From the NCBI GenBank assembly GCA_050239825.1, contig JBFXGO010000030.1:1-30853 (forward strand): a stretch of DNA of 30,853 nucleotides, written 5' to 3'. The DNA is from a bacterium (GTDB taxonomy: Bacteria > Hydrothermota > 32-111). How positions within the stretch are numbered: the first letter of the stretch is position 1; each line of letters begins with the position of its first letter. A model generated the notes under the pieces. It worked only from the letters and a program-made list of their open reading frames with translations, did no database searches and was not told where the DNA came from. Of the stretch, positions 1 to 30,853 are shown in pieces. The position numbers and the translations under genes are program-made.

Positions 1-28
1 TTGAATGCGGGAAGAAAAGTGGTATAAT
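1..28 (+). promoter_or_regulatory. sigma70-type promoter (TTGAAT ... TGGTATAAT) upstream of the first CDS
   Basis: TTGAAT at 1-6 and TATAAT at 23-28 with extended -10 TG; same pattern as the promoters at 3217-3245 and 20215-20242. Confidence 0.5.
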
Positions 29-121
29 CATAAAATTGACTAGATGTTGCAAAGCATTTTAAAAGACATCATCGCGAACAATTAGCAGTATTATCTATTT
101 AATAAAATCAAGGTTATAAAA

Positions 122-1366
122 ATGATTAAAAAATCAGAAATCTACAAAGAAATAAAGAGCGAAATTGACAGATTGAGAAGGTCTGAGAGATTTTACAACA
201 GATTCAATGCGCCCACTCTTGCGAGAGGGATAGCGATGATAGAGAGCAGAATTCGTTCGGAAAATATCGATATTGACGAGAAAATAGAACTGATTGTTAA
301 ACTGTTTGACTCTGAGGAGCATTTTGTAAGTAACTGCGATGATTCCGATGGAGACCTCGGAGATGTCTATTGCGAAATCTGCTCTACCTTCTGTCTTATT
401 GTAAAAAACCATAAAGACAGGAAAAAAATACTGCTGTTAATCAAAAAGCTGATTGAAAAAAATAATTATGGACTTCATGATGAATTGCTGAACAGACTGG
501 CAGAATTCATGACAAAAGAAGAAATGAAAGAACTTTATGAATATTTTATGAACCTTGCAATATCTTCTACTGGAGATGATTCTAAAAACGGGTGTGAGAA
601 ATACATACCAATATCAATTGCAGAGTCCTTGCAGGATGCCGAACTATATGAAAAATCAGTGAGGATTTTGAACAATGGAGAATTGAATAATTGTTATTTT
701 CTTAATATCGGGCAGATTCATTTTAGAAATAACAGTTATGATAAGGCAAAAGAGTGGCTATTAACGCTTTTAGATAAGGGCTACAACCAAAAAAATGATA
801 TTTATGAAATACTCCTTGATATTGCGCTTGCCGAGAATGACAAAGAATTGGCAATTGTATATGCAAGAGAGATACTGTTTGATGAGATGTCAAAACAAAA
901 CTATGATTGTTTAGTCAAGCTTATCGGAAAAGAGAGGGAAGATGAGTTGAGAAGAGATTTAATATCGGTAATAGAGAGAGAAATACCTATCAAGGCAACA
1001 AAATTGGAGTTTTTAACGGATATTGATGCTTTAAGCGAGGTGAATAGAATTATCATAACTAAGAACAATAACTTGAAAGGATACAATTATCAACCTCTAA
1101 TAAATTGCGCAATAGAATTGGAGAATAAGGAATATTTTCTGTCGACTTCACTGATTTACAGAGCTTTGATAGACGAACTGCTTGGAAGAGCAATAGCCCG
1201 CTATTATATTTACGCAATAAGGTATATGAAAAAACTTGATGTGTTGTCTGATAAAGTAAATGACTGGATGAACAAACCAAATCATGATGATTATACAAAT
1301 GAGCTGAGAACAAAACATGGAAGAAAGACGGCATTCTGGAAAAAGTATGAAGACAAACTGCATTGA
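122..1366 (+). CDS. DUF6880-like alpha-helical hypothetical protein
   Basis: 414-aa ORF; DDSDGDLGD motif near the N-terminus and C-terminal YxxA...HGRKTAFW resemble DUF6880 proteins as I recall them; TPR-like helical middle. Confidence 0.6.
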   Translation: MIKKSEIYKEIKSEIDRLRRSERFYNRFNAPTLARGIAMIESRIRSENIDIDEKIELIVKLFDSEEHFVSNCDDSDGDLGDVYCEICSTFCLIVKNHKDRKKILLLIKKLIEKNNYGLHDELLNRLAEFMTKEEMKELYEYFMNLAISSTGDDSKNGCEKYIPISIAESLQDAELYEKSVRILNNGELNNCYFLNIGQIHFRNNSYDKAKEWLLTLLDKGYNQKNDIYEILLDIALAENDKELAIVYAREILFDEMSKQNYDCLVKLIGKEREDELRRDLISVIEREIPIKATKLEFLTDIDALSEVNRIIITKNNNLKGYNYQPLINCAIELENKEYFLSTSLIYRALIDELLGRAIARYYIYAIRYMKKLDVLSDKVNDWMNKPNHDDYTNELRTKHGRKTAFWKKYEDKLH

Positions 1367-1593
1367 ATATGGAAGATGATAAGCAAATCAAAGAACTAAA
1401 GATTTGACTGCGAATAAGTGAATATTCGTAAGGGGTCGGCGCTTCTCATTTATCTCATGATATAAATAAAATGAATCAAATGGAATAACGAGAATGATGT
1501 CTGAAAAAATATAAACTTTAGCTTAACAACAAATACAATTTATTAAAATCTTGTGACTTGGCAGGAGAGCCGATATAGCGATGGTGGCGGTCT

Positions 1594-2976
1594 TTAACTT
1601 TTATTCAGGTCTTTAAGCGAAAACAGATGAATGTTTTTAAATTTCTTTTTGTGGCTAATAAGATTGTCCGTGAAACCGGATTTGGAAAACAATGCGTAAT
1701 GCTTTTTTACTTTATCATTTAGCATAAGAAGCTCTGATTTTCTTTTGATTTCATCGAGAATATCAGTGCCCACTTTTTTATTTGACCATTTGCACTCGCA
1801 AAAAACAGCATTTTTCATTTCATTGTCAAAACCTATGAGGTCTATTTCTTCATTCTTGTCCCACCATCCTCCTATCTTTGATAATGGAAACTCAAGCCAA
1901 TTGGAATCAAGCCACTCTTTGCATGCAGTTTCAAAACCAACTGAGGCAATGAGAGGCATCTCCGCCCTTATTTTGGTCAGTATGTGTTTGGTGCGCTGTT
2001 CCTCGATTGCAGAGCGGTTGGGAAGAATGAACCTGAAATAAAACTTCAGAAAATTATCGCTTAGTTCATAAAGAGCTTTGCGGCTTTTTACAGCATTATG
2101 TTCGGTTATGGGAATCTCTTTATTTATCATTCTTAAATTTTCCAATACAGAAAGATATTTATGCAGTATGTTTTTCTGCAAACTGGTTGAGTTTATTATT
2201 TCGCTTGTCTTTCGTTTGCCGTATGCAATGGAACTGAGGATTGAAAGATAAATGTGCGGATCCCTCAGCTCTTCCCTCATAAGGAAGTCAACTTCCCTGT
2301 AAAGATAAGATTCAGGTGCCAAAATATTACGAGAGATATTCTCCTCAAGAGCAAGAGAGGAATCAAATTGCTTTAGGTATCCGGGGTTTCCGCCGAGTAC
2401 GGAATAGAGTTCAATCTGATGCTCAAATGAAATATCTGCAAAGTAGAGCCGCACTTCAGCAAATTTGAATGGATTAAGAAGTATTTGACTTGTTCTACGA
2501 CCGAAAAGCGGAGATTTTTCGCCGAGAACGGAACTTTCCATCATTGACACACTCGAGCCGCAGAGTACAAGTTTAATGGGAAGCTTGGATAAAATTTGCT
2601 CCCAGCCGGACTGAAAGATTGAAGCAGTTGATGGATTAACCTCAATAAGATAAGGAAATTCATCTATTGCCAATACAAAAAGAGATTTCACTTTTTGCTG
2701 AAGATAAATAAAAACCTGATTCCAGTTTGTTAAAGGATGCTCTTGCAAGAGGGAATCGTTGAATTTGTCTGAGAGGATTTGAGATAAAAACTTAAGATTC
2801 TCATGTTCTGTTATCTTTTGCGACAGAAAATATACTCCTTCAACATTCTTTAGCGAATGCTTTATCAGCTCGGTTTTGCCAACGCGTCTCTTGCCGTATA
2901 TGACAATAAATTCAGCCTGCTTTGAGTGATAAGCTTTGAGAAGATGTGTCAATTCTCTTTCTCGATTTATGAACAT
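1594..2976 (-). CDS. archaeal-type ATP-binding protein (ATPase + wHTH + DUF234 PD-(D/E)XK-like C-terminus)
   Basis: MFINREREL start, Walker A YGKRRVGKT, Walker B IDEFPYL, LCGSS, LFGRRT, C-terminal WWDKNEEIDLI...ECKW; SD AAGGAG upstream on the minus strand. Confidence 0.9.
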   Translation of the reverse strand: MFINRERELTHLLKAYHSKQAEFIVIYGKRRVGKTELIKHSLKNVEGVYFLSQKITEHENLKFLSQILSDKFNDSLLQEHPLTNWNQVFIYLQQKVKSLFVLAIDEFPYLIEVNPSTASIFQSGWEQILSKLPIKLVLCGSSVSMMESSVLGEKSPLFGRRTSQILLNPFKFAEVRLYFADISFEHQIELYSVLGGNPGYLKQFDSSLALEENISRNILAPESYLYREVDFLMREELRDPHIYLSILSSIAYGKRKTSEIINSTSLQKNILHKYLSVLENLRMINKEIPITEHNAVKSRKALYELSDNFLKFYFRFILPNRSAIEEQRTKHILTKIRAEMPLIASVGFETACKEWLDSNWLEFPLSKIGGWWDKNEEIDLIGFDNEMKNAVFCECKWSNKKVGTDILDEIKRKSELLMLNDKVKKHYALFSKSGFTDNLISHKKKFKNIHLFSLKDLNKS

Positions 2977-2990
2977 AAATTCTCCTTTTC

Positions 2991-3171
2991 TACTTATAAA
3001 TATATACTTTAAAGTAGAAATGTCAATACAAAATCCATCAAATATGCGGGGGGGGGCGGTGTATCATTTTTATCACGATTTTTCAGGGGTAATGGATATT
3101 TAAGATGCGGATGATTAATCAAGCCGGTAAAATGAAATAACTATCTACTTGTGAGTATATACTCCTAAGTA
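2991..3171. promoter_or_regulatory. two tandem pairs of TACT-N4-AGTA palindromic boxes; the first pair overlaps the ATPase promoter
   Basis: TACTTATAAATA 2991-3002, TACTTTAAAGTA 3005-3016, TACTTGTGAGTA 3146-3157, TACTCCTAAGTA 3160-3171; minus-strand TTGACA at 3021-3026. Confidence 0.5.
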
Positions 3172-3216
3172 TAAAATTTAAAAGCGCTATACTATAATTT
3201 AAACGTAAAGGATATC

Positions 3217-3245
3217 TTGAACGAAAGAAAAGAAGGTGGTATAAT
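3217..3245 (+). promoter_or_regulatory. sigma70 promoter for the TA operon, probably giving a leaderless mRNA
   Basis: TTGAAC-17 bp-TATAAT with extended TG; ATG 3252 lies 6 nt after the -10 box; no SD. Confidence 0.65.
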
Positions 3246-3251
3246 TATTAA

Positions 3252-3524
3252 ATGAAGAAATATGAGGAAATTTATAAGTATTTTGACAGAGTGCTTTTCT
3301 GGGATTATGACAACATAGACATTAAAAAGCATTCGCGTTTTATAATAGAGAGAATCATTGAATATGGGGATTTTAAGGATATTGAGAATTTACAGAAACT
3401 TTATACCAAAAGACAGATAATAGAAACTATCAAGGAAAGCAGAAATATATCGAGAAAAACAGCAAACTATTGGGCAATAAAATACAATTTAGATGAAAGG
3501 GACATAAAGTGTTTGAGAAAGTAA
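3252..3524 (+). CDS. DUF6922-like protein, putative antitoxin
   Basis: LFWDYD...FIIERIIEYGD...LSRK-like/NYW motifs; overlaps the downstream nucleotidyltransferase gene. Confidence 0.75.
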   Translation: MKKYEEIYKYFDRVLFWDYDNIDIKKHSRFIIERIIEYGDFKDIENLQKLYTKRQIIETIKESRNISRKTANYWAIKYNLDERDIKCLRK

Positions 3525-4132
3525 TCTCTCCTTTGACAAGAAAAATGCTGAAAGACAATCCGGACATAGGTAAAGGGTTTTATCTCGCAGGTGGCACAGG
3601 GCTTGCTCTTCAGGTGGGACATAGAAAATCATTCGACCTTGATTTTTTCACAAATAAGGAATTCTATCCTGACAGTATTGTTGATTCTATTAAGCCGGAC
3701 AAAATATTGTATGCAGAAAAAAATACACTGCATCTGATAAAAAGCAGTACAAAATTGACATTTCTCTATTATGGTGAAAGGCTTGTCTTACCTTTGCTTG
3801 ACTGGAATACTCTAAAAATTGCCGATTATAGAGACATAGCCTCGGAGAAAATCAAGACAATTTCGCAGAGAGGATTGAAGAAAGATTTTTATGACGTTTA
3901 TGCGGCTATAAAAGAGGGGCTGACAATAAAGGATTTGTGTAAGCTCTTCAAGAAAAAATTCAATAAAAGCGGTATGAATAATTATCACATAATAAGAAGT
4001 ATCGTTTATTTTAGTGATGCGGAAAACAATTCAGATGTTAAATTGCTTAAAACGGGCGTGGAATGGAAATGGGAAAGAGTTAAAAGCTTTTTTAAGCTTA
4101 ATTACATTGAATTTGAAAAGCATCTGAAATGA
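3509..4132 (+). CDS. AbiEii/AbiGii-family nucleotidyltransferase toxin
   Basis: FYLAGGTGLALQVGHRKSFDLDFF, K..TISQRG.KKDFYD motifs; GTG start overlapping the antitoxin gene. Confidence 0.9.
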   Translation: MFEKVISPLTRKMLKDNPDIGKGFYLAGGTGLALQVGHRKSFDLDFFTNKEFYPDSIVDSIKPDKILYAEKNTLHLIKSSTKLTFLYYGERLVLPLLDWNTLKIADYRDIASEKIKTISQRGLKKDFYDVYAAIKEGLTIKDLCKLFKKKFNKSGMNNYHIIRSIVYFSDAENNSDVKLLKTGVEWKWERVKSFFKLNYIEFEKHLK

Positions 4133-4196
4133 AGAAAGTCGGTTGGTGAAAAGGGAACTTTATCCCAGCTGAATTATAAAGGAGAAAGTCGAGAAA

Positions 4197-7100
4197 ATGT
4201 CAAGATGTCAAGCACCGTCCCCAAAATACACTCTGATAAAGGCGGCGGCAGGGTCGGGGAAGACATACAGGATAGCAAAAGAATATATCAAATATATTTT
4301 AAGTGATCCGAAGCAGATAAAATCAATCCTTGCAATAACATTCACAAACAAAGCCGCCTCTGAGATGAAGGAGAGGATACTCAACTTCTTAAAGGGGCTC
4401 TCGGGCAATGCGCAGATGCTCTCAGAAGACGCGGGACGGGACATTGCTCCTCTAAGAGAATCTCTAATGGAGGAGCTCAACATGAGGGAGGAGGACCTCA
4501 AAGCAAAAGCGACTGAAGCGCTTGACTGCATCCTCTATTCTAAAAAAGGCGGGGGCTACTCTGATTTCTCCGTAATGACAATTGATTCTTTCACAAACTC
4601 CATGACAAAGGCATTCTCATACGAACTTGACATTCCGCCGGAGTATGGAGTGGGGCTGAACATAAAAAACATAATCTCTGAGGCGATAAGCGACATAATA
4701 AGCAGAGCAGGCAAGTCGACAGACGAGGAGAGGAGGATAGGGGAGATACTTCTCGAATACCTTTTGTACAGGACAGAGAGCGGAAAGTCAATTACAATGG
4801 AGAAGGAGATTCAAAAGGTTTCCGAGTCAATAAGGAATCTCGAGAAGAACTTTCCCGACAAGAGAGTTGACATACCTGAAGAGTATAAGAGGAATCTCAA
4901 AGAATCTTTAAAAAAACATGCGGGTGAGAGGGAGAAGAACAAAGAGGCAATACTGAAGCTCTGCAGAGAGATAATAGAAATCGATTTTGAGATTACGAAT
5001 TCAACTGAAATAGATTTTAACAATTATAAATACAAGAAGGGCGGATTTTTATCTCCCGTACTGCAATTCATTAATGACGATTCTGATGAAAACATGCTGA
5101 AATTTGAGACAAGCAAAAGGTTTCACGCCGGTATTGAAAATATTGATGACATCCGCTCCAAAGAATCATCAGCGATGAATACTTCAATGGCGGGCGATAA
5201 ACTTGATGAGATGAGAAAGAAAGGAAAGGAAATAAGGGAATACCTTAAATACAATCTGAAAAGCCACCTGAGAAGCGGAATAATAATGAATTATATCTGC
5301 TCAAATCTAATATATGATTCCGTGAGAGAGTATCTTGATGATTATCAGATTGATAACGAGATTCTCTTTATTGATGAGCTCAACGGCAGGATAAAGTCGC
5401 TCTTCACATCGGGGGAGGAAATACCATTCATTTATTTCAGGATAGGCGAAAATTTCAGAAAATACATGATAGATGAGTTTCAGGACACTTCCGAGATACA
5501 GTGGAACAACCTTAAGCCTCTCATTGACAATGCAGTCGCCTCATCGGACGGAAGCTTCACCGGTGTGGGAGACTTGAAACAGGCGATATACAGGTTCCGC
5601 GGAGGAAGCACCGAGGTTATGCAAAAGACGGAGAAGGATGCGGCGGAGGAGAGTCTCGATTCAAATTACAGGAGCGATAAGAATATAATATCATTCAACA
5701 ATCATGTTTTTGACGGACTGCTTAACGAAAGTGTTCCGGCGACACAATCTCTCAAAGAAATTTACCAAAAGAATGTCACACAGAAGCATAAGGATTATCC
5801 TGTCATTGGTTTTACAAATGACATTGATGGAGGTTACATAGAGATACATCAGACAGAAAATAAAGTAAATCTAAAAGAGCATTCAGAAAAGACGGATTTT
5901 GTCTTTAATAGAGTGAAAAATCTCCTTGAAAGAGGTTACTCACAGTCGGATATAGGCATACTTACGAGGACTACGAAGGAATCAAACGAGATAGCGCGGC
6001 AGATTACCGGAAGAGAAGCGGCAGGCACGGAGATAAATGTGATATCAGCCGATTCACTCTTTATCAGCTTTAATCCCTTTGTGGATTTCATTGTGACTTT
6101 GATAAGAAACTGCAGCGAGAAGGAGGATTCTGCCTCCCTTGCACGGGCTGTTTATATTTGGAAGGAGATAGCAAGGGAGAAAAAATCATTTGATGAGGCG
6201 GAAAGAATTCTTTCTGATACGGCAAAGGTGAATAAATACGGATTGGGCAGGATAGTAAACAAACAGATAAGAGAAAGCATCCTTAGGGCGATGTTTACAA
6301 ACGAAGCATACGAGAAGTTTAGTGAAATGATTGACAAGAGATTAAACAAGTACGGAATATATGAAACGATAGCCCTCATCATCGAAATAATCATAAATCC
6401 TCTGTGCAGGGATTACAGCGACTCTATGGCGCACATATCGCGGCTGAAAGAGGCCGCCTACAAACTCATGAAAGAGGCGAATGCAAAGGATTTCATAGAG
6501 TACTTTGATGAATACGGAGAAGGACTCTGCATTGCATCCCCAGCGAATGAGAATGCAGTGACTATTTCAACGATTCATAAGTCAAAGGGGCTTCAGTACA
6601 AAGCCGTGATAATTCCTTTTGTTGATTGGAATGACGCAAAAGAGATGCATAAGAGCTACCTGATATATGATGACCCTAAAATAGCTGTGCCGTATGGAGT
6701 GATAAAGGATGATGTTACTGATGCTCAAAGTAGTGAGATGACAGGCAAGGCAGCGGAAGAGAAAGCAAAGTCGATTTTTGACACTGCCAACATTCTCTAT
6801 GTGGCTCTCACGAGGGCAAAGCATGAGCTCTTCATAATGACAAAGGCGTTGTCTGAGAATAAGGATGAAAAGAATTCTCTCTCTTCGGCAGACAAGCTTC
6901 TTGGGGAGAGAATCAAAACCCTTGAAAATTATCCTGAGATAAAGCGAAGCTCAGAAGATGGCGCCACTGTAATAAAGATAGGACAAGAGCGAACAAGAGA
7001 AAAGGAGAAGAGAGAGAGAGTTGAAGAGGTTGAAAACAAATTTGACATGCATAATCATGAAGATAATCTTTTCATTGACAGAACAATGCACTGTGTGCTT

Positions 7101-7544
7101 CCTGAAGAGATGGGAAAAGAATTGAAGAGAGTCGGAGGATTGATTTTTCACGAAGTTCTTTCAAAAGTTAAAAGAGCGGAAGACATAGAAAATGCGGTTG
7201 AAGGAGCAATTAAGAGCGGCATTATAAACTCAGGGGAGAGAAAGGATTACATAGCAAGGGTGAGTGAAATAATTGAGCATGATGAATTCAAAGAATTTTT
7301 CGGCGAATTTGACCGGATATATACCGAAAGGGAACTTATCTTCAACAAAAAGGTAATAAGGTCGGACAGAGTGATGATTAAGGGAAACAGGGCAATTGTG
7401 CTTGACTACAAGACGGGAGAAGAAAATAAGAAGGATAAAGAACAGATCGCAAATTATGTAAAGGCATACAGAGAGTTAGGGTATGAGGCGGAAGGATGGC
7501 TCGCCTATACAAATGAAAAAAGAAGGGTGAGGGCAGATGAGTAA
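4197..7544 (+). CDS. addA: UvrD/AddA-like ATP-dependent helicase-nuclease
   Basis: Walker A AAAGSGKT, ITFTNKAA, IDEFQDTS, GDLKQAIYRFRGG, TIHKSKGLQY, YVALTRA, C-terminal RecB-type nuclease RSDRV...LDYKTG. Confidence 0.85.
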   Translation: MSRCQAPSPKYTLIKAAAGSGKTYRIAKEYIKYILSDPKQIKSILAITFTNKAASEMKERILNFLKGLSGNAQMLSEDAGRDIAPLRESLMEELNMREEDLKAKATEALDCILYSKKGGGYSDFSVMTIDSFTNSMTKAFSYELDIPPEYGVGLNIKNIISEAISDIISRAGKSTDEERRIGEILLEYLLYRTESGKSITMEKEIQKVSESIRNLEKNFPDKRVDIPEEYKRNLKESLKKHAGEREKNKEAILKLCREIIEIDFEITNSTEIDFNNYKYKKGGFLSPVLQFINDDSDENMLKFETSKRFHAGIENIDDIRSKESSAMNTSMAGDKLDEMRKKGKEIREYLKYNLKSHLRSGIIMNYICSNLIYDSVREYLDDYQIDNEILFIDELNGRIKSLFTSGEEIPFIYFRIGENFRKYMIDEFQDTSEIQWNNLKPLIDNAVASSDGSFTGVGDLKQAIYRFRGGSTEVMQKTEKDAAEESLDSNYRSDKNIISFNNHVFDGLLNESVPATQSLKEIYQKNVTQKHKDYPVIGFTNDIDGGYIEIHQTENKVNLKEHSEKTDFVFNRVKNLLERGYSQSDIGILTRTTKESNEIARQITGREAAGTEINVISADSLFISFNPFVDFIVTLIRNCSEKEDSASLARAVYIWKEIAREKKSFDEAERILSDTAKVNKYGLGRIVNKQIRESILRAMFTNEAYEKFSEMIDKRLNKYGIYETIALIIEIIINPLCRDYSDSMAHISRLKEAAYKLMKEANAKDFIEYFDEYGEGLCIASPANENAVTISTIHKSKGLQYKAVIIPFVDWNDAKEMHKSYLIYDDPKIAVPYGVIKDDVTDAQSSEMTGKAAEEKAKSIFDTANILYVALTRAKHELFIMTKALSENKDEKNSLSSADKLLGERIKTLENYPEIKRSSEDGATVIKIGQERTREKEKRERVEEVENKFDMHNHEDNLFIDRTMHCVLPEEMGKELKRVGGLIFHEVLSKVKRAEDIENAVEGAIKSGIINSGERKDYIARVSEIIEHDEFKEFFGEFDRIYTERELIFNKKVIRSDRVMIKGNRAIVLDYKTGEENKKDKEQIANYVKAYRELGYEAEGWLAYTNEKRRVRADE

Positions 7545-10290
7545 ATTTATTGACATTCTCTACGACAGGATTAAAGAGTGTGATGCGGAAAAGACAATAA
7601 TAGTATTTCCATCGCAGAGGGCGCTCTCCTATTTCAAAAAGAAATGCGCAGATGAGGGAGGGACGATGCTCCTTCCCGAGCTGATGACAATGGAAAAATT
7701 TGCAGAAAAAGTGAGCGGAATTGAGGAGGAGGATGAACTCTTCATGGCGGCAATTGCCTTTCAGGAATTCCGAAAGAGGGGCAAGGCGGACTTTGCTTCA
7801 TTTCTTCCGATATTCCCGAAGATAATAAATGACTTCAATGATATTGATATGTACCTTAAAGATGCTTCTCTGTTGAATAATATAAAAGAGATTTCAAAGC
7901 TTGAAATCACCGATGCAAAGAGCATAGCGCAAAAGTACTTTGACATGATGTCAATGATGGGCGATATATACAAGCTTCTAAATGAAGAGCTTGAAAAGAG
8001 AGGGAGAGGCTACAGAGGCAGAATATACAGAGAGGCATCAGATAGAGCAAAAGATTACAATGAGTTTGAGAAGATAATATTTGCAGGATTCAACATATTC
8101 ACCCCTTCAGAGATAAAGATGATTGACGCACTGACAGAGGCAGGAAAGGCACAGCTTTTATTCAATATTCCCAAAATACTCTTTGAAAAGAATCACGAAT
8201 CTGCAATTCATATAAGGGAGTATGTGAAGAGATGGAAGGAAGAGAGTGAAATGTTTGACTGTTCGCAGAATTCAAGAATAGCAATATACGGATACTCTCT
8301 GCCCACAGACCAGCCGAATGCCATTGCAAAAGAGGCAGAGGATGGTTCATGCTCTGTGGTACTCTGTGATGAGTCATTGATGCTTCCGGCTGTCAATTGC
8401 ATACCTGAGAGGATAGACAAGATAAATGTGACCATGGGATATCCCCTCTCAATGATGCCTCACTTCTTTTTGTTGAGACGAATGATGGAGACAGAGGATA
8501 GCAGGAGAGGCAGAGATATGGGGAAGATAGAGGTGATCAATCTGATAGAAAGCATGAGAGAAAATTTCTTGTTGGTCAAGGCGGGAGAGGGTATCCTTAA
8601 AATGCTCTATGATGAGAAAAATTTTCTGATTGAAACAGATAGAATCACCGAAAAGGCAGAGGGAGAGGAGAGAGAGCTCCTTGAACTTGCTCTTGAATGG
8701 CATGACAGCAATAATGAACTTCTTGAGCCGTCAAAGATACTTGATAAAATAAAAAGATTCTTTGAAATTGCCGGTATGAAAGGCGAAGATGGAAATAATA
8801 TGGGCAGGAACGGCGAACCGATTATAAAGAGTAGCGCCGCTACGATAATTACAGAGATAAACAAATTGATAACACTCATTGATGAGGGCGGTATAGAGAT
8901 AGAGAGAAAGATGACAAAAGTAGAGTCGGTTCTCTTCGCCCTCCTTTCGGGAAAGAAAATACCATTCTCAGGAGAGCCGATGGTTGATTTTCAGGTTATG
9001 GGTATGCTTGAAACAAGATGTCTTCAGTTTGAAAAAACAATTATCATGTCAGTAAATGAGGGTATGATGCCTAAGGGAAAGAGCTACAATTCATTTATAC
9101 CAAATGACATAAGAAGAGAGGCGGGGCTTCCCGGTTATGAGCTGAATGACAAGCTATTCTCATACTATTTTTACTCACTCCTCCTGAACAGCAAAGAGAG
9201 CATAATAACATACTCGCATTCAAAGAGCGATTCAACGGATGAGAAGAGCAGATTCATTGAGCAGATTCTGTGGGAAAAGAGAAGGGGAGGAATATTTGAA
9301 GGCAGGGAGATTGAGCTGCACTCTCCTGAGTATAATGTTTTATCTCTGTCATCCTTAGAAAAAGTAGAGAAGAGCGAAAATGTAATGAAGCTTCTTGATG
9401 AAGTTGTTTTATCCGCATCTTCGATTTCAAAATTCATGAACTGTCCTGTTGATTTTTATTTTCAAAGTCTGCTTAAAATACCTGAAATGAATGACGAGGA
9501 TGATTTGGGAATGGATGTTGTGGGCACTGCTGTACACAATGCGCTGAATAAATTTTATGCTTCTAAAATAAAAGAGAAAATCAGAAAAGATGAAATGACC
9601 ATTAATACGGATACAATAAAGCAGAGCATAAAAGAATCATTTTCAGAAAAAGGATTTTCGAACATTGAAAGGGGGAAACCATACCTAATGTCAGAGGCAA
9701 CTGCAAGGATGACAGAGAGGTTCCTTGAATGCGACATCAAAAGGATGGATGAACGCGGAAGCTTTATAGTCGGCCTTGAAAAGACTCTTACCGCGGGTTT
9801 CATGTTCGATGGAAGGAAGATTATGCTGAAAGGCACAGTTGACAGAATTGAAAATGAAAAGGAGAGCGGAGCAGTCAGGATAATGGATTACAAAACCGGA
9901 AGCGCAAAAGAAGAAGATGTGAGGATAATTGAGAGGCAGGAGCTTATAAGTGTTGAAAAGTGGCTTAAAGCAGAGAATGACAGATGGTCGAAGATTTTTC
10001 AGCTCTTGTTTTACGGATACCTTATAAGACACGGAACTGATAAAGAGGGCAAAAATGTTGAAGAGGCGAAGGGTAAGAGAATAAAATTAGGAATATATCC
10101 GCTTAGAAATCCCAATAAGGAGCTGATGCTCTGCGTTAAGCCTCCACGCAAAGAAGAAGAGGAATTTTTCTATGACGAAGAAGCTGACAAAGGATTTAGT
10201 GAAATACTTAATGAGATAATAGGATTGATATTCGACAAGTCAAAGGCCTTTGAAAAGAAATCCTCAGACAAACTGTATTGCAAATGGTGA
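7537..10290 (+). CDS. addB: AddB-like inactivated-helicase/PD-(D/E)XK nuclease subunit
   Basis: Overlaps the addA stop; IVFPSQRA, NVTMGYPL, QVMGMLETR, SASSISKFMNCP, GTVDRI...MDYKTG; C-terminus ends at YCKW. Confidence 0.8.
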   Translation: MSKFIDILYDRIKECDAEKTIIVFPSQRALSYFKKKCADEGGTMLLPELMTMEKFAEKVSGIEEEDELFMAAIAFQEFRKRGKADFASFLPIFPKIINDFNDIDMYLKDASLLNNIKEISKLEITDAKSIAQKYFDMMSMMGDIYKLLNEELEKRGRGYRGRIYREASDRAKDYNEFEKIIFAGFNIFTPSEIKMIDALTEAGKAQLLFNIPKILFEKNHESAIHIREYVKRWKEESEMFDCSQNSRIAIYGYSLPTDQPNAIAKEAEDGSCSVVLCDESLMLPAVNCIPERIDKINVTMGYPLSMMPHFFLLRRMMETEDSRRGRDMGKIEVINLIESMRENFLLVKAGEGILKMLYDEKNFLIETDRITEKAEGEERELLELALEWHDSNNELLEPSKILDKIKRFFEIAGMKGEDGNNMGRNGEPIIKSSAATIITEINKLITLIDEGGIEIERKMTKVESVLFALLSGKKIPFSGEPMVDFQVMGMLETRCLQFEKTIIMSVNEGMMPKGKSYNSFIPNDIRREAGLPGYELNDKLFSYYFYSLLLNSKESIITYSHSKSDSTDEKSRFIEQILWEKRRGGIFEGREIELHSPEYNVLSLSSLEKVEKSENVMKLLDEVVLSASSISKFMNCPVDFYFQSLLKIPEMNDEDDLGMDVVGTAVHNALNKFYASKIKEKIRKDEMTINTDTIKQSIKESFSEKGFSNIERGKPYLMSEATARMTERFLECDIKRMDERGSFIVGLEKTLTAGFMFDGRKIMLKGTVDRIENEKESGAVRIMDYKTGSAKEEDVRIIERQELISVEKWLKAENDRWSKIFQLLFYGYLIRHGTDKEGKNVEEAKGKRIKLGIYPLRNPNKELMLCVKPPRKEEEEFFYDEEADKGFSEILNEIIGLIFDKSKAFEKKSSDKLYCKW

Positions 10291-11141
10291 AGATGAAGAA
10301 ACATCTGAAAGCTGACTTGATGCTACTGGTGGCGACAGTTTTCTGGGGGCTTACCTTTGTCACAGTCAAAGATGCGATGAATTACTCGGGGACATTCTCC
10401 TTCATAGCGGCAAGATTCTTCATAGGCGCATTGATTGTTCTGCCTTTTGTCTTTAAGAAGCTGAAAGCAATTTCCGCAACCACTTTAAAGGATGCCGCTC
10501 TTTTGGGTCTTCTCGTTTTTCTCGGATTTGCACTTCAAACAGCGGGGCTGAAAGAGACCTCATCGACCCGCTCTGCATTCATAACAGGCCTTTCGGTTGT
10601 TCTTGTGCCCGTAATATCCTACTTCATGAACAAAACAAAAATCGATGCATTCAAGACGGCAGGCATAATTCTTTCTGCGGCAGGTTTGTTTCTGATGTTC
10701 CCTCCAAACTCTGCCCCCATAAACAGGGGCGATATCCTAACATTCGCATGCGCTGTTGTATTTGCATTTGTGATTGTCATGATACAGAAATTTACGAAGA
10801 GAAATGACCCGCTTATACTTGTCTTCCTGCATATCTGTTTTGTTGCGGGAATTTCATTTATAATGGCGATTCTCTTTAGAGAAACGAAAATGGAATTTAA
10901 AACTAATTTTATCTATGACCTTTTGTTTACATCCATCTTTGCAACTGCAGGCTCCCTTGTTTTGCAGTATAAGTACCAAAAACAGACAAGCGAAACGAGG
11001 GCGGCGATCGTATATACCCTTGAGCCTCTCTTCGCGGCTCTCTTCGCATTCATTATTGTTGGGGAGAGGATGGCGGGGATTGCGCTTCTCGGTGGCGCGG
11101 CGGTATTTATGGGGATGCTTTTCTCTGAATTTGGAGAATAG
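10284..11141 (+). CDS. DMT/EamA family transporter
   Basis: About 10 hydrophobic segments, FWGLTF..VK, SAFITGLSVVLVP, YTLEPLFA; start uncertain (10278, 10284 or 10293). Confidence 0.9.
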   Translation: MVKMKKHLKADLMLLVATVFWGLTFVTVKDAMNYSGTFSFIAARFFIGALIVLPFVFKKLKAISATTLKDAALLGLLVFLGFALQTAGLKETSSTRSAFITGLSVVLVPVISYFMNKTKIDAFKTAGIILSAAGLFLMFPPNSAPINRGDILTFACAVVFAFVIVMIQKFTKRNDPLILVFLHICFVAGISFIMAILFRETKMEFKTNFIYDLLFTSIFATAGSLVLQYKYQKQTSETRAAIVYTLEPLFAALFAFIIVGERMAGIALLGGAAVFMGMLFSEFGE

Positions 11142-11156
11142 AAGGGTGGAATTTTA

Positions 11157-12512
11157 ATCTCTAGTCCAATATCACTGGTCACGAGTCAAGAAATGTTGGG
11201 GGCAGTTGAATAGCTTAGCGCTCATTCGCACATCAGCCTTGGGCAGCTATATCATGATGGAGTAGAGTTGGAGTGCTGAAAACAGCAGTCCAACAACTGA
11301 GCTGCCCACATGATGGGCTGCCCCGGCTGACATCCTCATGAGCTTGTAGCTTACACTTTCAATAAGTTATTTAATTGATTGAATCTTCACAAAGCATTGG
11401 CTGGGGTGTAATGTGCGCGAACGCACATGATAGAAGAGAACGGGTTGCACCAGAACTTTGTGAAGATTAATGTAAAGACAAAATCTTACTCAGCAGTGTC
11501 ACCGTGAACGCCTCAATGGTTATGACTATCGTGAAGGGTCTATCAGTTTATTGTTAATTGATTATTGAAGATTGTTTATGGGCTGATGTCGGGCGTAGCG
11601 TCGGCTCGCACACTCCGCTTCGCCGCTTAATCAAGATGGGATAGCGTAGCAAGGGGTCGCCCACTTGATGGGCGTCTGCGCGGAGCGTCCTCGCCGACTT
11701 TAAGCTTTCGAGTATCAATAAGCTATTTAATTGATTGTCCTCATGAGAAGCATTGGACAGACGAGCGCTGTGGACAGGCTTCTCATTCGGAACTGAAAAG
11801 ACAAAATCTTACTCAGCAGTGTCATCCTGAACGCCTCTGTGGTTATGACTATCGTGAAGGGTCTGTCAGTTTATCGTTAATTGATTATTGAAGATTGTTT
11901 ATGGGCTGCACGCGGGCGTTGCGTCGGCTCACACACTCCGCTTCGCCGCTTTATCAAGATGGGATAGCGTAGCAAGGGGAGAACCACTTGATGGGCGTCT
12001 GCGCAGAGCGTCCTCGCCGACTTTAAGCTTTCGAGTATCAATAAGCTATTTAATTGATTGAATCTTCACAAAGCATTGGCTTGGGTGAAATGTGTGCGAA
12101 CGCACATGATAGACGCCTCGGGTTGCACCAGAACTTTGTGAAGATTACTGTAAAGACAAAATCTTACTCAAATCTCCGTATTAAGCTCATGGCACATGGC
12201 TCACGGCTCAAGGCTGATTTATGGGCTGATGGCGGGCGTAGCGTCAGCTCACACACTCCGCTTCGCCGCTTTATCAAGATGGGTTACCGGAGCAAGGGGT
12301 CAACCACTTGATGGGCGTCTTCGCGGAGCGTCCTCGCCGTTCACTTTCAATAAGTTAATTAATTGTGTTGCAGTGGGGACACACCGTAGGAATGTCCCCA
12401 AACATTGAATAGCAGTGCGGAGATGCACTGGAATTTTTCCTCGGAACTGTAAAGGCAAGTTATTTAATCAACTCCCCGTATTGTATTTAAGCTCGCAACC
12501 CGCAACTCGAAA
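11157..12512. repeat. modular structured repeat array 1 (leader-A'-B1-C-A-B2-C-A-B1-D-A-B3'-D')
   Basis: Hairpin A/A' at 11220-11343, 11600-11698, 11923-12021, 12243-12339; hairpin B at 11361-11490, 11717-11813, 12040-12168, 12349-~12468; linkers C and D between; no credible ORF. Confidence 0.9.
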
Positions 12513-12571
12513 TTGCATTATAATATGCAATGTTATTGATAATTGGGGGTTGATTAAGAAACCTGTTCAGT

Positions 12572-13942
12572 TTAAAATTTCTTTGACAAAACGCCGAAGG
12601 TGTGTATTAAAAGAGAGATACCGAGACCGACTATCATCGGTTCGATGTTTGAAAGCGGGTTTTCATAGGGAATTATCTTTCTTATAAATATCCATGAGAT
12701 ACTTGAGAGTGTGCCGAAAATCATCTCAATAATAATCAGGTTTTCGCCTACTCTGAATTTTACAAAGTATGCGCCGATAACAGCAAAGATGAGACCCGGG
12801 ATAGCAACTGAGCCGATTATGTACCATAGGTTTATGACGGAAGGAAAAAGGAACGCGAGAAGGACAGCGATAAGAGATGAGAAGAGCATTCCTATCCTTG
12901 CGAAGAGCTTTTCATTGTAATTATTAATATTCAGTTTTTTCATGAAATCAATCGATAATGTGGTCCCGCTTATGAAGATGAATGAATTGAGAGTTGAGAG
13001 GATTGTGGCGAATATACCAGCATAGAAAAGCCCGAGAAGACCCTTTGGCAGAATAGCAGATGCAAGGTTAAAATATGACCACTGGGGAATGGAGAGAGAT
13101 GGAAATGCCGCTCTTGCATATAGGGCTGTGGAGGTGGTGAGAAAGTCAAAGAGAGCCCAGAGGAGTATGGATAGAATTATTCCGTAAAAAGCTGTCTTCT
13201 CATCCTTGGCAGAGTAGCATCTCTGGTGAAAGCCCGGGTCAACGAATGTCCACAAAGCTATGAGAAACCAGACAAAAATGTAGAGTGGGGGCATGCCTCC
13301 GGTTAGAGTAAGATGAGATGAGGGAAGGTTCTCCTTGAGAAATGTGTAATCCCCCAGCTTAAAAAAAGCAAATACAAATAGAACTGCAAACCCCAGGAAC
13401 ATAAAGAAGAACTGAAAAACATCTGTATAAAGGTCGGCTTTAAAACCGCCCTTAAAGACGAAGGGAAGTACGAATAGAAGGGAAATGAGCATGGAAGATA
13501 AAAGGTTGAAGGAAAAGAGCTTTGATAGAATTACTCCGGACATAAGTATGTAGGGAGCCGGGGAAGCAAGTATGAATACAATCAAGGCAGATACCATAGA
13601 GGCCCTTTTTCCGTAAATCTGCTCTATTCTTTCCGGAATGGTGAAGAGGGAAGCCTTTCTCACTTTTTTAGCAAAAAAGATAGCAAATAAAAGAGCAAAA
13701 ACATAATAGGGGAATCCCTGAGTGAACCAGTTTACCAGACCGTACTGATATGTGAACTCTCCGACTCCTAAGATGCCTCCATACCAAGTGGATACATTTG
13801 TAGCTATGAAAAGAAAGAGGCCTGTCTTTCTGTTGTTGATGAGAAAATCATTATTTCCGCTCTTTCCCCTGGATGCGAAATAACCGGTAAGTCCGAGGAG
13901 AACGAAGAATGAAAGAATGACTGCTAAATCTGCATTAGTCAT
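12572..13942 (-). CDS. sodium:solute symporter family protein
   Basis: About 13 TM segments, STWYGGILGVGE, GGFKADLYTD.FQ, DPGFHQR, FATILSTLNS; start moved to ATG 13942 because a TGnTATAAT -10 box lies within the longer ORF. Confidence 0.9.
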   Translation of the reverse strand: MTNADLAVILSFFVLLGLTGYFASRGKSGNNDFLINNRKTGLFLFIATNVSTWYGGILGVGEFTYQYGLVNWFTQGFPYYVFALLFAIFFAKKVRKASLFTIPERIEQIYGKRASMVSALIVFILASPAPYILMSGVILSKLFSFNLLSSMLISLLFVLPFVFKGGFKADLYTDVFQFFFMFLGFAVLFVFAFFKLGDYTFLKENLPSSHLTLTGGMPPLYIFVWFLIALWTFVDPGFHQRCYSAKDEKTAFYGIILSILLWALFDFLTTSTALYARAAFPSLSIPQWSYFNLASAILPKGLLGLFYAGIFATILSTLNSFIFISGTTLSIDFMKKLNINNYNEKLFARIGMLFSSLIAVLLAFLFPSVINLWYIIGSVAIPGLIFAVIGAYFVKFRVGENLIIIEMIFGTLSSISWIFIRKIIPYENPLSNIEPMIVGLGISLLIHTFGVLSKKF

Positions 13943-13948
13943 ATTGTC

Positions 13949-13976
13949 ATTATAGCAAAACAATGTTCTTAATCAA
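13949..13976 (-). promoter_or_regulatory. sigma70 promoter for the symporter, probably leaderless
   Basis: Minus strand TTGATT-16 bp-TATAAT with extended TG, 6 nt before ATG 13942. Confidence 0.6.
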
Positions 13977-13988
13977 TAAGCAAAACCT

Positions 13989-15156
13989 ATCTCTAGTCCA
14001 ATATCACCAGTCACGAGTCAAGAAATGTTGGGGGCAGTTGAATAGCTTAGCGCTCATTCGCACATCAGCCTTGGGCAGCTATATCATGATGGAGTAGAGT
14101 TGGAGTGCTGAAAACAGCAGTCCAACAACTGAGCTGCCCACATGATGGGCTGCCCCGGCTGACATCCTCATGAGCTTGTAGCTTTCACTTTCAATAAGCT
14201 ATTTAATTGGTTGAATCTTCACAAAGCATTGGCTGGAGTGTAATGTGCGCGAACGCACATGATAGACGCCTCGGGTTGCACCAGAACTTTGTGAAGATTA
14301 CTGTAAAGACAAAATCTTACTCAGCAGTGTCACCCTGAACGCCTCAATGGTTATGACTATCGTGAAGGGTCTATCAGTTTATCGTTAATTGATTATTGAA
14401 GATTGTTTATGGGCTGATGGCGGGCGTAGCGTCGGCTCACACACTCCGCTTCGCCGCTTTGTCTCGGCAGACCTCGACGGGCGTCTGCGCGGAGCGTCCT
14501 CGCCGACTTGAAGCTTTCACTTTCAATAAGAATTGATTTGCTTGTCCTCGGAAAAACATTGAATAGCAGTGCGGAGATGCACTGGAATTTTTCCTCGGAG
14601 TTGTAAAGGCAAGTTATTTACTCATCTCCCCGTATTAAGCTCATGGCGCATGGCTCACGGCTCAGGGCTGATTTTATGGGCTGCATGCAGGTGTAGCGTC
14701 GGCTCGCACACTCCGCTGCGCCGCTCTATTTTTAGGGACGGTGGTTGCAAAAAGCTGCATTTTTTGAATCGTTAAAATTATGAGTTGCTGATCAAGAAAT
14801 GTTTGCTGGCTGCACGTTGGTGTAGCGTCGGCTCGCACACTCCGCTTCGCCGCTTTATCAAGATGGGATAGCGGAGCAAGGGGACAACCACTTGATGGGC
14901 GTCTGCGCGGAGCGTCCTCGCCGACTTGTAGCTTTCGTGTATCAATAAGTTAATTATTTGATTAAATCTTCACAAAGCATTGGCTGGGGAGAAATGTGCG
15001 CGAACGCACATGATAGAGGTATCGGGTTGCACCAGAACTTTGTGAAGATTGCTGTAAAGACAAAATCTTAATCAAATCTCCGTATTAAGCTCAAGGCACA
15101 TGGCTCACGGCTCAAGGCTGACTTGGGGCGGCTGAATAGCATAGCATTCATTTGCA
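13989..15156. repeat. modular structured repeat array 2 (leader-A'-B1-C-A(short)-B3-D-A(truncated)-A-B1-D-A'(truncated))
   Basis: A' 14052-14175, B1 14193-14321, A 14431-14507, B3 14525-14622, truncated A from 14698, A 14827-14925, B1 14944-15072, D 15089-15120; the first ~470 bp nearly identical to 11157-11628. Confidence 0.9.
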
Positions 15157-15207
15157 ATATTATACCTATGCACTTTATTAAAACAAAAAAAAGTATATAA
15201 TATATGA

Positions 15208-16479
15208 ATGAAAAATATTTACAGAATTATCGTTGCTGTAACAATTGTTTTTGTAGCACTTTATTTTTCATTTTATACGGAAAGAGCCGGCGGCTACCTG
15301 TCTACACTGATTTTCTTCGCGCTTTCATCAACGGCTGTGATGGTAAAAAAGGATATTGATTTATCAATGCTCTGGGTGAGTCTGCCTGCTTCAATTTTGG
15401 TAACGGCATTTATTTTTAAGACGCACCTGTATCCAGAGATAATGATATTGGCTATGAACAGGCTTTATCTTGTAATTCTCTCTTTTATACCGTTTAAGAA
15501 AACAAAGGAGATAAGGATTATCTCTCTCATATACTGCAATCTAATCGTATTCCTTGTTTTGATTGAGCTTCTCCTTAACCTGATTTTCATGATTTATCCG
15601 TTTGAAGTTTTAAAGAGAAAAACCGACATATTCAGACTCGCTCCTTCAACGACTTTTAATAATTCGCCTGTGAATGAAGACGGATACATGGGAAGAAGAG
15701 TATCCGATGAAAAAAAAGAGAGAAGAATTCTTTTCATAGGAGATTCATTCGGAGTGGGTGTAGTTGATTACAAGCATAATTTCATACAGATGATTGACGA
15801 CTCAACTGAATATGAATGCATCAACCTTTCACAGCCGGGATATTCGCCGGTTGATTATCTGAGAGAACTCAAAACCAATTTTGATAAAGCCTGTCCAGAC
15901 CTTGTTATCATAATTATCTTTGCCGGGAATGACATTCTAAATATAGCTGTCGGGGAAAACAATTGGTCTATAGATAATTTTAAATCAATCAATCTGATAA
16001 GAAATGCAGATGTTTTCCTTAAAGAGAGAAAGAGAATAAAGAAAGAAACTGAAAGCTTTTCAATGACGAGAGAAACCTTTCTTGAAGTCGAGAAAAGAAG
16101 AATGAAAGTTAATGAAAAAGATTCTCTTAAAAGAGAGTGGAGTCTTTTTGAGAAGACAATTGATGAGATGAAAGTGTTTCTTGACGGTAAAAACAGAAGG
16201 TATTTATTTTTGATAATTCCGGATGAATTTTCGATTAATGAGAATCTGCAGAGAGATTTGGGAAAAGATGATTCCGTTGACTGGCTTTACTCTGTCAAAA
16301 GAATCGCAGATTTGCTTGACGAAAGAGGAATTGAACACATCAATTCAACGAAATCACTCCAAGAAGCCTTTAAAGCAGGCGTCAATCCATACAGAGAGAA
16401 TGATACGCATGTGAATGAATATGGAAATTACATTTTATTCAATGAATTAAAAAAGTATATTGACTTTACAGAAAGATGA
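15208..16479 (+). CDS. membrane-anchored SGNH/GDSL-like hydrolase (AlgX/AlgJ-like)
   Basis: N-terminal TM helices, block I ILFIGDSF, block III FAGND, block V NDTHVNEYG. Confidence 0.75.
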   Translation: MKNIYRIIVAVTIVFVALYFSFYTERAGGYLSTLIFFALSSTAVMVKKDIDLSMLWVSLPASILVTAFIFKTHLYPEIMILAMNRLYLVILSFIPFKKTKEIRIISLIYCNLIVFLVLIELLLNLIFMIYPFEVLKRKTDIFRLAPSTTFNNSPVNEDGYMGRRVSDEKKERRILFIGDSFGVGVVDYKHNFIQMIDDSTEYECINLSQPGYSPVDYLRELKTNFDKACPDLVIIIIFAGNDILNIAVGENNWSIDNFKSINLIRNADVFLKERKRIKKETESFSMTRETFLEVEKRRMKVNEKDSLKREWSLFEKTIDEMKVFLDGKNRRYLFLIIPDEFSINENLQRDLGKDDSVDWLYSVKRIADLLDERGIEHINSTKSLQEAFKAGVNPYRENDTHVNEYGNYILFNELKKYIDFTER

Positions 16480-16508
16480 TTTACAATAAATAAAAGGGAA
16501 TAGAAACA

Positions 16509-18413
16509 ATGACTGATTTAAAAAGATTTACAAATTCAATTGAAAATGAGGAACTCTTCCTTAATACCATAAAGTATCTGTCGGATGTTATTGATGCGAA
16601 GGATGAATACACAATAGGCCATTCCGAGAGAGTGCAGAGGTATGCTCTCCTTATTGGAAAGGAGATGTCGCTCTCAAAGAAGCAGATGGATGTACTATAC
16701 CTTTCATCCATCCTTCATGATATAGGCAAAGTAAAGATTCCAATAAGCATCCTTAAAAGCAAGAAAAAGCTCAACAAATATGAATTCATGGAGATAAAGA
16801 GACATTCTGTATATGGCGCATATCTGCTCGGTTCATTCAGGTATGTCTCCGGTCTCCAGGATGCCATAAAACATCACCATGAAAGGTATGACGGAAAGGG
16901 ATACCCCGACGGCCTGCTTGGAGAGAATATACCGCTCCTCTCAAGAATAATAGCAGTATGCGACTCATTTGATGCGATGACTTCCAACAGAAGCTATCAC
17001 AAAGAGGTGAGAAGCGAATACCTTGCAATAAAGGAGATTGAAAAGAATGCCGGCACTCAGTTTGACAAAAGAGTTGCAACAACCTTTATTAAACTGTACA
17101 AGAAAGGAAGTGTGCATCTTGAGAAGGCTCTGCAGCTTCTAAAACAGCAGAGCGTCAATTCCTATGAGAATGCTCTCTTCTTTCTGAAAATTGCAAAACA
17201 GAGGATGCAGGGAGAGGAGAATCTTAGATTCATAGATTACAACATAGGGAAAATTTACCTTCAGCAGGGTAATTCAAAAGCGGCGTTAAAGTATATCAAA
17301 GGCTACCTGCCGTATGCAGGAAACAGAGCATCGCTTCCTGAAATCTATAATGAAATGTCATCGGCTTACTATTACCTCAATGATTATGAAAAATCTCTTT
17401 CATTTTCAGCCGATGTGATAAAGGATAAAAAAGCATTCCTATTTGAAAAATCGAGGGCTACGAGGCATACTGCAATGATTTATTTTAAAATGGGCAAGAG
17501 CCCGGCTGAAGTATTCTTTCATCTGAATAAATTTCTTGAATATTACAATAAAATAGAATCAATGATTGAAAAAGATAAGACCCGCATAGCTACGGCGTCA
17601 TTTTCCATAATAAGGTACAATCAGCTGATAAACTATACCAAAGAGGTGAAGAGCGACCTGTCAAAATATTATGATGCGGCGGCATTTATATATTTAAACA
17701 TGGGAAATCTGGAGAGAGCGATAGAAAACTATCTTAAATCAATAGATATAAAGCACTTTTACGGCGATATCTACGGGTCCATCAGAAGTCAGGCCGGTAT
17801 AGCCCTTGTTTACATAGAACAGGGACGATTCATTGATGCGGAGTACAATCTCTTTGAAGCTCTCTCTTATGCTCGGAAGCTTAACAACAAAATGGGATTG
17901 TGGATGGTCAACAACAATCTTGGCCGTCTGTATATGACCTGGAAAAAGTTAGACTTGTCGGAGAAATATTACTATAAAGCCTTTAAGGCAGGGTCAAGCA
18001 TAAGCAATAAATCCCTTTTGACAGAATCGGCATTCTTTCTGACAAGGTTCGTCTCCTCCTCCGCCAAAAGAAGAAGCATAATCAAGAAATACTCTTCGGC
18101 AACAGGAAAGGACAACAGAGATTCGATTATGACTTATATGATAAAAACAAAGGATAAAAAGAGCGGAGAGATGACGGAGGAGATGTTTGAGAAATCAATC
18201 CGTTCGCTGAAAGAGAAGCACCGCATCCTTGACCATGCCAAGCTATTTTACAATTACATGAAATATCTTAAAGAGAATAATTCCGCCAGATATGCGAGTC
18301 TTATTCAGAATATACCGTCAATAATTAAACCAATTTCAGACAGTATAGTCAGGAGGAGGTTAGAAAAAATATATGATATCAATTCTAAAATCGGCGGCAA
18401 TAAACGGCCTTGA
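16509..18413 (+). CDS. HD-GYP phosphodiesterase with C-terminal TPR repeats
   Basis: YTIGHSERV, LHDIGK, HHERYDGKGYPDGL, IIAVCDSFDAMT, GTQFD; TPR-like helices after ~aa 200. Confidence 0.85.
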   Translation: MTDLKRFTNSIENEELFLNTIKYLSDVIDAKDEYTIGHSERVQRYALLIGKEMSLSKKQMDVLYLSSILHDIGKVKIPISILKSKKKLNKYEFMEIKRHSVYGAYLLGSFRYVSGLQDAIKHHHERYDGKGYPDGLLGENIPLLSRIIAVCDSFDAMTSNRSYHKEVRSEYLAIKEIEKNAGTQFDKRVATTFIKLYKKGSVHLEKALQLLKQQSVNSYENALFFLKIAKQRMQGEENLRFIDYNIGKIYLQQGNSKAALKYIKGYLPYAGNRASLPEIYNEMSSAYYYLNDYEKSLSFSADVIKDKKAFLFEKSRATRHTAMIYFKMGKSPAEVFFHLNKFLEYYNKIESMIEKDKTRIATASFSIIRYNQLINYTKEVKSDLSKYYDAAAFIYLNMGNLERAIENYLKSIDIKHFYGDIYGSIRSQAGIALVYIEQGRFIDAEYNLFEALSYARKLNNKMGLWMVNNNLGRLYMTWKKLDLSEKYYYKAFKAGSSISNKSLLTESAFFLTRFVSSSAKRRSIIKKYSSATGKDNRDSIMTYMIKTKDKKSGEMTEEMFEKSIRSLKEKHRILDHAKLFYNYMKYLKENNSARYASLIQNIPSIIKPISDSIVRRRLEKIYDINSKIGGNKRP

Positions 18414-19902
18414 CGGCTATGTAGTTGACATTGAGACAGACATACAGAATGGTCTGCCTGCATTCAACATTGTAGGTCTCCCCGAGAGGTCTGTAAAAGA
18501 ATCCAAAGAGAGAATTCGCTCTGCAATCAAAAACATAGGATTTCCCTTTCCCGACAGAAGAATAACAGTGAATCTTGCTCCCGCAGACATCAAAAAAGAG
18601 GGGTCATACTTTGACCTCCCGATAGCTATAGGCATACTTGTCTCTGCTGGGTTCATAAAACCCGCAAAGAAAGATGCTCTTCTGATAGGCGAGCTTGCCC
18701 TCAACGGCTCAATCAGGGCAATACAGGGAGTCATATCAATTGTTTCATCAATGGCTTCAACCGATTGTTCCGAAATAATTGTGCCCTATGAAAATAGAAA
18801 TGAAGCATCAGTCATCAAAACATTAAAGGTTTTTCCCGTAAGTGATCTCAAAGAGGCGATTGAAGTTCTGACAACCGACAATAAAAAAGCTTATAAATCT
18901 GCCGAGAAGCCTATAGAGAATGATGAGCATGATTTCGGTTTTGAGGATGTCAAGGGGCTTGAACTTGCGAAGAGAGCAATGGAGATTGCCGCGGCAGGCA
19001 ACCACAACATTCTTATGATTGGGCCTCCAGGAACGGGAAAGACTATGCTTGCAAAGAGATTTGTGACAATCCTTCCTCTGATGTCAGAAGAGGAGGCAAT
19101 TGAGACTACAAAGATACACTCCATCAGGGGACTTCTAAAGAGCGGCGAAGGCCTTATCAGAAAAAGACCATTCAGGAGCCCGCATCACACAATATCAGAT
19201 GTGGCTTTGGTGGGCGGAGGTCAGGATGCCCATCCCGGAGAGGTTTCCCTAGCTCATAACGGAGTTCTATTCCTTGACGAATTTCCAGAGTTTTCAAAGA
19301 ATATAATAGAATCACTGAGGCAGCCTCTTGAAGACGGTTATGTGACTGTTTCAAGAGCGCAAAATACATTTGCCTATCCTTCAAGATTTTCCCTCGTCGC
19401 CGCGATGAATCCATGCAGATGCGGCTATTATTCAGATCCTACACATATATGCAAATGCACTCCAAATGACATACAGAGATACCTTTCCAAGGTCTCCGGA
19501 CCCATACTTGACAGGATAGACCTGCACATAGAGGTGCCGAGGATAGATTTCCTGAGAGAATCAGAAGCTGAGGAACAGGAGAAGTCATTTAATGTGAGAA
19601 GCCGAGTGACTGCAGTTATCGAAATTCAAGAAGAGAGATTCAAAGGAATTAAGAGTTTTCGCAGAAATGCGCACATTACATCAAGGTACATGAAGAGGTT
19701 CTGCGAATTGAGCGAAGGGTGCAAGACTCTTTTAAAGAGCGCAATGGACCACTATGCATTTTCTCCCCGCTCGGTCAACAAGATAATTAAAGTAGCGCGT
19801 ACAATCGCCGATATGGAAAAAAGCGATAAAATCAGGGAAGAGTACATAGCAGAGGCAGTGCAGTACAGAATTCTTGACAACAAATATTTTTACAACATTT
19901 AA
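18373..19902 (+). CDS. comM: ComM/YifB Mg-chelatase-like AAA+ ATPase
   Basis: VGLPERSVKES, NLAPADIKKEG, GPPGTGKT, RSPHHT, HNGVLFLDE, AAMNPCRCG, SGPILDRID. Confidence 0.95.
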   Translation: MISILKSAAINGLDGYVVDIETDIQNGLPAFNIVGLPERSVKESKERIRSAIKNIGFPFPDRRITVNLAPADIKKEGSYFDLPIAIGILVSAGFIKPAKKDALLIGELALNGSIRAIQGVISIVSSMASTDCSEIIVPYENRNEASVIKTLKVFPVSDLKEAIEVLTTDNKKAYKSAEKPIENDEHDFGFEDVKGLELAKRAMEIAAAGNHNILMIGPPGTGKTMLAKRFVTILPLMSEEEAIETTKIHSIRGLLKSGEGLIRKRPFRSPHHTISDVALVGGGQDAHPGEVSLAHNGVLFLDEFPEFSKNIIESLRQPLEDGYVTVSRAQNTFAYPSRFSLVAAMNPCRCGYYSDPTHICKCTPNDIQRYLSKVSGPILDRIDLHIEVPRIDFLRESEAEEQEKSFNVRSRVTAVIEIQEERFKGIKSFRRNAHITSRYMKRFCELSEGCKTLLKSAMDHYAFSPRSVNKIIKVARTIADMEKSDKIREEYIAEAVQYRILDNKYFYNI

Positions 19903-19915
19903 TAAGGAAGGGTAC

Positions 19916-20218
19916 ATGAATGATAAAAAACATAAAGTCAAAAAAATCGGCGATGTTGAAATAATAATTGAGAGTATTACAACGGAGCTTCCTTCCTTTT
20001 ACGGAAAAAGAAAGAATGATTCCGACGACAGGAGGGCTGATGAAAGAAGAACCGGAGAGAGGAGAAAAACTGCCGACAGGAGGAAGGAGACAAAAAAGGA
20101 TTATGCCGGCGAGGAAAAACGGAGCGGAGAAGATAGAAGAAAAAAAGTCGACAGAAGAATCGAACATGACAGGCGAAAGAGCGGCAATGACAGGCGAAAA
20201 AAATGGGTGGTCTATTGA
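19916..20218 (+). CDS. small protein with tandem (D/E)RR repeats
   Basis: ATG 19916 after AAGGAAGG; 100 aa; eight (D/E)RR triplets plus YAGEEKR. Confidence 0.7.
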   Translation: MNDKKHKVKKIGDVEIIIESITTELPSFYGKRKNDSDDRRADERRTGERRKTADRRKETKKDYAGEEKRSGEDRRKKVDRRIEHDRRKSGNDRRKKWVVY

Positions 20219-20242
20219 CGAAAAGAATTATGGTGGTATAAT
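20215..20242 (+). promoter_or_regulatory. sigma70 promoter upstream of the desulfoferrodoxin fusion
   Basis: TTGACG-16 bp-TATAAT with extended TG (TGGTATAAT). Confidence 0.6.
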
Positions 20243-20330
20243 TTTATAAAAAGGAGGAGAATGAAGTTTCTCGTTCTTCTTATGCAAATAACAGTTCGGA
20301 ATTCAATTCACGAAAATATAAGGAGTGTCC

Positions 20331-21197
20331 ATGACTCTTAAAATGGAGATATTCAAGTGCAGTGTGTGCGGAAATATTGCAGAGATAATACATTCGGGAG
20401 AAGGAGAGCTCGTGTGCTGCAACGAGAAGATGGTAAAGTCGGAACCGAAAGATAAAGAGGAAGGAACCGAGAAGCATCTGCCGACAATAAAGGAAAATGA
20501 TGATTTATTTTTAATTCAGGTTGGCGAGACAGAGCATCCTATGACAGCAGAGCACCATATAGAATGGATTGAAGCTGTAACAGAAGAAAGCACAATTAGA
20601 AAATTTTTAAAACCGGGAGAAAAACCGAGGATGACTCTTAACAAGAAGTACAGAATTAAATTGGTAAGAGCCTACTGCAACATTCACGGACTTTGGAGGA
20701 AGCCGAATATAAATGAGTTTAACAGGGAGGATGTGATACTCTTTGCAATAAAGAGCGAGAGGAGCGCAATGACGGTTTACAGCACTCTGGCAAAGAGGGT
20801 GAAGAATGCAATTTTAAAGGAGAGGCTTACATTCCTCGCGGGAGAAGAGGAAAAACATGAGGCATATTTCGAGGAATTGTACAAAATGACATATCTGAAC
20901 AAAAACATCGTTATTCCTCCCGATGACATAATCCCGACTCCGAGAATAGATGTAAAAGACGAAAATAAAAACATAAGCGAGGTACTCTCATCAGCTATGG
21001 ATGCAGAGCTTGCGGCAAATGAGTTTTATCTGGATGCGGCGGTAAAATTCACCGATATGCCGAAAACAGCAAAGATGCTGAAGTTTTTTGCCTCTATGGA
21101 GATGATACACTATGCAATTCTGTCTGTTGAAAAGAAGAATGCGGAGATATTTGAATCATACGAATTTGAAGTTCCAATGATTCATGTCGGTCCTTGA
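20331..21197 (+). CDS. dfx: desulfoferrodoxin (2Fe superoxide reductase) fused to a rubrerythrin/ferritin-like domain
   Basis: Centre I CSVCGN...VCC; centre II EKH, HPM..EHH, CNIHGLW; then E..SA..Y, EEEKH, E..ANEFY, EMIH di-iron motifs; SD AGGAG before ATG 20331. Confidence 0.85.
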   Translation: MTLKMEIFKCSVCGNIAEIIHSGEGELVCCNEKMVKSEPKDKEEGTEKHLPTIKENDDLFLIQVGETEHPMTAEHHIEWIEAVTEESTIRKFLKPGEKPRMTLNKKYRIKLVRAYCNIHGLWRKPNINEFNREDVILFAIKSERSAMTVYSTLAKRVKNAILKERLTFLAGEEEKHEAYFEELYKMTYLNKNIVIPPDDIIPTPRIDVKDENKNISEVLSSAMDAELAANEFYLDAAVKFTDMPKTAKMLKFFASMEMIHYAILSVEKKNAEIFESYEFEVPMIHVGP

Positions 21198-21220
21198 TTT
21201 TGGCCTTAGAGAATTTTGAC

Positions 21221-23207
21221 ATGAAATTAAAAAAGGGAGTGTCAAAAGTTCTCGCGGGAGAGAGCAGGTTCTACGGATACCTGCTCTTTCTCGATATAAA
21301 CGGATTTACAGCGCTCACAGAGAAGCACATGAGCGGAGAGTACAGCGGCGCGGAGAGGGTTTCGGAAATCCTGAATTCAATCTTCAAACCCATAATAAAA
21401 ATAATCTACAGCCATGGAGGGATTGTAAGCGGTTTTGCGGGAGATGCAATATCGGCGGTATTCAAGACTGATGATGCAAAAAAAACTGTAATCTGCGCAA
21501 ATGAGATAATAAAAAAGACTGACGGAAAAATAATCTCCGGCATCAGAATAAAGATAGCTGTCATTGACGGAGAGATAAAGACGAAAAGCTTTAATGACAG
21601 AAAAAAGAAAATTTATTTTTTTGATGGAAAGCCTTTCAGAGACCTTGAAAAAGCAACCCGTTTCATTACTTCGTGAGATATACTCATTTCAGGAAAAATT
21701 AAAAGCAAGATTGAAAGTGTTGATGCACTCTCTTTATTGAGAGTGGGAAAATATTACAAAGTTTCTTCACTAGCAGTTAAAAAAAGCAAAAAGAGAAGAA
21801 ATTCGTCAAAACCATTTATTAAATTTTCTTCGCAGGAAAAACATAAGGCGGAATTCAGAAATGTAACATCGGTATTCATCGATTTTTCAAATGCAGGAAG
21901 ATCAAGCGAAAAGTTCATTGAAGAAACAATTCTACTTTGTGAAAAATACAATGCTAATTTCAACATGGTTGATTCGGGAGATAAGGGCAGAATAATCTAT
22001 ATATTGTTTGGCGCTCCAAAATCAAATGAGGATGACATAAGGCGGAGCATTGACCTCATACTTGAGCTGAGGGCAAGGTATTTTAAGAAATTCAAGGCAG
22101 GCATAACTCATGGAATGGCATTTACAGGCAGTATCGGAAGCTCAAGAAGAAACACCTACACAGCAATCGGAGACAATGTCAACTCAGCAGCCAGAATAAT
22201 GTCAAAGGCTTCTGAAGGAGATGTGATGGTCACTGAGGAAGTATTCAGGAATCTTACAGAGTTTTATTCGTTTAGTTATGAGGGAACGATTGATTTAAAG
22301 GGAAAGGCAAAAAATGTGCACACCTATCTTCTTGATGGGCGCCTAAAAAGAAGAGAAAAATCTTATGAGACAAAATTTGTAGGTAGAGACAGACATCTGA
22401 AGTTGGGAGATTCTCTTAGAGAAATTCTGCTTAAATGGGAAAACGGAGGAGTCCTTGACATAATAGGAGAGGCAGGAATAGGAAAATCCCGACTAATAAA
22501 TGAAATCTGCAAGAAATTTACTGATTTTGCCGCGATATATCAGCTCTCTTCCGACGATATAAATAAAAAATCCCTATTTCCTTTCATTGGTTTTGTGCGT
22601 GAAATCTTTGGAGTCCATTAGATTCAACATTGACAAGGCGATAGGGTATATGAACAGATCTCTCGAACTTTCAAGACATATAAATGAAAAACGAGGTGAG
22701 AGGCTTGCTTTGGGCAATTTGGGTTCATGCTATGCAATTTTGGGGGAAAACAAAAAAGCTGAGGAGCTTCTTCTGGAGGGGTTGAAGATAAGCCGCTCTC
22801 TTAATGATACAAAGGGAATTGCCGTGATGCTTGATACCCTATCCAAGCTCTATCTGGAGATGGGAAGAAGGCAGGAGGCAGAAGAATCGGCAGAGGAGGC
22901 GTTCAAGAAGGTATCTCCTGAAAATGATATAAATGAGCATGCGCGGCTATTTATAATCAGGGAGAGAATCACAGCGGTGAAAAATAAAAACGAAGCTGTG
23001 AAGAATCTTGAAAAGTATCTTGAGCTTGCAACAGATGAAGGTCCAAAGGGGATGTTATTGACTGAACTCTACTTCATTACAGGAGAATCATCATTAAAAG
23101 AGAAGGCTGTTTTAATGTTAAGGGGTGCATATGAAAAAACATCAGAGACCCAATACTTGAAATTTATCAAGTGTTTAGAGGAAAATAACAGAATCTATCA
23201 GGTTTAA
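21221..23207 (+). pseudogene. disrupted adenylate/guanylate cyclase (two domains)-AAA-TPR protein
   Basis: FLDINGFT/FAGDA and DKG/YTAIGDNVNSAAR cyclase motifs in the same frame separated by in-frame TGA 21674-21676; Walker A GEAGIGKS followed by a stop at 22621; TPR tail in another frame (22587-23207). Confidence 0.8.
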
Positions 23208-23881
23208 AGCTTCGGAACAATCATTCCGTCTTTTATGTAAATAACCCTGTCTGTCTTCTGTGCCACATCATGCTCGTGCGTTACTATAATAATTGTTTTT
23301 CCTTCTTTGTTGAGCGCTCTGAGCATATCCATTATTTCATCGGACATTTTTGAGTCAAGATTGCCTGTAGGCTCATCCGCAAGTATGAAATCAGGGTCAT
23401 TAGCCAGAGAACGGGCTATGGAGACCCTCTGTCTCTCTCCTCCCGACATTTCGGATGGAATATGATGAACTCTGTGTGCGAGACCTACAAGGTCAAGAAG
23501 TTGCATTGCTCTGCCATGCCTCTCTTTTCTGTTCACTTTTGCGTATATCATAGGCATCTCTACATTTCTTATCGCCGTTGTCTTTGGAAGTAGATTGTAG
23601 CTTTGAAAAACGAAACCGATCATTTTGTTTCTCAGCTCCGCCAGCTCATCATTTGTGTGAGTTGAAACATCCTGTCCGTCTAAAATGTATTTTCCGGAAG
23701 TCGGACGGTCGAGGCAACCCACTATGTGCATCAAAGTCGATTTCCCGCTTCCCGATGGACCCATAATGGAGAGGAACTCCCCGCGTTCGATTTCAAAGGT
23801 GAGTCCCCTTAAAGCTTTGACTACTCCGCCCTTAAAGGGGTACTCTTTTACAATATCAGTCATCTGTATTATTTTACTCAT
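23204..23881 (-). CDS. ABC transporter ATP-binding protein (MacB/LolD type)
   Basis: GPSGSGKS, MSGGERQRV, LADEPTGNLD, VTHE. Confidence 0.95.
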   Translation of the reverse strand: MSKIIQMTDIVKEYPFKGGVVKALRGLTFEIERGEFLSIMGPSGSGKSTLMHIVGCLDRPTSGKYILDGQDVSTHTNDELAELRNKMIGFVFQSYNLLPKTTAIRNVEMPMIYAKVNRKERHGRAMQLLDLVGLAHRVHHIPSEMSGGERQRVSIARSLANDPDFILADEPTGNLDSKMSDEIMDMLRALNKEGKTIIIVTHEHDVAQKTDRVIYIKDGMIVPKL

Positions 23882-25091
23882 ATCTTAAACACTCCACTGG
23901 ATCCAATGAAGCCGCCTTTCTCGCCGGCAGTATTCCGAAGAATAATCCCGCACTGACCGAGAAGAGAAATCCGAGAAGAACAGACCACAAAGGAATCGCA
24001 AAAGGCAGGTTAGAAAATTTGGAAATAGTGAATGCTATGGCGAATCCGGCCAAAATGCCGATGATTCCTCCTGTAAGGGATATTGTTATTGATTCAAACA
24101 AAAACTGGAGAAGTATCTCACGGTCCTTTGCGCCTATTGATTTTCTAATGCCTATCTCCCTTGTTCTTTCCGAAACAGAGACGAGCATTATGTTCATGAT
24201 TCCGATTCCTCCAACAACAAGAGATAGGGAACCTATCGCTATCATTATCAAAAAAATCGCAGTAGTAAGGGATTTCCACTGATTCATAAGCGCATCGGAT
24301 GTGTTTATATAGAAATTGTCCTCTTCATTGGGCTTTAAAGAATGAGACAAACGCATTATCCACCGCAGTTCCTCTATGGTCTCCTCTGGAGTAGTGCTTC
24401 TAACTTCTATAGAGAGTCTCCTTGCCTCCTCTCCATAGTACTTGACCATAACGGTATAGGGTATGTAAATCACCTCATCCATTGACTGTCCGAATACTGA
24501 ACCTTTCTCCTCCGTTATTCCCTGTACAAGATACTTTCTGCCGTCCAGAGTTAGTGTCTTTCCTATGGGATTCTCATTTTTAAAGATATTTTTCTGAATA
24601 TCCTTTCCTATGATGCACACATTTCTTTTGTATTTAATATCATCCGCAGAAAAGGCGATTCCCATTTCAACTGTAATATTGTTTATTTTGAAGCTGTTTT
24701 CTGAGACTCCCTGCGTCTGTATTGCATCAAGTCTTTCATTTCTGTATTTTACAGGGAACATTCTCGAAATTGAGATTCCAACCTCCTCTGCCGATGTCAT
24801 CATCTCCTTCACAAGTTTATAATCGTCGAAATCAACATAATTTCGCATCCTCTTTCTCCAGTCATTGGGACCCATTGACACCCACGAATGCCTCTCCACA
24901 TAAATTACATTCGACCCTATCGAAGAGAAGACTTCCTGCACCTTTGCCTGAAGACCCGCAATAATGGATACGACTATTATGACTGTCATGACTCCGATGA
25001 TTATGCCGAGTGTTGTCAGAAAGCTCCGGAGTTTATTGTTTCGAATCGATTCAAAACTCACCCTGATGCTTTCAAGTATTAATTCAAACAT
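23874..25091 (-). CDS. ABC transporter permease (MacB/FtsX type)
   Basis: RSFLTTLGIIIGV, GGIGIMNIMLVSVSERTREIGIRK, PARKAASLDP. Confidence 0.95.
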   Translation of the reverse strand: MFELILESIRVSFESIRNNKLRSFLTTLGIIIGVMTVIIVVSIIAGLQAKVQEVFSSIGSNVIYVERHSWVSMGPNDWRKRMRNYVDFDDYKLVKEMMTSAEEVGISISRMFPVKYRNERLDAIQTQGVSENSFKINNITVEMGIAFSADDIKYKRNVCIIGKDIQKNIFKNENPIGKTLTLDGRKYLVQGITEEKGSVFGQSMDEVIYIPYTVMVKYYGEEARRLSIEVRSTTPEETIEELRWIMRLSHSLKPNEEDNFYINTSDALMNQWKSLTTAIFLIMIAIGSLSLVVGGIGIMNIMLVSVSERTREIGIRKSIGAKDREILLQFLFESITISLTGGIIGILAGFAIAFTISKFSNLPFAIPLWSVLLGFLFSVSAGLFFGILPARKAASLDPVECLRYE

Positions 25092-25093
25092 TT

Positions 25094-26269
25094 TTATCTT
25101 CCATCAGGCTTAGGAGTGTTATCCAGCTTATCTGAATTTTTATTTGTTTTAGAATTTTTTTCGGATATTTTCACTTTTTGCTTGTCCTGAAGAGTTTTTA
25201 TCGCAGTAAATGGTCCCGTAATAACCTTATCGCCCTCTTTCAGATTGTCCGATATGACTTCCAGCTTCATATTACCTGTTATTCCTGTTTTTACGGGAGT
25301 GAAAGAAATTATGTTTCCATTGAGAGTGAAGACCCCCTCATCTCCATTTCTGCTCACTACTGCCTGTATCGGCACTGTGAGTACATTCTCCTTTACCTGA
25401 GTGATGATATTTACTTCTCCTGTCATTCCTGATATAAGCTCATCATGGGCTTCTTCAAGGAGGATCTGAACTTCATATTCGATTCCGGTCTCCGACACAG
25501 AGGATTCCTGCGTGGGTCTGTTTCCTTTCTGATATACAAATCCCGTGTAAGTTGTTTCAGGGTATGCGTCGAAAATCACTGTTGTCGGATTCTGCTTCAT
25601 TATCTTGACAATTGATGTCTCATCCACATTTGCCTTTACAAGAAGCTTGTTATTGTCCGAAACAGTCATGAGAACCGTCCCTGCATTGTTCATTGTGCCC
25701 GTTATTACATTTTCTCCCTCTTCAACATAAACAGCAGTGATAATGCCATCTATCGGAGATGTGATTAGCGTCTTTTCAATATTGTTTTTTGCTATGTCAT
25801 AAGCAGCCTGCATTGAAGCAAGGGTGTTTTGCGCATTTTTGAATTCAAGCTCCGAGAGAGTGAATTCCGAAAGCGACGAGAGCTTCTCTTCATATAATTT
25901 TTTCTGATTTTCAAATTTATATGACACATACTCAAAATTTGATTGTGCCGCATTTAGGGCTGTTTCGGCTTCAGTGAGCCTTGCTCTCTGAGAAACATCG
26001 TCGATTTTAAGAAGCGGGGTTCCCTTTTTTACCTTATCTCCCTGTTCAACATAAATTCTCGTGCATTTCCCTGTGATGTCGGATGAAATCTTTACATCTA
26101 CAAAGGGTTCAAGCGTTCCGTCTATTGAAACGGTCTCATTTATTGATTCAATCTTCGCATCCATCGCCTCTACTTCAACCGTCGGCTTATTCTTTCCGAA
26201 GATGATGAGGAGAAGAATAAGTATAACTGCTATTATGGCTATTGTTCTTTTCTTCTTAAGGAATTTCAC
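25094..26269 (-). CDS. efflux periplasmic adaptor (MacA-like membrane fusion protein)
   Basis: N-terminal TM, GDKVKKG..L, ITSPIDG, VDETSI, VP..AV; GTG start with GGAGG SD. Confidence 0.9.
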   Translation of the reverse strand: MKFLKKKRTIAIIAVILILLLIIFGKNKPTVEVEAMDAKIESINETVSIDGTLEPFVDVKISSDITGKCTRIYVEQGDKVKKGTPLLKIDDVSQRARLTEAETALNAAQSNFEYVSYKFENQKKLYEEKLSSLSEFTLSELEFKNAQNTLASMQAAYDIAKNNIEKTLITSPIDGIITAVYVEEGENVITGTMNNAGTVLMTVSDNNKLLVKANVDETSIVKIMKQNPTTVIFDAYPETTYTGFVYQKGNRPTQESSVSETGIEYEVQILLEEAHDELISGMTGEVNIITQVKENVLTVPIQAVVSRNGDEGVFTLNGNIISFTPVKTGITGNMKLEVISDNLKEGDKVITGPFTAIKTLQDKQKVKISEKNSKTNKNSDKLDNTPKPDGR

Positions 26270-27501
26270 GGTTTCCTCCTTATTAAATACAGATATCTGT
26301 AATATAGTTTATAAACTTCCTTCTTTGCATTTATGAAATTCATTGCGCTTTCAAGATATCCCTTTTGATAGGTTATGTACTCTGTTGTTGAAATTTCTCC
26401 TGCCTCGTACAATCTTTGTGATTTGGCGAAAATCTTTTCTGAAGCATCAAAGCCGTTCTTCGCGCTTTCATATAAATCTTTTGTCCAGCTTATTCTTTCA
26501 GAAAGATTTTCCAATTCGAGAGAGAGATTCTGACTTATCTTCAAAAAATCAATATGCGATGATTTTCTTGCGTATGATTTGTCTATGACATTGAGTGTGC
26601 GTGAAAATCCGGTGAAGACGGGAAATGATATGCTCACTCCTGCCCTAAAAGATGATTCTGTCATAAATCTTGAAGGATCAATGTCAAGAACAGAGTCCGA
26701 AAGTCCGTATGAAACATTCAATGACGCTTTGGGCGTAAATTCCATTACTGAAGAAACCTCATCTGCCGCAGATGCAGAGTATGTTTTTTTCGCAATTACA
26801 TACTCGGGTATGTTTCTCAGCAAATCATTGATGTCCGTTTTGAATTCTTCAAAGAGAGGAATTGTGTCAACATCCGCAAGACGGTCGGGAGAATCAATTC
26901 CCGTAAGACTCTTGAAATTTATCAAAGCCGCGTCATAGCCGTTTTGGTCTGTTTTGTAAGAGTACATTACATTGTAATAATTCGATTTTAAAGTCATGTA
27001 TTCAGTCTCTGAAATCAAACCCGCATTGTGCTGTGATTCGCCTCTTCTGACATTCTCCGATTCCCTCTTGATTAGAAGAGTGTCGAGGTCAAGGCGAATC
27101 TGATATTCAAGAAGCGAAAAATACTGCTCTATAACATTCTGGTAGAGTGTGTACACACCTTTAAGATAAACGCAGTTTGCTATGTCGGTATATTCTTTAT
27201 TCTTATAAAGTGAAATGAAGACCGGCAGGTCAAACAGTTTCTGTGAGATACCGACAGATTGGCTGTAAGACCACTCTGTCATATCGGAAGAATCAACAGA
27301 GAGAGTATAATTCACATATGGAAGAATTGAAGGAAGAGTCTGTAGCAGCGCCTTGTTTTGTACATCCCTGTCGAGAACTATCTGCTTGAAATCAAGAGAA
27401 CCGGTCTTTGAGTTTATCAAAGCATCTTCAAGCGTTGTTTCAGAGAAAACCGCTGATGTCAGAAAAAGAGATAAAAAAATCAATCCGATAAGTTTTTTCA
27501 T
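26266..27501 (-). CDS. TolC-family outer membrane efflux protein
   Basis: Signal peptide, helical repeats with ISQKLFD, ISFPVFTG, YEAGEIS; first gene of the MFP/ABC operon. Confidence 0.8.
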   Translation of the reverse strand: MKKLIGLIFLSLFLTSAVFSETTLEDALINSKTGSLDFKQIVLDRDVQNKALLQTLPSILPYVNYTLSVDSSDMTEWSYSQSVGISQKLFDLPVFISLYKNKEYTDIANCVYLKGVYTLYQNVIEQYFSLLEYQIRLDLDTLLIKRESENVRRGESQHNAGLISETEYMTLKSNYYNVMYSYKTDQNGYDAALINFKSLTGIDSPDRLADVDTIPLFEEFKTDINDLLRNIPEYVIAKKTYSASAADEVSSVMEFTPKASLNVSYGLSDSVLDIDPSRFMTESSFRAGVSISFPVFTGFSRTLNVIDKSYARKSSHIDFLKISQNLSLELENLSERISWTKDLYESAKNGFDASEKIFAKSQRLYEAGEISTTEYITYQKGYLESAMNFINAKKEVYKLYYRYLYLIRRKP

Positions 27502-27526
27502 TTGCTCCTCACTTATGAATAGAGAA

Positions 27527-27554
27527 ATAATAACATTAAATCTTAAAATGTCAA
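27527..27554 (-). promoter_or_regulatory. sigma70 promoter of the TolC-MFP-ABC operon
   Basis: Minus strand TTGACA-16 bp-TATTAT with extended TG; SD GAGGAG at 27505-27510. Confidence 0.6.
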
Positions 27555-27569
27555 TTATTTAGACGCCGA

Positions 27570-28487
27570 TTATTCCGATTTCCCTCGCCCTTTATTTATA
27601 TCTCTTGATATAAGGTATCCTGACATAATTATCAAAAATCCCCCCAAAACAAGATAGATGTTGAGTTTCAATCCCAAAAACGCCACTTCATTGACTGTTG
27701 TGAAGATTATTGTGAGAAGAAAGAGTATTGAGGCTGAATTGACAGGCAGGAGAGACAATGCATAGTTCCAAAAAATGTATGCGAGTCCTGACTGAAAAAC
27801 ACCCATCTCAATAAGCCAAAACCATTCTGAAAAAGAATCCGGCGTTTTGCCTTTTGTGAAGAGAAGCGGAGACATCAAAACAGCCGTTATAAGGAATATC
27901 TTGAAAAGGTATGAGATTATCTTTATAGGGTCATTATGGAGGGGCTTTACAAGCTTTGAGGAAAAATAAACATAAAATCCAAAGGTGATTCCAGTAAAGA
28001 TGCCAAGTATTATGCCAAGATAAAAATTATCCTTAAGGTCGAAAAACTTCTCCTTTCCCAGCACGATAATAAATATGCCGAGTATTGAGAGCCCCAGAGA
28101 GAGAATTTCAATGAATTTTGGTTTTTCTTTATCCAAAAAAAGAACAAGCAAAAATACAAAAAGCGGCGACAGATTCTCAAGTATCATAACGAGTGTTCCC
28201 GAAAGGTACTTTAGAGTCAGGTGATAAAGCACTGAATTGCCTGCAACTCCGACGAGTGATATTATCAGGACGAGAGGAAGCTCCTCCCTGAAATTGATTG
28301 ACAGTCTTTTTTTGAAAAGCAAAAATATAAAGAAGACAAAAGTTCCTATGAAAAATCTAAGAGCCGCCACAAAGTACATATTGACATCCTGAAGCGCCAG
28401 ATATCTTCCGGCAGGTCCGTGTATTCCCCAGAGGAACAATGCTAAAAGAGCAAACAAGAGTCCTTTGGTCGAGTTTTTTGCTTTCAT
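27570..28487 (-). CDS. DMT/EamA family transporter
   Basis: About 10 TM helices, LWG, LRF, LSPLFV, AYIFWNYAL; start overlaps the patatin stop (TGATG). Confidence 0.88.
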   Translation of the reverse strand: MKAKNSTKGLLFALLALFLWGIHGPAGRYLALQDVNMYFVAALRFFIGTFVFFIFLLFKKRLSINFREELPLVLIISLVGVAGNSVLYHLTLKYLSGTLVMILENLSPLFVFLLVLFLDKEKPKFIEILSLGLSILGIFIIVLGKEKFFDLKDNFYLGIILGIFTGITFGFYVYFSSKLVKPLHNDPIKIISYLFKIFLITAVLMSPLLFTKGKTPDSFSEWFWLIEMGVFQSGLAYIFWNYALSLLPVNSASILFLLTIIFTTVNEVAFLGLKLNIYLVLGGFLIIMSGYLISRDINKGRGKSE

Positions 28488-30724
28488 CAGTATATATCCA
28501 GTATATCAAGTTTCTCTATCGGATTGCCGAGATATATGCTGTAAGTAAATTTGGAACGCGTTTCATTGTCTATTTTTGAACGAAAGTATCCGCCGCCTAT
28601 CTCAAACAAACCTATAATGGTAGATATGCCGAGGGATAATCTTGAACCGCCGATAAAAGATGGGTCAAACTCAGCTATCAATTGATTCGTGAAACCCGCA
28701 ATCTCAGTTTCATTTTTTATGAAGACTGTTTCATTAACATAGAATTTTTCAGAGATGCCGAATGATATAAAATACCTGCCAGTCAGAATTGGGTCGTAGA
28801 GATACTGAAATTCAAAGGTCGGCCTAGCTACAGAATAATCAATCTGAATCTTGTCATTGTACTGATGGTTCTTGTAGAGCTGAGTTATCACTCCTATTGA
28901 AGAGAAGAAAGACATGTTGAATCTGGTGTGGAGTTTAGCCATCTTTGTGAATTCTCCTATTCCCTTGAAGTATGTCTGTTTGAAATTATCCGATGAAACT
29001 ATTGTCGATAGAGTTGGAATGCTGTCTGCAAGGAAACTATAGAAAGGGACATTGATTCCAATCATAAATCCGCTCCTCTCACCGCTTATATTTTCAAAAG
29101 AAGATGAAATTGTATTTTTGAGATAAAACAGTCCGAAAGAGTTTTTGAGAATATCCCTCTCCTCAATCTTCTTGTATCTGGCGCCCCCAAAGAGAGAAAA
29201 GAATGACCTCGAACCGAAATTGTTTCCCAAAAGCATGGTTGCATTAAAATTGTGATGGTATCCGAATGTGTTTTCATATACTCCGAAGTATTTATAAATG
29301 TGATAATTCGTATAGATTCCGGCGATGGTGTTTGTATACCCGAGAGAGGGGAAGAAGAGGTTTATGGATGCGCCCTTCACGAAATTTCCTGCGAATCCGT
29401 ATAGATCAAACATGCCGCCGTAGTTGAAAATGTTATTCTTCTCATATTTTGCGTAAATGTTTATCCCCGCCCTAGAGTCAGCAAAAGCACCGACAGAGAC
29501 CTTGTTGTAACTGATGGGAGTTGTTTTTATTATTATTGAAAGATTTCTGCCAATCCTATTATATTTAATCTCGGGTTCGATGCTTTTAAAAAGGCCGATA
29601 GCGTAAAGTCTGTAGAAACCAAGCTTCAATTTTGAGAATGAAAAAATATCTCCCACTCTCATCTCTATTGCGTTTAGAACTGTGCTTCTTGTAAGGTTGT
29701 TGTCTGCTTCAATCTTTATCTCACCTATTATTCTTCCGTCAAAGACCGCGAAATCATCAATCAAATTTCTTCTGTAAGAGGGATACTCCTCTCTTCTTCT
29801 TATTTTTTCAAGAATAGCCGGGGCCTGCTCCTTCATGGCGGTATACCCGAGTTCTATGAGCTCCTTGGCTTTTGTGAATTCATATCCGTTGAAATCATCT
29901 ACTGAAGGTCTGACATAATGTCCCATAAGCTCAAGAGAGTCCCTGCTCAAGTTGATTGTCAGAAGGTCGACAAGAGTGAATGTGATATCAAAAACATTGA
30001 GGTTTTTTCTTTCGAGAGTTTTTTTGTTTCCCGATACATCAATAGAGATTATGAAATCGGCATCAAAAGTGTCTCTCACAGCCTTGGCGGGTATATTGTC
30101 AAACATCCCTCCGTCAAAGAGATATTGATCTCCGATTTTTGCCGGTTTGAAGATAACAGGGAGAGACATTGATGCGCGTATAGAATTGCCGAGAGAACCG
30201 CTTGTAATTATGAGGGGATTCTCCATGTTTATATCTGTTGCAGTGCATAGAAACGGCTTCCAGAGTTTTCTGAAATCACCCCGTATGGCATTGTCTGTCT
30301 CCGCAAAGAAAGAGTATAATTCAAGATTTATGAGCTTGTCGTCAAGAGTGCCTTCAGGCACAATGAATCTGTTGTTCTCTATGAACAGGTCGATGAATGT
30401 GGGATAGCTGTTTATTGAATAGTATATCGGAAGTTTTTCTCTTATCGGTATCTCCGTGAACCAATTTTTTATGTCGCTCGTTAAAAATATTGATTCGATC
30501 TCAGATGCAGTATAACCGGAAGCCCAGAGTCCTCCTATAATTGCCCCCATGCTTGTTCCGCCTACAACATCAACCGGAATCTGATATTCTTCAATGGCTT
30601 TTAAAACTCCAATGTGAGCTAGACCCCGCGCCGCTCCTCCTCCCAAAACCAACCCAATTCTCTCTTGAGAAAATGAAGAGAGTGATATAATCATAAGAAT
30701 GGACAAAATTATTATTCTTCGCAT
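28487..30724 (-). CDS. secreted patatin-like phospholipase with POTRA-like and probable beta-barrel C-terminus (PlpD-like)
   Basis: Signal peptide, GGGAARGLAHIG, GTSMG, RASMSLP, DGG; G..IGEIKI...GD.FS...L..LY..GLF POTRA-like segment; aromatic/Gly-rich alternating C-terminus; start set to ATG 30724, 6 nt after TGTATAAT. Confidence 0.8.
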   Translation of the reverse strand: MRRIIILSILMIISLSSFSQERIGLVLGGGAARGLAHIGVLKAIEEYQIPVDVVGGTSMGAIIGGLWASGYTASEIESIFLTSDIKNWFTEIPIREKLPIYYSINSYPTFIDLFIENNRFIVPEGTLDDKLINLELYSFFAETDNAIRGDFRKLWKPFLCTATDINMENPLIITSGSLGNSIRASMSLPVIFKPAKIGDQYLFDGGMFDNIPAKAVRDTFDADFIISIDVSGNKKTLERKNLNVFDITFTLVDLLTINLSRDSLELMGHYVRPSVDDFNGYEFTKAKELIELGYTAMKEQAPAILEKIRRREEYPSYRRNLIDDFAVFDGRIIGEIKIEADNNLTRSTVLNAIEMRVGDIFSFSKLKLGFYRLYAIGLFKSIEPEIKYNRIGRNLSIIIKTTPISYNKVSVGAFADSRAGINIYAKYEKNNIFNYGGMFDLYGFAGNFVKGASINLFFPSLGYTNTIAGIYTNYHIYKYFGVYENTFGYHHNFNATMLLGNNFGSRSFFSLFGGARYKKIEERDILKNSFGLFYLKNTISSSFENISGERSGFMIGINVPFYSFLADSIPTLSTIVSSDNFKQTYFKGIGEFTKMAKLHTRFNMSFFSSIGVITQLYKNHQYNDKIQIDYSVARPTFEFQYLYDPILTGRYFISFGISEKFYVNETVFIKNETEIAGFTNQLIAEFDPSFIGGSRLSLGISTIIGLFEIGGGYFRSKIDNETRSKFTYSIYLGNPIEKLDILDIY

Positions 30725-30853
30725 ATCACCATTATACATAAAAAAGTTATCAAGACAATATGCCGACAGTTGTGATGAGTATAACTTACAATTGTTTTTT
30801 TCGGAAGAATCAATATAATAAAAGACAAATTTGTAATTTCAGCCGATTAAATG

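Follow-up and report, generated by a model that had tools for sequence, protein, structure and literature searches.

In a repeat-rich stretch of bacterial DNA, A and A' represent a single hairpin in two versions, which keep four paired helices, an internal loop of 7 by 7 bases and short flanks while the letters of the stems turn over. The two would be subfamilies of a hairpin at the core of a mosaic repeat that is non-coding, present in high copy number and specific to one genus. By analogy, we tentatively favour the view that this repeat is a relative of the REP/BIME type, a folded single strand being read by a protein for the repeat's own spread or upkeep. To the initial sequence-only reading, the analysis adds stem versions from congeners, a measure of how frozen the loops are relative to the stems, a difference in folding between the strands, an association of array direction with replication, and truncation on one side only.

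The window and its repeat arrays

The window is the whole stretch of DNA analysed: the complete contig C54 (30,853 bases) of the 2.1-Mb, 67-contig assembly of an uncultured WOR-3 bacterium. To our knowledge, the host phylum has no cultured member. The modules of the two gene-free repeat stretches each occur 50-125 times in the genome, and the G+C content of both stretches is 0.47-0.49 versus about 0.38-0.42 around them. The features are listed below; scores are covariance-model scores.

Stop at 11141: EamA transporter gene, upstream of array 1 (gene families)
11157..12540, plus strand: array 1 (repeat families D1-D8, genome copy depth per base, gene families)
11216..11219, plus strand: conserved 5' tag TAGC, directly before stem 1
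11220..11343, plus strand: hairpin A' copy 1 (107.4 bits)
11344..11352, plus strand: conserved 3' flank TTGTAGCTT, general form TTNNRGCTT
11600..11698, plus strand: hairpin A copy 1 (132.6 bits)
11923..12021, plus strand: hairpin A copy 2, with 5' loop TCACACA and stem 2 CTCCGC/GCAGAG
12243..12339, plus strand: hairpin A copy 3, with stem 1 GTCAGC/GCCGTT
12572-13963, minus strand: sodium:solute symporter gene, between arrays 1 and 2
13989..15146, plus strand: array 2 (repeat families, genome copy depth per base, orphan-half scan)
14052..14175, plus strand: hairpin A' copy 2, same sequence as copy 1 (108.4 bits)
14431..14507, plus strand: short-apex A, stems 1-3 and loops as in A (106.9 bits)
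14695..14728, plus strand: orphan 5' half of A, GCGTCGGCTCGCACACTCCGCTGCGCCGCTCTAT, fused to module GGGACGGTGGTTGCAAAAAGCTGCATTTTTT and without 3' half
14827..14925, plus strand: hairpin A copy 4 (136.3 bits, the best model match)
Downstream of the repeat stretches: AlgX-like gene (gene families)

Array 1 lies between the EamA stop codon (11141), 16 bases past which it begins, and the 3' end of the symporter gene (12572). Its modules are ordered leader L, A', linker, B1, C1, A, linker, B2, C1, A, linker, B1, C2, A, B3 and end module. Array 2 consists of two arrays abutting at about 14730, flanked by the start of the symporter gene (13963) and by a gene starting at 15208.

Two versions of one hairpin

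In A' copy 1, stem 1 is formed by 11220-11225 and 11338-11343 and stem 2 by 11233-11238 and 11325-11330; the 5' loop TCGCACA (11226-11232) faces the 3' loop CATCCTC (11331-11337). In A copy 1, stem 1 is formed by 11600-11605 and 11693-11698 and stem 2 by 11613-11618 and 11680-11685, with loops TCGCACA (11606-11612) and CGTCCTC (11686-11692). The arms that the sequence-only reading had assigned to A' (GCTCAT/ATGAGC, TCAGCC/GGCTGA, GGGCAGC/GCTGCCC and ATCATG/CATGAT) were all present where it placed them, as were those of A (GTCGGC/GCCGAC, CTCCGC/GCGGAG and ATCAAG/CTTGAT). In copy 3, the outer stem is short by its last two letters at the 3' end and the usual 3' flank is absent. Stem 2 of copy 2 contains one C-A on the plus strand, that is G-U on the minus strand. 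The apex of the short-apex copy is GTCTCGGCAGACCTCGAC, in which a tandem T-C/C-T on the plus strand corresponds to G-A/A-G on the minus strand. This copy (14431-14507) and the orphan half at 14695-14728 are two related pieces of the window that the earlier reading did not mention.

A and A' share the tag TAGC, the loops TCRCACA and CRTCCTC, the words TT, GATGG and GATGGGC, and the tail TTGTAGCTT. In stems 1 and 2, 20 of 24 letters differ between them, all still paired, versus one of the 18 letters of the loops and TAGC (Fisher p 7e-7). Stems had thus been rightly described as replaced, and loops and flanks as retained. Besides 11216-11219, the tag is found at 11596-11599, 11919-11922, 12239-12242, 14048-14051, 14427-14430 and 14823-14826. 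Genome-wide, NTAGC precedes 101 of 106 copies (GTAGC 69, ATAGC 23, TTAGC 9), and CCAGC and ACAGC are also seen in relatives. The 3' flank is exactly TTGTAGCTT in 53 of 106 genome copies. Its GCT is complementary to AGC in the 5' tag, and their pairing would leave a 5-base bulge; this basal three-pair helix, predicted by RNAalifold, never varies and therefore receives no support from covariation.

Minimum-energy folding gave a long hairpin for both variants on both strands, in line with the common stem-loop proposed earlier. For A', energies were -65.8 kcal/mol on the plus strand and -67.2 kcal/mol on the minus strand (z -5.7 and -7.2). For A, folded as 11595-11705, they were -44.1 and -49.0 kcal/mol (z -1.4 and -3.4).

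Covariation of stems and constancy of loops

Only two stem sets are present in this genome. In the genus, at least nine versions of stem 2 were found, at least seven of them added by two congener genomes, with unchanged loops. The versions are the following.

Stem 1: GTCGGC/GCCGAC; GCCGGC/GCCGGC; GCTCAT/ATGAGC; GCTCAT/ATTCGC; GTTCAT/ATTCAC
Stem 2: CTCCGC/GCGGAG; CTTTGC/GCAAAG; GCATGC/GCCTGC; CTGCTT/AAGCAG; CTGCTC/GAACAG; TCAGCC/GGCTGA; TCATCC/GGATGA; TCATCA/TGATGA; TCAGGT/ACCTGA

Compensated changes also occur within lineages, from TCAGCC/GGCTGA through TCATCC/GGATGA to TCATCA/TGATGA, and from CTCCGC/GCGGAG to CTTTGC/GCAAAG.

Covariation was quantified on 46 covariance-model matches (44 distinct rows) from three genomes of the genus. 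Both sides had changed in 21 of 24 pairs, and 85.8% of cells paired versus 65.8% after shuffling (0 of 500 shuffles reached the observed value), in an alignment fitted to the model and with rows that are kin, so that shuffle statistics overstate independence. When the partner was slid by 1-3 columns, 22-58% of cells paired. RNAalifold, run on a MAFFT alignment of 13 copies unfitted to structure, returned the same four helices on both strands, with 29 pairs (15 compensated) on the plus strand and 28 pairs (14 compensated) on the minus strand. In 38 rows, six truncated or weak ones having been removed, the columns of the two loops had a mean entropy of 0.26 and 0.24 bit, versus 0.90-1.39 bit for those of the four half-stems.

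Altogether, the covariation is genuine and indicates that the folded shape is needed. These comparisons support the proposal of the sequence-only reading that selection acts on both the fold and the internal loop.

Copies and mosaic organization in the genome

Copies were sought with a loop-word scan that is blind to stem letters, in which two loop words had to be accompanied by complementary 6-base words on each side. Of 124 candidate loop pairs, 114 had at least five of six pairs in both stems. For the final set, loop spacing was limited to 130 bases and stem 1 was allowed four of six pairs. This set comprises 107 hairpins in 45 arrays over the 2.1-Mb genome, all outside long ORFs: 90 canonical (99 bases), eight with a longer apex, five with a short apex and four of A' type. 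Lengths were 77, 99, 114 or 124-141 bases. Two of the A' hairpins lie in the window, and the others at C60:3781-3905 and C66:7901-8041.

Hairpin A is the core module of a mosaic unit of about 320 bases, made of hairpin A, linker, hairpin B and module C. Units follow each other head to tail, every copy within one array pointing the same way. In the 90 canonical copies, the alleles of about ten biallelic sites combine into more than 40 different apex haplotypes; together with the exchangeable apex modules, this indicates frequent recombination among copies. The starts and ends of arrays are heterogeneous, so that no discrete transposon with fixed ends can be defined. A 1.57-kb repeat found by genome self-comparison was considered as an insertion sequence and rejected, being the gene for a repeat-rich protein.

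Distribution among relatives

BLAST detected the repeat family in three of 61 related genomes, which belong to a single genus. In 151 genomes of the phylum, a covariance model based on 13 copies again found it in three, and only in that genus. A stem-blind pattern with the tag, the two loops and TT fixed was also run on the genome_contigs collection (185,579 species, own genome excluded), and matched 27 times, in 26 stretches. Three assemblies accounted for the eight true members: four came from an assembly matching relative G002, one from a WOR-3 assembly matching G001, and three from a single contig of an assembly labelled Vulcanibacillus. None of the 19 chance matches had at least five of six pairs in both stems. 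In the Vulcanibacillus-labelled assembly, matches were confined to contig C28 but for one weak match on C1 (72% over 127 bases), and we take C28 to be a misplaced contig. With that exception, neither the model search of 151 genomes nor the genome_contigs scan revealed members outside the genus.

At the site of the array on contig C25 of this genome (G000), which is 650 bases long, G002 has about 58 bases; as read from the two sequences, the difference shows the gain or loss of an array. At the array site on G000 contig C3, G002 has unrelated DNA with a small gene.

Array direction and one-sided truncation

Array direction followed the sign of GC skew, measured with repeats masked, in 34 of 40 arrays (p 8e-6), and the local gene majority in 35 of 44 arrays. 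Skew at third codon positions was +0.054 for majority-strand genes and -0.044 for minority-strand genes. Since the signs are opposite on the two gene strands, GC skew has a replication component. The plus form, which lies on the G-rich strand in these 34 arrays, would thus be on the lagging-strand template.

A strict scan for orphan 5' halves with proper upstream context detected 31, 27 of A type and four of A' type. Seven of the 31 end exactly after TCRCACA and two end two bases earlier; in five, a junction with a C module or with unique DNA follows within three further bases. The remaining ones pass into other modules at a few recurrent points. The genome scan found no internal orphan 3' half with family context, the only two being at contig ends. 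A-rich repeats of the GTAAAAG type follow several of the TCRCACA ends, and their T-rich mirror is found further on or across the array; some of these ends may therefore derive from one old junction rather than from repeated cutting.

Candidate partner proteins

Four Y1-HUH genes were found in the genome, on contigs C14, C5, C56 and C18. They encode proteins of 259-301 residues with an HxH motif and a YxHxNP-like tyrosine motif, and all four proteins exceed the Pfam cut-off for Y1_Tnp. Their best NCBIfam match is the REP-associated tyrosine transposase, at 56.6-73 bits and hence below the cut-off of 80. Two of these RAYT-like proteins (genes on C14 and C5) have a C-terminal helix-turn-helix; Pfam finds none in the others. 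A phmmer search with two of them (E up to 0.01) gave no relative of solved structure. No A-type hairpin was found within 1.5 kb of the four genes (best model match E 1.6). Of 11 genomes of the same family without the repeat, 10 likewise have RAYT-like genes, and co-occurrence is thus not specific. As partners of the hairpin, the four proteins are candidates only.

No TnpB was found in the genome, and no integron integrase scored over the cut-off (best TIGR02249 match 94.7 bits versus 265). A search for Y2 transposases gave no match in the genome, the search's own control likewise remaining without a match.

The likely folding strand and its possible transcription

On the plus strand, the 102 non-wobble mismatch cells of the 38 rows were C-T (65), T-C (30), T-T (5) and C-C (2). 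All are pyrimidine-pyrimidine, and consequently all are purine-purine on the minus strand. Wobble cells in the same rows were A-C (G-U on the minus strand) in 22 cases versus G-T in 11. In this genome alone, a hand tally gave about 17 copies with A-C and about 15 with G-T, which picks no strand. With RNA parameters, the minus strand was the more stable in 97 of the 107 genome copies (mean difference -3.6 kcal/mol) and in 32 of 34 distinct versions (mean -6.5 kcal/mol); with DNA parameters, this was the case for 81 copies and 26 versions. The 34 versions include those of relatives, after removal of seven weak or truncated rows, N-containing rows and duplicates. Minus folds had z scores of -3.4, -3.2, -2.4 and -7.2 against shuffles, and plus folds of A scored -1.4, -0.8 and -0.3.

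On the minus strand, the internal loop is mostly closed, as a tandem G-A/A-G, a G-C-type pair, G-G, A-U, C-G or U-G, and G-U. The GTAG-like tag stands 5' of the stem on the plus strand only. The minus strand is the more likely to be the folded strand. The earlier proposal of a minus-strand fold gains support from stability and mismatch type; the folded molecule may be either RNA or single-stranded DNA.

Structured RNA of the minus strand is an unlikely but serious alternative to the reading that we favour. In this case, arrays would be transcribed antisense to the gene majority, and the tandem G-A loop would bind or titrate an RNA-binding protein. Stability with RNA parameters points in this direction, as does the fact that minus folds beat shuffles whereas plus folds of A fail to. 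Moreover, loop variants stay paired on the minus strand, one position being G-C in six, G-U in six and A-U in one of 13 rows, and tandem 5'-GA/3'-AG is seen three times over, in the loop, in stem 1 of A'-like copies of relatives, and in the short apex. However, a search of both strands within the arrays found no sigma-70-like promoter; the near-consensus one at 13976-13949 serves the symporter gene. The minus strand is also antisense to 80% of the coding length, and in 34 of 40 arrays it meets replication head-on. Rfam gave no match at gathering score over the whole window, ribozymes included, and none within the arrays at E up to 1; the sole window match, snoR113 (E 0.33), is in the symporter gene. 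Finally, G-A and G-T pairs stabilize DNA hairpins too, and DNA parameters favour the minus strand in 81 of 107 copies.

Alternatively, and quite improbably, the plus strand could act as a cis-acting RNA, the arrays being co-transcribed with their neighbours and the hairpins serving as mRNA stabilizers, RNase barriers or terminators. The alignment of arrays with the local gene majority (35 of 44) and the position of array 1, 16 bases past the EamA stop codon, would fit. So would the terminator-like hairpin of module B3, followed by a T run on the plus strand (12413-12430 and 14567-14584). Many REPs lie downstream of genes and are described as plausibly transcribed (PMC3733652). Yet the plus fold of A is no better than shuffles and its mismatches are all pyrimidine-pyrimidine, and a generic stabilizer would not need a frozen 14-base loop sequence. 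In addition, the G000 array on C25 lies past the terminator of the upstream gene and ahead of the next promoter; judged from these signals, its position shows itself to be transcriptionally quiet.

Comparison with known systems

The reading that we favour, a REP/BIME-type repeat, would follow the logic of REPs and their RAYT/TnpA-REP nucleases, and of IS200/IS605 ends. The hairpin would act as a folded single strand, and a protein would read its shape plus a few loop and flank bases. We propose that the stems need only pair and are therefore free to covary, whereas the loop and tag, as putative protein contacts, are frozen. The minus strand would be the likelier folder, its loop closing as tandem G-A/A-G, G-C, G-G and three pairs. 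Recognition would serve the repeat itself, through its spread or upkeep, and not a product of host genes. Because the hairpin is a module of a high-copy, genus-restricted mosaic repeat, a role in propagation is at least as likely as a host RNA function.

Like REP/BIME-RAYT systems, the family consists of high-copy intergenic hairpins (107 copies in 45 arrays between long ORFs) with several subfamilies per genome, and RAYT-like genes are present in the genome. REP families are described as carrying GTAG or CGTC tags, often as pairs in opposite orientation and mostly downstream of genes (PMC3733652). Here, a short tag stands directly 5' of the stem (GTAGC in 69 of 106 copies), CGTC being inside the 3' loop and not at the end. 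E. coli TnpA-REP is reported to act on single-stranded REP and not on its complement, and to depend on an unpaired bulge and on the GTAG tag, whereas the upper stem and loop tolerate replacement by their complement (PMC8266576). Similarly, the stem of the present hairpin is broken by an obligatory unpaired zone, and its letters can change provided that they pair. Unlike REP, with its 2-base bulge, this zone is a sequence-conserved 7-by-7 loop, and the hairpin measures 77-141 bases versus 20-50 for REP palindromes (PMC8266576). BIMEs are made of inverted REP/iREP pairs, whereas copies here are head to tail within 320-base mosaic units. In a REPtron, the repeats flank a cognate tnpA-REP gene, whereas the present hairpin flanks none of the RAYT-like genes.

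The better-folding strand is also, unlike in REP, opposite to the GTAG-first strand. The lagging-strand template is the reported target of IS608 and ISDra2 (PMC6006769). Against the analogy, there is a conflict of strands: the GTAG-first geometry and the position on the lagging-strand template favour the plus strand, whereas fold energies and mismatch types favour the minus strand. The absence of hairpins beside the RAYT-like genes, the presence of such genes in repeat-free genomes, the hairpin length, the head-to-tail copies and the heterogeneous array ends also count against the REP/BIME reading.

As in IS200/IS605 elements and their non-autonomous derivatives (PATEs), whose imperfect hairpins are read as single-stranded DNA, the hairpin is imperfect and putatively single-stranded, its orientation is tied to replication, and terminal inverted repeats are absent. 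Unlike IS200/IS605, it has no defined left and right ends, the only recurrent end being after TCRCACA (seven of 31 orphan halves). There is no short TnpA gene and no TnpB, and multi-unit arrays are found instead of single insertions.

Integron attC sites are likewise long imperfect hairpins in arrays, conserved more in structure than in sequence and folded as single strands. Unlike them, the hairpins have no RYYYAAC/GTTRRRY core sites at their feet (the flanks being TAGC and TTNNRGCTT), no integron integrase accompanies them, and the 'cassettes' are conserved non-coding modules. As in sheared G-A RNA loops (K-turns and relatives), 5'-C-GA-G/3'-G-AG-Y lies on the minus strand beside a G-C-rich helix, with putative sheared geometry. 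A K-turn has a 3-base bulge followed by tandem sheared G-A, A-G; the present loop, in contrast, is a symmetric 7 by 7 without bulge. An attC site, a K-turn and an Rfam family were thus rejected, for lack of core sites and integrase, of a bulge, and of a match, respectively. NIME/Correia, ERIC/IRU and BOX elements resemble the repeat in being modular, built with hairpin-forming modules, intergenic and limited to one lineage; we know of no sequence relation between them and the repeat.

Possible cleavage, history and significance

It is highly doubtful, but conceivable, that the internal loop is itself a nicking or cleavage site, where an HUH-type enzyme or a self-cleaving RNA of unrecognised type would cut at the edge of TCRCACA. 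The cut would fall on the minus strand just before TGTGYGA, and rolling-circle-like copying from the nick would build the head-to-tail arrays. Cleavage at this point would explain why arrays end there, why orphan 3' halves are missing and why direction follows the replication fork. If true, this would be a previously undescribed amplification route for a bacterial satellite-like repeat.

It is very improbable that the hairpins are two old palindrome-born lineages of no present function, with loops and flanks kept alike by gene conversion from neighbouring modules: recombination is rampant (more than 40 haplotypes from about ten biallelic sites), swapped modules and recombinant junctions are seen and A' occurs in the same unit context as A, but conversion would need tracts that leave out four stem segments of 6 bases yet cover the 7-base loops between them, further compensated changes occur within each lineage, and hairpin A is 84% identical between G000 and G002 versus about 75% for flanking genes at the DNA level.

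Returning to the REP/BIME-type repeat, we infer that the folded single strand is read by a protein, most probably to propagate the repeat itself. The strand bias, the better folding of the opposite strand and the one-sided truncation are unexplained by the REP model and could mean a different mode of propagation. The family amounts to an unusually clean natural experiment within one genus: in a hairpin three times the length of a REP, stem sequences have been replaced at least nine times, against a constant background of a 14-base internal loop and two short flanks. This turnover of stems against a fixed loop pins down what any partner protein must read. A, A' and the stem and apex variants constitute a ready-made mutant series for binding and cleavage assays with the four RAYT-like proteins.

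Stem replacement in the B hairpins

The pattern described for A and A', the two versions of the core hairpin of the mosaic repeat, was repeated in the B hairpins, whose stems are entirely different from one another. The sequences next to these stems are conserved, with CATTGR after the 5' arm and TGTAAAGRCAA after the 3' arm. The B3 copy of G002, a genome of the same genus, displayed one more arm pair, CAGACTCAAAAA/TTTTTGAGTCTG.

B hairpins in the window and in G002
11380-11470, window: B1
11735-11795, window: B2
12365-12450 and 14535-14600, window: B3, two copies
L050:3071-3144, G002: B3

Words of 8-10 bases are common to the arms of B2 (11737-11749 and 11783-11795) and those of A' (11218-11232 and 11331-11343), but with the arms exchanged: TCCTCATGAG, the 5' arm of B2, is matched by the 3' side of A', and CTCATTCG, the 3' arm of B2, by the 5' side of A'. 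It looks as if B2 arose where two A' copies were joined.

Direct repeat around the symporter gene

The symporter gene is flanked by approximately 470 bases in direct repeat.

Direct-repeat copies in the window
11157-11628 and 13989-14459: leader L, A', linker, B1, C1, start of A

The two copies are 97-98% identical, whereas typical repeat copies are far less alike (81-93%). In G002, both spacers orthologous to the symporter-flanking arrays are also alike, but their content differs from that in the window. These sequence comparisons suggest either local gene conversion or a duplication enclosing the symporter gene.

Elements at array starts and edges

The module GGGACGGTGGTTGCAAAAAGCTGCATTTTTT consists of a small hairpin with a T run after it, and was found at 14731-14790 in the window, at C14:11140-11230 in G000 (the genome containing the window) and at other sites. 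It often lies at the start of an array, or comes after the 5' half of an A hairpin truncated at CGCCGCTT or at TTTAT. On C14, this combination of 5' half and module recurs in tandem.

A-rich short repeats of the GTAAAAG/GTGAAAA type and their T-rich mirror (CTTTTAC) occur on both sides of arrays, or after an orphan A 5' half. They may be an AT-rich inverted-repeat element in their own right, or they may mark the composite's outer ends.

Sites of the AT-rich short repeats and mirror
L079:1300-1345 and 1895-1925, G000 contig C25
L076:1686-1800, G000 contig C3
L050:1117-1380, G002

Other genes and repeats in G000

G000 contains four paralogous genes for RAYT-like Y1-HUH proteins of 259-301 residues, all tightly packed amid housekeeping genes. 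Matches numbered 6 and 8 in the two congeners and 0-13 in other genera of the family.

RAYT-like genes in G000
L045 (stretch C14:62615-65953), L046 (C5), L047 (C56) and L048 (C18): one gene each

A 1.57-kb DNA repeat present on five contigs is explained by a protein of 725 residues, in which a near-identical unit of about 40 residues (GLQIIDISNPSSPTL...) recurs many times (L058, C17:7700-11500). An insertion sequence was rejected as its identity.

The repeat family in a Vulcanibacillus-labelled assembly

In a 2.8-Mb assembly labelled Vulcanibacillus, the repeat family is confined, one weak match aside, to a single 30,039-base contig (L112, L113, L090). This contig includes A' with perfect stems identical to those of the window. 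It is probably the DNA of a WOR-3 relative, wrongly binned under the Vulcanibacillus label.

Follow-up and report, generated by a model that had tools for sequence, protein, structure and literature searches.

Two gene-free regions in a 30,853-nt stretch of DNA from an uncultured bacterium of the Hydrothermota (contig JBFXGO010000030.1 of assembly GCA_050239825.1; hereafter the window) are built from hairpin-forming modules that recur in a fixed order. They raise the question of whether such arrays are sets of structured non-coding RNAs or a BIME/MITE-like mosaic handled in trans, the two readings left side by side by the original prediction, which also regarded them as a candidate for an undescribed system. 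The genome to which the window belongs is a MAG of 67 contigs and 2,115,113 bases.

Modular anatomy of the two arrays

Array 1 (11157-12470) and array 2 (13989-15124) are covered by the direct-repeat families D1-D10 (Table 1). Array 1 reads A'-B1-C, A-B2-C, A-B1-D and A(1-122)-B3, and array 2 reads A'-B1-C, A(short)-B3b-D, A(1-53), a gap of 93 nt, A-B1-D and a fragment of A'. Direct repeats and module map bear out the predicted grammar of hairpin A, hairpin B and linker, to which three modules obeying the same order (E, H and P) were added: linker H precedes each A', module E lies in the gap that separates the truncated A of array 2 from the A behind it, and B3 contains the palindrome P. The direct-repeat search found six copies of the 57-nt head of A in the window and two copies of a 278-nt A'-B1 block with 98% identity. 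The core of H occurs 23 times genome-wide (at most four mismatches), with 21 copies inside an array or next to one.

A unit runs from about four 7-nt repeats (C, D, H or a tail variant) through hairpin A and hairpin B to a conserved B tail. The period and number of the heptads ahead of each A are kept, and their sequence varies with the linker type. Hairpin A is about 150 nt long and has four stems, with a GTAG-like tag at its foot directly 5' of the stem CGTCGGC (of the 106 full copies, 67 have GTAG and 99 fit NTAG), and hairpin B occurs in several interchangeable versions at the second position. All units share the same start point in A and a T-rich stretch at the end; none carries an open reading frame, and their few contents recur. 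The junction words between modules, predicted to be constant, are so locally but not across the 47 arrays of the genome, where TTTATGGGCTG is found exactly only 10 times, in six arrays. As predicted, a Pfam scan of the 21 open reading frames of the window revealed no transposase, reverse transcriptase, integrase or cas family.

Table 1. Modules of the two arrays and the gene between them (window positions)
Positions	Strand	Feature	Evidence or remark
11157-11197	+	Linker H, opens array 1	Heptad-like tract, 3' end CAAGAAATGTT
11198-11365	+	Hairpin A' (variant of A)	RNA fold -65.9 kcal/mol, z -5.7; compensatory changes relative to A
11366-11502	+	Hairpin B1 and tail ...AAAGACAAAATCTTACTCA	Module map; inner-stem compensatory variants
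11503-11574	+	Linker C, ends with four TTATTGA-like heptads	Module map
11575-11721	+	Hairpin A	nhmmer, 184.7 bits; structure analysis
11722-11821	+	Hairpin B2 and tail	Module map, folding
11822-11897	+	Linker C	94% identity to first C
11898-12044	+	Hairpin A	nhmmer, module map
12045-12170	+	Hairpin B1	Module map, 92%
12171-12217	+	Linker D, four GGCTCAN heptads	Direct-repeat family D7, module map
12218-12353	+	Hairpin A, without 10 nt after 3' stem	nhmmer, module map
12354-12470	+	Hairpin B3, including 25-nt palindrome P (12375-12399, GGGGACAC...GTCCCC)	Module map
12471-12520 (approximate)	+	Heptad tail (AACYCGN repeats), closes array 1	Same tail behind many arrays
12572-13963	-	Sodium:solute symporter gene between the arrays, not repeat	Pfam SSF, 3.8e-28
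13989-14029	+	Linker H, opens array 2	H-core search
14030-14197	+	Hairpin A'	Family D4, 98% to 11157-11434; module map
14198-14334	+	Hairpin B1	Module map
14335-14405	+	Linker C	Module map
14406-14529	+	Hairpin A, short-tip variant, GTCTCGGCAGACCTCGAC in place of tip	nhmmer, alignment
14530-14624	+	Hairpin B3b	Module map, folding
14625-14672	+	Linker D	Module map
14673-14729	+	Head of A alone (model positions 1-57)	Family D5, nhmmer
14730-14801	+	Module E	Core 14734-14757 = AGGGACGGTGGTTGCAAAAAGCTG
14802-14948	+	Hairpin A	nhmmer, 180.6 bits
14949-15074	+	Hairpin B1	Module map
15075-15124	+	Linker D	Direct repeats, module map
15125-15156	+	A' head fragment, closes array 2	A' positions 43-74, 81%

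Hairpin A is kept by selection, through compensatory changes. In an alignment of 26 A-family sequences from several genomes, 88.9% of the stem cells are paired, compared to 27.7-50.2% when the partner is slid by 1-3 columns. Both sides have changed in 15 of the 27 pairs, and the observed covariation score was reached by none of 500 shuffles, so that covariation is present in this wider alignment. Between A' and A, both sides are changed in stems 1 and 2, in part of stem 3 and in one pair of stem 4. The inner stem of B1 shows compensatory variants in two of seven pairs (53 distinct full copies).

Genomic distribution and orientation

A search of the genome with an nhmmer model of A gave 128 matches, 105 of full length, which group into 47 arrays on 32 contigs; each array has a single direction, and none of the 47 holds A in both. 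Repeat regions defined by BLAST sum to 41,315 bases, about 2% of the genome; there are 63 such regions, of which 11 reach the end of a contig. In public contigs from one run, the summed depth is 560-2850 over the repeats and 23-25 over flanking genes; none of the contigs listed spans an array, and unit order is that of the MAG assembly and may contain assembly artefacts. Arrays occur in every kind of gene context, including between divergent and between convergent genes, and their length and make-up vary without pattern in the module maps.

Among 41 related genomes, the A-B repeat was found in three, namely the genome of the window and both others of its genus, and in none of the 38 genomes of other genera. 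Searches for Rfam, plasmid and phage matches to the family found none. At the window locus of the related genome G001, both arrays and the symporter gene between them are absent, and where two species have an array at one locus, its content is not the same. A single two-sided empty site was examined; a public WOR-3 record has an array of about 580 nt where the genome of the window has about 50 nt (contig C13, 60224-60275), and no target duplication was seen in this comparison. Circular or excised forms of the repeat were not seen either.

The nearest copies are neighbours within one array, with 96-98% identity over 251-560 nt, compared to at most 94-96% over up to 300 nt between loci; no segment of at least 150 nt exceeds 97% identity between different arrays. 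Since the best matches are neighbours, recent growth looks like local duplication, and the between-array identities give no sign of recent jumps. On contig C14, a block of the A head and E stands twice in tandem, with a spacing of 90 nt.

The orientation of the arrays tracks the local GC skew more closely than it tracks the neighbouring genes. Of the 47 arrays, 40 point the way that the sign of the skew in the flanking DNA indicates (36 of 41 when counted by locus; p ~1e-6), and the nearest gene is co-directional with the array in 29 of 41 cases upstream and 27 of 40 downstream. The skew bias of arrays (85%) is near that of genes (81%), and the weaker gene agreement is at the level expected from two independent biases of 81-85% towards the skew. 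Because arrays agree with the skew, the strand read from A to B is the G-rich strand and thus the lagging-strand template, which is also the target of IS608 and ISDra2 (PMC6006769). This bias could result from selection instead of the mechanism of insertion.

Y1 transposase genes and their end repeats

Four genes for Y1 transposases (Y1_Tnp, PF01797 matches above cut-off) are found elsewhere in the genome. Their translations carry NHYH and YIHNNP or LNPxRAG-type motifs, with Y-x3-NP in all four, and judged by sequence the proteins are class-2 HUH enzymes of RAYT/TIRYT-like type. Their best NCBIfam family is REP_Tyr_transpos ('REP-associated tyrosine transposase'), with 57-73 bits, below the cut-off of 80. 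The protein encoded on contig C5, the sole one scanned against Pfam, has an HTH_23-like C-terminal tail (4.3e-4, below the Pfam cut-off); a C-terminal HTH has been described for TnpA-Y1 subclass 2.1 (PMC6006769). No solved structure matched by sequence.

All four genes have their own inverted repeats of 20-30 nt within about 50 nt of both ends. These four types of terminal inverted repeat (TIR) are present in 6-17 copies each, and several copies form inverted pairs separated by about 125-280 nt. The repeat of the C5 gene is module E; the core of E in array 2 differs from it by one base, at an allowed G/T position. Two of the 17 copies of E flank the gene, three lie elsewhere and 12 are in arrays, where they are always co-directional with and directly 5' of an A; E is limited to about 12 of the 47 arrays. 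The end repeat of the gene on contig C18 (module E2) adds three array copies. Neither A nor B lies beside a Y1 gene, and all four genes have E-type end repeats only.

E has similar flanks in A (CGCCGCTTAAT) and behind a tRNA-Ala gene (CCCGCTTACC), and it could be an independent small element that simply lands in A. The same arrangement of Y1 gene and E after tRNA-Ala is found in the related genome G002, and E is present in two of 26 related genomes, both of the array-bearing genus. Y1 genes are more widespread (19 of 26 genomes) and occur in 10 of the 11 genomes of the same family outside the genus, none of these ten with the A-B repeat.

A GGGGWSAS motif has been reported for the TIRs of TIRYT genes (PMC3733652). 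The TIR cores in this genome, AGGGACGG in three types and GCGGGGGGTG in one, come near to the motif without matching it. Palindrome P, with GGGGACAC at its start, fits the motif; it flanks no Y1 gene, and 49 of its 53 copies are in or beside repeat regions.

Likeness to known repeats and competing explanations

The family shares several features with REP/BIME elements and their RAYT genes: intergenic hairpins in high copy number that carry a GTAG-type tag at their foot, mosaics built with few linkers, and a low-copy class-2 Y1 HUH gene that lies between inverted copies of a dispersed repeat and at the same place in a sister species. The flanking repeat that also occurs in the arrays is E or E2, not A, B, C or D. 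REPs measure 20-40 bp (PMC3733652) and alternate in orientation in BIMEs and REPINs (PMC2817692, PMC3337134). In contrast, A exceeds a REP in length four- to fivefold, only P being REP-sized, the units all point one way with no inverted pair in the region of the window arrays, the bulk modules A and B flank no Y1 gene, and the Y1 proteins score below the RAYT cut-off. A REPIN or BIME proper was rejected on repeat size and orientation.

TIRtrons combine TIRYT genes (TnpA-Y1 subclass 2.1) with TIR families (Di Nocera 2013, PMC3733652; Quentin 2018, PMC6006769). They resemble the present case in several respects: the Y1 proteins are longer, contain the motif NH[YF]H and carry an HTH at the C-terminus, the genes lie between terminal inverted repeats instead of REP hairpins, TIR copies occur elsewhere as singles, pairs or clusters, and the GGGGWSAS motif is present, here in P. 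Unlike in TIRtrons, the E-type core AGGGACGG falls one base match short of this motif and most free E copies sit in head-to-tail arrays with large hairpins and heptad tracts, a setting that does not appear in the passages on TIRtrons of PMC3733652 and PMC6006769. IS200/IS605 elements, whose direction is linked to strand and replication (PMC6006769), and PATEs, derivatives of these elements without a gene, share hairpin ends, the lack of target duplication and replication-linked direction with the A-B units, which are much more modular. An IS200/IS605-derived PATE was rejected, as no class-1 TnpA (Y-x3-Q) was found and the four Y1 genes are all of the NP type, none of them short and IS200-like. 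An integron cassette array was likewise rejected; the units have no open reading frames, the window has no integrase and attC cores (RYYYAAC ... GTTRRRY) were not seen on reading the junctions.

Compared by general architecture, BOX elements of Streptococcus pneumoniae (boxA-boxB(n)-boxC) also consist of ordered, interchangeable short modules in about 100 non-coding, intergenic copies with a predicted fold, but they are single composite elements and not long tandem arrays. NIMEs and Correia elements of Neisseria likewise combine few repeat types with short constant junction repeats (about 20 bp) within one genus, but their units lack long conserved hairpins. We know of no sequence relation of BOX to the A-B repeat, of no link of BOX or NIME/Correia elements to Y1 genes and of no replication-linked direction in the latter.

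The A-B repeats thus form a selfish-looking, hairpin-rich, modular family, which differs from REP/BIME-RAYT and TIR-TIRYT by its long hairpins in head-to-tail arrays. The expectation that it matches no family holds for its sequence and fails for its kind, since repeats associated with RAYT/TIRYT-type Y1 transposases are already known; the arrays fall within this kind and do not represent an undescribed system. Copy number, restriction to one genus, presence and absence between species and the identity of E with a Y1 end repeat support a mosaic handled in trans. We give about an even chance to the arrays being a mosaic repeat, restricted to the genus and non-autonomous, that is handled as single-stranded DNA and is related to REP/BIME-RAYT and TIR-TIRYT. 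The repeats would be, or would formerly have been, processed as single strands on the lagging-strand template by the Y1 HUH endonucleases of the genome, which may cut or join array modules. This would involve a single-strand intermediate; REP/BIME with RAYT and TIR families with TIRYT are the parallel cases. Whole A-B units, and not E or P alone, would be mobile, and arrays would grow and reshuffle through local tandem duplication and recombination at shared junctions.

A competing explanation is that these are satellite-like arrays without a dedicated enzyme, whose modules would spread and reshuffle solely by replication slippage, unequal crossing-over and gene conversion at the junctions they share, E, P and other small modules being passengers or independent insertions. 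The high identity of neighbours, the doubled block on C14 and the variable array content at one locus between species point in this direction. This is rather unlikely, because 47 arrays on 32 contigs need a route to new loci, a site is filled in one species and empty in another, compensatory change conserves the hairpins and array direction tracks replication. The last point also speaks against units that integrate as circles, since double-stranded circles predict no such direction. Here a site-specific recombinase (IS110-type with guide RNA, Xer-like or integron-like) would act and every integrated unit would restore the attachment site, giving tandem arrays, as strictly head-to-tail arrays ending in a partial A head suggest, and an IS110-family element is indeed found at at least six contig ends, precisely inserted into a related repeat between GGGGACGGTGCTT and GACNTCTTGACNTCTT. 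No IS110 end was seen where an array begins or stops, the assembled genome does not contain the IS110 gene, none of the five tyrosine-recombinase matches (three above the family cut-off) is beside an array, and the attC core GTTRRRY was not seen at unit junctions when the sequence was read by eye. This explanation is very improbable.

That A and B act as RNA, in transcribed structured non-coding RNA genes with interchangeable domains, is quite improbable. Covarying stems, the shared start point and T-rich end of the units and, on the + strand of B3, a terminator-like hairpin with a T run behind it would agree with it. This half of the original prediction gained no positive support. No Rfam family matches the arrays at E up to 1; the sole match in the window is InvR at 406-497, outside the arrays, with 24.7 bits against a threshold of 60. 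Promoter-like sites are not in excess (10 compared to 7.0 +/- 2.5 in shuffles) and none of the 10 is within the arrays. Wobble pairs are balanced, with 12 plus-strand G-U cells and, at one pair, 10 C-A cells that the other strand would read as G-U, and neither strand is favoured within the genome. Moreover, about 100 copies with presence/absence differences suit a selfish element better, and arrays are found in all gene contexts. A role for the host, in which a protein would bind 'iteron plus hairpin' sites to structure the chromosome, handle forks or insulate genes and selection with respect to replication would set their direction, is very unlikely. It would account for the constant period and number of the heptads and for the match with GC skew, and REP/BIME elements have been reported to bind host proteins (PMC2817692), but the binding protein is hypothetical only, presence at the same locus varies among sister species, the repeat is confined to one genus, and array length and make-up are patternless.

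A bolder version of handling by Y1 enzymes, decidedly unlikely in our judgement, holds that the A-B units are the long-sought high-copy DNA partners of 'orphan' class-2.1 Y1 HUH proteins (TIRYT), amplified one-endedly at forks. Each unit would represent an origin-like site with about four iteron-like heptads and a large hairpin with a GTAG-tagged foot, which the enzyme would nick on the lagging-strand template as the fork passes. Repeated copying and rejoining from the fixed start in A to alternative T-rich stops would generate the head-to-tail arrays. If true, non-coding DNA would here be amplified in a rolling-circle-like manner that differs from the cut-and-paste of REPIN or IS200.

Anatomy of the mosaic repeat

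The two arrays of the window occupy gene-free stretches in which a repeat search of the region found ten direct-repeat families and no inverted repeat pairs. A module map, made by querying with the modules of the original prediction, reproduced the order given there, with hairpin A followed by hairpin B and a linker (C or D). Array 1 reads A'-B1-C, A-B2-C, A-B1-D, A(1-122)-B3, and array 2 reads A'-B1-C, A(short)-B3b-D, A(1-53), 93 unassigned bases, A-B1-D and an A' fragment. The prediction overlooked the linker H, the end-repeat module E, the palindrome P and a heptad-repeat tail that closes array 1. The constant junction words hold locally but not genome-wide, where TTTATGGGCTG occurs exactly 10 times, in 6 of 47 arrays. 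A transposase, reverse transcriptase (RT), integrase or cas gene had not been seen in the window, and none of these families was found among its 21 scanned ORFs; ARAGORN detected neither tRNA nor tmRNA there.

Positions of the arrays, their modules and other elements (window positions unless a contig, C, of the same genome is named)
Feature	Position	Strand	Remarks
Array 1, gene-free stretch	11157-12520		within region 11157-15156
Array 2, gene-free stretch	13989-15156		within region 11157-15156
Sodium:solute symporter gene	12572-13963	minus	between both arrays; Pfam SSF 3.8e-28
Linker H	11157-11197		opens array 1
Linker H	13989-14029		opens array 2
Module E	14730-14801		occupies the 93 unassigned bases of array 2
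Palindrome P	12375-12399		25 nt, within B3
Free heptad tracts	C60:24158-24434, C63:17373-17557, C8, C15, C37, C48:28191-28311, C49		
MITE-like elements	C14:36254-36466, C28:13895-14107, C41:22135-22346, C47:6391-6604		
Solo repeat GGGGACGGTGCTTGACATCTTGACATTTT	4160-4225	minus	between AbiEii-like gene and addA
DUF6922 protein, then AbiEii-type nucleotidyltransferase	3252-4132		just upstream of addA/addB
Desulfoferrodoxin-rubrerythrin ORF	20325-21197		

The assembly of this genome (G000) comprises 2,115,113 bases in 67 contigs, the window being contig C54. BLAST with the modules detected 63 repeat regions, which total 41,315 bases or 1.95% of the genome, and a profile of A gave 128 matches, 105 of them full length. 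The repeats form 47 arrays of one to six units, none of which carries A in both directions, and in the module map the fixed succession of A, B and linker proposed for the window is kept throughout the arrays of the genome. A single repeat family, unusually strict in its grammar, accounts for two percent of a small, streamlined genome from an uncultured phylum (WOR-3). Variation includes B recombinants, such as the first 42 nt of B3 followed by the remainder of B1, three alternative tips of A besides the A' variant, and at least five element types found ahead of A (C, D, H, E and heptad tails). An array typically starts with a B tail and linker, with E or with H, and ends with a partial A head of 33-57 nt. 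Every linker preceding A carries about four 7-nt repeats, which read TTATTGA in C, GGCTCAN in D, GTCANNA in H and AACYCGN in the tails. Direct repeats combined with a hairpin are reminiscent of the iteron-plus-hairpin origins of HUH replication proteins, and the A-B unit might, as a lead only, be likened to such an origin.

At five places, in arrays on C6, C7, C17, C36 and C66, a 'core-less' form was found, in which the A head (to about position 40) is joined via 5-10 nt (CAGTC, CAATC, GAGTC or TAGTCA) to a B tail. The remainder of A and the whole of B seem to have been excised or never inserted, and an excision scar, an ancestral scaffold or a deletion are candidates. Away from the A-B arrays, the genome also has many intergenic tracts in which a 7-nt repeat (TCAACTA, AACTATT, GCTCACG and others) recurs four to five times, among them four tracts on C60 with a spacing of 81 nt; these tracts may constitute a second repeat family or free 'linker' modules.

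In public contigs of one metagenome run, the summed depth is 560-2850 on the repeats versus 23-25 on the flanking genes, which is consistent with roughly a hundred copies. The repeats are broken into short pieces in the contigs of two DNA runs, and none of the listed contigs spans an array, so that these data are uninformative on excised forms and on the unit order, which is that of the MAG assembly alone; the listed contig joints connect repeat copies and are indistinguishable from other loci. With 11 of its 63 regions at contig ends, the family breaks short-read assemblies, and it is usable as a metagenome marker of the genus. A public WOR-3 contig (L043) matches the window at 30247-30670 and terminates in the 18-nt A-head pattern (window end, 30247-30853), so that C54 probably stops at one more array.

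Conservation of the hairpins and distribution of the family

Hairpin A is conserved as a structure, A and A' differing in sequence in all four stems with an unchanged architecture. A four-helix structure, written by hand from the A/A' alignment, was scored on 26 A-family sequences from several genomes. Paired cells amounted to 88.9%, against 27.7-50.2% with the partner slid by 1-3 columns, and both sides had changed in 15 of 27 pairs; as many of these changes stem from few events (A versus A', the short-tip variant), they speak for conservation of the hairpin and not for many independent tests. The original prediction had tied its reading to covariation in a wider alignment, and such covariation is present in the A hairpin, since none of 500 shuffles reached the score observed with the hand-written structure and these 26 sequences. 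RNAalifold alone recovered the two outer helices, where 10 of the 14 pairs show compensatory changes. In the inner stem of B1, 2 of 7 pairs switch jointly from UA/GC to GC/AU (34 versus 15 of 53 distinct copies). The conserved internal loop of A reads CTCACACAC / CGTCCTC.

The family is restricted to one genus: a two-unit query found it in 3 of 41 related genomes, namely G000 and two others of the genus of the window (G001 and G002), and neither in any of the 11 other genomes of the same family nor in any of 27 further genomes of the class or phylum. The 18-nt A-head pattern occurs at 51 places in a public species collection, 32 of which are confirmed by the A profile, nearly all in five record groups. 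Records of candidate division WOR-3 bacterium UBA2202 contribute 23 loci, one contig from a MAG with the title Vulcanibacillus 4, a bin labelled Gammaproteobacteria 3, a MAG that bears only the title 'bacterium' another 3, and one contig of a Pacearchaeota bin a single locus. By our own estimate, the leftover single 18-nt matches in unrelated organisms are as many as expected by chance for the collection. The Vulcanibacillus, Gammaproteobacteria and Pacearchaeota contigs (L019, L020, L060, L061 (JBFXJF010000028.1); L022, L029, L041; L037) carry repeats up to 93% identical to A', which may reflect either mis-binning or a transfer of the repeat. Plasmid and phage collections gave no match to the two-unit query (blastn, distant mode), and the comparison with Rfam that had been suggested, which covered the entire window and allowed E values up to 1, gave none within the arrays.

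Y1 transposase genes, replication and mobility

Four Pfam Y1_Tnp matches, in open frames of 273-303 aa, were found in the genome, on contigs C5, C14, C18 and C56. The translations carry an HUH (NHYH) and a tyrosine motif of the Y-x3-NP type, and their best NCBIfam model is 'REP-associated tyrosine transposase', at 57-73 bits and below the cut-off of 80. The C5 protein has a weak C-terminal HTH_23 match and retrieved no solved structure by sequence (E up to 0.01). Passages of one study describe TnpA-Y1 subclass 2.1, found in about 15% of sampled strains, as long proteins with NH[YF]H and a C-terminal HTH, with no REPs or REP-like sequences near their genes (PMC6006769). In parts of this and a second source, the subclass probably corresponds to the proteins called 'TIRYT', the genes of which have terminal inverted repeats on either side (PMC6006769, PMC3733652). 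Judged by the motifs of Table 1 of the former source, as distinct from its profiles, the four Y1 proteins fit this subclass (PMC6006769).

Each of the four genes has its own inverted repeat of 20-30 nt directly at both ends. Module E is the end repeat of the C5 gene; between the E core in the window (14734-14757) and the C5 flanks there is a single mismatch, at a position where either G or T is allowed. Its 17 copies comprise 2 at the gene, 12 in arrays and 3 elsewhere, and those in arrays are always co-directional with A and directly 5' of it. The repeats of the other genes are E2 (C18; 12 copies, 2 at the gene, 3 in arrays and the others mostly inverted pairs 125-280 nt apart), E3 (C14; 12 copies, 2 at the gene, 2 variants in arrays and 4 inverted pairs about 190 nt apart) and E4 (C56; 6 copies, 2 at the gene and 4 elsewhere). 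Among 26 related genomes, E with at most two mismatches was found only in G000 (17) and G002 (8), both of the array-bearing genus. The Y1 gene and two inverted E copies directly follow tRNA-Ala in G000 (C5:4300-5153), and the same gene and E pair stand after tRNA-Ala in G002 (L077:1501-2351). In G000 the gene appears to lie ahead of the 23S rRNA 5' end, that is, in an rRNA operon spacer. The C56 gene likewise follows a tRNA gene. Four MITE-like elements of about 210 nt are each formed by an inverted pair of C14-type end repeats, and similar inverted pairs of the C18 type occur once on C9 and twice on C19. Y1 genes as such are not specific to the repeat by co-occurrence: they are present in 19 of 26 related genomes, among which are 10 of the 11 that belong to the same family but not to the genus, versus 3 of 41 for the repeat.

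The array modules themselves show REP-like details. The foot of A consists of NTAG and CGTCGGC...GCCGAC, and of the 106 full copies, 67 have GTAG and 99 have NTAG directly ahead of the first stem (CGTCGGC). GTAG and CGTC are named in part of Di Nocera et al. as two tags that sort REPs (PMC3733652). The palindrome P, GGGGACACACCGWAGGAATGTCCCC, has 53 copies, 49 of them within or adjoining repeat regions; it is hosted by the A tip, by the B start and beside tRNA genes and thus acts like a small insertion of its own. Its first eight bases fit GGGGWSAS, given in a passage of the same source as the motif of TIRYT end repeats (PMC3733652). This motif has 265 matches genome-wide against roughly 190 expected from composition (own estimate) and was dropped as a genome-wide signal, being informative only inside P. 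A genome with a TIRYT end repeat in about a dozen large hairpin arrays offers concrete candidate substrates, namely E, the GTAG-tagged foot of A and P.

The direction of the arrays is linked to replication. From A to B, it follows the sign of the flanking GC skew (repeats masked) in 40 of 47 arrays and, after neighbouring arrays are merged, in 36 of 41 loci (p about 1e-6); of 1338 ORFs with a length of 150 aa or more, 1080 (81%) run with the skew. The closest gene upstream points the same way as the array in 29 of 41 cases and the one downstream in 27 of 40, and these values of about 70% are near the 72% expected from independent biases of 85% and 81%, so that arrays do not track neighbouring genes beyond the common replication bias. 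Among 17 arrays between convergent or divergent genes, 14 run with the skew, 2 against it and 1 is borderline. If GC skew is interpreted in the usual way, the strand that reads from A to B is the G-rich one and the lagging-strand template. IS608 and replication were reportedly the subject of a study by Ton-Hoang in 2010. IS608 and ISDra2, which move as single-stranded DNA, target the lagging-strand template according to a passage of PMC6006769. Selection could also give rise to this orientation bias.

Sites are polymorphic among relatives. At C13:60224-60275, about 50 nt in G000 stand against an array of about 580 nt in a public WOR-3 record, which sits centrally in a short palindrome, between CAAGAG and TCTTG; no target duplication was seen at this site. 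Compared with window 11141-15208, G001 (L066) lacks the symporter gene together with both arrays; about 210 nt separate EamA there from the ortholog of the gene at 15208. In G002 (L070) the symporter gene is present, and its spacers contain no more than a fragment of the A head, heptads and a single B-like hairpin. Both window arrays of G000 open with an H-A'-B1 block (98% over 278 nt, direct orientation), so that a deletion between these copies could remove the symporter gene. Several more sites are occupied in a relative and empty in G000, as judged from one flank only.

We give about an even chance to the reading that the arrays are a non-autonomous mosaic repeat of the REP/BIME-RAYT and TIR-TIRYT kind. 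The repeat would be processed as single-stranded DNA, and the arrays would afterwards grow and reshuffle locally. We infer that the Y1 proteins act on array modules and that entire A-B units, not merely E or P, would move. The array repeat fails defining features of REP, REPIN and BIME proper (size, inverted pairing) and is thus not a member of these groups, yet of that kind.

Alternative explanations have to be weighed against this mosaic repeat. A blastn search for recent jumps (segments of at least 150 nt, at least 94% identical, between arrays) gave nothing above about 96% between loci; copies at separate loci reach at best 94-96% identity, over no more than 300 nt, and the best pairs are neighbours within one array (96-98%). 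This counts against recent jumping and bears on enzyme-free satellite dynamics, which we consider unlikely beside the polymorphic sites. The blocks best common to different loci extend from A position ~6-23 to B position 83-84, which places the shuffling points within the initial 20 nt of A and immediately before the B tail. Non-coding RNA arrays, for which the hairpin conservation has to be considered, are improbable; a search for RNA runs that contain the stretch listed none. The wobble cells comprise 12 plus-strand G-U and, at one pair, 10 C-A, equal to G-U on the other strand, a balance that names no strand; both strands fold about equally within G000, and the A structure fits a DNA hairpin or cruciform as much as RNA. 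Protein-binding sites that serve the host are slightly more improbable still, and circles integrated by a recombinase are the least probable of these explanations. Ideas that were dropped are a reverse-transcriptase route (the only RT gene is probably that of a DGR), a sigma-54 promoter in E (by eye, its spacing is off by one) and attC-like cores (none seen by eye).

Other elements of the window and genome

The solo repeat GGGGACGGTGCTTGACATCTTGACATTTT has about ten copies in the genome, and its 13-nt head is also found directly beside the termini of two multi-copy elements that lie at contig ends. An IS110-family element lies at no fewer than six contig ends of G000 (C3, C9, C13, C23, C28 and C41), its interior not being assembled, and encodes a 360-aa DEDD_Tnp_IS110 + Transposase_20 protein (L072:401-1760). 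In a metagenome contig it is placed exactly between GGGGACGGTGCTT and GACTTCTTGACTTCTT and thus targets that repeat. The DUF6922 and AbiEii-type genes of the window are likely a type IV toxin-antitoxin pair. Further downstream, a single ORF combines both domains of desulfoferrodoxin with a rubrerythrin domain.
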